This document shows positions 1 through 64,000 of a DNA stretch of 64,000 bases, piece by piece. A program made the translations under genes and the position numbers. The stretch lies in assembly GCA_951406725.2 (NCBI GenBank), contig OX597823.1:57908001-57972000 (forward strand), given 5' to 3'. The DNA comes from Octopus vulgaris (Eukaryota). A model generated the notes under the pieces. That model searched no databases. It was not told where the DNA came from and worked only from the letters and a program-made list of their open reading frames with translations. Each line of letters begins with the position of its first letter. The first letter of the stretch is position 1.

Positions 1-347
1 TGCCGATTCTTAGTGATACTGAATGTAAACGTCTTCTTACTCTGAGTAGCAGACTCGCTGTGAAGCTAATGAGGAATTCGATAGTCTTCAGTGATGAGGA
101 ATATTGTTGATACGAGGGTAATTTTTAAGTGATATTGCTGTTACTTCAGAAAGGAATCGAAAAAATTGAAAACATATCCGACATTTTATATGCTTAAAGT
201 TTAATTCTTTCATTGTTTTTCTTTATTAGTCAGCACTTTTTTGTGTTATACAACCTGTGTGTGTATGTGTGTGTATATGTGTGTGTGTGAGAGAGAATAT
301 ATATATATGTATATGTGTGTGCATATATATATTTACGCATATATATA

Positions 348-760
348 TAGGGTTGGACAAAGACACATATAGGCCCTAAGCACTTAAAAGGTTTTGGTAC
401 CCTCAAGAATATGTAAATGGTTCAAAATGTAAAAAAAAATAATTTAAAATGTAAACGATAATAAACCATAAAATAATTTTTTGTTTTTCAAAATGAAACA
501 AAATTCCCAATAAGATGGAAAATAATGCTTATTTTTGTATGCTTCCATTTTATTTATATTTGAAAAGATTTCTCCTTTGTTTTTTTGTTATTCTTAATTG
601 CAAAGTTTTTGATGATATCGTTAAAATTACTTTTATGTAAAACTTCTCCATCTTTACTTAGTAGAGATAAACCATTACAAATATTATTTTAGAAAGTTGA
701 AAGTGATTTTTTTCGTGCCGTAAACCATTTTCATTTCTGTGGTACCCCCATCCCTTGATG
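348..760 (-). mobile_element. hAT-family transposon remnant (C-terminal dimerisation-domain-like segment)
   Basis: Minus-strand translation of 679-554 gives CNGLSLLSKDGEVLHKSNFNDIIKNFAIKNNKK, resembling the hAT C-terminal motif LNGL.LLSIE.E.....FDDII..FA.KK. Boundaries approximate. Confidence 0.55.
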
Positions 761-799
761 TGTGTGTGTGTACATCCATTCGTAGAATTTTGCCCGAGT

Positions 800-1320
800 T
801 GGCTCACAGCTTTAACTTGGTTCCCTCTTTGTGACAAGGTAGGATACTTTTTCAGAGGTCATAGAATTTTGTGGTACTGAATGATATTTTAGTCAATCTA
901 GATATTGTATATTGCATCTGGTTCTTGTTACGACGCTTAGATACCATGTTTTGCCTTCAACTAAGGCATCAATTTGGTACCGCCTCGAAGGTCACTGCTT
1001 ATGCTCAACTTTATACTTTTCACTAGGTCTGACAGGATGACAAGAAAGACATGGGGATTCAGAAGAATGTCTTGTGGACCTCCACTTAGCAGCTCAGCAC
1101 TTTGGGATAGTGCTCTGTTTGCTGTCACTGTTTGACTTCATTTTATCGGGAAACCGGATATCGGAATACCAGATCTTCCAGTTATTCAGTTTGACACAAC
1201 ATTTCACGAATGACCTTGTCAAGGGTTTAGCGAAATCAAGGCATGCTCAGTCAACAATTGATCCAGAGAGCAGATACTTGAGAATTTTGTTGTATGGTTT
1301 TAGAAGCTGTGATAGTCAGT
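800..1320 (-). mobile_element. Degraded CR1/L2-clade LINE reverse transcriptase fragment
   Basis: Minus strand reads LSQLLKPYNKILKYLLSGSIVD*ACLDFAK (cf. YLDFAKAFDKV), then QTVTANRALSQSAELLSGGPQ..LLNPHVFLVILSDL (cf. SGVPQGTVLGPLLFL..I.DL). Stops and frameshifts present. Confidence 0.75.
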
Positions 1321-1408
1321 AACACACACACACATCACACACAAAAACGTGCGTGTGGGTATCTAAATACATACATGTATATCTAAATGTGACAATGTGA
1401 CAGCATGA

Positions 1409-1452
<44 letters not shown>

Positions 1453-1596
1453 GTGTGTGTGTATGTGTGTGTGCGTGAGTAGTAATATATGCACACATAC
1501 AACCGTACATATATTTATTCACAATAAATACGTAACCATGTAAGCATTTCTATATGAAAACACACATATGTGCATATGCGTCTGTGTGTATGTATG

Positions 1597-1643
<47 letters not shown>

Positions 1644-2316
1644 ATGTATAAAGAGACGTACGGATATATGTGTGTGCGAATTCGATTATATATTCTTAGA
1701 AACTACTCGTGTGTTCATCTCAGACTCTTAGTTCCCAGACACCCACGAACTAAAAATGTCTAACTCCAAGAATGTAACGATTTATTCTAATATTTTGAAG
1801 CGAGTAATAATAGTAATAATTTCTTCTCTAAATTTGGCTTTGCATATACAATTAATCACGATGATCAGTGAAGTGAAATACATTGTTATACTTCTATAGT
1901 TAGCCAAGTCACCTAACTGTCTCGTACGGTGTCAGCCACCATCTTAGCAAAATGCGACGTTTTGTTGTATTAACTGTGTGTATATGTGTGTGTTTGTTTC
2001 TGCGCATATTTGTGTGTGAGTGCGCTTGTGCGTACGTGTACAAATCTTTCAATGTTTTTATTTCACCTAGTATGTATGTATGTATAGATATACACATGTA
2101 TGTATGGTAGTAAGCATGCATTCTATATAAGTCTTCCGCATAGGTGTCTCTGTCATTTTTGGTACATGTGTAGCTTTTTATATTATATATATATATACAC
2201 ACACACACATATATGCGTGTGTGTGTATGTATTTATGTATGCATCTATGTATCTATGTGTCTATCCAGGTATATACGTATGTATACGTAAATATGCAAAC
2301 ATACATATGTGTGTGC

Positions 2317-2362
<46 letters not shown>

Positions 2363-2956
2363 GCACTTGTACGTAGGCATGTATTTATGAATGTGCATGT
2401 ATTCTTCTTCACGTGTTGTTTTTAAATATATGAATTACCCAAACACTTTTCTTTTTTCATATATTCTATTTTCATATTTTGCTTTTACACACGTTATTTC
2501 TTTTACAATTTGTTCACTGCTTTTAGCTTGTTCATTTCTTTCTTTTTTTTATATTTTTTGCTTGTTTATATTTATTTGTTCATTGTTTATCGTCTGCCAT
2601 TCATTCATTATTTGTCAGAACATTCTTAACACGACAGATATTATCATCAGGTCATGAGTACTTGTACGTGACTATAACGCAGTCACAGCACTCTACTCCA
2701 AATAAATAAACCTCTAATTCTAAAAAGAAAAACCGAACACGGTGGCTATAGGCCAGACGACAGCGTGTCGCGGAAGGAGAAAAAGCGAACGATGCGGCCA
2801 TATTAAGCTTGTTGTTCTACAAACACTGTGTGATTCTCTAAAAACTAAAACGACACTTCAGAAGTGTTAAACAGCTAACTGCTTCGGAATCGACAGCAAC
2901 AACAATTAGGACAACATGGATGTCTGCAGAGGAATGATGTTTATTAGCACTATGTG

Positions 2957-2991
<35 letters not shown>

Positions 2992-3161
2992 ACATATGTA
3001 TATATATTTATATATGTATCTGTGTGTGTGTATACACGCACGCAGCCACGCACGCAGCCACACACGCACGAACACACACACTCACGAACACACACACACA
3101 CACAAACACACATGTATGTATGTTATTGACATAATAAACTTTCCGCGATAAAACCGATACA

Positions 3162-3251
<90 letters not shown>

Positions 3252-3336
3252 ATATGTATGTGTGTGCATGTGTTTGTGCGTGTGTGCGCTTGCGTGTGTG
3301 GGTATATGTAGATATATATACACACACACATAAATA

Positions 3337-3525
3337 ATTCTTTGGACCTTGGGTATATGTCTATTAGTATACCGATTAAAGGACATTCAGCGTTTGGGCT
3401 ATCTGATATCATCCACAGTTACGGTAAAAATTTCACTGGATCTACGTCAGAAATTCTGCAGTCTTCGTTATGGTTAATAATTGATGAGGGAAACGGAAAA
3501 TGGATTTTGTGCGAATCTTTATTCA
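3337..3525 (+). repeat. Unclassified dispersed repeat; second copy at about 61410-61597 on the opposite strand
   Basis: Shares TTGGGTATATGTCTATTAGTATACCGATTAAAG, TCTACGTCAGA and AGGGAAACGGAAA.TGGATTT with the reverse complement of 61410-61597. Confidence 0.7.
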
Positions 3526-3649
3526 ACGCAACGATCGTTTCGACCCATCTTGCAGCAGTCCCTTAGGGATAAGATATTGTGCATCTAGTTGTGGTGCATC
3601 AACCAGTGCCGTCTGTGTCTCCTCAGGTGTTTCGTACATACACATACCT

Positions 3650-5085
3650 ACAAACACACTTACATGCATTTTCAGTACTAGTGCTGATCCCAACATTTGA
3701 GATACTTGAATGGTCTGTAGAGGAAATCCACTCCAGGCAACAACTGGGAACTGCCACAGAAACAGTAATGTTGACAGGTTCTACCTAATAAGAAATAAAG
3801 GTGGTAGAAGCCTGAGATCAAGGCAGACGGCCTTCGAATGCCGTATGGTATCACCCAGACAGCACCTACTAAACAACAGCAAAAATAAATATATAAATGC
3901 ACTGCTGAAAAGTGAAGTGAGCAACATTATACGAGTTGGTAGTGAACTCCTCAAGAAGCATTCTCTTCCTGATGATCTCCTATATAGCCCCAAAACAGTT
4001 CGGCTCTCTTACCTCAGAGAAGACCTAGATGGAAAGCACTCAGTATGCAAAAAAAAAAAAAAAAAAAATAGACTATGCACGGGTATGTTCCCCGGAAGCT
4101 TGAAGAAGACTGTAGAATTGACACGAAGTGCAGCCTTTCTTGGACACAAGACTGCTACATCACATCAACCATTGAAGGTTATGCGTTTGCAATGCAGAAA
4201 CAGAAGATTGCCACAAAGTACCTGGTGAACAAAAGAGACAGTAGCGCTCTTGTAATCCCAAGGACCTGCCACATGTGTAGGCTATGTCATGTCTCTGTGG
4301 AAAACATCACGCATGTGATTAGAAGCCGTCCTAAAATATCGTCACGGTACTCTCCGTGGAAAACATCACGCATGTGATTAGAAGCTGTCCTAAAATATCG
4401 TCACGGTACTCTCTGTGGAAAACATCACGCATGTGATTAGAAGCTGTCCTAAAATATCGTCACGGTACTCTCTGTGGAAAACATCACGCATGTGATTAGA
4501 AGCTGTCCTAAAATATCGTCACGGTACTACCTCACTATGCGGCACGATGTTGTCGCTAAAACAATTTCCAATGCCATCCGCAAAAAAGACTGTGCTGAAA
4601 TAAGCTTATAAAATCCCTGTTATCGAATACATTCATTAACACCAACTCAAGGAATACTGGTGGAATATTCCCATCAAAATGTCTGTTAAATGTAAACATA
4701 ACAGGCTGGATATTGTTGTTTGGACAGAGGGGAAAAGGTATGTACCATCATAGAAGTCAACTGCCCTGACTTAAAGAAAGAGAGGATATCTATGGGCAAC
4801 TGCTTCGAAACCTCCAACTTCTATATCCAGACTATGGTATGAATTCATATTCATACCAATAATAATTGAAACACTAGGTTTTATTAGTAAATGCTTAAAA
4901 GAGAATCTGGATAAACTGGGATTTTCAGAAAGAGAAATCGACCGGCTAAGTACTACATTGCAAGTGCACTCAAGTTCCAAATGTGAATTTGTCTGTGTTA
5001 ACTACATCCCAAAGATGGGGCCTTGTATCTTTACTGGAAACTGACTCCCTCCTCAGTGGAAGATTTAAGATAATTAAAAAATAGA
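3650..5085 (+). mobile_element. 5'-truncated non-LTR retrotransposon with restriction-like endonuclease (R4/Dong-like), pseudogenised
   Basis: Across frames: HAFSVLVLIPTFEILEWS; HRNSNVDRFYLIRNKGGRSL (RT thumb); WTQDCYITSTIEGYAFAMQKQKIATKYL; CCHC knuckle CRLCHVSVENITHVIRSCP; RHDVVAK; YWWNIPI..KHNRLDIVVW..TIIEVNCP (PD-(D/E)xK-like); PIIIETLGFI. Confidence 0.85.
4293..4528 (+). repeat. 4 x 59-bp tandem repeat inside the retroelement zinc knuckle
   Basis: Unit CTCTGTGGAAAACATCACGCATGTGATTAGAAGCTGTCCTAAAATATCGTCACGGTACT at 4293, 4352, 4411 and 4470, with two substitutions in total. Confidence 0.95.
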
Positions 5086-5115
5086 AGAGACATACATAAT
5101 ATATACGTACATACT

Positions 5116-5187
<72 letters not shown>

Positions 5188-5221
5188 CATACATACATAC
5201 ATACATACATACATACATACA

Positions 5222-5256
<35 letters not shown>

Positions 5257-5269
5257 GCATACAAACACA

Positions 5270-5425
5270 CGTTTTACGTTCTGAGTTCAAATTCCACTGA
5301 GGTCGACTTTGCTTTTCATTCTTGGTTTCGATAAAATAAGTACCACTTTAACACTGGAGTTGATGTTATCGATTTACACCCTACTCCGAAATTGCTAGCC
5401 TTGTGCCAAAATTTAAAACCAATAT
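5270..5425 (+). mobile_element. SINE family A (5'-truncated)
   Basis: TTACGTTCTGAGTTCAAATTCC..GAGGTCGACTTTGC..AAGTACCA..GAAATTGCT.GCCTTGTGCCAAAATTT, matching copies at 45047 and 52068. Confidence 0.85.
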
Positions 5426-6516
5426 TTGCTTATTAACTCACAATGATATCAAACCATGAATTTTAGCTTATTCTCCAAAAAAAAATCTGATTTTAATTGT
5501 TCGATTTATTCTTTGTCAACAGTTTACTAATGTATGTCAGTTTTTGTTTTCTGTTGTTTTCTTTTGTTTTTAGTTGAAATTGAGATATTTGTAACTATAC
5601 GTTTCGTATATTGTAACATGAAGTGATATGATGCGTTCGACATAGATCCTTATCAGAGAGTAAAGTTCGCGAGGACTTTACTCGAATCATTATTACTTTT
5701 GTCTCCCCACGGCATACAAACTTATGTAGAAATTTATACAAACTTTACTGAAATATATTTGCTGACGCAGGCGACTACAACTTACCTCGGGCTTTAGTTT
5801 TTAGTTGTTATTCATTTTGAGATTTCCATCTTCTAGTTGCAAATTTATGCATCTCAGTTTTATTTTCGCCTATACTCAGTCAAATGTTTCTTGGGCCCCG
5901 CTTAATTTATATGACTATACGCAATAGGTGAATTATTAATTAGAAAGTGATTAGCAATTAGTAACTTATTAGTAATTTAAATTTTTGTTTAAGCATTGTG
6001 TATATGCGTAGTGAAACCATATATGCCGTGTATTAAAACAGCATTGTAATGAACACATTTAGATAGCCGCATGGATATTCAATTAAAGCTCTTGTTCGCA
6101 GATCGCAATTTGAAATCCGTCGCAAGATTTATTTTAAAGGCAAAGGTTTAGGAGCAAAAAATTCCATGCTAAGCGACGCAGGTGACTTAAATATATGATC
6201 AAATACATTTCATGAACGGTCAAATTATCATTATCTGAGACTCAATATATGTAGACTACATTATGGAATGTTCCGTTCGTTTTGTAAGATATTTGTGTTT
6301 ATTAAAGGTCAATAATATTGCTTGGAGGTAGTGTGAAGACAGTCTCCCTTGTTACTCGGCATCAAATAGCATATTGTAATTCTTATTATTGAAGTAGCTG
6401 AATCTGAGATCAGCTGTCAACGAAAGGTGTTCAAGGTGTGAATATCCTATCTGTAATTTCAGACTGTCTCTTTCTAAAGGTATATTATCCATTGTGTTCA
6501 CCTTTTGTCGCGAGTA

Positions 6517-7175
6517 CGAGGGTCAGTTAAAATTTTCAAAACCTGACTACGAAGGAGTGATGCTTGAACTGCTAAATTCATTAATTTAAATCCTTATGAA
6601 TAACTGCATGAAAGGAAAATCTGGCACTCTTTGAGACACATCCAGCTGGTTTCCTTAAATGTTTCGCAACCCAGAGGATGTGTGCTGGGTTCATCACTTT
6701 GAACCAGACACAAAGAAACAATGCATGCAATGGAAACTCCCCGCCTCTCTTGATCCCAAGAACGCCAAGATCGTTTCATCTGCAGGGAAGGTGACAGTAT
6801 CAGATTTTTGGGATGCAAAAGGTAATGACATGAATGATGAGTACTATGCCAACTTGATAAGGCGGTTACGAAATGCTATCAATACAAAAAGAAAAAAACA
6901 GGAAAACTGACGAAAGGGTACTTGTTTCATGCTGTTGTGCATGACTGTAGCTTTTAACGGGTTGATCACCTTCCCTATTCTGATTTGGTTACATCTAACT
7001 ATCATCTGTTCCCCAGCATGAAAAAAGTATTGACTGGGAACCAGTATCGCAGTGATGTTGACGTCATATCTACTGTTCATGAATTGCTTGACCACGAGGA
7101 TGAAAGCTTCTTCACCAATGGGACCGAAGCACTCCAAAACCGATGACAGAAGTGTATGGCTATGTTGGAAAATAC
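6517..7175 (+). mobile_element. Internally deleted mariner transposon (pseudogene)
   Basis: Starts TA|CGAGGG. ORF 6659-6910 WVHHFEPDTKKQCMQWK..SAGKVTVSDFWDAKG..EYYANL; downstream LPYSDLVTSNYHLFPSMKK (YSPDLAPSDY-like). Confidence 0.9.
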
Positions 7176-7689
7176 AGCTGGGGGGAACACATACGCCACA
7201 GAAACCGGGAAACCGGGCCCATGATCCTGGCTCGGCTTCGAAAGGCCGCAAAAGAGAAAAAGAGATTAGTGTATATTTATTTATCAGTCTATGAACATTT
7301 CAGCGTACCTTCGCACACAGTACAATTTGTTTCCTATTTCTGATGAGGTTCTTCATTGTCTGGTCAAGCTGTGAGTCGTTTACATGCATAAGTAAAGATT
7401 ATTGCTGAAAGTAATTGCACCATTGATTTATACCAGATTTACTTGGTGAGCTTACACGGGCGTAACCATAACTTGTAATAAGCTTATTTATACAGCATGA
7501 CTAGAGTGGTACTGCAGACCAGATTATTAATGGAATGGAATATGTATACATATGTAGATAAATATTCATATATATTCCTATACGTGTATATATGTATTTA
7601 TAATATAGATATGAATGTATCTGTCTGTATCTATCAATGTACGTCTGTGTATGCAGGTGTGCATATATATATATACATATATATAATAA

Positions 7690-7925
7690 TAAATATTAGG
7701 GAATAAATCCAAATTTACAGGGAAAAAATCAGATTTAGGATTAAATCCAATTTTATAGTAAAATATTATATAATATTAATTGTGAGACAAAACCACTATT
7801 TTGCAAAACAAACAAGGAAAGACTTAATCAATACATAAACATTTTTAATATAAAGAAATAAACCGCCACTACAATCGTTTCATGTCTTCAATGACATTCG
7901 TCAGGTGGATTTTCGATCTCCTAAT
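7690..7925 (-). mobile_element. ORF-less Penelope-like terminal fragment carrying a hammerhead; truncated second copy at 61692-61775
   Basis: Contains the hammerhead at 7866-7908. GAGACAAAACCACTATTTTGCAAAACAAACAAGGAAAGACTTAATCAATACATAAA recurs at about 61.7 kb. Flanked by TA repeats. Confidence 0.65.
7866..7908 (-). ncRNA. Type I minimal hammerhead ribozyme motif
   Basis: Minus strand CCAC-CUGACGA-AUGUC(AUUGAA)GACAU-GAAA-CGAUUG-UA-GUGG: stem I CCAC/GUGG, intact core, 5-bp stem II, GUA cleavage triplet, vestigial stem III. Confidence 0.85.
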
Positions 7926-8032
7926 CTGTTTTAATTTATACATCTGTGTGTGTGTATATATATATATACATATATATATACACATATATATATATATACG
8001 TGTATGTGTATGTGTGTGTATGCGTGTGTGTG

Positions 8033-8064
<32 letters not shown>

Positions 8065-8161
8065 ATGCTAGACAATATACTCACGCATATGTATATGTCC
8101 ATGTATATATTTATGTGTGTTTGTGTGTGTATATACGTATGTATGCATGTATACACACACA

Positions 8162-8218
<57 letters not shown>

Positions 8219-8319
8219 GCACACCTGCATACACAGATGTACATTGATAGATACAGACAGATAATACATTCATATCTATATTATAAATATATATATATAT
8301 ATATGTCGGTATATATATG

Positions 8320-8516
8320 TGACCTCGTGTGTACCGTTGGCGATTTTTCCCCTCTGGCTTCCCTTCTCTGGATCTTTCCTTCTCCTATGTTTCCGACGAA
8401 GAGCTCCGCTCGAATCGTTTAACCTTCCTTCTTTCCTTCTTTCCTGAGCGTCCAATAATACTATATTTGTTCAACGTCCTCGCGTCTTTGTGTTTTTTTG
8501 TGCTTTCTTGTTTGGA

Positions 8517-8520
<4 letters not shown>
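8320..8520 (+). mobile_element. Penelope-like terminal repeat family P2 with hammerhead-like fold (8389-8423, variant core)
   Basis: GUUU-CCGACGA-A-GAGC(UCC)GCUC-GAAU-CGUUUAAC. A closely related copy lies on the minus strand at 61025-61232. TA flanks. Confidence 0.65.
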
Positions 8521-8610
<90 letters not shown>

Positions 8611-8859
8611 CTTCAGTGTGTGGAAATGCTCGGTTTTCAAGAACTTGTATTTGTATTATTACTGTGAAAGTTGTGATGTTCTCTCTTAGTTAATATCCCC
8701 TTATGATTTACGATGAAACATGGATTGTCCTAATTGCACTGAGCGTAATATAATGCACAAACATCAGGAGTGATTTCATTTTTTACTATGAATTACAAAT
8801 CCTTTAGTGACGGTGGAACCCCAGCAAAGCCAGAGCTTTGAACTGAAACTGATAAAACA

Positions 8860-8899
<40 letters not shown>

Positions 8900-8992
8900 G
8901 GGCGTGTATACGCGTATATATATCGTATTTATGAGGTCGTTGCTCATCTACGTGCTCATCTATCTCTATCTCTCTAATCTATCTATCTGCTC

Positions 8993-9047
<55 letters not shown>

Positions 9048-9097
9048 AATTTATCTTTCCATCGATCTGTCTGTATCATTGTTGCGTGTATGTGTGG

Positions 9098-9906
9098 GCA
9101 TAACTACAGATGTGTACTCCACCGACTCTGTTGCCTCATAACTTCCAGAAAAATGGATACTTTCTAACAAAATTTTCAACAAATGTTGCTTATATAGAGA
9201 TTTATGGAAAAACATTTTCCGAGGAGATGGGAAGAGTTGTTTCGGAAAATTCACACAATCCAAATTTTTTTCTTCATAACTTGCAGGAATATGGATTTCT
9301 TTTAATGAAATTTTATACAAATTCCTTTGAAACGGCATAGATTACGACTACAGATAAATTTAAATCACTCACCTTTTCCTCTGAAAATATTAACAATTCA
9401 TTTTTTTTTACCGAAAAGCCTCTCCCATGGCTTTGAAGTGCAAAAAAGAAAAAAAAATATTGCCAAAATCGTTTCGGAGTGGGATGATGACGTGGGAGTG
9501 TAAAAAATTTTTTAAAAGCATATTTTCATTAAAAGATGTTCCCCAACCACATCATTTCCAAGGCTGTAGCTTAAAAAGGGGGGGAAATCCTCGTCAAAAC
9601 GGAGTAGTTGCAACTTATTTGGTCTTCCTGATTCGAAACTCCGTTGTTCGAAACTCCTCTTCCTAACTCATAGGAAAAAAAATTGCCCTCAAATTTCTTT
9701 ATAATCGTAATCTATGCCGTTTGAAAGTTATTTATTTGAAACTGCTCTCCTCACGCCCACGAGAATATTCTTTCCCGTAAACCCCCATATACTCTAAATC
9801 CACATCATTTAAGCGGTATTTATTAAAAATTTCGTTAAAAGGTATCCAGTTTTCTGGAAGTTATGAAACAACAAAATCGAGTGGGGATTAACATCTCTAG
9901 TTATGC
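9098..9906. mobile_element. Non-autonomous foldback/MITE DNA element with nested inverted repeats
   Basis: About 95-bp imperfect TIRs (GCATAACTA.AGATGT..CATAACTTCCAGAAA..GGATAC) at 9098-9192 and 9810-9906. Inner IR AAACGGCATAGATTACGA at 9330 and 9705-9722. No meaningful ORF. Confidence 0.8.
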
Positions 9907-10502
9907 TAGTTTTGTTTGTGTGCTTGCATGCTTGTCTGTAATTTAATGAAAACATATTCTAAACATAAGTTACACCTGAAATGTGAATACTAACGGAAAA
10001 AAACAAGTTTCGCGTAAATCGGACCACGGATTCCGAGATAGGCATTTTTCCTAGGTACCTTCCTAAATAGCCAAACGGTGCATAATGGGAAAATACTTTG
10101 GAAGTAACACAACCCTGAAATGGGAAAATTGTTTCCATTAATTTTATGTTGTGCATAAATAATTGCTGCTACTGGAGTTCAAATTTATTCCAGTAGTTCT
10201 ATTTTTATTACAGGTTGTAAACAACCAATAAAGGCTTAAATATGAACTTGTAAACCAGACTTTTCACGACGCGAACGAATTGAAATATTTAACTGTATCA
10301 TCATAAAAATAACTTTCATTTCAATGCAATGTTGAAATCAGCTTCAATGTTTTATAACCTGAATCGTCAGTGACCCTAAAAGTTCACGGGTAGTCTAGTC
10401 TACTATATATATATATATGTATATATATATGTGTGTGTGGTGGGGTGTGTGTGTATATATATATGCATATATGTATACAGACATATATACTTACATAAAT
10501 AA

Positions 10503-10557
<55 letters not shown>

Positions 10558-10596
10558 CATATATATATACAGACATATATACTTACATAAATAAAT

Positions 10597-10640
<44 letters not shown>

Positions 10641-11071
10641 TTCCTTGTATTTGTATATATATATATATATATATTGTGTGCATACACACACACACACATA
10701 TATGGTTATATATATATGTATATATATCGGTCTTTGCAGATATTCCGTTAACCAATTTCACTCACAAATGATTGCCAGTGGGAGTAGTGTGGAAACTATG
10801 TATTTCGAATCTAAACTTCTTAACCATACTTTCAGGCCTGTAATTATCGTTAAGTGTCATTGATTTCTTAATTGTTTGCTTCCATTTTTTATATTCTATA
10901 AGCCGGACATACATATCGAAACCATTAATATTTTATAAAAGTCACTTAATGTAACAATATATTGAAAAAAAAGAAATCCTTAAGCTTAATTTAATTCTCT
11001 TTCCAACATCTACTTTTTAACTACAAATTTTGATTTGTATGAATTATAAACCCATTTTCAGCAAAATATAT

Positions 11072-11400
11072 CTTTTGCTTGTTTCAGTCATTTAACTGTG
11101 GCCATATCGGGGGATCACGTTGAAGGGGTTTTAGTCGAACAATTCGACCCTAGGCCTTTTACGACTTACCTTATGGCTTTGTCTTAGCGAACCGCTAGTT
11201 TACAGAAACACAAATATAACACCAGCGACTGTCAATGCTGTTGGTGGGGGGGGGGGACACAGACATAGACATACATACACACATACACACACACATACAT
11301 TTATATTCGAGAGGATTTTTTGTTTCAGCTTCTTTCTACCAAATTCACTCTCGAGGCTTTGATCGAATTGTGGCTATAGTACAAAACACTTGCTCAAGGC
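11072..11400 (-). mobile_element. SINE family B, diverged
   Basis: TTGTTTCAGTCATTT.ACTGTGGCCAT..GAACCGCTA..GGCTATAGTA.AA.ACACTTGC matches the reverse-strand family B copy at 20546-20991. Confidence 0.8.
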
Positions 11401-11451
11401 AATTAAACAAATATGCGAGTATGTGTATATATACATGTATATATATATATG

Positions 11452-11512
<61 letters not shown>

Positions 11513-11538
11513 TTGTGTGCGTATGTATGTGTGTACAT

Positions 11539-11593
<55 letters not shown>

Positions 11594-11599
11594 ATATAA

Positions 11600-12570
11600 C
11601 AGTCCCACTGCGTGGCACCTTGAGTTAATCTCTTTTACTATAGACCAACACCATGTGAGTGAATTTGGTAAACAGAAATTGAAAGAAGCCCGTCGTATAT
11701 ATATATATATATATATATGTCAGGTCACTTTCGAGTGCTACTGGTAACATGTAACCCAGTACAACCTGTTGCATGGTCGGGTCGTCGGCGACTAAACCGG
11801 CAACCCCAAAAGCTTGCTTGGTGAGGAGGGTATTTATTGGACACCTTGCGGGATGAAAAACAAAACCCGTCAAAGGGCGGAGGAACTCTTGAGAGTCAAC
11901 GGCTATACAATAAATGTCTTTAGGCTGTATCATGCGCGGGGACATAGAAATAATCGGACTGAATACCCGATCGTGCGCTTAAACCACTGGGAGTGAAGGA
12001 CTCCTAGCCTTTGTTAGGGCATCCTTCTAGGAGAGGGTAACTCAGATAACGGGGATAACTCCGACATAAAACCTGTGGCTCAGTGGTTACCGATGATGTT
12101 GACTTGTTCTTCTCTTCGGATTATGGCTGCTGTTGCTTAGTGAGTGGGATTGACTCAGTGCACAGTCTTTCCTCACTTCAATAAAAATCTTCTTGCACAG
12201 GAATTGCACGATAACAAACAACATTGATTAAGCTTTGTGCAATGGCCATACTCGATAACGAGGGGTCAGCCACCATATATATATATTTATGTGCATATAT
12301 ATATGTCTTTGTGCGGACATATATACACACACATACATATGATTGTGTGTCTGTGCTTGTCTCTCCACCATCGCGTGACAACCGATGTTGGCGTGTTTAC
12401 GTCCTCAAAATTGAGCGGTGGAATGAGATCTATGCTTACAAACCGATGGAATGAGATCTATGCTTACAAAAAATAAGTCCTGGGGTCGATTTGTTTCTCT
12501 AAAGGCCATGATCCAGCATTGCCGCCGGCCGCAGTCAAATTACTGAAACCAGTAGAAGGATAAAGAATAA
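11600..12570 (+). mobile_element. SINE family B split by a 550-bp insertion
   Basis: 5' part CAGTCCCACTGCGTGGCACCTTG..AAAGAAGCCCGTCGTATATA (11600-11720); 3' part TGACAACCGATG..AATAAGTCCTGGGGTCGATTTG..GGCCGCAGTCAAAT.ACTGAAAC (12340-12570). Confidence 0.8.
11721..12274 (+). mobile_element. GC-richer non-coding insertion, possibly the 5' region of an RTE-type LINE or a derived non-autonomous element
   Basis: Sits exactly in the SINE's internal TA microsatellite with TA repeats on both sides. GCATCCTTCTAGGAGAGGGTAACTC resembles RTE 5'UTR motifs (recalled, unverified). Confidence 0.5.
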
Positions 12571-12609
12571 ATGAATACATACATACATATATATATATAT
12601 ATGTCACTC

Positions 12610-13010
12610 TCTCACGTGTCTTGAATGGGCTGGAGTAATTCTATTTTGGATGTATTTGGGGTACTTAGTTGTGCTCATGACTTAGTGTTTTGCTTCTTCC
12701 ATGGGTATGAGTAAGTATCTCATTTATTTCTTTGCCACATTTATCACTGATGAAGGGAGGGTTCTTACGAACTAACCCTGAAATCGGTTCGATATGGTAA
12801 TAATGGAATTCTATGGAAATTTCTGTCGGCTTTTTTTGGAGTAGTGTGCGTATTGTGAAAAATTATATGGTAATGGACAATATGTCCAATTTTAGAAATG
12901 TTTGCGTTTGCCCTTATTTATAAGTTGTTTATAATTTTAACCTTTAAAGATATTTTTTAATATACTGGCCATTGATAAAATTTTTTTTTCGAAAGAATTT
13001 TATGCTACTT

Positions 13011-13015
<5 letters not shown>
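12610..13015 (+). mobile_element. ORF-less Penelope-like terminal fragment with hammerhead
   Basis: About 400 bp bounded by TA repeats, contains the canonical hammerhead at 12741-12800, T-rich 3' part. Confidence 0.6.
12741..12800 (+). ncRNA. Type I hammerhead ribozyme motif, fully paired
   Basis: UUAUCA-CUGAUGA-AGGG[AG GGUUC UUAC GAACU AA]CCCU-GAAA-UCG(GUU)CGA-UA-UGGUAA: 6-bp stem I with one GU pair, extended stem II, stem III UCG/CGA plus the A15.1-U16.1 pair; AUA cleavage after 12794. Confidence 0.9.
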
Positions 13016-13053
<38 letters not shown>

Positions 13054-13083
13054 ATTACTGCATAGATACACACACACGCACAC

Positions 13084-13125
<42 letters not shown>

Positions 13126-13510
13126 TATGTGTATAGATTCCAAAGAGGAGGAAGAAAAAGGGAGGGAATGATGAGGAGGGCTGAACTGTTAAATGAGTAT
13201 GTAAGCCATTGTCCTATTCCTTTCAGTTTAGTTATCCACGAGGAAATTTGTTGAAATTTCGAAGGAAAGTCTTCATTACGTTTGACAACAACGTGAGTTG
13301 TGCTTGAATACTTGTTTACATGAAGGAATACTGCTAAGGGCGCAAATCAAAATGACATGAAGCCAACTGTAATGTATAAATATCGCTGTCACTGTCTTCC
13401 TCTCTTACGTTCTCCATCTCTGTTGTAAAACATGTATGCATATGTATCTATAGGTACCTTAATGTATGTATGTTATGTATGTGTGTGTGTATATACATAT
13501 ATATATATAT

Positions 13511-13556
<46 letters not shown>

Positions 13557-13763
13557 AAGTAGAAGCAAGGAAAATGACCCTTATATTTGAATACTATGCA
13601 AATATTCTTTTAAAAAACTCTTCGTTTAATTTTTCCAAACTTTAATTGTTTTTCATACTTAGAATTGAAAAAGTCTCAATGACTGAGACCGATACTAAAA
13701 TGTTATTTATGATAAAATTATTCTAGCATTTTCTACCTTGATTTCTTTTCCTCATATACATAC

Positions 13764-13832
<69 letters not shown>

Positions 13833-14063
13833 CACACACAAATGTATATATATATGTAAATAAATATGCATTTATAAATGTATATCCGTACATGCATAAA
13901 TACTTATAGAGTTACGATAAACATATACAAGTATATATATATATATCATATATATATATATATACATGCTTGTGAGTATGTGTCCGTGCGCTTGTGCGTA
14001 TGTCTGTGTATTTGTGTTTGTATGTTCATATTTCTGCATATATAATTATATAAAATGTATGTT

Positions 14064-14115
<52 letters not shown>

Positions 14116-14150
14116 CATACATATATATATATATATACATATATAGATAC

Positions 14151-14216
<66 letters not shown>

Positions 14217-14397
14217 CTTGTATAATATTGACATGAAAACACATAAAATGCGCGCACACATACAGACACGCAGACACACAAACTCACACATGCTCATATT
14301 CTTTCTTTGTTTCTTATTTCTTTCTCGCTCCTCTCTCTCTCTCTGTCTATCTCTCAATTTCGTTCTCTCTCAGATTCACAAATCTGTAACAATTATG

Positions 14398-14428
<31 letters not shown>

Positions 14429-15182
14429 ACTAATCTTCTAATATTCTTGTATTCATATATTCTTCGGCATGCATTTCTTTCGTTTTAGGAATAACGAAAG
14501 GTTACATCAACTAAGTTGACCCAACTCCCTTTAAAATATTATTCGGACGTCGAGTTTACGGAGGAAGGTCATGCATTGCTAATGTCGAATGTCACTCAAA
14601 GAGAGCGCCAGTTATATTGATGTGGGCGTTCTTGACAAGATGGCTACCCCCACTATTGAAACACAAGCGCATCTGCAAGTCAACTCTAAAAGTATAGCTT
14701 ACATAGAAGTCGTTTGATTTCTCTTTTTATATATCATTTCCAATTACCTTTTTCTTTACACACAACTGCGTACACAGCTGCATGCTTTGTTGAGTTCAGA
14801 ATGAAAGACAGGCTTGTCTAAAACTGCGGCTCACTTAACGCTCATCGACATTGACTAACATTTAAAGACATATGTATGTGTGTTAGCGAATATGTATGTC
14901 TGTGTGCATATTGCTGTTAACATGTACGTAAATATGCGTGTGTTTATGCGCACACATATATATGCAGGTAATTGTCTTGTATTCTATAGGTTTATGTACA
15001 TTTACAAGCACACATATACGCACCTATATATGAATGTGCATACAAGAAGACATATATATATATATATATATATTCGTGCCCGCGCGCTTGCGTTTATATT
15101 TAACACGCGCACGCACTAGCACAACTGCAAACATACACACATATTGGGTATTTGTATGTTTGCCAGCTTATTTCATTGTTTA

Positions 15183-15225
<43 letters not shown>

Positions 15226-15350
15226 CTATCTGCCTATCTATACACACATATACAGAAAGATGTAGAGTGAGAGAGAGAAAGAGGGAGAGAGAGAGAGGTA
15301 ATAGTGTGTGTGTATAGACACTGTATATCATACAAATGTACGTGTGTGTA

Positions 15351-15395
<45 letters not shown>

Positions 15396-16033
15396 ATTTG
15401 TATGATATACAAAGTATATACATTCACACTCTTATCTGTCTCTCTCACTCTCACTCTCTCTCTCTCATATAATATATATATATATATATATATATAATGT
15501 ATAGATAGATATATAGATAATTAGATAGATATAGATAGACAGATAAATAGATAGGTAGACAAACACATAAAAAGATATAGACAGACAGACAGAGAGTCAG
15601 GCATAGATGTGTAGAGAGACAGGTAGATATACAGATAGACATATATTTACATAGATAAATAGATATATAGATAAATAGATAGATAGATAGGTAGATAAAT
15701 AGATAGATACATACATAGGTAGATAGATAGATAGGTATGCATGTATATTTTAAAGATTTGTGTGACAACATTTCTCTTTTATGAATACATGTACATTAGC
15801 TTGTTTTTACGCGTCAATTTACGGTAATATATACGTACACACGCACGCATATATACATATACATATACACGAACACACGCATTTGCACACACATACATAC
15901 GCATTTTCGTACACACATATATATATATATATACAAATATACATACTTATATACATACATATATGTATATAAATTTATATACATATATATAAGTATGTAT
16001 ATATATATGTATCAATGTACATATATATATATA

Positions 16034-16085
<52 letters not shown>

Positions 16086-16599
16086 ATACAATATAATATA
16101 ATATATATATATGTGTGTGTATGTATAATATATATATATAGCTGTGTGTGTGTATATACATATATATATATGTATTTATATACACACGCGCGATCTCACA
16201 TAAATATCCTTTTATTCATGTAATAAGTATTACTCCCTAATCGATCACTCACCGACCATGAACAACAAAACTTAGATGTCAGCTATAATAGTAACAATCG
16301 GAGGTGCTAAAGGACCATGTATTTAATACTGGAAATGAAAGTAAGACGTGGTAATGAAATAGCGTAAGATCTCTAAGTCCAAGCAAAACAATAACCACTC
16401 TGCAGCCATTAACTGTGGTCAGTAGCAATAACATGATAGAAAGAAACCTACGTTAACACGTATAAATCGAATAAATGGGCAATATCTTAGAAGACAGTCT
16501 AACGGACGTGTGGATGTCGAGGTTTGTGGGAGATAAGTCGAGGAAGTAGAGTAGACTATAAAGAAAGTAAAAGAAACATTATGAGGAATTATCGTTAAA

Positions 16600-17000
16600 A
16601 AAAATCCGGCTTAAAAAGGAGAAATAAAACGCTTAAGTGGGGTCAAAAGTGTAAAGCCTTTACGGGAAAAAAAAATTATAGAGGAAAATAAACGATAAAC
16701 AAATGAGAGAGTAAGTGTTAAGGAGAAAACCGCTAGGTGATAGGAAATTTGAGGAAGAGATAGGGAATAAAATGATATTGACGTTAGAAAACAGGCGTAC
16801 AAGGCCGGAAATTCAAAACACTAAAATTGCTGACCAATTTTATAACATTTTCTCTTGTATCACACAACGGCAGTAGGAGAGAATACAGAGAATTAGAGGG
16901 TTTCGAAAGGAGATAATTCTGGAACAAAATGGCGGTTTTCGTATTGGCTGTGGTTGGAAAGTTGGAATTATATTCCGTTATGAAATTACGATGAATTAGA
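16600..17000 (+). mobile_element. Highly degraded RTE-like LINE RT remnant
   Basis: TCTCTTGTATCACAC reads SLVSH (cf. NYRGISLLSH); CTGGAACAAAATGGCGGTTTTCGTATTGGCTGTGG reads LEQNGGFRIGCG (cf. EQCGFRKGRG). Confidence 0.4.
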
Positions 17001-17775
17001 ATATAAATTTCTAAATAAAATCTGCCCTCCAACCCTTAAGGTAAATGTCCTTTCATAAACGAATTTAGTGACTATAGCTATATAACGAAGAGAAAAGAAG
17101 GAAAATGCCACTTAATTATAATATAGTAATTGTAATTATTGCCTTCGTTCATTTGGAACGTATTTGTTTAATCGCCAAAGCACTCAAACATTACATTATC
17201 ATCTTTATATTATTACTGCTGTCTCTTTCGATCTATTCTCACTTTTTTCTCTTATAAATACATATACACAAACACAGACATAGACATACACACACACATA
17301 CATATATACGCATATATAATACCTATTCATATACATAACACACACATACACACACACACATAACTATTGAGCGATTTGTCATGTGTTGTTAAAGTGTTCT
17401 ATAAGATGTTTTATGATAAGTTTCCTAACTCACTGCGTTCTGAGTTCGAATACGGCCCAAATTAACTTTGTCGTTATAGATTTCATGTTTCAATATATGC
17501 AAAATGCAGTGGATGGGCGGGATTTTCTGAGTTCAAATCACAAAAGCATTCGCTGACAAAAAGAAAATTTACTTTATTTTAAGTTGTTCTAGTCTACGAT
17601 TCTAAAATAACTATGTCAGAAATTATCATACAACGTTTTCTCTTTCCATCTTCCTTTAGATCAAATTTGGGCAGGCCCCCGAGCTTCATTACGTCTGTTT
17701 GCGCCGAAATAGGTACCTAAACCAATTACCAAAAGTACAGTTCATGCTGCAAAGATATATATATTATATAAGTAC

Positions 17776-17816
<41 letters not shown>

Positions 17817-17821
<5 letters not shown>

Positions 17822-18952
17822 GTAAATTTTAAAAAATTATCGCACTTGCCCCATAACATATCATCATTATTCTCGACACACTGCTTTCTCTGCATGCGTA
17901 CTTATAGTTAGTAATATTGTGGTCACCTGATCGAACTTTGAACCTGATCGCGCCATTTTCTTCCTCCTTTACAGTGTAACCATGGCCTCTCCACTAGCAA
18001 TGTGCACCATAGAGGAAATAAGAGCAGTGAACCGATTTCCCTGGAAAAGGGGTGTACGATCAACAGTGCAAGATACAGTGCTTTGCTGGCCAACAAACTG
18101 AAGCCAGCAATTCGCACCAAACGCCGAAGCCTGTTGTCGAAGACAGTTTTGTTGTTGCATGACAATGCACACTCAGAAACGGCCGCCAAGACCCTTGAAA
18201 CCAGTAGCGTAAATAGAGAGAGGTCAAAAGGGGCACGTGTCCCGGGCGCCGATTGAAGGCGGGCGGCTCATCAAAAGCAAGAAAGATGAATCTTTAAGCA
18301 ATTGTATTTTGTTTATTACATTTCATTTAACACATTAAGCTTTTTAGTGTTTCAATTGAGGAAGCTGGTGCATTAAACGGTTAAAATAAGGGGATTTCGG
18401 GAAAGTAAACATCCAAAAAATGTGTTTTGAACTACAGTCTGTACCGAATCGACCGGCTAAACGAACCCTGGTAAAATATTTATTCGTAAAATTTTGCTTC
18501 AAAACATTAATTACTTGTAACAAATAAGTACTATATAATATCGTGGATTTTGTGATGGTGTGGGGGCGCATTTTTGCAGCTTGCCTCGGGTACGGTTTAA
18601 CCTAACTACGCCGCTGGTTGAAACCATTCACCAATTGGGTTGCAGGCGCTAGAACACTCTGCGCACAGCTCGTTCTCTCCCCTTGCGACTATTATATATT
18701 CGGACTGCTCAGAGATGGTTTACGAGGTCATCGATCTCCTAGGGATGGTGATGTGAAGGAAGTGGTGCAAAAATGGTTGCACGAACAACACAAAGCCCTT
18801 CTTCTTGGAGGGAATACGTAAGTCTCGTGGCCTGCTGGATCAAGTGCACTGGGAAGGAAGGAGACTATATAGAAAAATGACGTAATTTATCCCCTGCTTT
18901 TGTGTAAATATATTGAAAAAAGAAGAGTGAGCATAATTTTTATCTCTCCCTC

Positions 18953-18955
<3 letters not shown>
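17817..18955 (+). mobile_element. Internally deleted mariner transposon interrupted by a hAT MITE
   Basis: MASPLAMCTIEE.RAVNRF start; LEKGCTINSARYSALL..LLLHDNAHSETAAKTLET|ETIHQLG; LSPCDYYIFGLLRDGLRG..VKEVVQKWL. Right end CCCTCG|TA; left TIR AAAAATTATCGCACT. Confidence 0.9.
18202..18616. mobile_element. hAT-type MITE with 8-bp target-site duplication
   Basis: TSD CTTGAAAC (18194-18201) / GTTGAAAC (18617-18624). Termini CAGTAGCGTAAATAG and CTAACTACGCCGCTG are imperfect 15-bp TIRs. Confidence 0.85.
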
Positions 18956-19014
<59 letters not shown>

Positions 19015-19674
19015 CTAGGTTCTTTGGCTGCTATTTCTAAAGTTCGATATGTGGTGAAGCAAACTCTTTTGCTGAACCGTAATTATAATTATACTCATAA
19101 TTATAAAATATATTGTTTAAGTTAACCGAAAAAGGTCCTTTTAACATGCCGAGTACTACTTCTCAATTTAATCAAAGATTTGATTTCTGTGCATTTTTGA
19201 GTACGATTCGGTAGCATGTTTACTGACTCGCTAACGTATCTTTCCTAGGTAGAATCATCAGAAGTGAAGAAAAATGGGTTCACCTAATCACATTTAATGA
19301 AAACTACAATGATTAGAATGCGATGAGAAAAGAGAATTCATCCCCCAACCAGGACCATACCTGTAAAATGTTATGCTCTGGAACGGATGAAATATGAACG
19401 TCATCGCCTGTCATGGAGGGTTAAGCGAAAACGAAACAGATAATGCGAAGAAATACAGTCGTCAATCGGAAGCCTTCCTCAGAAATTTATAGAAAATATG
19501 TCCATGCTTGATCTAGCGTGAAAGGAATTTGCTCTTATACGATAATGAAGTACCACATATTTCCCAGGTTATGGCGGAAAAGATTATGGCATTAAATAAG
19601 TGAGTTTTGCCTCATATTCTTTACTCTCCTGATTTTTTCCTAGCTGACTATCAACTTCTCAGATCATAGTCATA

Positions 19675-19877
19675 TTGGTTTCAAATTTTGGCAGAAGGCC
19701 AACAATTTTGGAAGGGAGGTAAATCGATCACATCGATCTCAGTGCTCAACTGGTAATTATTTTATCGACCCCAAACTGATGAAAGACAAAGTCGACCTCG
19801 GTGGAATTTGAACTCAGAGTGCATGGACAGTAAGCATTTTGCCGGCGTGCTAACAATTCTGCCACCTCACCGCCTTC
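19675..19877 (-). mobile_element. SINE family A
   Basis: AAAGTCGACCTCGGTGGAATTTGAACTCAGA..CCGGCGTGCTAAC.ATTCTGCCA.CTCACCGCC is the reverse complement of the family A head. Confidence 0.9.
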
Positions 19878-19919
19878 AGTTTATTTATTATGAAAAGATT
19901 AAAAATTATGTTAAACCTA

Positions 19920-20067
19920 GGCGTAGGAGAGGCTGTGTGGTAAGTAGCTTGCTTACCAACCACATGTTTCCGGGTTCAGACTGTCTTCTACTATAGCCTC
20001 GGGTTGACCAAAGCCTTGCGAGTAGATTTGGTAGACGGAAACTGAAAGTAGCCCATCGTATATATGC

Positions 20068-20101
<34 letters not shown>

Positions 20102-20326
20102 ATGTGTTTGTGTGTATGTGTTTGTCTCCCCAGCATCGCTTGACAACCGATGGTGCTGTGTTTACGTCGCCTTAACTTAGCGGTTCGGCAAAAGAAACCG
20201 ATAGAATAAGTACTAGGCTTACAAAGAATAAGTCATGGGGTCGATTTGCTCGACTAAAGGCGGTGCTCCAGCATGGCCGCAGTCAAGTGACTGAAATAAG
20301 TAAATAAGTATAAGAGTAAAAAGAGT
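19920..20326 (+). mobile_element. SINE family B, near full-length
   Basis: tRNA-like head GGCTGTGTGGTAAG (A-box-like) and GGGTTCAG (B-box-like), internal TA/TG microsatellite, 3' tail (AAGAGTAA)n. Confidence 0.92.
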
Positions 20327-20545
20327 AACCTAAAATATTAAACCTAAAATATTATATAAACCTAAAATATTTCATGTCTAAGAGATCAATAATTTGTCAA
20401 ATAGATGGTATATTGGTTATCAATGATGAAGGGCTAATTTTGTGATCAAATAAATCAATCAACGCATAGGAACAATTTGTTTCTTCCTTGTCTCAAAATA
20501 CAAACGACACTCACTTTCCAACCGAACGTACGCCTTCACTGTCTC

Positions 20546-20763
20546 TACTCTATTTACTCTTTTACTCTTTTACTTGTTTCAGTCATTTGACTGCGGCCAT
20601 ACTGGAGCACCGCCTTTAATCGAGCAACTCGACCCCGGGACTTATTCTTTGTAAGCCCAGTACTTATTCTATCGGTCTCTTTTGACGAACCGCTAAGTGA
20701 CGGGGACATAAACACACCAGCATCGGTTGTCAAGCAATGCTAGGGGGGACAAACACAGACACA

Positions 20764-20828
<65 letters not shown>

Positions 20829-20991
20829 GTCGGGCTTCTTTCAGTTTCCGTCTACCAAATCCACTCACAAGGCTTTGGTCGGCCCGAGGCTATAGTAGAA
20901 GACACTTGCCCAAGGTGCCGCGCAGTGGGACTGAACCCGGAACCATGTGGTTGGTAAACAAGCTACTTACCACACAGCCACTCCTGCGCCT
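20546..20991 (-). mobile_element. SINE family B, full-length
   Basis: Reverse complement of the 19920 copy, including the CAGTCCCACTGCGCGGCACCTTGGGCAAG segment; tail (TTTTACTC)n. Confidence 0.95.
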
Positions 20992-21325
20992 AAAATACTC
21001 GCATTAAATACAAGTAAAAGGATTCTTCAAAATAAAGCTCTCAAAAGTAAAGACAGGAAATGTGTATGAAAGCAGTTTTGAGGCAGAACCTATGGTTCAC
21101 AAGTATTCCAATCTTCTTGTTCATGCTTGTCACAGGATATTTAACTACGGATATTTGGAGAGCGACACTCGTGTCGTACTTCATTATAACTCACAGAGAT
21201 ACATATGTCTCATTAATGAGAAGGCTATTATCTGACGAGATGAAGCAGTACACACAAACACAAATATGTGTCTGTACGTACTGGTGTATGTATACAAATA
21301 TCTATGTATGTGTTAATGCATGTAT

Positions 21326-21373
<48 letters not shown>

Positions 21374-21388
21374 GAATATATATATGTA

Positions 21389-21434
<46 letters not shown>

Positions 21435-21473
21435 CATGTATATATGTATGTATGTATACATATATATGTATAC

Positions 21474-21545
<72 letters not shown>

Positions 21546-21561
21546 ACATATATATGTATAC

Positions 21562-21633
<72 letters not shown>

Positions 21634-22245
21634 GGATGTATACACGCACACACAAACACATTCGCCCACACACTGGTGTGTGAAGTAATATGGAAGCGGC
21701 GAATATGTCAAAAAGAATTTCTAGCTTAACAGTTACGAGTTCAATTCTCAAACAGTCAACATCATCCTAGTGACCTCGCTCTCGAGTTGCGGGTGTTTTC
21801 CACAAGCCCTTGAAATGCCTGTGTTTTCAAAGAATGAACGCATTAAACTGATTCATTTCATGAAAATACAATCCAATAGACCCATTTGAGTTTCCTATAA
21901 TGAGCTTATGGCCGCAATCGCACGTATAACACGGAAACACTTACATAAAGATTAAGAAAAAGGACACTCAAAGAGCACAATCCTCCGCCAAAGCAACACC
22001 ATAGTCCTCTCAACGATTAGCCGGAGATGTTTTTTTTCAAATGAGAATATCTAAAATAAACTTAACTGCTCTCAGAAACGAGAAACTAAATATTAACCCG
22101 ATCGCTCTCAAAAATTAAGTAAAAAAAAACAAAGAAACAAAAAGCAGAAAATTTATCCAGAATCCCTGTCCGGTCCGGAACCTGCAGCAAATTCTCCCTC
22201 TTTCTTTCACACTGTTACACCCAGTATACACACATATGCAGTTAC

Positions 22246-22281
<36 letters not shown>

Positions 22282-22402
22282 AGCGTGTGTGTGTGTTTGT
22301 GTGTGTGTGCATGTATATATGTATACATATTACATAACCGTATTCTATGCATATCTAATATATAGATATATGTGTGTGTATTCACACACATACACACACA
22401 TA

Positions 22403-22450
<48 letters not shown>

Positions 22451-22479
22451 CACATAATAGCTTCAAATTCTGTCATTGA

Positions 22480-22650
22480 GCCAGTTATTTGCGAGGGAAG
22501 TGGGAATTCGATAACATTCACTCCAGTAGCTTGACTGGAGCTTATCTTATCGACCTCGAAAAAACAAAATCGACCTTAAGAGAATTCCAGCTCAGAGAAT
22601 AAGACAGACGAAACGCCACTAACCTAACGTTCCTTCCAGCTCGACACCTT
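22480..22650 (-). mobile_element. SINE family A, diverged
   Basis: TTATCGACC..AAAATCGACCT..GAATT..AGCTCAGA..CCAGCTCG. Confidence 0.65.
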
Positions 22651-23148
22651 ATACGCGATAAAAATACACTCTTGCATACCATATTTATCAATATCAAAAC
22701 CAAAATTTCGACTGTAAACATTTACTTCATAATTCTAGACGTAATAAACTCCTACCGAGTTATTTATGTGCTCATTCATGCGGAACGATACATGTTAGTA
22801 TTGTTAGTATATATGGGTCCTTATTTATCACAGTCTTGGTACATATGTCACTACAAGATTTAATATCCGAGTGGAAATACCTGAAAATACATAATCAGGA
22901 TAATGCAGAGAAAATAAACTTACGTAAATTATATGTATGCGTAAGTCTGTCTATGTACGCATTTGTGTATCTTTTGTGCGCATATATGCATGCATACATG
23001 TATATAAATATATGCATACATACATATGTAAGTATGCATGTATACACGTATGTATAGTGTATATATATCTATATATTTACTGTCTCTCTCTCCTTCTCTC
23101 TCTATATATATGTATATGCCTACATGTACATGTGTGTATGTATATGTA

Positions 23149-23190
<42 letters not shown>

Positions 23191-23295
23191 TACATATATA
23201 TATATATGTATATATATATATATTTCCACATATACACACACACATTCACACATGTCCAGTTATGTATGTAGTTTTTATACATACGTGTGTAAGAT

Positions 23296-23358
<63 letters not shown>

Positions 23359-23683
23359 ATATATATATATATACACACACATGTATGAAGTTTTAGACCC
23401 ACACAGACAAACACATATATGTATTTACAAACACACACACACATGCGTACATACACACGTACAAACAGAAAAACGCACACGCCTAAACACACACATATAT
23501 ATATATGTGTGTGTGTGTGTGCGTTTATATGTATATATATATATATATATATGATTTATATAATAATACAGAGAAAATATACTTACGTAAATTTCACACA
23601 CACGCACAAACACACACAGATATATATATATGTATATATACATACATACTCGCAATATACACATATATATGCACACACATGTT

Positions 23684-23741
<58 letters not shown>

Positions 23742-23742
23742 A

Positions 23743-23789
<47 letters not shown>

Positions 23790-24254
23790 GCATATATATA
23801 TGCGTGTGCAGCTACTTGTGCGCATCACCAGTACAGCAACAACAACAACACTAGCAACAACAACAACACTAGCAACAACAGCAACAGCTACAAACAACAA
23901 CAACAACAACGGCAATAACAATACAATGAAGATGGAGTAATGTGAGTGTTTGGACATAAAGCAAAATTGGATAATTATAAGAAACTATAAATTTAACTTC
24001 AGTTGTTGAATTCGATGTTTATAACGCCCCAAGTGACTGTATGCGTGATTGTATATCATCATTTCTCCTCATATAATTGATATCTTCAACAGACATTAAC
24101 ACTCCACAGGTGCTCTTATTACCTCCTTCAACCTGTACAGAACATTGAAGATGTGTGTGTGTATATATATGTATACACACACACACACATGCACACAGGT
24201 ATATATAAATTTATATATATATATATATCTATATATATATATATATCTATATCT

Positions 24255-24298
<44 letters not shown>

Positions 24299-24309
24299 TA
24301 TTCATATAT

Positions 24310-24372
<63 letters not shown>

Positions 24373-24506
24373 TATATATATACATATATATATAACTATA
24401 TAAATGCTGAAATACACAAATGCCTAACTGATTATCAATATGTAAGTGTGGAAGCATGTAGATACGCGTATATGTATATATGTATATATAAATGAATGCT
24501 TGTGTG

Positions 24507-24540
<34 letters not shown>

Positions 24541-25160
24541 TGTATGTATATACACGTTTACATACATACACATACACACTCACACACGCACACACATAGA
24601 CACATATACTCTACGATATATATATCTTAGATGGACAGACAGACAGTCTCATACAGAGATAGATAAATACATAGATAGATAATTCTAAGAATTGCTTGTG
24701 ATACGCAATGCATACATAAATACATATACAAGCATAGGAATGTGTGCATGTGTGCATACGTGCGTGCTAAGCTATATATATATACATATATATATACATA
24801 TACATATATATGCATATACATGTATATATATATATGTATGTATATAAACATATATGTATGTACACACATGCATATATATATATATACACACTTATGATTG
24901 TATACATATATCAGTATAATGCTGAATACATATATCAGTGGAAATTATCTCTAAATATAATAATTGGGTGTAGAAACCTATATACTTATGTATGGTTTCG
25001 CTTGTCTCTACGTTATGTTTATATGTAATCGTTTTGCGTATCTTTATATAAGCCTGTATGTGTATGTATACGCTACTCGTCTGGTGATATCCATATCGAT
25101 GTATTTGTATATTAGGGAGCATGTTGCTATACTCCAACTCTGTGTGTGAAGTGTGTGAAC

Positions 25161-25214
<54 letters not shown>

Positions 25215-25377
25215 GTATATATATATGTGTGTGTGTGTATGTATATATATATGTATATATATATGTATATATATATGTATATATATATATATATATATAT
25301 GTAATATGTATATATTATATATATGTATATATACACACATGTATGTATTTGTATGTATATATATATGTATGTATATG

Positions 25378-25436
<59 letters not shown>

Positions 25437-25506
25437 GTATATATATATATATGTATGTATATATATATATGAATATGTATGTATATATATATATATATGT
25501 ACATGT

Positions 25507-25543
<37 letters not shown>

Positions 25544-25719
25544 GTATATGTATATATATATATATGTATATATGTATATATGTATGTATATGTATATATA
25601 TATATGTATATATATATGTGTATATATATATACATACATAATTATATATACATATATACACACATATATATATATATATATATATACATATATTTACACA
25701 CACACATACACACACACAC

Positions 25720-25770
<51 letters not shown>

Positions 25771-26589
25771 ATATACACATACATGCATATACACATGCGG
25801 ATATATTTACGTACATACACATAGCGTTCTGACGTATAATGTGCGCATTTGCGTGATTCTTCCAATATACTGTTTGCTTGTATATATTTCATGTGTGTAT
25901 TTACAGCCTTGTTTTTGTGTGCTTTAAATTTGCCAGATAGAAGAAAGTTTAAGAAGAAAATAGGCAAACATTGAAAAAGAGACCGAGCCGTCCAGGAATG
26001 GGTGGAAGGTGTTCACACGAAAGAAAATTGCCAAAATAAATTGCATGACTTGAAATAATTATTAAAATATAATTCTTCCGTCCGACGTTATTGGCAACAG
26101 TTTGGCTCACTGGCATTGCATTAGGTCAGTAATCTTGTGTTTGTGGCCATTATTTCTCATCGAACATATCTACTTTACGTGTATCCGAAACGCCCCCGAG
26201 AACATTTTGTCATTATTGTGTATACATACCTCTGACATGCTCATGCAAACACACACACACACACACATACAACATACACACACACACACACACTCTCTCT
26301 CTCTCTCTCTCTCTCTCTCATACACACAATACTCATGCGCACAGAAATAAATATTTAAATAATAATAATGATATACACTCACACAAATATATACATACAT
26401 ATATATATATACATGCATGCATGCATACATACGCAATTGTGTATGTATGTGAATTTTCTCTTCTTAGCTGTCATTCGTAATCCTAGCTCCTGTGTCGCAG
26501 GAAATTTTTATTATGAAACACCCACACACAGACACACACACAGACACACACACACATGCACACGTATATATATATATGTGTGTGTGTAT

Positions 26590-26897
26590 ATAAAGGGAAA
26601 GTTTACGAAAATAAACAAAAGACGTAAGCAGGTGAAGTACAAACAAACAAATGTATTAGTATAGCGCTCAGGAATAGAAAAAGTCTTTTACGTTTCGAGC
26701 CTACGCTCTTCGACGGAAAGATACACAGAAAAAAAACAAGGAGAGAAACAAGGAGAGAAAAAAAGGAGAAAAAAAAGAGAGATACAAACAAGGAGAGAAA
26801 CAAGGAGAGAAAAAAGGAGAGAAAAAAAGAGAGAAAAAAACAAGGAGAGAAACAAGGTGAGAAAAAATGCGTGTAGTAGCTAACGATCTATCATGGC
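26590..26897 (-). mobile_element. Penelope-like terminal repeat family P3 with hammerhead-like fold (26685-26720) and an internal AAACAAGGAGAG minisatellite
   Basis: Minus strand CUUU-CCGUCGA-A-GAGC(GUAG)GCUC-GAAA-CG-UA-AAAG. Homologous copies at 56920-57095 (-) and 60220-60390 (+). Confidence 0.65.
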
Positions 26898-26924
26898 GTC
26901 CTGAATTCGGACAATGTGTGTGTT

Positions 26925-27765
26925 AGCCCCTTTCGTCTATGTAGACGGTCGGTCAATTTAGCTTAATCGAACATATCAGGGGCTCCCCTTCTTGCAGCTT
27001 CTTTCATGGCTGCTTCTTCCTATGACTGACGCGCAGCCTCTGTCACCGTACTTGCATACCAAGAGGCTGGCTCGGCGCTCTGTATTTCTGTTGTTTTCCT
27101 TTCGCCGCTGACACTTCTCAACTTGTTTGTTTCTGTAGTTGCTCTCCAGCGAAACAGTTCCTTCCTTCACCGCAGTTCTCTATGTTGTTCTGTCCTCAAC
27201 TCTCTCTTGCCAGCTGTTGACATCCATCTGACATTTGGACAAACTAATTTTGCAATTGTCCTTATACCTCAGTTTTGGTCTTCCTCTTAGTCTCTTGCCC
27301 TGGGCCAGTTTTCCATAGAGCAGTTGCTTCGGGATTCGATAGTCATCCATCCTCCTGACATGCCTCAGCCACCTCAGTCTTCTCATACACAGGATAGCTG
27401 TCATGCTTTGAAGATTTTCCTCACCTGCACTTCAACATTGGTGATCTTGTCGCGCGATGTTAGGCCTCAGATCTTGCATAGTCATCTGAGATGGAAAATA
27501 TCAAGGTACCTTTCCTGTCTGCTGTACAAGGGTCATGTTTCAGATCAATAGAGGAGTGTGCTGAGAACACATGCTTCATAAATCCTAATTTTCTTGATGT
27601 CTAATCTCTTGTTCTTCCATACTCGTTTTGTCAGCCTTCCAAAAGTTGTTGCTGCCTTCCCTATCCTGACGTTAATCTCATCATCAAGTGAAGTAGTAGA
27701 ACAAAAGGTAGAGTCTATATAGCAGAACCTGTCCACTGTCTCAAGCTCTTTGTCATCAAGTATAT
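26925..27765 (-). mobile_element. RTE-clade LINE 3' fragment (RT C-terminus and 3' zinc finger), pseudogenised
   Basis: ORFs 27545-27736 DRFCYIDST..SLDDEINVRIGKAATTFGRLTKRVW..IYEACVLSTLLY; 27180-27404 RRLRWLRHVRRMDDYRIPKQLLYGKL..GRPKLRYKD; 26976-27170 CKYGDRGCASVIGRSSHERSC. Confidence 0.92.
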
Positions 27766-27875
27766 ATGCATGATGAAATATATATATATATATAAATTAG
27801 AAAAAACCCCACCTTTTATCAATTCAACAATGAAAATATTTTATTATACCATAGAGAAAAAAATTACATTCTATA

Positions 27876-27925
<50 letters not shown>

Positions 27926-28149
27926 CATACATACAAACACACACACATATATATATATATACAGAGAAAGAGAGGTAGAGAGGGTGAGAGAGATACAGAA
28001 AGAACGAGAGCTGGAAAAAGCGAAAGAAAGCTAACTTATCGCTGTGAGACTATGGATCACATTTATTTACACAGTCCTGACTGCAGGTATTCCAGAATAA
28101 ATTTTGATAGTCCTGGTGCAGAGGATTTTGTTTTTGTTTGTTTCTTTTT

Positions 28150-29950
28150 TTTTTTGCTTGTTGTTTCAACCAATTTGACCCTACAGCCCTTCCTCTATAT
28201 CAATTTCGCTATTGTTTGCAATTATTCACTTTGTTCCGACGTACATGCAGGCCATCACTTTATTAAGCTATTATTTCATAATTACATGTGCATAACGAAA
28301 ATTTCTCTGATCCCAGTGACAGCTCAACTCATTGTTGAGTACTGCTTTGATGACACACTCTTGTACACTAGATACAGATCACGTTTCCTTCCCAAGGCAA
28401 CAGCAATTCCATCAGCATATACTCCAGGCGCATATGTGTGTCTCTGGCCTTCTACCGAGAGGTTTACTCTTATAAAAAAAAATGTCTATAAAACATAGCT
28501 TATACATCTTTTGCAGATGCCGACGCAACAGTGTGTTAGACAAACCGAATGTAACACAGGTTAGGGCTTTTTCTTGGTAAACCTGCATTTTGTTGACAGT
28601 CCGATGATAATTTATAACCACAATTAATTACTGATAATTCTGAGAGCATCTGCAGACAACAGTCCATGGTGATTCTCCACTCCACGCAAGCTACACTCGT
28701 CAGAAATTGTGCTTCGCAAATATGTGAACGTTTTCCCTACATTCAAAGCTGATTTGCAAACGGGAACATCGGAGGTGCGTGCTTCCAGCATTCCTGGGTT
28801 TGATGTTTGTAGAATACTTCATTTCTTTTCACATTTACTGTTAAACTGATAGCTGATACTGTACATTCGAACCGGTGTTTAATTTTTCTGATATATTTTG
28901 TGTCTGAGTCATCAGAGTAGAGACATTAGCGTAAATAATTTCATAAATACATATTCCAGGTGTATGACAGGAAGCTTGCTTCCCAACATTATGGTTAAGA
29001 ATTCACTCTCAGTGCATGGCACTTCGGACAAGTGTATTCTGCTATAGCCTCGGGCCGAACCATGCCTTGTCAGAGTATATGGTAGACGGAGACTGAAAGA
29101 AGCTTGCCGTATGTATGTATGTCATTGTTCAGTTTTATTTCAAGCACTGTATGCTAGAATGTATGTGTGTTTGTACGTATGCATGTATGCATATATGTTA
29201 GTGTGTGTGTATGTGTGCGAGTGTGTGTGAGCGTAAGGTAATATTTATCTCCCACTTAAAGTGGATGTTGTGTGAGAACATTGAAATACTGCATTATTTA
29301 CCATGAGAGATACTCTGGTTCATAAAAGCACTCCTGTTTATATCGTTGATGGACACTAACGGTCTGCTACAGCGCCGTTGTTACGTACCCATAACTTAGC
29401 GGTCCGGTAAAAAGAAAACGATGGAATAACTGTCTTAAAAAAATTAACAAAAGTAAGTACTGGGAGCGACTTGTTAGACCAAACACTCTAAGGTGATGGT
29501 GCCCCGGCATGGCAACAGTTTAAGGATTGAAGCAATTAAAAGGCAAAAGACGTTGCAACAATTTCTGGTGGGATTTTAATGCGGATATTTTCTGCAACTC
29601 ACTATTTACTGTTGTGGGTACATACACACAACCTCTGAGTTCGCCGGCCATCTTTTGAAGCATAACAAATTACATTAAAATGAGTTCATAGTCCCGTTTA
29701 ACTGCACGAGTGAAAGGAAAGGCGCCGTCGTGAAATTTCTCGAAAATGCGGTCAAATTTATGTAGGGATCTTTATCTTCTGAGCAAGTTCTATGAGCCAC
29801 CTCTTTCTACATTGTCGGAAGCCCTTATAAAGTAAAAGCACACAATTAAAACTGGGACGTGTTGGTTTATAGGCTTTTCTTGGATTAGTCGGAGAATGAA
29901 ATTCATATCTTTGGCGATCCTCGAGAAGCGGGCAACCACTTTCATATTGA
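28150..29950 (-). mobile_element. Older RTE-clade LINE RT remnant, interrupted by a SINE
   Basis: Minus strand near 29.9-29.7 kb KDMNFILRLIQEKPINQHVPVLIVCFYFIRASDNVERGG..FDRIFEKFHDG; near 28.9 kb IYEIIYANV (YADD-like); near 28.7 kb FTYLRSTIS. Confidence 0.75.
28955..29550 (+). mobile_element. SINE family B, diverged
   Basis: GGAAGCTTGCTTCCCAAC..CTATAGCCTCGGGCCGA..GGTAGACGGA.ACTGAAAGAAGC; TAACTTAGCGGT.CGG..CATGGC.. Confidence 0.75.
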
Positions 29951-31396
29951 GTTCAGTATGAATCGACTAACTACGTATAAGTATACGACAAATAATTATC
30001 ACAAAAATGCTACAAAAATTGTAGTACAACCTATTCGGTGAATTTCTGGAAACAGCTAAACTTTATCATTCATATTCTCTCACATATTTTCATTTTCTTT
30101 TCTCAAATCTCTTTTCTGTACTTTCTCTCCATGTTTTCTCATTCCTTCTCCACCTCTCTCATTCTCTCTCTCTCTCTCTTCCTTTGTCTGTCTGTCTGTT
30201 TGTATATCTATCTATATGCCTGTCTGTCTTTCTCTCTACCTATCTATTGATCGATCGATCTATCCATTTATCCATCAATTTATCTACTTATCTATTTCTA
30301 TTTTTCAGTCCCACTATATCTTTTTCCTTTGAATTCTCTATCTATCATTTAATTGATTTGCTTATTTTCTGCGTGTATACCTTTCCCGCGCTCTCTGTTT
30401 GAGTCTCTATCTCGCTGTCTCATATTTGCTTGCTCTAACTATCAAATAGAGCTATTTATATATCTATTTGTCAATCGTTCCTTTGTCTGTCTCTTATACT
30501 TACTGCGAATACACTCTACCCTTCATCACTTTCTTGAATCCTTTCGCAAACAATATACTCTAGACTTCCGACTTTAAAATAGATCTGGCTCACGAAAAGA
30601 CAGTCGCTTGAAGAAAAAAGAACAATTTTCAAATTATATTTTATCATTTCTCATTTGCTTACACAATATTTTCAGTTCTCTTTCTGAAATAAAAGTGCAA
30701 ACTAAGAGTCCATATAAACATCTAATCCTTCACTTTTTATCTCATTATCTCCATGGGTTAAATTCATCCTTAAACCTTTGACAATAATTTCAAAGCACTA
30801 ACCTCATTTGTATATCCTGTCATAGCCAATTTATCTCTGATTCGAATATATGGGAAGACAACGGAATATTATATTTATTCTTGAAAGGTTAAAATATTTC
30901 AGATAAACTGTAAAATATGAACGATATTTCCACCTTATTTTTCTATAAAGTTAACATATATATTTATATTTCATTCGTCGTATAAACTTTCTTACTATTT
31001 TCTCTTATAGTTTCTATACTTCTCTAGCTTTCATTATTCATTATTTTTGGTCTTGTGTAACTAACTTATATTTATATTTATGGCACGGCAATAACAATGA
31101 AAGAGTTTCTTTTCTCTTTTTTTTTCTGATAAGGAGAACAAAGCAAAAAGCAAGATGAAATTTGAACAAGCAAACCAACTTCGTTAATTTACGATATATT
31201 TTCGTTCCAATACGCCATGTAAGTAACAGACAGTCTAAAAGTACAATGGTTTTGGAAACTTTTGTTTCAAAATATTCCCTAAGGTATCAACAGTTGTCAA
31301 TTTTACATCGTTTAGGTATCCCACGTAATAAATATATATGTACACACGTACACAATCATCTTATAACTACATGCATATATATATATATATACACAC

Positions 31397-31595
<199 letters not shown>

Positions 31596-31791
31596 TATGT
31601 GCATTATACACGCATGTTATTTATTGTTTCCTTACCAATTATCCAACATGTTTCAACAATCGTATCCTCAGAGGAAAAGTGTTTCGACAGTAACTTCTTT
31701 TAAGTGTGGATTTTTCAAGTTATTTGATCCTTCTCTCTCTCTCCCCCTCACCCGCGCTCTCATTCTCTCTCACTCTCTATCTATCACTCTG

Positions 31792-31856
<65 letters not shown>

Positions 31857-31951
31857 ATATCTATCTCTATAGAAAGTTTGGTAGATAGATATTTCATACA
31901 GACATAACATTTGCTGATACATATTTATGCATATGCATGTATGTATATGAA

Positions 31952-31985
<34 letters not shown>

Positions 31986-31998
31986 CAGTGTACATATG

Positions 31999-32222
31999 AA
32001 CACATAAGAGATGGCCATAATAGGACATCTTACCTGCTAGAAGGAGTAGTTAAAACCCAAACCACTATTAGGGGTAATTTCGAAAGGGATTGAAAAATTA
32101 AAACATTTACCATCTATTTCCTGGACTATGGCTTCACGATATCTTCAGCAAATAAATTATTTGCAAATTATTTGCAAATAATCTTATTATTATCATCCTA
32201 TTATGGCCATCTCTTATGTGTT
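31999..32222. repeat. 224-bp unit bounded by perfect 27-bp inverted repeats
   Basis: AACACATAAGAGATGGCCATAATAGGA (31999-32025) and TCCTATTATGGCCATCTCTTATGTGTT (32196-32222). Confidence 0.9.
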
Positions 32223-32331
32223 TAAATTTATAATAAATAATATATAGTCTATTATAATAAATAATATATAGTCTATTGACCACTGGTGGTAAAAAAAAAA
32301 TTCTAATAAATTTTTACTACTCTAAAATATA

Positions 32332-32375
<44 letters not shown>

Positions 32376-32389
32376 CGTGTGTACTACAC

Positions 32390-32673
32390 AATCAGAAAGA
32401 ACCCAGTCGTGGCTGTCAGACAATTTCTGCGACTACATCACCCCTAACATCTTGCCACCTAACTCCCCAAACTGCGATCCCCTTAGTTATTATCTGTGGG
32501 ATGCAGTTGAGCAAGAGACACACTATAACTTGGCGATTAATTGAATGTATTTAATCTTTATAGTATTTCAAGATATTTTTATTTAATTTCGGTAAATATA
32601 TGTGTTAAAATAACGTCAGTGTTATCTTCATTTTTGCGAAATTTAGGCTACAGTTTATTCACCGAACCCTGTA
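32390..32673 (+). mobile_element. Tc1/mariner-superfamily 3' fragment
   Basis: RTQSWLSDNFCDYITPNILPPNSPNCDPLSYYLWDAVEQET (cf. WPPNSPDLNPLDYY.W); ends ACCCTG|TA. Confidence 0.8.
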
Positions 32674-32740
32674 TATATGTATATATATGTTTGTGTGTGT
32701 GTAAGTGTGTGTGTATGTGTGTATATATATATGTATATAA

Positions 32741-32783
<43 letters not shown>

Positions 32784-32804
32784 TAATATACATACATGCA
32801 TTTA

Positions 32805-34061
32805 CAGTGGTTGGACAAGATAATGGCAACACCTAGCATCATAGCATCATAAATCTGAAATATCTATAAAACCGTTAAAAGCTTGTTCAATTTTTCTGTT
32901 TTCTTATTTATTATTAGTGTTACTTAATATGTTTTGCTAAAATTGCTGTTTCTTTTCAGATATCAAGAAAAGATAATTAAATTCATTAAAATGACAGATC
33001 TATCGGACTTTTAAAGAGGTTAAATTGTTGGTGCTCGTATGGCAGGCGCTAGCGTAACGAAAACAGCCGAAATGCTCAGTGTATCAAGAAGTACTGACCG
33101 CCTTTGAGAAAGGGGGAAAAAAACCCTCGTCGAAACAAATCTCCTGAATAAAACCCAAACTTTCAGATAGGGACTGTCGGACTCTTACGAGAAATGTTAG
33201 AGAGGATCGCAAAATTACAGCTCCCAAAATTACTGCAGAACTTAATGACAACCTCGAGAACCCAGTTTCCACAAAAACTGTTCGCGAGGAGCTGCACAAA
33301 GCCGGATTTCACAGGAGGACTGCAATCTGAAAACCATTACTTTCAATAAAAAAATTTGCAAAGCGTTTAGAGTGGAGAAAAAACCCTACAGAATTGGTCC
33401 CTGGAGCAGTGCAACAATGTTATTCTCTGGGTGGAGTCATCCTTTACCTTATTTCCGACCACCGGCCGAGTATACATGTGGAGACGGTCAACAGAAGCAT
33501 CTGACCCAGACTACCTTCTTCCATCTGTTAAACATGGAGGAGAATCTGTGATAATCTGGGGTGCTATATCTTGGAAATCCGCCGGCCCAATGATTTCCCT
33601 CCATGGCAGAATTAATAGTCAAAATTACTTAAGGATTTTATCTGATCAAGTTCATTCTATGGCAGTGGAACTGTTTCTGGAAAGAAACGTAATCTTTCAG
33701 GATGATAATGCACCAATTTACACAGCTAGAGTTGTTACTGAGTGGCATGTGATAATTCTAGTGAAGCTGAAAATCTTATCTGGCCACCACAGTCCCCACA
33801 CCTCAATATTATTGAACATTTATAGTGCATTGTAGAAAAACAAGTAATACATCGATATCCTCCACCATCATCACTACAAGAACTGGAAACTGTTTTAGCT
33901 GAAGAATGGACAAAAATTCCTTTGGAAACAATTCAAACTTTGTATGAGACCATACCTCGTATAGTTCAAGCTGTAATTACTGCCAAAGGCGGTCCTACCC
34001 TACATAAAAATAAATTTGTCTGAAATTCTAAGGTGTTTCCATTATTTTGTCCAACTCAGTG
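32805..34061 (+). mobile_element. Full-length Tc1-like transposon (DD34E type), transposase pseudogenised
   Basis: About 30-bp TIRs CAGTGGTTGGACAAGATAATGGCAACACCT / AGGTGTTTCCATTATTTTGTCCAACTCAGTG. Transposase from ATG 32991: MTDLSDF*RG*IVGARMAGASVTKTA..VKHGGESVIIWGAIS..FQDDNAPIYTA..WPPQSPHLNIIEH; stops and frameshifts. Confidence 0.95.
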
Positions 34062-34899
34062 ACTATAGGTATATATGCGCACACAAATCTCTCACGCACA
34101 GAGGCAAGCACGCACACACACACACACACACACATTTCACTTAGCTTTGAAGTATACTATTTTTAAAATACTAAACATCCTTTAAAAGGCATTCCTTAGA
34201 GGGAATACTGCAGCTAGAACAGTTTAACAATACATATGCAGTAAAATAAGTGATATTGATAATGTTTACATTACTGACCTGCTTCTAAAGCAAAATTTGA
34301 ATTTTTTTTTCCTATTTGTGCGGCTCTCTTGCACATCAGTAAATAGATTTTACATTATTTGTATATACTTCTACCTGGCTTTTGCAAATATGCTTCGGAA
34401 GTGGAGCAAGTACACGACACCGAGCAGCAGCAGGAATTGCGAATATCAATATCTAATTTTTCCGCTTACTTTTGGGGTATTTACTTTCGCCTATGTTTGA
34501 CTACACTGATTTGTAACACATACATCTTGAAAGGGACTTCCTGTACGCGAAATACGGTAGCTACAGGCGTTTAACAACATGCACACACATGTATGTATGT
34601 ATGTATGTATGTATGTATGTATGTATGTATGTATGTATGCATATATCACACGTGCTGCTTGTATATATGTGTATGCGTAGGAGTTTATGTACTTTTATTT
34701 GTATATAAGGGAAAGCATATTTAATCACACAATGGTGTACTTCTTTAAACATTCTTTTCTGTTTATTTTAAACTATAAACACAACTATCATCAACGCCTC
34801 ACATCTACAGAGATACAGAAAAAAACATTTTTTTCATTGAAGATCAGATCTTGCATAGAATAACATTCACGAGATCATGTGACAATTGGAAATGGTACC

Positions 34900-35483
34900 T
34901 AATATTTCACGGGATAAAGGAATGGGATTTCGTCAGAATCAGAGTATATGTGATCATATTTGTTATTTAGTCAGCGAAAGGTCATTGACATCAATGAAAT
35001 GAATATAGTTGGTGTGTTTGACTTCTCATCTCCAATGAAAATGTTTCAAATTTCTAATAATTAATGGTGATATTCTGGCTGCTAAGTCCATGAGTAAAGT
35101 TTTAATGACAAACGTACTTCAGCACATTATGGAAGATATTGAAAGTAAAGCTGTTATTTGTTGTCAAATTGATTATACGTCAACATTTTCGCAGGATCAG
35201 TACTTGCAGCAACATTTTGGACCTCATACTCGATACTTGAAGGGGTCTGCAAATTATAGATAAAGACTAACAAGACATTAAACACCACTGTGACGTACAC
35301 ATCAATAGATAAACTGAGCCAGATTTATGCTAAACGTAGAGATGAAAACAGATGGCTTGTGTCAATATAAATGGCGTCTGGATGTCTCGTCGTACAACAG
35401 TGAGGACATTTAGTAAAGTATTAAATGAGAAATGAGTTCATCAAATGTATATATATATATATATAAATGAGATATGAGTTCAT

Positions 35484-35525
<42 letters not shown>

Positions 35526-36200
35526 ATTGAAAATCATAATATCTTGAAATTAATTAAGAATTCCTCAATAGATACACTGAATCGGCATTTGTCAAATTTG
35601 CCCTAAGGCATCTGATATAAAAATGGAGGGAAAATATTAGTCGTATTAGATAAAGGCAATTATACGGATAAACAAATTAGATATATTACATATAACAGTT
35701 TGGCTATGAAATATGTTTATGTGTATACATGCATAACGAGAGAAAGCAAAATGTGGAGATTATCTGACGATAAATATTTAAGTATAAATATATATAGATA
35801 TTTACATTAATAGATCCATCTTACTAGGAGTATATTAGTGTGGCAGTAGAATACCCCTATTGGTTGGCTTCTAATGGACTGTGCCACAATATAAATGGAC
35901 ATACGCAGAGAGTGTAAGGGAGCCATGAGCCGTGTAAAGCCGAGGGTTGCGTACTGTCGAGGGTTATTACCAGTATCTTGAGTAGAAGAATTTGCGAGAT
36001 CATTATTATTATCCCGTTATATCTTACGTCGAACGTGCGATACAACAGAGTACAAACGACAGAGAAAAATAAAGGTGAGGAAGAAAGGTGTTATAAGCCC
36101 AATAGCTCTTTCTGGGGAGTCGTAAATCCATCATAATGTTGCTAAATGTAGTTCATCACAAAATGAGGCCATAATGGAAGCAATCAACATTGGATAAGAC
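34900..36200 (+). mobile_element. Very degraded LINE remnant (I/Jockey-like), interrupted
   Basis: GFRQNQSICDHICYLVSE near 34925; GSVLAATF near 35195 (PQGSVLSPTLF-like); GSRKSIIMLLNVVHHK near 36115 (cf. GSARKSYLKMLDPVHH). Confidence 0.45.
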
Positions 36201-36494
36201 GAGCCTCCGTCATCAGGGTAGAAAAGATCTTACATTTCAGATTTTCATGTAGAAAAGTTCAAAAGATGGAATGATTAAAGGTTGAGAGCTAGCTGTATTA
36301 AACTGTCAGGAAGATAAACCTGTTCTAGGTACCTTATACGCTACATAGATGAATATTCGTTAACGAACCCGACTAAATACTTAAACAATAAACGGAGTAA
36401 GAATGTCTCCTAGCCACCAGTGTGATAGAAAGATCGAAGGAGCCGTACTAATATGAGGAAGTTGTCACTCACTCTATCAGTACAAACGGGTTAA

Positions 36495-36837
36495 CGATAA
36501 TTCAGCGCCTGACAATTCAACGCCGACTGTTCAGCTCTAGATAAATCAGTGTATAGACAATTCAGCGCATTTAAAATATGTAACTTATTATTACCTTATA
36601 TTGGGGTTGGTTGTATATCTAAAACAAACGCCCATCCAACCTATAAACACAGCAGTCATAGAATAGATGAACTTTATATAAACAAACAGCATGTATATAC
36701 ATCATATTTTTAAACAAATGATTGAAATGTTCCCTCTCTTTCTCACCCCCAAAATAACCTTTACCTAAGTTCAATAAGATGCCCTACACTGCATTTTCTA
36801 TGCGCTGAATTGTCGGCGCTGTTTGGTTGCGTCACGG
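36495..36837. mobile_element. Small non-autonomous DNA element with repeated subterminal GACAATTCAGCGC motifs
   Basis: About five GA(C/T)AATTCAGCGC-like copies at 36497-36570, and the inverted GCGCTGAATTGTC near 36802. Confidence 0.65.
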
Positions 36838-37338
36838 CACAAAACACATGTCCTCATGAAATTTGGCATCGTTGCCAAAATTATTAAAAATGCTATTGAT
36901 AGGAAGAGGCCATGCTTTTAAAACTAACTTATTTAAGAATCCGTGAGAGAATTTTAGTGTAATTGTTGGGCATTTTTGTGTTTGTTGTGTGTGTATCTGT
37001 ATGTGTGCGTGTCGTATGCATATGTGTTAGTGTGTGCATATGTATATGCATATATGTATAAATGCACGAGTGTACGTGTGTGAGCGCGTATGTGTGAATG
37101 GGTGAAGAGATGGAATGTGGGGAGAGAGGGGTGATGATTAATTTTAGGAATGGTTTAACCACCTTGCTGAAAAATCAGTAGTAATTCTAGCTAACAAACA
37201 GACTACTCTTAAAAGTGACCACCACACCGCTCTACCCAATTCCTACCTCACTACACATACGCTCGCACTAGCGCGCGCGCGTGCACACGCACACACACAC
37301 CTACACACACTCACATCTGTCTAGTAGAGGAAAACAGA

Positions 37339-37364
37339 ACTCACCTACAAGAGAAAAAATAGAG
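37339..37364 (-). promoter_or_regulatory. Juxtaposed 3' acceptor and 5' donor motif (candidate recursive splice site)
   Basis: Minus strand CTCTATTTTTTCTCTTGTAG|GTGAGT, in non-repetitive sequence. Confidence 0.4.
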
Positions 37365-37784
37365 CTCTTTTTGCGTGAAAAAAAAAAACGATATTGCAAG
37401 TGAGAGGTGTTAAGAGTCTCAATCATTTCTCGTTAATTCATTCATCTTATTAATTGAATCAGTCCGCGCCGACGCATTAATCGTTTAATCTGGTTATTCT
37501 TAAATCAATATCTTTTTTCAAATCCATCCGGCTATCTATCAATCCATTCACACATTCATTAATGTGATCTGTGCCATTCAAGCATGGATTATGTCAAAGT
37601 CCCATCAAACGAGTAATCCATCAAACTATTCATTCTAGCAATCTCATCGTGTTACTCAGTAATCTCTAATAAATAATGAACATTGCTTCTTCTTTATAAC
37701 TCGACTGTTATAGAATGTTTGTATTGGGAATCTCATGCAATCGTTGTCGTTCCTACTTTCACTTTCACTTTGTATGTCTGTCTC

Positions 37785-37827
<43 letters not shown>

Positions 37828-38175
37828 AACATACAAATATATGCGTATAAATTTAACTTCTATTATTGTATTGCTTGTACATTTAAAAGTATCATCACTA
37901 TATCATAAAGCAATGTGCGCTGTATTTGTATGATATACTGTGACATGGTGCTGGCTTGGCAAGACTGAAAGAAAGACAAGAGCGCAGACGCACAGGCACA
38001 GGTGCGCGCGAACGCATATCGCATGAGTCTTGTTTGATTAGTTTTGTTTTACTTTTTCATTCTTATTTTTACGTTAGAGATGTTCATCTGAGAGTGTGCA
38101 AATAGGAAAGTTTGGGATCGATGCGTGTACGTGGTGTGTGTGCGCGTGAGTGTGATTATCTATCTATCTATTTAA

Positions 38176-38318
<143 letters not shown>

Positions 38319-38365
38319 TAAATATATATATATATATATGCATATATATGTATATATATATATGC

Positions 38366-38397
<32 letters not shown>

Positions 38398-40380
38398 TTA
38401 GTTTAGTTGAAATATGTTTCTCACATATTTCAACTGCTAAAGGCAAATACAGGGCAGTTACCGTGGAGAAAAAAAATCTGTCTTAATGTAGAAAGGTGTG
38501 AGAACACCCCTTTCGTTCAGTGTCGTCCTGTCTCGGAAATCTGAGACATCGATGTTTTGAGTTTATTGACTCTTGTCGATCAGATATGTCTGAGAGGGGA
38601 AACCCTGGACGAACTGACTTAAATTGTGATTATACGTAAACACTGCTTTACTCAAGTTCATCCTCTTTCAGGATAGTAGAGTTTAACTTGAAGGAGTTTT
38701 GAGCATTACTTCCTGCAGCTTGAGGCTTGCATCTTTAGTTTGTAGGACACAATACTATCCTACTATTGGTGTCTGAGTGACCCAGCAATGACCGGTAAAA
38801 TTCGGAGTTGAAGATTTGGAAAGCAAAAGTGAGAATATAAAATAACCGCATAATATATATATGAAGATTATTTTAGTTATACAGGATTGATATCTGTAAA
38901 TAGCTACTGAGCATTACAACCACATTAAGAAAACAAAGAACACTTCTTATATATGGGGACATATAAATGAATAAAACTTATGATGTGTGGTGATAGTCAC
39001 CGGTAAGAGATTATCTAGCTTATCGTAGAAGTAATGTGCTTATATAGTCCTCATATACTAAGAGTTTGAATGCAAATTAGTTATTTCCACCTTTCATTCA
39101 GAATCAACTGCAATAAGTCTTAAGAAATACGATTCAAATATCTCAAAAGTTTATACATAATTCTCCAGAGAATTTTAAAGAAATTCAATCTGTTTATTGC
39201 TAATTGCAACAAAAGTCGATTTGTAGTACAAATCCTGAAGTAATAGTACGTAAGTGTATGATTTTTAAAATTTCTTTTCCCTTTTTAACTAAAGATATTT
39301 TGGTTAAGAAATTAAAACAAACAGAAATGAATACAGAAATGATGATCAAATGTAAGGCAGAGGAAGCTGCTATCGAAAGGTGTGGTTCTAAGCACGATAT
39401 CCCTAGGAAAAACGTATATGCAATGGAGAGGAATTTATTGACGTCTTTAGTATGATGAAGCCCTTTAAAATAGTTCAACTCTTTTGTTAAACAGCAATTG
39501 TTCTGAATCGATGAACCGTAGATATTTAATGACAACATAAAGGAATAATGTCAGCATCAAAATAAATGTTTCACTCCAATTGACAGTTATTTCTTCATCC
39601 AGATTAAGGCGCCATAATAAATACAAACAAATATTAATTTCACGCAGAACCATAACATACAGATTCTGAACAAGTAGCGTTTAATATCAACTATATATAG
39701 TTTCTCATGTCTGCTCTTAATGAGCTGTATCTATCAAGGGTTTATTAGCTATATTACTTTCATGGGAGACATGAATCGAGGGTATATCAGTGACGCGTTT
39801 CCCAGGGAAGTTAGTAATGAGAGTGAAATAAAATGGCTAATCACTAGAGCCATTCCTTTTTTCTTTTTTTTTTATTGTATATTTCCTTGAGAGCTTTCTT
39901 TTCTCTTTGTTCCCACAGCAGGATAGACTTGAAAAATAAATATATGAAACCCGCGACATTTTACTGGAATGTACCGACAACAAAACAAACCGAATCTTGC
40001 GTTAAATGGAACCAATCAATATAATTCTGTATTTACTTCATCAATCCGAGAGAGATGAAAAGTAAAGTCGATTATCGTGAGGGTTGAACCAAGCAGAGAA
40101 TCTTAATTACAGTCAAGCATCAAACTGTAGGCACACGCCTTAAAACAAACAATCTCAGACTAACCCACAACCATTATCATGCCTGATGGTCAGTTATCAC
40201 GGTTATTTGCAAGCAAATCTTCAACGTACGGAGAAAATCAATGAGTCAGAGTTTCTTCTCTGAATATTCGTGGGAAGAGATGAAGTTAGAACTACGATCA
40301 CATACACACAAAATCGCCAATGAAATTTTGCTAATTATTGATGTTATTGCTGTTTAGCTGTGTCATCTCTGATTGAACAG

Positions 40381-41476
40381 ACCAATAAAGATAGGCATTC
40401 CATCCTTGGATATCCTACCTTTGTTTCAGACAAAGAATATTGAGGTAACCATTATTGTATTCGTCTGAACGCTTAAAAGATGGTAGGGTGTGAGTTGAGA
40501 GTGATTTAACTAATGTTTCTAGAAGATCGAGGGATTCTTTAATATCCCGTGTTACGTTTGTACTAATTGTCCTGTGTCAGAAGCGGAATAAAATCTTCCA
40601 TGAGATTCTCAGGTCTTTCGAAATTATATTCAGGCCGCAGACATTATCAAAATATTTGTAACAAAATATGGGGCGACATTTCAGCTTTACTGACCAAAAG
40701 CAGAAACAATTCTCTTAAAAACCTTCCGTACCAGATTTCATTCTCAAAACTGAAGCCAACCCGGGTATGGAATTGAACCAAAATACACTTCATTGTGAAG
40801 TGGACATCTGAACCACAAAGCCATTACTGCCTCCATAAAATAATTAAAGAGAGAGAAGATTTTATGACAGCTCACAAAGAATGGCACTTTGGTTAGTTGC
40901 TCAATGTAAACGAGATTAAGTAAAGCTGACCAATAAAGATAGGCATTCCATCCTTGGATATCCTACCTTTGTTTCAGACAAAGAATATTGAGGTAACCAT
41001 TATTGTATTCGTCTGAACGCTTAAAAAATGGTAGAGTGTGAGTTGAGAGTGATTTAACTAATGTTTCTAGAAGGTCGAGGGATTCTTTATTATCCCGTGT
41101 TACGTTTGTACTAATTGTCCTGTGTCAGAAGCGGAATAAAATCTTCCATGAGATTCTCAGGTCTTTCAAAATTATATTCAGGCCTCAGACACTATCAAAA
41201 TATTTGTAACAAAATATGGGGCGACATTTCAGCTTTACTGACCAAAAGCAGAAACAATTCTCTTAAAAACCTTCCATACCAAATTTCTTTCTCAAAACTG
41301 AAGCCAACCCGGGTATGGAATTGAACCAAAATACACTTCATTGTGAAGTGGGCATCTGAACCACAAAGCCATTACTGCCTCCATAAAATATTTGAAGAGA
41401 GAGGAGATTTTATTACAGCTCACAAAGAATGGCACCTTGGTTAGTTACTCAATGTAAACGAGATTAAGTAAAGCTG
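40381..41476 (+). repeat. Tandem duplication, 2 x 548 bp (about 97% identical)
   Basis: 40381-40928 and 40929-41476 align without gaps; about 17 substitutions counted by eye. Duplicated ORFs at 40567 and 41115. Confidence 0.97.
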
Positions 41477-43273
41477 TCTGTAGCCCTTATTGACAACTGA
41501 AAACACACATCGAACTGCATATTTGAAACTGGGCATGGCACGTGCCAGTCTCACAAGTATGTGATTGTCTGTTAATATTTACTAAAATAAAACTGGAAAG
41601 TGAGTAAAAGTCCATGAGGTCAAAGTACTTCCTCTACTTATCATCTTGATTTGGTGAGCACTGTAGAAACAGACATCTGAACTCCTTACACTACAGCTCA
41701 CAATTCTATACAGCCAAGTTACGGTCTCTCATTTCAAATCCCAAGCCTTTTGTTAGGTCATCTGGATAGGAAAGATTATGACGCTTCCCGTCGGCCGCCC
41801 GAGGTCTCCGAAGGACAAATGGTGACGCTTGTTCATTTCTTTCGTTAAAGCGTTGAACGAAAAATTACTGTTTGTGATGGGTGGTGAGGTCCCATTAATT
41901 TCGTTAAGTGTTGGTTGTAATTTCCTCATGAGATTTTGTAAGTTCAAAATATATCTTGTGATGTTAAAATATTTTTAGAGACTCAACTATCCAGGTTTTT
42001 TCTGAACATCTCAAACTCTCGAAACATAAACAGTTATTGAGGTGATTATTATCAACGGCAGGAATAATGTAAAATCGACGAAGGTTTCTTTACGCGTAGT
42101 GTTAACTCCCGTTCTCAACCTTCAGCCATGTCGAAATGTGCTTGTGACACAGTCCTAAATATGAATGCAGCCCTGCACTATAGCATACTAAAATTATGTC
42201 TTTTTTTAGTGACGTAGATGGCTCTGAAAATATCTGCATGGATAAAATATTAAACTATTTACGTTTCACTGAATATCTCAGCTGAAGCATTTAACTTAGG
42301 GTCAAGGTAAGCTTTAATCTCGCGATACAGGAGTCATAAATTATCAGATGACAAAAGTTTTGGTGCTAAGGGGATTTTTCTTATGGATAACTGGTTTTAA
42401 TTTTGAGTAGTTTTAAATTTAAGAATTAATACTTTCGAGATACACATTTTTGTTCCCTAGCTCTATGTTTTATTTAAATAAATCCCACATTTGAAATACA
42501 GAATAGAAAAGTGTTAACGAATTGATCAAATGCGCTTTTGATTTATGTAAAGGTAAATACTTTCAAATCTCCTTACATTTTGAATGATAACCAAATAATT
42601 TTTAAAATTATTTTCATTCGCCAACAACTCTTTTCACTGAATGGATTGGCGATAAAATAGGCTCGGTGCCAAAACAGCCGCGTGAAATGGCTGGCGACGG
42701 TGACCCGTCATTCCATATTGCTGTATATCCAACTAAAACTTCTCGATATCTGACAGAAGACGTTACCAGATAATTATTAGTATTTCATCTAGGGTTAAGG
42801 AGAAATTTATTTAATTTGAGTAACTTAACTGCAAAAGAGCTTTGTGACTGAATTGAAGAAATTTATGAATCATGAAAAACATAGAAAAACCAACAACAGA
42901 CATATTCTAGATCGTATTGTGACAGCACGTGTCAAGCATTCGTATTCTTGGCAAACTATGAATTTTGGCGAAAGCAGTTTTTTATTGACAAAGAAAACTT
43001 TAATTTACTAAAAGTAAATATAGTTTCAAGTTATTTTTTCTAATTTTTATCCCCCCTTAGTAACATAAGGACCATCTCCGCAAGTGATGTTGTGAATCGA
43101 TGTTTTAGTATGATATTCAACATTCATTGCTGCACATATAGTGCTGGTGTTCACTACACTGGGTGCCGGGTATTGAAATTAAACCTTACGCGTCTTTGCA
43201 TAGACCCTACGGAAACTTTAACGAGTTCTGCTGATTAATTGGCCTACCATTAAAGAAGTGCTACGCTAAAACA

Positions 43274-43494
43274 TGCGAGGGGGTGCCGAAAAGTTTCTGG
43301 TTTTTGGTAAAAGAAAATGCAGGAGGATCAGTTAATAATGATTTTATTCATCGTATTTCCCTCTCAGATTTCCACATTTATTTCAGCAGTTCTTCAGTTA
43401 TTGTAAGCCCTGTAAAAGAATTAGGAAGGTTGCGCCTCCAACCAGGCTTTTCGCGACACCCTTAAAGCCAGGAACATTTTAGCACGCCTTCGTA
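43274..43494. mobile_element. Mariner-derived MITE
   Basis: TIRs CGAGGGGGTGCCGAAAAGTTTCTGG / CCAGGAACATTTTAGCACGCCTTCG|TA. Confidence 0.8.
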
Positions 43495-44334
43495 GTCAGA
43501 AAAAAAAACCTGGTCCAGAAGACAGAACTTTATCGTAGTTTACAGACAACCAAAAAGAGAACAGAAAAGTCTTATGTGAGATAACAAGGGATCCTCTAGG
43601 AAATCTAGGAAAGTGCTTATTCTTCTCGAAAAAAGCAGTCAATTTTTTTTTTTATCATACACTTGCCGCTTTACTAAAGATATGAACAGATTATATCATT
43701 TTCTACTAGATACATTCACTATAAAGAAAAAAAAAAGATAAAAACATGTTCATGGAGAGTAACCTGAAGCCAAACAACAACAATACTAACAACACTAAGC
43801 GATACTGTCTCCTGATGTGGTTATGTCAGACAAATATTAGGTATGATAACCTACAAGCAGAAATAACTTCGCTGTTTATAGAAGAACATAAACAACAGAG
43901 GCTAGTAATCAAATCTCTGTCGGGTAACCAGCATGACGCATTTTTATGTATTTATTTACCTTCGTATTCATTAAAACATTTATGGATTTCTGTATTGTTT
44001 ATTGCTTATCTAGTTATTTAAATATTTATGTATTTATTTTCAAAATAAAGTGAAAGAATTATTTGTATGAATGTCGACTAATTTTTCATTTCTTTTAGAC
44101 AAGGAAGGAAATGACTTGATGTTCAAACACATGAAATTTTAATAAGCGTTTAAGTTTGCAATTGTATTTTTATGCGTATATATATAAATAAATATAGGTA
44201 TATGTATGTATGAATGAACTTTCATACTATTGTATATATATATATATGGATACATCTGTGTGTGTGTGTTTGTGTTTGTATGAATGAACATTCATACGTA
44301 CACACACACAAAGGTATCCATATAAATACAATTA

Positions 44335-44432
<98 letters not shown>

Positions 44433-45046
44433 CCCATATGCACACGGGCATAAATATGTATACAACTGTCTTTATATTTATATGCTTCTGTGTGTGAGTG
44501 AGATGGAGTGTGTTGACAAACCTCGGGTGAACGAGACAGAAAAAAATACAAGTTAAAATCGTATGCATACATATATAAACGCACACATACGTAAGGATAT
44601 TATCCTAACATTTATTCATTATATATTCTTCTTTCAATGAACGAGCTGGTTTCTTACAAAACTACAAAACTCCATCCACGGAAGATAGATAACAACTGCG
44701 GTGAAAAGTTACATGTTCGACATTAGAAAGCTTTACATATTTCCGTTTTTCTGTTAGTAAACGAAATTTACGAAAGTGCGTTTACTGATACCTAGTGTGC
44801 TTAGAAAAGAAAATAAGAAAAAAGAAAAAAACTTGTTTGACATTTAAACAGTTACTAATATAAGACAAATGACCACCACTTTTAGGTACACATGTGAATA
44901 TATAATCTGCATAGTTAAACTGTAAATTTTCAAAGCAGTAATCCATAAATATTCTCTATCACACTGATTTTCGGAGAAATGTGTAGGGCAGCTGTCCTTT
45001 GCAGCTGTTGTGATACTAGCGCTTTGCCAATATTCATTGTGTCCAA

Positions 45047-45240
45047 GGCGGTGAGCTGGTCGAATCTTAAGCACGCCGCACAAAACGCTTAGCGGCATTT
45101 CTTCCCTCTTTACGTTCTAAGTTCGAATTGTGCCGAGGTCGATTTTACCTTTCATCCTTTAGGGTCGATAAAATAAATACCAATTGAGTACTGTGGGCAA
45201 TATAATCGACTCACCCCTCCCCGAAATTGCTGGCCAATAT
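45047..45240 (+). mobile_element. SINE family A
   Basis: GGCGGTGAGCTGG..GCACGCCG..TTACGTTCT.AGTTCGAAT..GAGGTCGA. Confidence 0.9.
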
Positions 45241-46459
45241 TCCTCGTGTTGGTAATTACGTTTGCATTCCACAACAGAGTGAGTTTTTGTATTTATCATG
45301 TCTCAGCTTTTCCAATGTATGATATTGTGGCATTGTGTATTGTTTTAGCAACAGCATTCCAATTTACAAGTTAATAACTTAATGTCATTTTTGGGCATTC
45401 GCACAACATTTTCCGTCTTGCTTTGGCTGTTTAAGGGCGCTTAAGATCGTTTAATACTGTTTTTGTTTGACATTAGCTTTCTTCGCTTAGTTTTTAAGAG
45501 TATCATTTTTTTAGATGTAGCGTAATGTCACTGTTACAAGCTCAACAGAAGCTACACATCCTGCTAATGTAAGCATCAACTACAAACTTAGGGAAGTCTA
45601 CACACAGCATCGCTTACATGTTATGCAGATCAGATTGTTTCAGCTACAGGTTCTTTGCTGAGGTACGCTAGTCCAGCAATTCTGCAGTCATATGAAACGT
45701 GTCGAGGAGTGTTCACTAAATGTTGAGCTTTGCACTTTTTAGTCCTTGATTGATGTATCTATATCTGCTGCTGTTATTTAGGAGGTGTTGTGTCTGGGAA
45801 ATGATCCTAAACTCAAAATCTATCTAAACAGATGTTAAGCACATTATCCACTATTTTCCTTAGTGACAAATATTGCCATTTCTACGATAGCTTCTACTTG
45901 AAGTCAAGATCTTGCAATCTTACGCATTTTCATATATACGGACCAGCCATGTAACCCAAATATTGGTAACGATTTTGATACCAATACCGGTATTATAAAT
46001 ACATAGGGATATATGTTAGAATATAAGTGGAAATCTCCGACTGCCTTATTTTTGAAAATCTAGTGTAATATTCTCTAGTCACTCTATCTCTTTGTTCACA
46101 GCACATTTAAATATTTTGGTCAATAGCTTCATATATATAGCACTTGTTGAAGGAACATGGGAGATACAAGAGCACTGATGCTAAGATTTTACGCATAGAA
46201 GCGAATTTCTCTCATACGACTACCAAGCATAAGCAATTCTTATGATCAAATTCCATCTCTATATCATCTGAATATGTTGCCAATAAATTCATGTGTTGTA
46301 ATTATTTACATTACTGAGTTTTTGACGGTCCATTAATAAATTATATGTTACATTGTATCAATTGCCGTCGAAGGCCCTAAAACAGAATCAAAGAATTTTT
46401 GTAAAAGAACCTTTTGGGGATTAGTGCCAAAATATACCGTACAGCATACACGCCTGTTA

Positions 46460-46657
46460 TTGGTTTCAAATTTTGGTACAACGCCAGTAGTTTCGCTGGA
46501 GGGTCTCAGTGAATTATATTAATACCAGTAGTCCACTGGTACTTCTTTCAACGACCCCGAAGCGATGAGAGGTCAATCTGGGCACAATTTGAACTCAGAG
46601 TGTAAAGACGGACGAAAAGCCGCCAAGCATGTTAACAATTCTGCCAGCTCGCCGCCT
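46460..46657 (-). mobile_element. SINE family A
   Basis: TTGGTTTCAAATTTTGG..TTTGAACTCAGAG..ATTCTGCCAGCTCGCCGCC. Confidence 0.85.
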
Positions 46658-46939
46658 TTCTTCACACATGCTTGACTTCTTTATACCATGAAAGAGCTGC
46701 TTTTTGAAATAGCAACAAAGCTCAATTACTTCCATGTAGATGACAAGAACGGTGTCATACGTTGATCTTTATAAAAGTCTTGCAAACTTTTACTGTTCTA
46801 CTTACAGAGTGTATTTGTAAAGTGCATGTACGCATAAGTGCGCGCTTGTATGCACTTATTTAGATATGTACGCATGTACGTATGCGTGTTGGGAATCACA
46901 CGCCGCACCCATTCAAGTGTGTATATATGCACATATGAT

Positions 46940-46975
<36 letters not shown>

Positions 46976-47544
46976 CGCCTGTATCTGTGTGAGCGCGTGT
47001 CTCAGATTATATGTAGGGAAAACAAATAAAATATAATTGCACTGCCTATTAAAATGAACGCATTTATAGAAACCATTTATATAGAACATTTATATCGAAC
47101 AAATTGCTGTGAGTAAACTAAAATGAAACATAACAAACAACAAAAGTAAATCGAAGTGTTAAAAAAAATACGGAGACAAATGTATGATCTGTAAACGAGA
47201 AAACAAACGAGAAATCGAATTGTAAAGAAACTAACCACGTCTGCAACATTATGATGATGAATACAATAAAAGTTTAGCAAAAAACAAAGGAGGAGTTGCA
47301 AGGAAAAAAAAATCTAAGCAATAAAGAAAACACACACTTGAAAAATAACTGAGGTAGTGTGGCTGAGGCAGAGAAAAAAAAATGATACCTACACACATTG
47401 TCATACGTACACATATATGCACACTAGCTCAGAGGTAAACTTACACATAAATAAACAGTCACATACATATGTATTTATGTGTACATACACATAAAACATA
47501 CATATATACACACATATACACACACATACATACACACGCACACA

Positions 47545-47588
<44 letters not shown>

Positions 47589-47671
47589 TAAACGTATATT
47601 CACAAACACATGCATATATATACTTAAACATAGACGCACACATTTATATATATATATATACATATATATAA

Positions 47672-47724
<53 letters not shown>

Positions 47725-48110
47725 TATATGAGTATAGAGGCGCACACACATTTAATTGTCACAGTTTACCACTTTAAATGTACTCTATACACGGTGTTGA
47801 GTATATTATTCATATAACTATATGTAGTAAGTATATATTTATGTGTGTACATACATATACACATACATACATACATGCATATATATATGCATACCTATAC
47901 ATACGACCACACATGTATACACACACCCACATATACACACATATACCCACGCATTAAGATGCTAGTGTGTCAATGTACGAGGAAGAAAATATTCAATAAT
48001 GGTACATAGTATATTCCTCGTATATGTATGAACATAGTAAGTATATGCATATATATGTCTGTGTGTGCGTATACATGTACGATATATATATACATACATT
48101 CCTATACAAG

Positions 48111-48169
<59 letters not shown>

Positions 48170-48863
48170 CACATACACACACATATATTATGTATATGCG
48201 TGTGTATGTGTGTACGTATGTATTTGATACAGCCAGTAATGTCAGCGTGGTTGGCAAAGAAAAGAGGAAAGCAATAAGAGATGTGTGAGTTGGATGGGAC
48301 TGATAATGGCATCATCGATATTAACGTCTGTATCAATATCTAAGTAGACTTTGATTAACCATTGATTTATTCCCTTACTCTCATAGTATTTCTTATCTCA
48401 TCTATTTTTTTTTTTCGTCGTCAAATAGATTGACTTTAGTAAAGATTTTCAAGACCCTATGCATGTACACCGTTTTACTAAAGGATTTCTTTTCTTTTTT
48501 TTTTACTCCGTATTTATAGAGGAGATTTTTATTTTCTGTTTTGTTTTTACAATACGTTCGATTCTTGGTACTAAATCTGCATTATTCACATACATCTTTG
48601 TTAATGCTATTATCGTCTCACAAATATTTGTTCGATATCCCGCATGAAACAGATGTATTTCTAGTTCTGACGCAGTGATCGACCATCATAAACTTGTCGT
48701 CTGGTATCTAGATTTTTCTACTAAACTAACCGCTGTTACTGAACCTCTTAAATGTACTTGAACGGCATAGCTTTTCACGTTCTTTTATCATTTGTTTCTA
48801 ACAAGCATTAATTTTTCTTTTTAGTCTATCTCTTCGACATGACTTTATATCTGTATGTACATA

Positions 48864-48922
<59 letters not shown>

Positions 48923-49021
48923 CTATATACGTATAATTGAGATTATGTTGAATTAGGTACTTAAATTGAAGCACCAAGTTAGTGCGGTATTATCCGTATA
49001 ACTCAAAGTAAGGTGAATAAA

Positions 49022-49602
49022 ATCAAAATAAGCGACAGGATATCAAGAGGTGATGCAGTACGACCGTTTCAAGCGACTCCATTTAATTGAACAATGCAAT
49101 CATTACATCAATTTAAATGCAGAGCTATACTCAGTCGCAGTAATAAATAAATAGAATTTATTAATCAGTTGGACACATTAATATAATTTTATTCAAATTC
49201 TCGAATAGAGCAAGAAGAGGGAGAAAGTCCATGTTGCTACTAATGTAATTTAGAATATACTCCACTTCTAAGAACTGTATGAAGTTTGCTAGGGTCATAG
49301 CTTGTAAATGATTGTGGTTCACTTTTAATTTATCAGTCTGTTTTTTATCAACTACCAAATCTAAGGCTAGAGGATAGTGTCTGTTTAGAATGGATAGACA
49401 GAGTGAGTCGACAGTTTATAGTTGGGTATGGTCAAACCTTCTTGCTCTATTAGAGAATTTGAGTAAAATTATATTAGTGTGTCCAGCTGATTAATAAATT
49501 CTATCTATCTATTTAAGCAGCTGAGGATAGCCCTGCATTTAAATTGATGTAATGATTCTGTCGTACAGCATCACCACTTGATATCCTGTGGCTTATTTTG
49601 AT
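49022..49602. mobile_element. Inverted pair of Penelope-like terminal repeats (arms 49022-49217 and 49438-49602), each with part of a hammerhead
   Basis: Arms align as reverse complements (e.g. ATAGAATTTATTAATCAG.TGGACACA.TAATATAATTTTA). Left arm (minus) keeps GAAA-CGGUCG-UA-CUGC; right arm keeps GCAG-CUGAGGA. Confidence 0.8.
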
Positions 49603-49677
49603 ATATACATACATGCATTTACACATGCACGTGTGTGTGTGTGTATGTGTGTGTGTGTGTGCGTGTGTGTGTGTGTG

Positions 49678-49790
49678 AAGGTGTATAGCTCAATGGGTAG
49701 AGAGACGGGTAGTGAGTTCGATTCCCGGACCGAAGCTGTGTTGTCTTCTTAAGCAAGACACATTATTTCACTTTGGTCCTATCTGTAAAT
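49678..49790 (+). mobile_element. SINE family D head (tRNA-like)
   Basis: TAGCTCAATGGGTAGAG (A box), GAGTTCGATTCCC (B box), GCAAGACACATTATTTCAC; related to the 59185-59511 copy. Confidence 0.65.
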
Positions 49791-49839
49791 AAAAGTAAAC
49801 ATATTATCTATGTATATTTTATACACTACGTATATACTT

Positions 49840-50053
49840 TTTTTTACTCTTTTATTTGTTTCAGTCATTTGACTGTGGCCATGCTGGAGCACCGCCTTTA
49901 GTCGAGTAAATCGACCCCAGGACTTATACTTTGTGAGCCTAGTACTTATTCTATCAGTTTCTTTTGCCGAACCGCTAAGTTACGGGGATGTAAACACACC
50001 AGCATTGGTTGTCAAGCGATGTTGGGGTGACAAACATAGACACACAAACATAT

Positions 50054-50122
<69 letters not shown>

Positions 50123-50215
50123 TATATACAACGTGCTTCTTTTCCGTCTACCTAATGCACTCACAAGGTTTTGGTTGGTAAGCAGGCTACTTACCATACA
50201 GCCACTCCTACGCCT
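49840..50215 (-). mobile_element. SINE family B with internal deletion
   Basis: TTGTTTCAGTCATTTGACTGTGGCCATGCTGGAGCACCGCC..CTACTTACCATACAGCCACTCCTACGCC. Confidence 0.92.
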
Positions 50216-52067
50216 ATACACATATAAATCTTTTTTCTAATCTTCTCTTCTGTATTACCTATCATCTTTGGTGCAAACTCGGCCGCATATTCAACCACTT
50301 CCTGAACGGAAACCAGATCTTCTATTTCTCTCCGATAAAACTACATTTTGTCAGTGCTGTGCAGATTATATTCTCTGAGCATTTACATACTTCCTTCTAT
50401 TCATCATTCTCTTCTTCTCACGTGGAGATCAGCAACAAATACTTCTACATACTTTGATTTAAAGTATCTCTCTATCTTTCTTCCGAATGTATCTACGTTT
50501 TCTACCATTTTCCGGATTCCTTTAATCACACGCGCGCACTCACGCAGACGTACACACAAAAATGTATATATATATATACAAAATTTTGAGGAATGACCAC
50601 TAAAGTGGACACCCTATATGCTAAACATAGACGTTATATCGCCATTACTACGAAGAATGTGTTCTCAAGAAAAAATCTCAGCTGAGATTTTTTTTTTGAG
50701 TTTTTAATCTTCGGATTTTTTAAATATGCTAAGCCACTAGTTTTAATTGGTTAACATCAATTTCTACCCTTATTATTTAATTTTATATATATATGACAGG
50801 CAAGTATCTTTCACTTTCAGTGGACCACTTACGAGTCTTTAGTCAGTTCGAGACTGAAGAAACTTGCTCAAGTTGTCATGCAATATGACTAAAACCAGGA
50901 CCATATGACTGGGATACAAACTGCGCACCACACGGCCGCACCAGCGTCTCTTGTCAGATAGACCAACCACTATTTTGTCTTGACTGTCCACCATACATTA
51001 ACGCATTTAAGCCGCTCGGGACTCTCTACCCCGATTCTATTTGACTTCAAATCAGCCGCTCATCTCAAATCTCTACTATGTCACTTCACTTCTGACCTAT
51101 CAGAAAAAGATGGGCGTCTGACTAAAATCGGCTTCTTAGCAATGTCCCTCCACATAACCTAATCGTTATATACATACTTTACAAAGTCACCCAAATTTTT
51201 CGTTCGTAATTCTGCTTCAACATGTCAGGAAAGAACAAAAATTACAACACTTCGAGAAAATGGCTTATACCTACAAATTGAACAGCTTCACTGACCGCTG
51301 CAAATCACGGAACAGTAAAGTTTCGGCAATACAATGATTAGTTTATTTTTAATTTTTTTTAATAATTTCCCTTCAGCAATGAAAATATAGTAAGTAGAGA
51401 TAAAACAGTTTTTCTATACTTCCCAGTTAAAGTGTTCAAAATGTATTCTTCTCTACTTGTTGGTCGGAGAACGAATAAAAAATAAAGAAAACCGTTGTCC
51501 AGGTTGCTTAAAAAAATTGCAAGCACTCACACTCGTATATAATGTGTTTGTCAACGTGAGAGCAAGACGCATAAGGCATAGTCATCAGTAGAAGCATGAG
51601 CCTGTGGTAAAGAAGTTCTTTTCGTATAGGGTTCAACCCCAGTTCGTGATACCCTAAGTAAGGGTCTTCTATCACATCCAGCCTTGAATAAGCTAAAATA
51701 CTATGAGTGAAATCACGTAGATGCAAAAATATGTTGATGCCATTCTGATCGAATATATTTGTTCTTGAATGGTAGATTTAATTTCTCACATTGTTTAACG
51801 CCACCATCTCTTCAACATGTGGGTTTTATGGGGCCCTATCTTTGGCAAAATTTTCGGCTACGAGGTCCTATTTGAACTAAAGAATCTGATGAGTCTTGAT
51901 TGTTTCCTCTCACTCTCTCTTTTTTTATTAATTGCAGAAGGTCACAAAACTGTTCAAGAAAGCTGCCCATCTTCTATAGGTTAAACCATGACAAAGAATA
52001 TAGGGAAACTGTTAAGTTATAAAACACTGAACAAATTGAAAGTGGTTTTAATATTATTTGTAATTAA

Positions 52068-52920
52068 GGCGGCGAGCTGGCAGAAACGTTAGCACGCCGG
52101 GCGAAATGCGTAGCCGTATTTCGTCTGCCGTTACATTCTGAGTTCAAATTCCGCCGAGGTCGATTTTGCCTTTCATCCTTTCGGGGTCAATTAAATAAGT
52201 ACCAGTTACGCACTGGGGTCAATATAATCGACTTAATCCGTTTATCTGCCCTTGTTTGTCCTCTCTGTGTTTAGCCCCATGTGGGTAGTAAAGAAATAGG
52301 TATTTCGTCTGTCTTTACGTTCTGAGTTTAAATTCCGCCGAGGTCGAATTTTCCTTTCATCTTTTCAGGGCCAATAAATTGAGTACCAATTACGCATTAG
52401 GATCGATCTAATTGTGTAGTCCCTCCCCAAAATTTTCGGGCCTTGTCCCTAGAGTAGAAAAGAATATTATTTATAATTAGGGCAGTGAGCTGGCTGAATC
52501 GCTGCCGCACCGGACAACAATCTTAACGGCATTTCTTCTTATTTTACGTTCCAAGTTTAAATACTACCGGGGTCAGCGTTGCTTTTTATATTTTCGGAGT
52601 CAATAAATAAGTACCAGTTGAATACTGGGGTCGATATAATCAAATTAACCCCGCCCCTGAAATTGCTGACCTTGTACAAGAATTTGAAATCTTGTTCTAG
52701 GGTGGTGAGCTACTAGGATCGTTACCTCACCGTAGAACATGCTTGACGGCATTTATTCCGACTTTACGTTCTGTGTTCTAATTCTGCCGAGGCCAACTCC
52801 GCGTTTCATCCTTTGAGGGACGGTCGATAAAATAAATACCAGTTAAAGCTGACGTAGATAAAATCGACCTACCACCCACCACTGCGAAATTGGTGGCCTT
52901 GTGCCAGAATTTGGAAATCG
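52068..52920 (+). mobile_element. Head-to-tail cluster of SINE family A copies (52068-52462 composite, 52480-52695, 52700-52920)
   Basis: Three GG(C/T)(G/A)G(C/T)GAGCT heads; the first copy carries a repeated internal block; 17-bp TSD-like repeat at 52050-52066 / 52463-52479. Confidence 0.92.
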
Positions 52921-53181
52921 ATATTGCTTGTAACTAAGTACTCACATTAAGAGTTTTCAAACAAGAAAATAAATATTTATCCAGTATTTCGGGAATATGT
53001 GTGATTCTATGGCGCTAATGCTTTCCCTAAAGATATGAAAGACATAGACTATATGTAATAAATGTGAGAAGAGAACAATAAAAAAGAATCAGGTCATGCA
53101 TATACATCTTAGAGAGCATTTCCTGGTTCTCAACTCGTCTGAAATCAATATTTTCAAAAATAGAAAAGAGAAGTGACATTC

Positions 53182-53182
<1 letters not shown>

Positions 53183-53246
<64 letters not shown>

Positions 53247-53257
53247 GATAATAATAA
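53183..53257 (+). repeat. (AAT)n microsatellite
   Basis: Direct reading; source of the poly-Ile/poly-Leu ORFs. Confidence 0.95.
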
Positions 53258-53482
53258 CAGCAACAACAACCATAATAATGTTAATGAGTAAGCAGTTTCT
53301 TTCATTCGAAAGATTACTGATGCAGCGAAATGTAATTTCATGAACGCAGTGCAAAGTAAATGCACTTAGTGGCACCTATATTAACATCCTGTGTTTCACT
53401 GAAAATACACATAGGAGGATAAGTATATACGTTATGTGTACACACACACGCACACACACAGAGGCACCCTTACACAAACAAA

Positions 53483-53602
<120 letters not shown>

Positions 53603-53797
53603 CATACATTCATGTATCTATGTATAGATGTCTATTTATATATTCATTTATATATGTACATGCATATATGTATGTCCGCATGTATATATGCATGCGTGCA
53701 TGTATGTATGTATGTTTGTATATACTCATATATACATACATAAAGACATACACTTATATGTAAGTATATTGGTTTGTTGATAAACATAATTATTTCA

Positions 53798-53853
53798 TCA
53801 GACCTAAAGGTTTCGTGCATCTAATTTTGAGGGTCATCATCACTCATCAGTGA
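53798..53853 (-). ncRNA. Type I hammerhead ribozyme motif
   Basis: Minus strand UCA-CUGAUGA-GUG[23 nt]CAC-GAAA-CC(UUUA)GG-UC-UGA: intact core, GUC triplet, short stems I-III; lies in a roughly 100-bp island between microsatellites. Confidence 0.8.
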
Positions 53854-53981
53854 GAGTTATATACATACATGCACACATACATGCATATACACGTATGTAT
53901 ATGTGTATGTATGTTTTTATGTATGCACGTAAGTACTTGTTATATTGTACGTAAGTATGTATTTAAGTATGTATGGATATA

Positions 53982-54083
<102 letters not shown>

Positions 54084-54138
54084 ATTAGATATACATGAAT
54101 GTGTATGTAAATGTTGCATATATTATTCTACCTCTATG

Positions 54139-54173
<35 letters not shown>

Positions 54174-54812
54174 TTATAGGAAAGTGTAAAGTGTAAATAA
54201 GGTGATGGCGTTGCAAAAAAACGCAATAAAGAAAGAATTTGTCCTTCATTATCGGAACAGGGTAAAGAGTGCATGCAAATTTCTCACGCAAGCTTCTTCT
54301 TTTCTTATATTGGATTCTTTAGAAGGTTTTTAAAAACACAGCAACAAAAAACAAAAGATAATAAACTATCGAAACGATACAAAACAAAAGATACACACCC
54401 TGCCGTTTACTCATTTAGCCGCTCCCAAACACCCACTCTCAAACCCGCACACTTTCTCTCCAACGCCAGCTTCTCTCTGTCGTACATATGCTTAAAATAT
54501 ACACATATATGTATATAATCATATATGCTTTTCAATGTGTGTATGTATATGTATATATGTAAGTGTGTGAGAGAGAGAGAGAGGACGTATGTACATGTAT
54601 GTATATTCATGTATTTAATGAGTTATATTTACACCTGCATGCATATACTAGCACAAGGATATACGCATACATACTTATATGTATGCATATACATATATAT
54701 ATATATATTTATGTATGTACATATATATTATTATATTATTATACATGTATATAATGATAATATAGATAAAGATATGTATACATACGTACATACATGCATA
54801 CATATATATAGA

Positions 54813-54879
<67 letters not shown>

Positions 54880-54984
54880 GTGCATGTATATACATACATC
54901 TAAATATATAGGTGTGAATTTATAAATGTATACATGAATGTACTTCTATATGTATATATGTATATATATGTGTGTATGTATGTG

Positions 54985-55053
<69 letters not shown>

Positions 55054-55505
55054 TGATATATACACATGTATCGTCTCTCGTACATTCCTATACACACACC
55101 CTTACACACGCATACAGAAACAAAATCAATACATTATACGAACACATAATCCTCCATACAGATACATACACTCACGCGTACACACATACAAGAAACAAAA
55201 CGATTATTTAGCTGCAATAAGGCTTTAAGAATGAAATGCGTTTCGGTGTTAAATTGCAAAAATGGTGGTTGTGGCGATACTATTGGAAGTGGTATTGATT
55301 TTGTTAAGAGGCGATGTATTCTAGCGTTTTATTCATCAGACACCTAAGTCGATAAAACACCGTTAGATTGATTAACTACGTCTGATGGTTTAGAACACCG
55401 TCACTCTTTTGTTACGCTTTGTTTGTGTATGTTGCCGTATATTGTTTTTATTAGCGTGTTTCCTTATTTTCTTTTGTTTATAAAAGTTTTATTGATTTAT
55501 ACATA

Positions 55506-55541
<36 letters not shown>

Positions 55542-55583
55542 TATATATGCACATATATATATATATATACATATATATATGCA

Positions 55584-55620
<37 letters not shown>

Positions 55621-55719
55621 GTGTGTGTGTGTATATATCAGATATGTATGCATGCATCTATATACATATGCATACGTCTATATGCATATGTGTGTGTATA
55701 TATACATATACGTATACAT

Positions 55720-55804
<85 letters not shown>

Positions 55805-55940
55805 GTATATATATGTCTACGTATATGTCTACACACAAACACAGGCGGACACATAAACACACTTTGTTTTCTCTATTTATCTTTGCTGCTCTTGTTTTCA
55901 TTTACGTTGTTGTCATTATCAGAAGCTTTGTTGCTGCTGC

Positions 55941-55983
<43 letters not shown>

Positions 55984-56110
55984 CTTATTATTTTTATTCA
56001 TGTATATGTTTATTGTATTACATTTGTTTCCTTTGTATTTGTTTACCTTCATTTTATTTACTTAGCTTTGATTATCATTACTTCTATTATTATTGCCATT
56101 ATTATTGTTG

Positions 56111-56157
<47 letters not shown>

Positions 56158-56366
56158 GTGTTTTTAAAACAAACAACCCCGTAAAAGTTGCACTAATTTA
56201 AAAGTCTATGTTTCGACCAGATCTTCTTCTCTTCGTATATATTTAAAAATTTAATAGGATGAATATATAATACGACACATAGCTAGAATTGATGTAAGTC
56301 GTCTCGAGACAAAACAAAACTATACACATACATATGCATACATATCTATATAAAACGTGCATACAC

Positions 56367-56404
<38 letters not shown>

Positions 56405-56919
56405 GACAAAGTGGCAAACAACAAAATATCGAAAACAAACAGGAATTAAAAGAAAGTAAAAATATAACAGAAAAATAAATTAAAATAAATTAAATATATT
56501 CTGAAATGAAAGAGAACAATAACGAACAAATAACAAAGAAAAAAAAGCACATGAATGTGGTAGAGACAGAAGAAAATCAACGATGTTAATAACAACGTAG
56601 AAATGCCGATGATGTCTTTCATAGATAAAGTATCAATTTTTGTAGTTCAGAATGTTGCATTTACTTGGTTTATCACTGGTACTTTAAAATGGCGGTTGCA
56701 AGGAAAGAAAAGTTAAAAGGGGGCGATCGTTTATGCATGCAATTAGGTCAAGTCCACCGCAGACGCGTATTTGGGAGGACATATTGATGATTGTGCTTCC
56801 TAGTCATTAGATAAACCTATGGAGTTGTCTAGCTCAAACTATACACTGCTAATTGTATACAGGTATGCCATGAATTTTGATAGATATGAAATTGACCATT
56901 TTAATGATATATATATATA

Positions 56920-57095
56920 TAGGGAGAATTCACGAAAAAACAAAAGTCGAAGACAGGTAGTGTAGACAACATACAGATGTATTAGTATAACGCTCGGGAA
57001 TTGAAATGTATTTAACGTTTCGAGCCTACACTCTTTCACAGAAAGGAACACAGAAAGAAACAAGGAGAGAACATGTAGTAGCTAGCGATCTATCA
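56920..57095 (-). mobile_element. Family P3 copy with hammerhead-like fold (57011-57044)
   Basis: Minus strand UUU-CUGUGAA-A-GAGU(GUAG)GCUC-GAAA-CGUUAAA; flanks match 26590-26897. Confidence 0.65.
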
Positions 57096-57559
57096 CACGT
57101 TTATGAATTTGTTTTGCAAGATTCCTGATATGAAATCGTGTGCTGAAGCAGAAATTCATATATTTCGAGACAGTCATTTTTTTCTTGCCAAATTTTTTTT
57201 TTCTTGCCCGAATTTGCGAACAATTTCTCCAATAATTTCAGATTAACTGGTTAGATAAGAAGATACATTGTACACGAGTTCCAAAAACAGCATATCACAT
57301 AGCCGCTTAATACGCATGATCAAAATGCTGCTTTTATGTAATATAGACCTTGTCCAACAAAAGGTGCAACAACACATCGCATCATTTTGTTCTTAATGTT
57401 TATATCCTAAAGTGAACATGTTTTCTGCTGGTTACAATTTGTTACAAGTTGAATATAGAAATATTTAAAAGAGCAACGTCATTTTGTAAAATTTTGGTTT
57501 AAATTGGAAAAATAAATTCATACGAATTTTCATCATTACTTAACTTATTTAAACCCTTC

Positions 57560-57930
57560 CCACCCCACGAAGCATCAATGATTTTTCTCCCCAGTATTTG
57601 ACTATCGTCTTTTCTGCATCGCTCTAGTTGGACCCTGCTTTTTATCTCTGCCTTATTATCCTGCCTCCAGGGTTTTTTTTTTAAATTTCCGTCCTCTCTT
57701 CCACCTCCCTTCTGAATTTCAGTTCAGAGCCTGAGGAAAGAACTTTCTCCCCTGGCTCTTGTTGGTTTTAAGTTATCATTAATGGTTCTGCAATTTTCAT
57801 TTATTCTACGTAAGGCATTTGACCCTGTGCAAACCCATTTTTCCTCTAAGAAAAGGCTGTCTCTATCCGGCTTGCCATTGACCTTTCATCGACTCAGAAT
57901 GGGAGGTCCTGCATGGAGTCACCCAACCCT
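57560..57930 (+). mobile_element. Degraded L2/CR1-like RT remnant
   Basis: NFRPLFHLP, LRKAFDPV and EVLHGVTQ motifs in the expected order. Confidence 0.45.
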
Positions 57931-58507
57931 TCACAAGAAAGAATAGACATTGTCGTGGTTTCATCATCACTTCCACTACCAGAAATCACTAACATTTACA
58001 ATAATTTCCAATACTGACACAAGGGTAGATATTATGAAAGAAATGTGTAATCATTCGAGATCATTTATCATTGCACTCCTTTAGGAGTTATTTTATCAGC
58101 TCCTTTCTGATGAATGGCAAACTCGACATAATTTGAACTGTGAACGTACAGGAATGGGACTACACACAGGATTGGATTTTAAGAGAGAATCTAAATAGCA
58201 TTGGAAACTAGGCTCTTTTCAATCTCATTACAAGCGCTCACCACTATAATTGGTATAATGATAATACAAAAATTGTGACGATGTTGATGACGACAACAAT
58301 AACCATGACAACGATAACGACGGGTTTGATAGTGATGTTCATAGGGATGATAATGATGACGACGACTACGATAATGAAATTTATATCCATACGATAATGC
58401 CGTGAAAAAATGTATATAGATATTATGAGTGTGAGACGTTTTCTTAGTATAGTTGCGTTTGTTTATACTTACATGGATATATATATCTATCTATATATAT
58501 ATATATC

Positions 58508-58538
<31 letters not shown>

Positions 58539-59184
58539 CTACAAATGTTTATGTACGGGTGAGTTTATATGTGTCTGTGCGTGTATGCCAGCGCACGTGC
58601 GCGTAAAACCGTGAGATAGATTGTACATCTAATTCAAAACTTGATTCCACGTGAGATTTACGTGTCAGTAGAATTCTCAGTCTGCTATGCGCTAATTCAA
58701 TAAGAAGGTAGTGGAGTTTCACAAAAACTGAACAGAAATCGTTGAAACTAGAATAGTCTTCATTTACAGCTTTGTGCAAATGGTTCTCAAATCACGAGTC
58801 TGTGAGTGGCTCAGTTTTCACTATGTAAAGAAGATTAAGAGAGGCATATCTAACTAAGATGTCAGTATTTCTGCAATTAACATCCTAAAATAATATGGGA
58901 TACACTAATATTTTTAAGTGATTAACTATAGCTTTTCTATAGAATTCAGAGCCAACATTGTAAGGTACAAAGTTTCGTATACGGATACGTCTATCCAAGA
59001 TTCAAAATGGGTGTATATGCATATTTCAAGAGTTATTGCTCTATCATCAACACCGCATCCAACCCCTCAACAATCATAAATTAAAGTGTCCACAATGCTT
59101 TAAACACTCTCTCACTCATTCACACACGCACACACACAGAGACACACACACACACTCACACAAACTGCCATCCATCTGATATGA

Positions 59185-59511
59185 CGACGAGGGTTCTAGT
59201 TAATCCGATCAACGGAACAGCCCGTTCGTGAAATTAACGAGCAAGTGGCTGACCACTCCACAGATACGTGCACCCTTAATGTGGTTCTCAGAGAGATTCA
59301 GTGTGACACAGAAAGCGAGAAGGCTGGCCACCAGTGTTTGAAAGACAACGATACAGCTTGGCACTAGTCGCAACTTTTTTTCTACAGCTGAGTAGAACTG
59401 GAAAAACGGAAATAAAGTGTTTTGCTCTAGGACACAATGCGCCACTGAAAATCGAACTCATCACCTTACGAGCATCGTAAGCTCGACGCTCTAACCACTG
59501 AGCCATGCGCC
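59185..59511 (-). mobile_element. SINE family D
   Basis: Minus-strand head GGCGCATGGCTCAGTGGTTAGAGCG..GAGTTCGATT with tRNA A and B boxes. Confidence 0.85.
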
Positions 59512-59869
59512 TAACCACACAGATATACAGGTCAAGAGACACATAAATGTATACACGAAGACAAGCCTACAGACAATCACACCCACACTAACTCAAATAT
59601 TCGCAGAAGATAAACAAACAAGGACGTAAATAAAGGCAAAACTAACAAAAATATACAAAGGGAACGGCATTGCTTTCCTTTATATAGTATTTAATGTAGC
59701 ATAAACATTGTTTGTGAATCTTTTGTAGCTGTTAATCTGAACATAAAGAAATATTACCCAATGAAACTCTACCTGAAAAGTCAACATTCAACTTGCCACA
59801 ATAGTAGCTTGTCTTGATCAAGCTATCAGCATTTGATGAAACCTCGTGCCAGTTTCATTGCTACCGCCC

Positions 59870-60046
59870 ACCACCACCAACAACAACAGCATCATCATCT
59901 TCATCATCATCAACATCGTCATTATCATCGTCATTACCGTCGTCGTCGACATCATCATCATAATCATCATCATCATCATCATCATCATCCCCATCGTCAT
60001 CATCATCATCATCATCATCACCACCATCATCCCCATCGTCATCATC
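59870..60046 (+). repeat. (CAT)n/(CAC)n imperfect trinucleotide repeat
   Basis: Direct reading; yields the poly-His and poly-Met ORFs. Confidence 0.95.
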
Positions 60047-60059
60047 AGTGACTTTAATA

Positions 60060-60218
60060 AGCGCAAGTGTGGCCGAATGTTAAGAAATTTGTTTCCCAGC
60101 GACGTGGTTCTGTGTTCAGTTCCTCTGCGTGACGTCTTGGGCTAGTGTTTTCTGCTATAGCACCGGGCCGACCAAAGCGTTCGGAATGGATTTAGTAAAG
60201 GAAAACTGAAAGAAGACC
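60060..60218 (+). mobile_element. SINE family B 5' half
   Basis: GTGGCCGAATGTTAAG..GTTCAGTTCC.CTGCGTG..GGGCCGACCAAAGC..AACTGAAAGAAG. Confidence 0.8.
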
Positions 60219-60219
60219 A

Positions 60220-60390
60220 TTGTACCTTTCTTTCATTCTCCTTCTATTTATTTCCTCGTATTCCTTTCTGTTGAAGAGTGTAGGCACGAAACATAAAAGA
60301 CTTTCTCACTTTCCCGAGCGTCAAACTAAAACACCTAATTGTGGTTCATATACCTGTCTTCGGCTCTTGCTTTCTTGTAAATTTCAACTA
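60220..60390 (+). mobile_element. Family P3 copy with hammerhead-like fold (60264-60299)
   Basis: CUUU-CUGUUGA-A-GAGU(GUAG)GCAC-GAAA-CA-UA-AAAG; downstream CCCGAGCG..TACCTGTCTTCG matches the other P3 copies. Confidence 0.65.
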
Positions 60391-60414
60391 TATATATATA
60401 TATATATACCACCA

Positions 60415-60720
60415 CTGTGACCACCGTGACCGACCAGGGTATCAGATATTGCTACATATCGCTGGTCACAATGCACTTTGCATTGTTATAGCCTTCAAAT
60501 GACACCACCCTGCTGGCTAAGCGAGCAGGCCTACAGAAGAAAGAGTGAGAGAAAGTTGTGGCGAAAGAGTACAGCAGGGAGCGCTACCACTCCCCACCAA
60601 AGCCTCGTGGACCTTTAGGTGTTTTGGTCAATAAACATTCACAACGCCCGGTCTGGAAATCGGAACCGCGATCCTACAACCGCGAATCCGATGCCCTAAC
60701 CACTGGGCCATTGCGCCTCC
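60415..60720 (-). mobile_element. SINE family C (tRNA-derived)
   Basis: Minus-strand head GGAGGCGCAATGGCCCAGTGGTTAGGGCA.CGGA..GGTTCCGATT.CC; matches the copy at 62363. Confidence 0.9.
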
Positions 60721-60723
60721 ACC

Positions 60724-60937
<214 letters not shown>

Positions 60938-61024
60938 CCAGTTTATATATTCATATATATATATATATATATATATATCCACGATATATATGGTGCGCTA
61001 TATATATATATATATATCTATACT

Positions 61025-61232
61025 AGTTAATCCAAACAAGAAAACACAAGAAACACAACAACGCGAGGACGTGGAACAAATATAGTATTATTGGACGCTC
61101 AGGAAAGAAGGGAAGAAGGAGGGTTTAACGTTTCGGGCGGAGATCTTCGTCGGAAACATAGGAGAAAGAAAGATCCCGAGAAGGGAAGACAGAGGAAAAA
61201 AAATCGCCAACGGTACACACGAGGTCATATTT
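61025..61232 (-). mobile_element. Family P2 copy with hammerhead-like fold (61123-61157)
   Basis: Minus strand GUUU-CCGACGA-A-GAUC(UCC)GCCC-GAAA-CGUUAAAC; homologous to 8320-8520. Confidence 0.7.
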
Positions 61233-61240
61233 TGAAAGGA

Positions 61241-61273
<33 letters not shown>

Positions 61274-61294
61274 GCATACATACATATATATATA

Positions 61295-61343
<49 letters not shown>

Positions 61344-61381
61344 CATATACACATAGAAATACATATGCACATAATTGATAC

Positions 61382-61449
61382 GGGAAATTGAAAATGGATT
61401 TGGTACGAAACTTTAACAAAAATTCGTACCAAATCCATTTCCGTTTCCC
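61382..61449. repeat. Hairpin with 18-bp perfect stem
   Basis: AAATGGATTTGGTACGAA (61392-61409) and TTCGTACCAAATCCATTT (61423-61440), 13-nt loop, extended by GGGAAA/TTTCCC. Confidence 0.9.
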
Positions 61450-61618
61450 TTATCCATTATAAACCAAACGAATACTGTGGAATTCTGACGTAGATTTAGT
61501 GAAAAGTATAACGTAATTCTAGATGACTTCAGGTAGTACAAAAGGTAAAAGTGCTTTAATCGGTATACTAATAGACATATACCCAAAGATGAAATAGGTA
61601 CATACATAGGCATAGTAC

Positions 61619-61696
<78 letters not shown>

Positions 61697-62362
61697 TTAG
61701 AGACAAAACCACTATTTTGCAAAACAAACAAGGAAAGACTTAATCAATACATAAAATTTTAATAAAAAGTAAAAAATATATATATATTTATAAGATAAAA
61801 CTTACTTGGAAAAGGATGTGTGGCGTTCGATCATATAATAGTATAAATAATATATAAATATATGCATATATACATACATATACATGTACAAACGTGGAGT
61901 AGATGAAACTGGGACAACTGATGAAGAGGAATATTCTTAATGTTGTATGTCTTGTTTCTGTTTTTTTTCGTTCGAAAAAATTTCGTTTTCTATGTTTTTG
62001 TTTTTATGTTTTCGTTTCTGATTGTGTTCAAAGTTCTTTTGATGTCCTATACCGATATATGCTTGTATATATACATATATATGTAGGTATGTACATATAT
62101 GTATATATCCATATATTAAAATATTATTTATATTGTGTATATATATATATATACATATGTATATATATGTGTGAGCAGGTGTCTTCATGGTTGCGTTTGT
62201 GAACCGTCAGGGCTTGATAATAAATACTAGGGTCGATTTCATCGATCAAACACTTCTAGACGGTGCCTTAGTATGACCATGGTCCAATGACTAAAACAAG
62301 CAAAAGATTAAAGATAAAAAGTAGAAAATAAGGAGGGCCAGCAGAACAACAGCAACAAGAGT

Positions 62363-62866
62363 GGAGGCACAATGGCCCAGTGGTAGGGCAGCGGACTCGC
62401 GGTCGTAAGAACGCGGTTTCGATTCCCGGTCCGGGCAGTGAGTGTTTATTGAGCAAAACACCTTAGCTCCACGAATCTCCGGCGGAGGGTGGTGGTGAAC
62501 TTCGCTGTACTTTTTCACCACAACTTTCTCTCACTCTTTCTTCTTACTTCTGCCACAAAGCAGAGGAACCATGGTGTGGCAAACTTTCAGACCCTAGTCT
62601 AGATTGCGAATCCTCTGTACCCCAGGATGGTTCAGCCCTCCACCCGTTAAAAGCCACTGTTTATGGAATGAGCATAACAATGTAGCTTTCGCGCCCGTGC
62701 AGCCACCAGTCAATCGCGTATGGTGGGTGGATCTTCAAGTTGCCACACGCATTCTTAGTAGCTTAGAGTAGGCTAGAAGAAGAAGAAGAAGAAGAAGAAG
62801 AAGAAGAAGAAGAAGAAGAAGAAGAAGAAGAAGAAGAAGAAGAAGAAGAAGAAGAAGAAGAAGAAG
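62363..62866 (+). mobile_element. SINE family C followed by a distinct 3' region and a (GAA)n tail
   Basis: tRNA-like head GGAGGCACAATGGCCCAGTGGTAGGGCAGCGGACTCG..GGTTTCGATTCCC; ends in about 30 GAA units (62775-62866). Confidence 0.85.
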
Positions 62867-63256
62867 ACAGCAACAAGAAGAACAGCAACAATAATAATGC
62901 ATACACTAAACTTTTGAATGTGTGATAATCATATTTGCCAAAACATTCAAAGAATTACAGAAAGGGTGCAAAAATTAAACCAGGTCGACCCCCCCCCAAC
63001 TAGCATGTAAACCTAAATTAGTCGTTAGGTGTGACTGGATGACGGTTCACGCGAAAAGAGTGAAGTCAATGGGGTTGATTTTAATTAGCTGTTTTTCTTG
63101 GGGAGTTTTAAATGGAGTAATATAATGAGTTCAGTCAGACAAGCGACGAAAAATGTTTATTTATTGGTCTGGTCCAGATTTTATTTAACTGTAAATACGC
63201 TGTGCATGCAAAAGTATTTCGCAAACATAGCTACAAACACACACAGATATGTTTGC

Positions 63257-63302
<46 letters not shown>

Positions 63303-63458
63303 GCAAAGACCAACACACACACACAAACAAACACTCATACGTGTATGTGCGTGTTTGTGTGTTATGTGTGTGTATATAAATATATATTTGTGTATGTATT
63401 ATGTATATATATATATATATATATCAATATGTAGATACATATATATATACATATATAT

Positions 63459-63520
<62 letters not shown>

Positions 63521-64000
63521 ACACACACACATATATAATATAATATAATATATATATGTATACATGGATGCGTGTGTATGTGTGTGTGTATGTATGTAGG
63601 TTTGTATGTATGTGTATATGTGTGTATATATGAATGCAACGAACACATACATAGTAGCTGATTGGAATAATCAGCTAGAATTAACAACCATTTACAATTT
63701 TGGAGTAGTTTGAACCATTTCGATTACATGATCACAATTTGTTTTGTTTAGTGTTTTTCAATTTAATCTGTCAAGATAATTGAGGTTCTTCAATGTCTAC
63801 TAAGAAGAAAAAAACAACAACAACAACAACAATAATAATAATAATAGTGAAAAAAAAAACAACAACAACAAAATTTTAAATAAACATATAAATAAATAGA
63901 TGAGTAGATAAATAAATAAATAGATAAATAGATAAACCACCTCTCCCACTTAGAAAAAAAGAAGAAAAACGTCGATCATTCTTTAGGTTTGGTTACGTTT

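Follow-up and report, generated by a model that had tools for sequence, protein, structure and literature searches.

An intact type I hammerhead motif in a lone Octopus vulgaris copy of a high-copy repeat, and a family palindrome suggestive of cleavage in pairs

Results

Type I hammerhead motif at 12741-12800

The window, by which we mean the whole 64,000-nucleotide stretch of Octopus vulgaris DNA that was analyzed, is AT-rich, microsatellite-laden animal DNA. A repeat copy of about 410 bases lies in it between (TA)n arrays, with 41.5% T on the + strand and a G+C content of 32.5%, and this copy carries a hammerhead motif. The features of the locus are listed below, with core positions in hammerhead numbering.

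12576..12602, no strand: (TACA)n/(TA)n microsatellite, left flank, from the sequence
12605..13012, + strand: isolated, diverged member of a high-copy repeat family, from contig recruitment, with no second copy in the window
12711..12716, + strand: putative splice-donor-like GTAAGT, the sole GTRAG in the element, 30 nt upstream of the hammerhead
12735..12806, + strand: 3-bp stem I extension (12735-37/12804-06) above a 3x3 internal loop, from the fold
12741..12800, + strand: type I hammerhead ribozyme motif, from the sequence and a descriptor scan (0/300 shuffles)
12741-46/12795-800, + strand: stem I, 6 bp including one G-U
12747-53, + strand: core CUGAUGA
12754..12779, + strand: extended stem II overall, pair probabilities 0.94-1.0, with matched changes in the family
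12754-57/12776-79, + strand: base helix of stem II, 4 bp
12760-64/12769-73, + strand: upper part of stem II, a 5-bp hairpin with loop UUAC, reached through a 2x2 internal loop (AG/AA)
12780-83, + strand: GAAA
12784-86/12790-92, + strand: stem III (UCG/CGA), closed by the 3-nt loop GUU and built on the pair A15.1-U16.1 (12783/12793)
12794/12795, + strand: predicted cut, after 12794 = A17; cleavage triplet AUA, U16.1-A17 at 12793-94
13014..13123, no strand: (AT)n microsatellite, right flank, from Tandem Repeats Finder

Positions 12741-12800 hold a genuine type I hammerhead. It combines a CUGANGA core, GAAA and UH with a three-helix junction in which stem I is open, and the internal loop in its stem I extension lies six pairs from the core, the place of loop 1 in full-length type I hammerheads. 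Pair 10.1-11.1, which closes stem II, is A12754-U12779 and not the G10.1-C11.1 that is usual, if not strict, according to the available text of PMC4209133. The first-pass annotation had described an intact core, a 6-bp stem I, an extended stem II hairpin, a real stem III (UCG/CGA plus an A-U pair) longer than that of minimal Penelope motifs, and a cut after A12794 on the + strand. This architecture was borne out: CUGAUGA, GAAA and U16.1-A17 are all present, stems I and III can be read directly from the letters, both the fold and matched changes across the family agree with the stem II hairpin, and the predicted cut was correctly placed. The stem I extension and the A-U closing pair of stem II are additions to that annotation. 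Family changes at 12756 and 12777 fit stem II in the register given here, so an alternative shifted by one extra base after A9 was rejected.

A strict descriptor (stem I at least 6, stem II at least 4 and stem III at least 3 bp), whose thresholds were fitted to the focal motif, matched this site alone in the 64-kb window and nothing in 300 block-wise dinucleotide shuffles. Loosening it to 4, 4 and 1 bp gave two window sites and a match in 1 of 300 shuffles, and the loosest version gave three window sites, with one match in 15 of 300 shuffles and two in none. Rfam returned no hammerhead match at gathering level over the whole window, and it equally missed all 20 of 20 phage hammerhead motifs, so this negative carries no weight; at E<=10, the 57 weak matches in 12000-13500 included no hammerhead.

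Other repeats in the window

A second, minimal type I hammerhead lies at 7866-7908 (- strand), with a stem I of 4 bp, a stem II of 5 bp, a stem III of 1 bp and a near-palindromic tetraloop. It is typical of Penelope elements and unrelated in sequence to the focal motif. The stretch downstream of it (7772-7862) has a 91% identical copy at 61689-61776, whose start lies about 8 nt beyond the predicted cut and which runs out in (TA)n. A third hammerhead-like motif, at about 53790-53860 (- strand), forms a short island between microsatellites and has a stem I of 3 bp, a stem II of 3 bp with a long loop, and a stem III of 2 bp with a tetraloop; its predicted active fold is 9.3 kcal/mol uphill, and it is the weakest of the three against chance.

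Tandem arrays include a 549-bp unit duplicated at 40380-41476 (97% identical) and four 59-bp units at 4292-4528 (98% identical). A SINE-like dispersed family of about 220 bp has copies at 12343-12571, 20108-20327, 20546-20766 and 49842-50047; those starting at 20108 and 20546 form an inverted pair, and the old copy at 12343-12571 lies just left of the hammerhead element. Also to the left, between TA runs, is a 550-bp island of higher complexity (11720-12270) with neither a Pfam match nor a copy in the window. Another short repeat family has diverged copies clustered at 52050-52929, several in tandem, and others at 45029-45235, 46458-46658, 19672-19876 and 5272-5431. A Pfam search of all 360 ORF stretches of the window found three matches below cut-off and two Tc1/mariner transposase remnants, at 33148-33327 (+) and 6659-6907 (+) (PF01498, PF01359).

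The repeat family and its variation

Self-BLAST found no second copy of 12603-13010 in the 64-kb window, and two short motifs from the ends that the window copy is missing had no match there. Sequence from 12605-13010 was partly present in 20 of the 24 listed runs, from four organisms, and never with more than 0.43 of its words in a run. We recruited 4034 family contigs in X1 (organism A, 76% read), 3302 in X3 (organism B), 1253 in X7 (organism D) and 289 in X14 (organism A, guessed to be RNA), with depth in 29 of 29 bins across the element in each of these four runs. Because thousands of distinct contigs were recruited, the repeat is a high-copy family, although summed contig depth does not equal copy number. 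The family was found in none of the metagenome contigs, prokaryote genomes or viral contigs searched. Two viral matches to a looser pattern (L001 and L002) were dropped, since they had no hammerhead stems on inspection.

Family sequence continues past both ends of 12605-13012 as loose ends, and these ends indicate that the window copy lacks about 20 nt near 12612 and about 14 nt near 12892. At no fewer than 10 places, 79-100% of family depth differs from the window copy in all four runs; it is therefore an aged copy, or partly one of another lineage. Some of its private letters may also be lineage differences, as the window species may differ from organisms A, B and D.

The variants listed within 12735-12806, which are unphased depth shares of contigs, fall at 12737, 12751 (N7), 12756, 12759, 12762, 12768, 12769, 12771, 12777, 12789 and 12804. 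Among them, changes in the motif are at N7, in loops or pair-preserving, and none of the 40 variant rows listed, out of 50, touches an invariant core base. In stem II, the shares of 12756 G>A (13, 8, 10 and 35% in the four runs) follow those of 12777 C>T (8, 11, 12 and 32%), and the shares of 12762 T>C (3, 6, 9 and 31%) follow those of 12771 A>G (3, 10, 16 and 33%). The paired shares correlate over the four runs with r of 0.95 and 0.98, values that are unphased and lean on one run. Both helices of stem II thus appear to have been kept through matched changes, as compensatory changes would keep them. In the stem I extension, 12737 A>G (27-59%) and 12804 T>C (6-12%), again unphased, are compatible with the pair. 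Stems I and III have no variant among those listed, which says little.

The GTAAGT upstream of the motif is kept in two loose-end consensus rows that differ in the letters preceding it. Among the X14 contigs listed, there was neither a spliced joint nor a pile-up of ends. At a loose end behind 12732 in the same run, two contigs exit the family sequence just before the hammerhead into an altered core-like stretch, maybe a subfamily with another hammerhead.

A rival helix in the monomer

Folds and energies were computed with a nearest-neighbor model that leaves out tertiary contacts, Mg2+ and proteins. One further helix was predicted within the motif.

12746..12788, + strand: predicted inhibitory helix (12746-51/12783-88), 6 bp, which would tie up C3-U7 of the core

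This helix belongs to the best predicted fold of the monomer. In the RNA from 12700 to 12840, the rival helix reached a modelled probability of 0.96-0.98 once 12788 had been transcribed, at every chain length tested and at both 37 and 20°C. The two family letters, at 12751 and 12789, lowered this probability to 0.68-0.80; the family majority has C at 12751 (55-79%), which makes the helix one pair shorter. The predicted cost of the active monomer fold was 6.19 kcal/mol for 12735-12806, 9.2 for 12700-12840 and 10.1 for 12613-13001.

As a yardstick, a generic core pattern was run over about 10 of 64 parts of a viral collection, and the 124 loci obtained gave 93 distinct type I motifs, the other 31 giving no motif or a repeat. 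These phage motifs are putative and, by choice of pattern, G-C-rich, and 84 of the 93 have a stem III of at least 4 bp. The window copy would pay more for its active fold than all 93 of them (highest, 4.87 kcal/mol). The phage median was 0.59 kcal/mol (84 with a stem III of at least 4 bp), and the six with a 3-bp stem III cost at most 2.9 kcal/mol. With the family C at N7, the cost fell to 3.9 kcal/mol, still above 92 of the 93. The claim of the first-pass annotation that the motif is fully paired, cleaves as a monomer and is the best candidate for a currently active ribozyme thus appears doubtful, given a modelled probability of about 0.97 for the rival helix and 6.2 kcal/mol for the active fold. 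It is further weakened by the dimer-type palindrome of the family (below) and by the state of the window copy, which is lone, diverged and without a partner in the window.

A palindromic stem III in the family

The window copy has U at 12789, where C accounts for 85, 99.8, 99.8 and 100% of family depth in the four runs. The family letter creates the following feature.

12783..12793, + strand: stem III and loop 3, which with 12789 = C form an 11-nt palindrome with one central U

Set against a second copy of itself, the family sequence of 12783-93 makes 10 Watson-Crick pairs around one U-U, whereas the window copy makes 8 Watson-Crick pairs and 2 G-U pairs. The computed stem III self-duplex is worth -13.9 kcal/mol with the family C and -8.5 kcal/mol with the window U. 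The C at 12789 is therefore worth 5.4 kcal/mol to the duplex and nothing to the monomer hairpin, which comes to 0.0 kcal/mol at 37°C with either letter. Relative to two free monomers at 37°C, the active swapped dimer was computed at -5.6 kcal/mol for the family letters, +0.6 kcal/mol for the window copy with a family copy and +4.4 kcal/mol for the window copy with itself, and the ranking was unchanged at 20°C.

A short stem III with a palindromic loop is one mark of hammerheads that act as dimers, and the family has it; the other, a second copy in tandem, was not found within the window. As a rule, published hammerheads of this kind have a palindromic loop 3 and cleave as dimers (PMC4209133, PMC6765202 and the legend to Fig. 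S8 of PMC3088659), and the signature of dimer-acting hammerheads is given likewise in the accessible text of PMC6466107. The palindrome of the family suggests that it would cut as a pair.

Genomic junctions beside the predicted cut

Three of the 12 joints listed for family copies end exactly at 12796.

12794..12796, + strand: junction ends at 12796 beside the predicted cut, from three joints in family copies

Two of the three are inversions (12796/12910 and 12796/12949), each seen in X1 and X3, and the third is a skip from 12731 to 12796 in X1, with 12796 as its start. Each joint comes from a single contig in each run, and which way the inverted pieces point is not stated. The predicted 3' cleavage product starts at 12795, so the junctions are offset from it by one base, which is unexplained. 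The chance of at least 3 of 24-28 ends falling near the cut is 0.002-0.005 within 2 bases and 0.02-0.05 within 5; if both inversions share one origin, it rises to 0.03-0.05 and 0.13-0.21, respectively. These junctions may come from copies made from cleaved RNA and, if so, would be a fossil trace of cleavage in vivo. Because most family depth crosses the intact motif, cleavage would then be the exception or be undone by ligation.

Discussion

Our preferred reading, which we judge probable, is that the window holds an intact type I motif in a lone, mutated 0.4-kb repeat copy, likely a Penelope-like pLTR or a non-autonomous derivative of one, whose hammerhead would cut mainly as a dimer. The motif, the high copy number, the family variants and the flanks were observed, the folds and energies were computed, and the Penelope origin, the dimer use and any cleavage are inferred. 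In a single RNA, the ribozyme would be off, its core bound to the 5' strand of stem III in the rival helix. Two motifs brought together, for example on one tandem transcript, would pair through the 11-nt palindrome into a long stem III common to both; this would displace the rival helix, and each core would then cut after A17 (12794). The window copy itself is likely a poor or slow cutter because U12789 and U12751 would make its dimer weaker and the rival helix stronger, and because it has no partner nearby.

Several traits of the repeat are Penelope-like, including (TA)n on both sides, the 8 inversions among the 12 listed joints and the donor-like site upstream of the motif. Penelope-like elements insert in truncated and inverted form, target microsatellites, and have a pLTR that contains an intron and a hammerhead (PMC8557442 and PMC4209133), and our family has inverted insertions and microsatellite flanks, the latter being weak evidence as microsatellites are everywhere in the window (14% masked). 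These elements make up 6.83% of the Octopus vulgaris genome (PMC13282606). Pfam matched no reverse transcriptase or GIY-YIG domain in any of the 360 ORF stretches of the window, a search that short or frameshifted remnants would escape; this is as expected of a truncated copy, and it makes the link to Penelope elements an indirect one.

The metazoan Penelope pLTR hammerheads (Cervera and de la Pena 2014, PMC4209133, available text) share with the focal motif the type I topology, a long stem II, a palindromic stem III and loop 3, dispersed single copies in many families, compensatory changes and a predicted use as dimers. They differ in having a stem III of 0-2 bp, whereas the focal motif has 3 bp and a triloop, and in lacking its 6-bp stem I with a further helix and its stem II split by a 2x2 loop. 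They also have an extra base between A9 and 10.1 and a G-C at 10.1-11.1, where the focal motif has no such base and an A-U, and the focal copy is without a linked ORF. The double hammerheads of newt satellite 2, ASBVd and Aedes (legend to Fig. S8 of PMC3088659; PMC6466107, in part) have the same weak stem III, with a loop that is fully paired in the dimer. The Aedes example has 10 bp, while our family has 10 pairs around a U-U in a palindrome of odd length, and the focal motif differs further by its explicit predicted rival helix in the monomer.

The repeat could instead be the unit of a tandem non-LTR retrozyme of about 400-450 nt that makes circular RNA, with the window holding a dispersed monomer and the dimer mechanism unchanged, a reading that we find somewhat unlikely. 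Its size and G+C of 32.5% do match mussel retrozymes of 350-390 bp, low in G+C (PMC7229834, in part), the copy has no coding frame, dispersed monomers are common among retrozymes (bioRxiv 10.64898/2026.07.22.740005, in part), and the 289 contigs of the guessed RNA run would suit it, though they are not proof of transcription. Animal retrozymes of mussel, coral and axolotl (Cervera and de la Pena 2020, PMC7229834; Li et al. 2026 bioRxiv; both in part) also have the same 6-bp stem I, 4-bp stem II base, non-coding unit of about 0.4 kb, low G+C and high copy number. They have, however, a simple loop 2 where the focal stem II has an added hairpin, and they occur as tandems and circular RNA. None of the 12 listed joints is head-to-tail, in contigs too short to bridge the missing part, the family runs on at both sides, and the many inverted junctions and microsatellite flanks suit a Penelope-type insertion better. 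The two parentages may also be close, as retrozymes have been argued to descend from Penelope pLTRs (same bioRxiv preprint, in part).

An earlier reading, in which the window copy folds into its active form alone and cuts efficiently as a monomer with the help of loop 1-loop 2 contacts between its two internal loops, we regard as unlikely. The intact core, the 6-bp stem I, whose internal loop stands at the customary distance, the 4-bp stem II base and the 3-bp stem III all fit such a reading. Most tested invertebrate type I hammerheads, including those with a short stem III, cut as monomers, those of coral and mussel at 0.8 and 0.1 per min, and the mussel hammerhead does so without the archetypal tertiary bases (rates from PMC7229834; otherwise PMC7229834 and PMC7761336; available parts). 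Against this, the stem III hairpin is worth 0.0 kcal/mol, the rival helix (0.96-0.98) can arise while the 3' strands of stems III and I are still to be transcribed, the active fold is 6-10 kcal/mol uphill depending on context, stem II is closed by A-U instead of G-C, and the family retains a palindrome that a monomer would not need. A slow cut by the monomer at high Mg2+ would be no surprise, but efficient cleavage is improbable.

Much less probable is that the repeat is a tRNA-headed SINE with a hammerhead, like the schistosome Sm-alpha elements. The stretch just before 12613 in family copies, absent from the window copy, holds a 9-mer resembling a B box, but such 9-mers are common by chance, no A box lies within 30 letters, and runs of four T at 12644 and 12688 before the hammerhead, with six more after it, would make a poor Pol III transcript. 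That the host has domesticated a hammerhead present in one copy, as with the conserved intronic ones of amniotes, would agree with the intact core and the donor-like site and is scarcely credible given thousands of related contigs, a window copy whose letter at 12789, within the motif, is not that of the family majority, and no host exon in the window by Pfam.

Within the preferred reading, in which a Penelope-like repeat carries a dimer-type hammerhead, a more specific proposal is that the family hammerhead has two states, off in the monomer through a conserved helix that sequesters the core and on in the palindrome dimer, and that the insertions at 12796 are fossil proof of cleavage in vivo. 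We put this forward tentatively and consider it possible rather than probable. Copies beginning at 12796 start one base inside the 3' product, and the insertions are common to two organisms. In the Anolis element PAc Poseidon (Frangieh et al. 2024, PMC11167929, in part), the Penelope hammerhead is likewise inactive as naked RNA and a refolding step is invoked. Cleavage there needs the protein of the element, and no RNA-seq reads end at the cut, whereas our family has three genomic junctions beside it. For the Anolis element in vitro, cleavage was not needed (same source).

In a literature search confined largely to open-access papers, we found none on an octopus hammerhead family and none that places the ends of Penelope copies at the cut. 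One supplementary file each of PMC8557442 and PMC13282606 held none of the family motifs, and the repeat family may already be catalogued in repeat libraries. Cephalopod hammerheads are known in bulk, with 235 'hammerhead 1' loci in the giant squid genome (PMC6962438, in part). Thousands of such motifs are known in animals and the window copy looks decayed, so the single locus matters little. The part worth attention is the off/on design of the family together with the junctions at the cut, for which tests of copy ends and of monomer and dimer cleavage would be cheap. The role of Penelope-type hammerheads in vivo has been called 'unclear' (PMC8557442) and a 'mystery' (PMC7761336) in the text available from these papers. 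If the two-state proposal is true, the junctions would be direct genomic evidence for a Penelope-type hammerhead setting the 5' end of reverse-transcribed RNAs.
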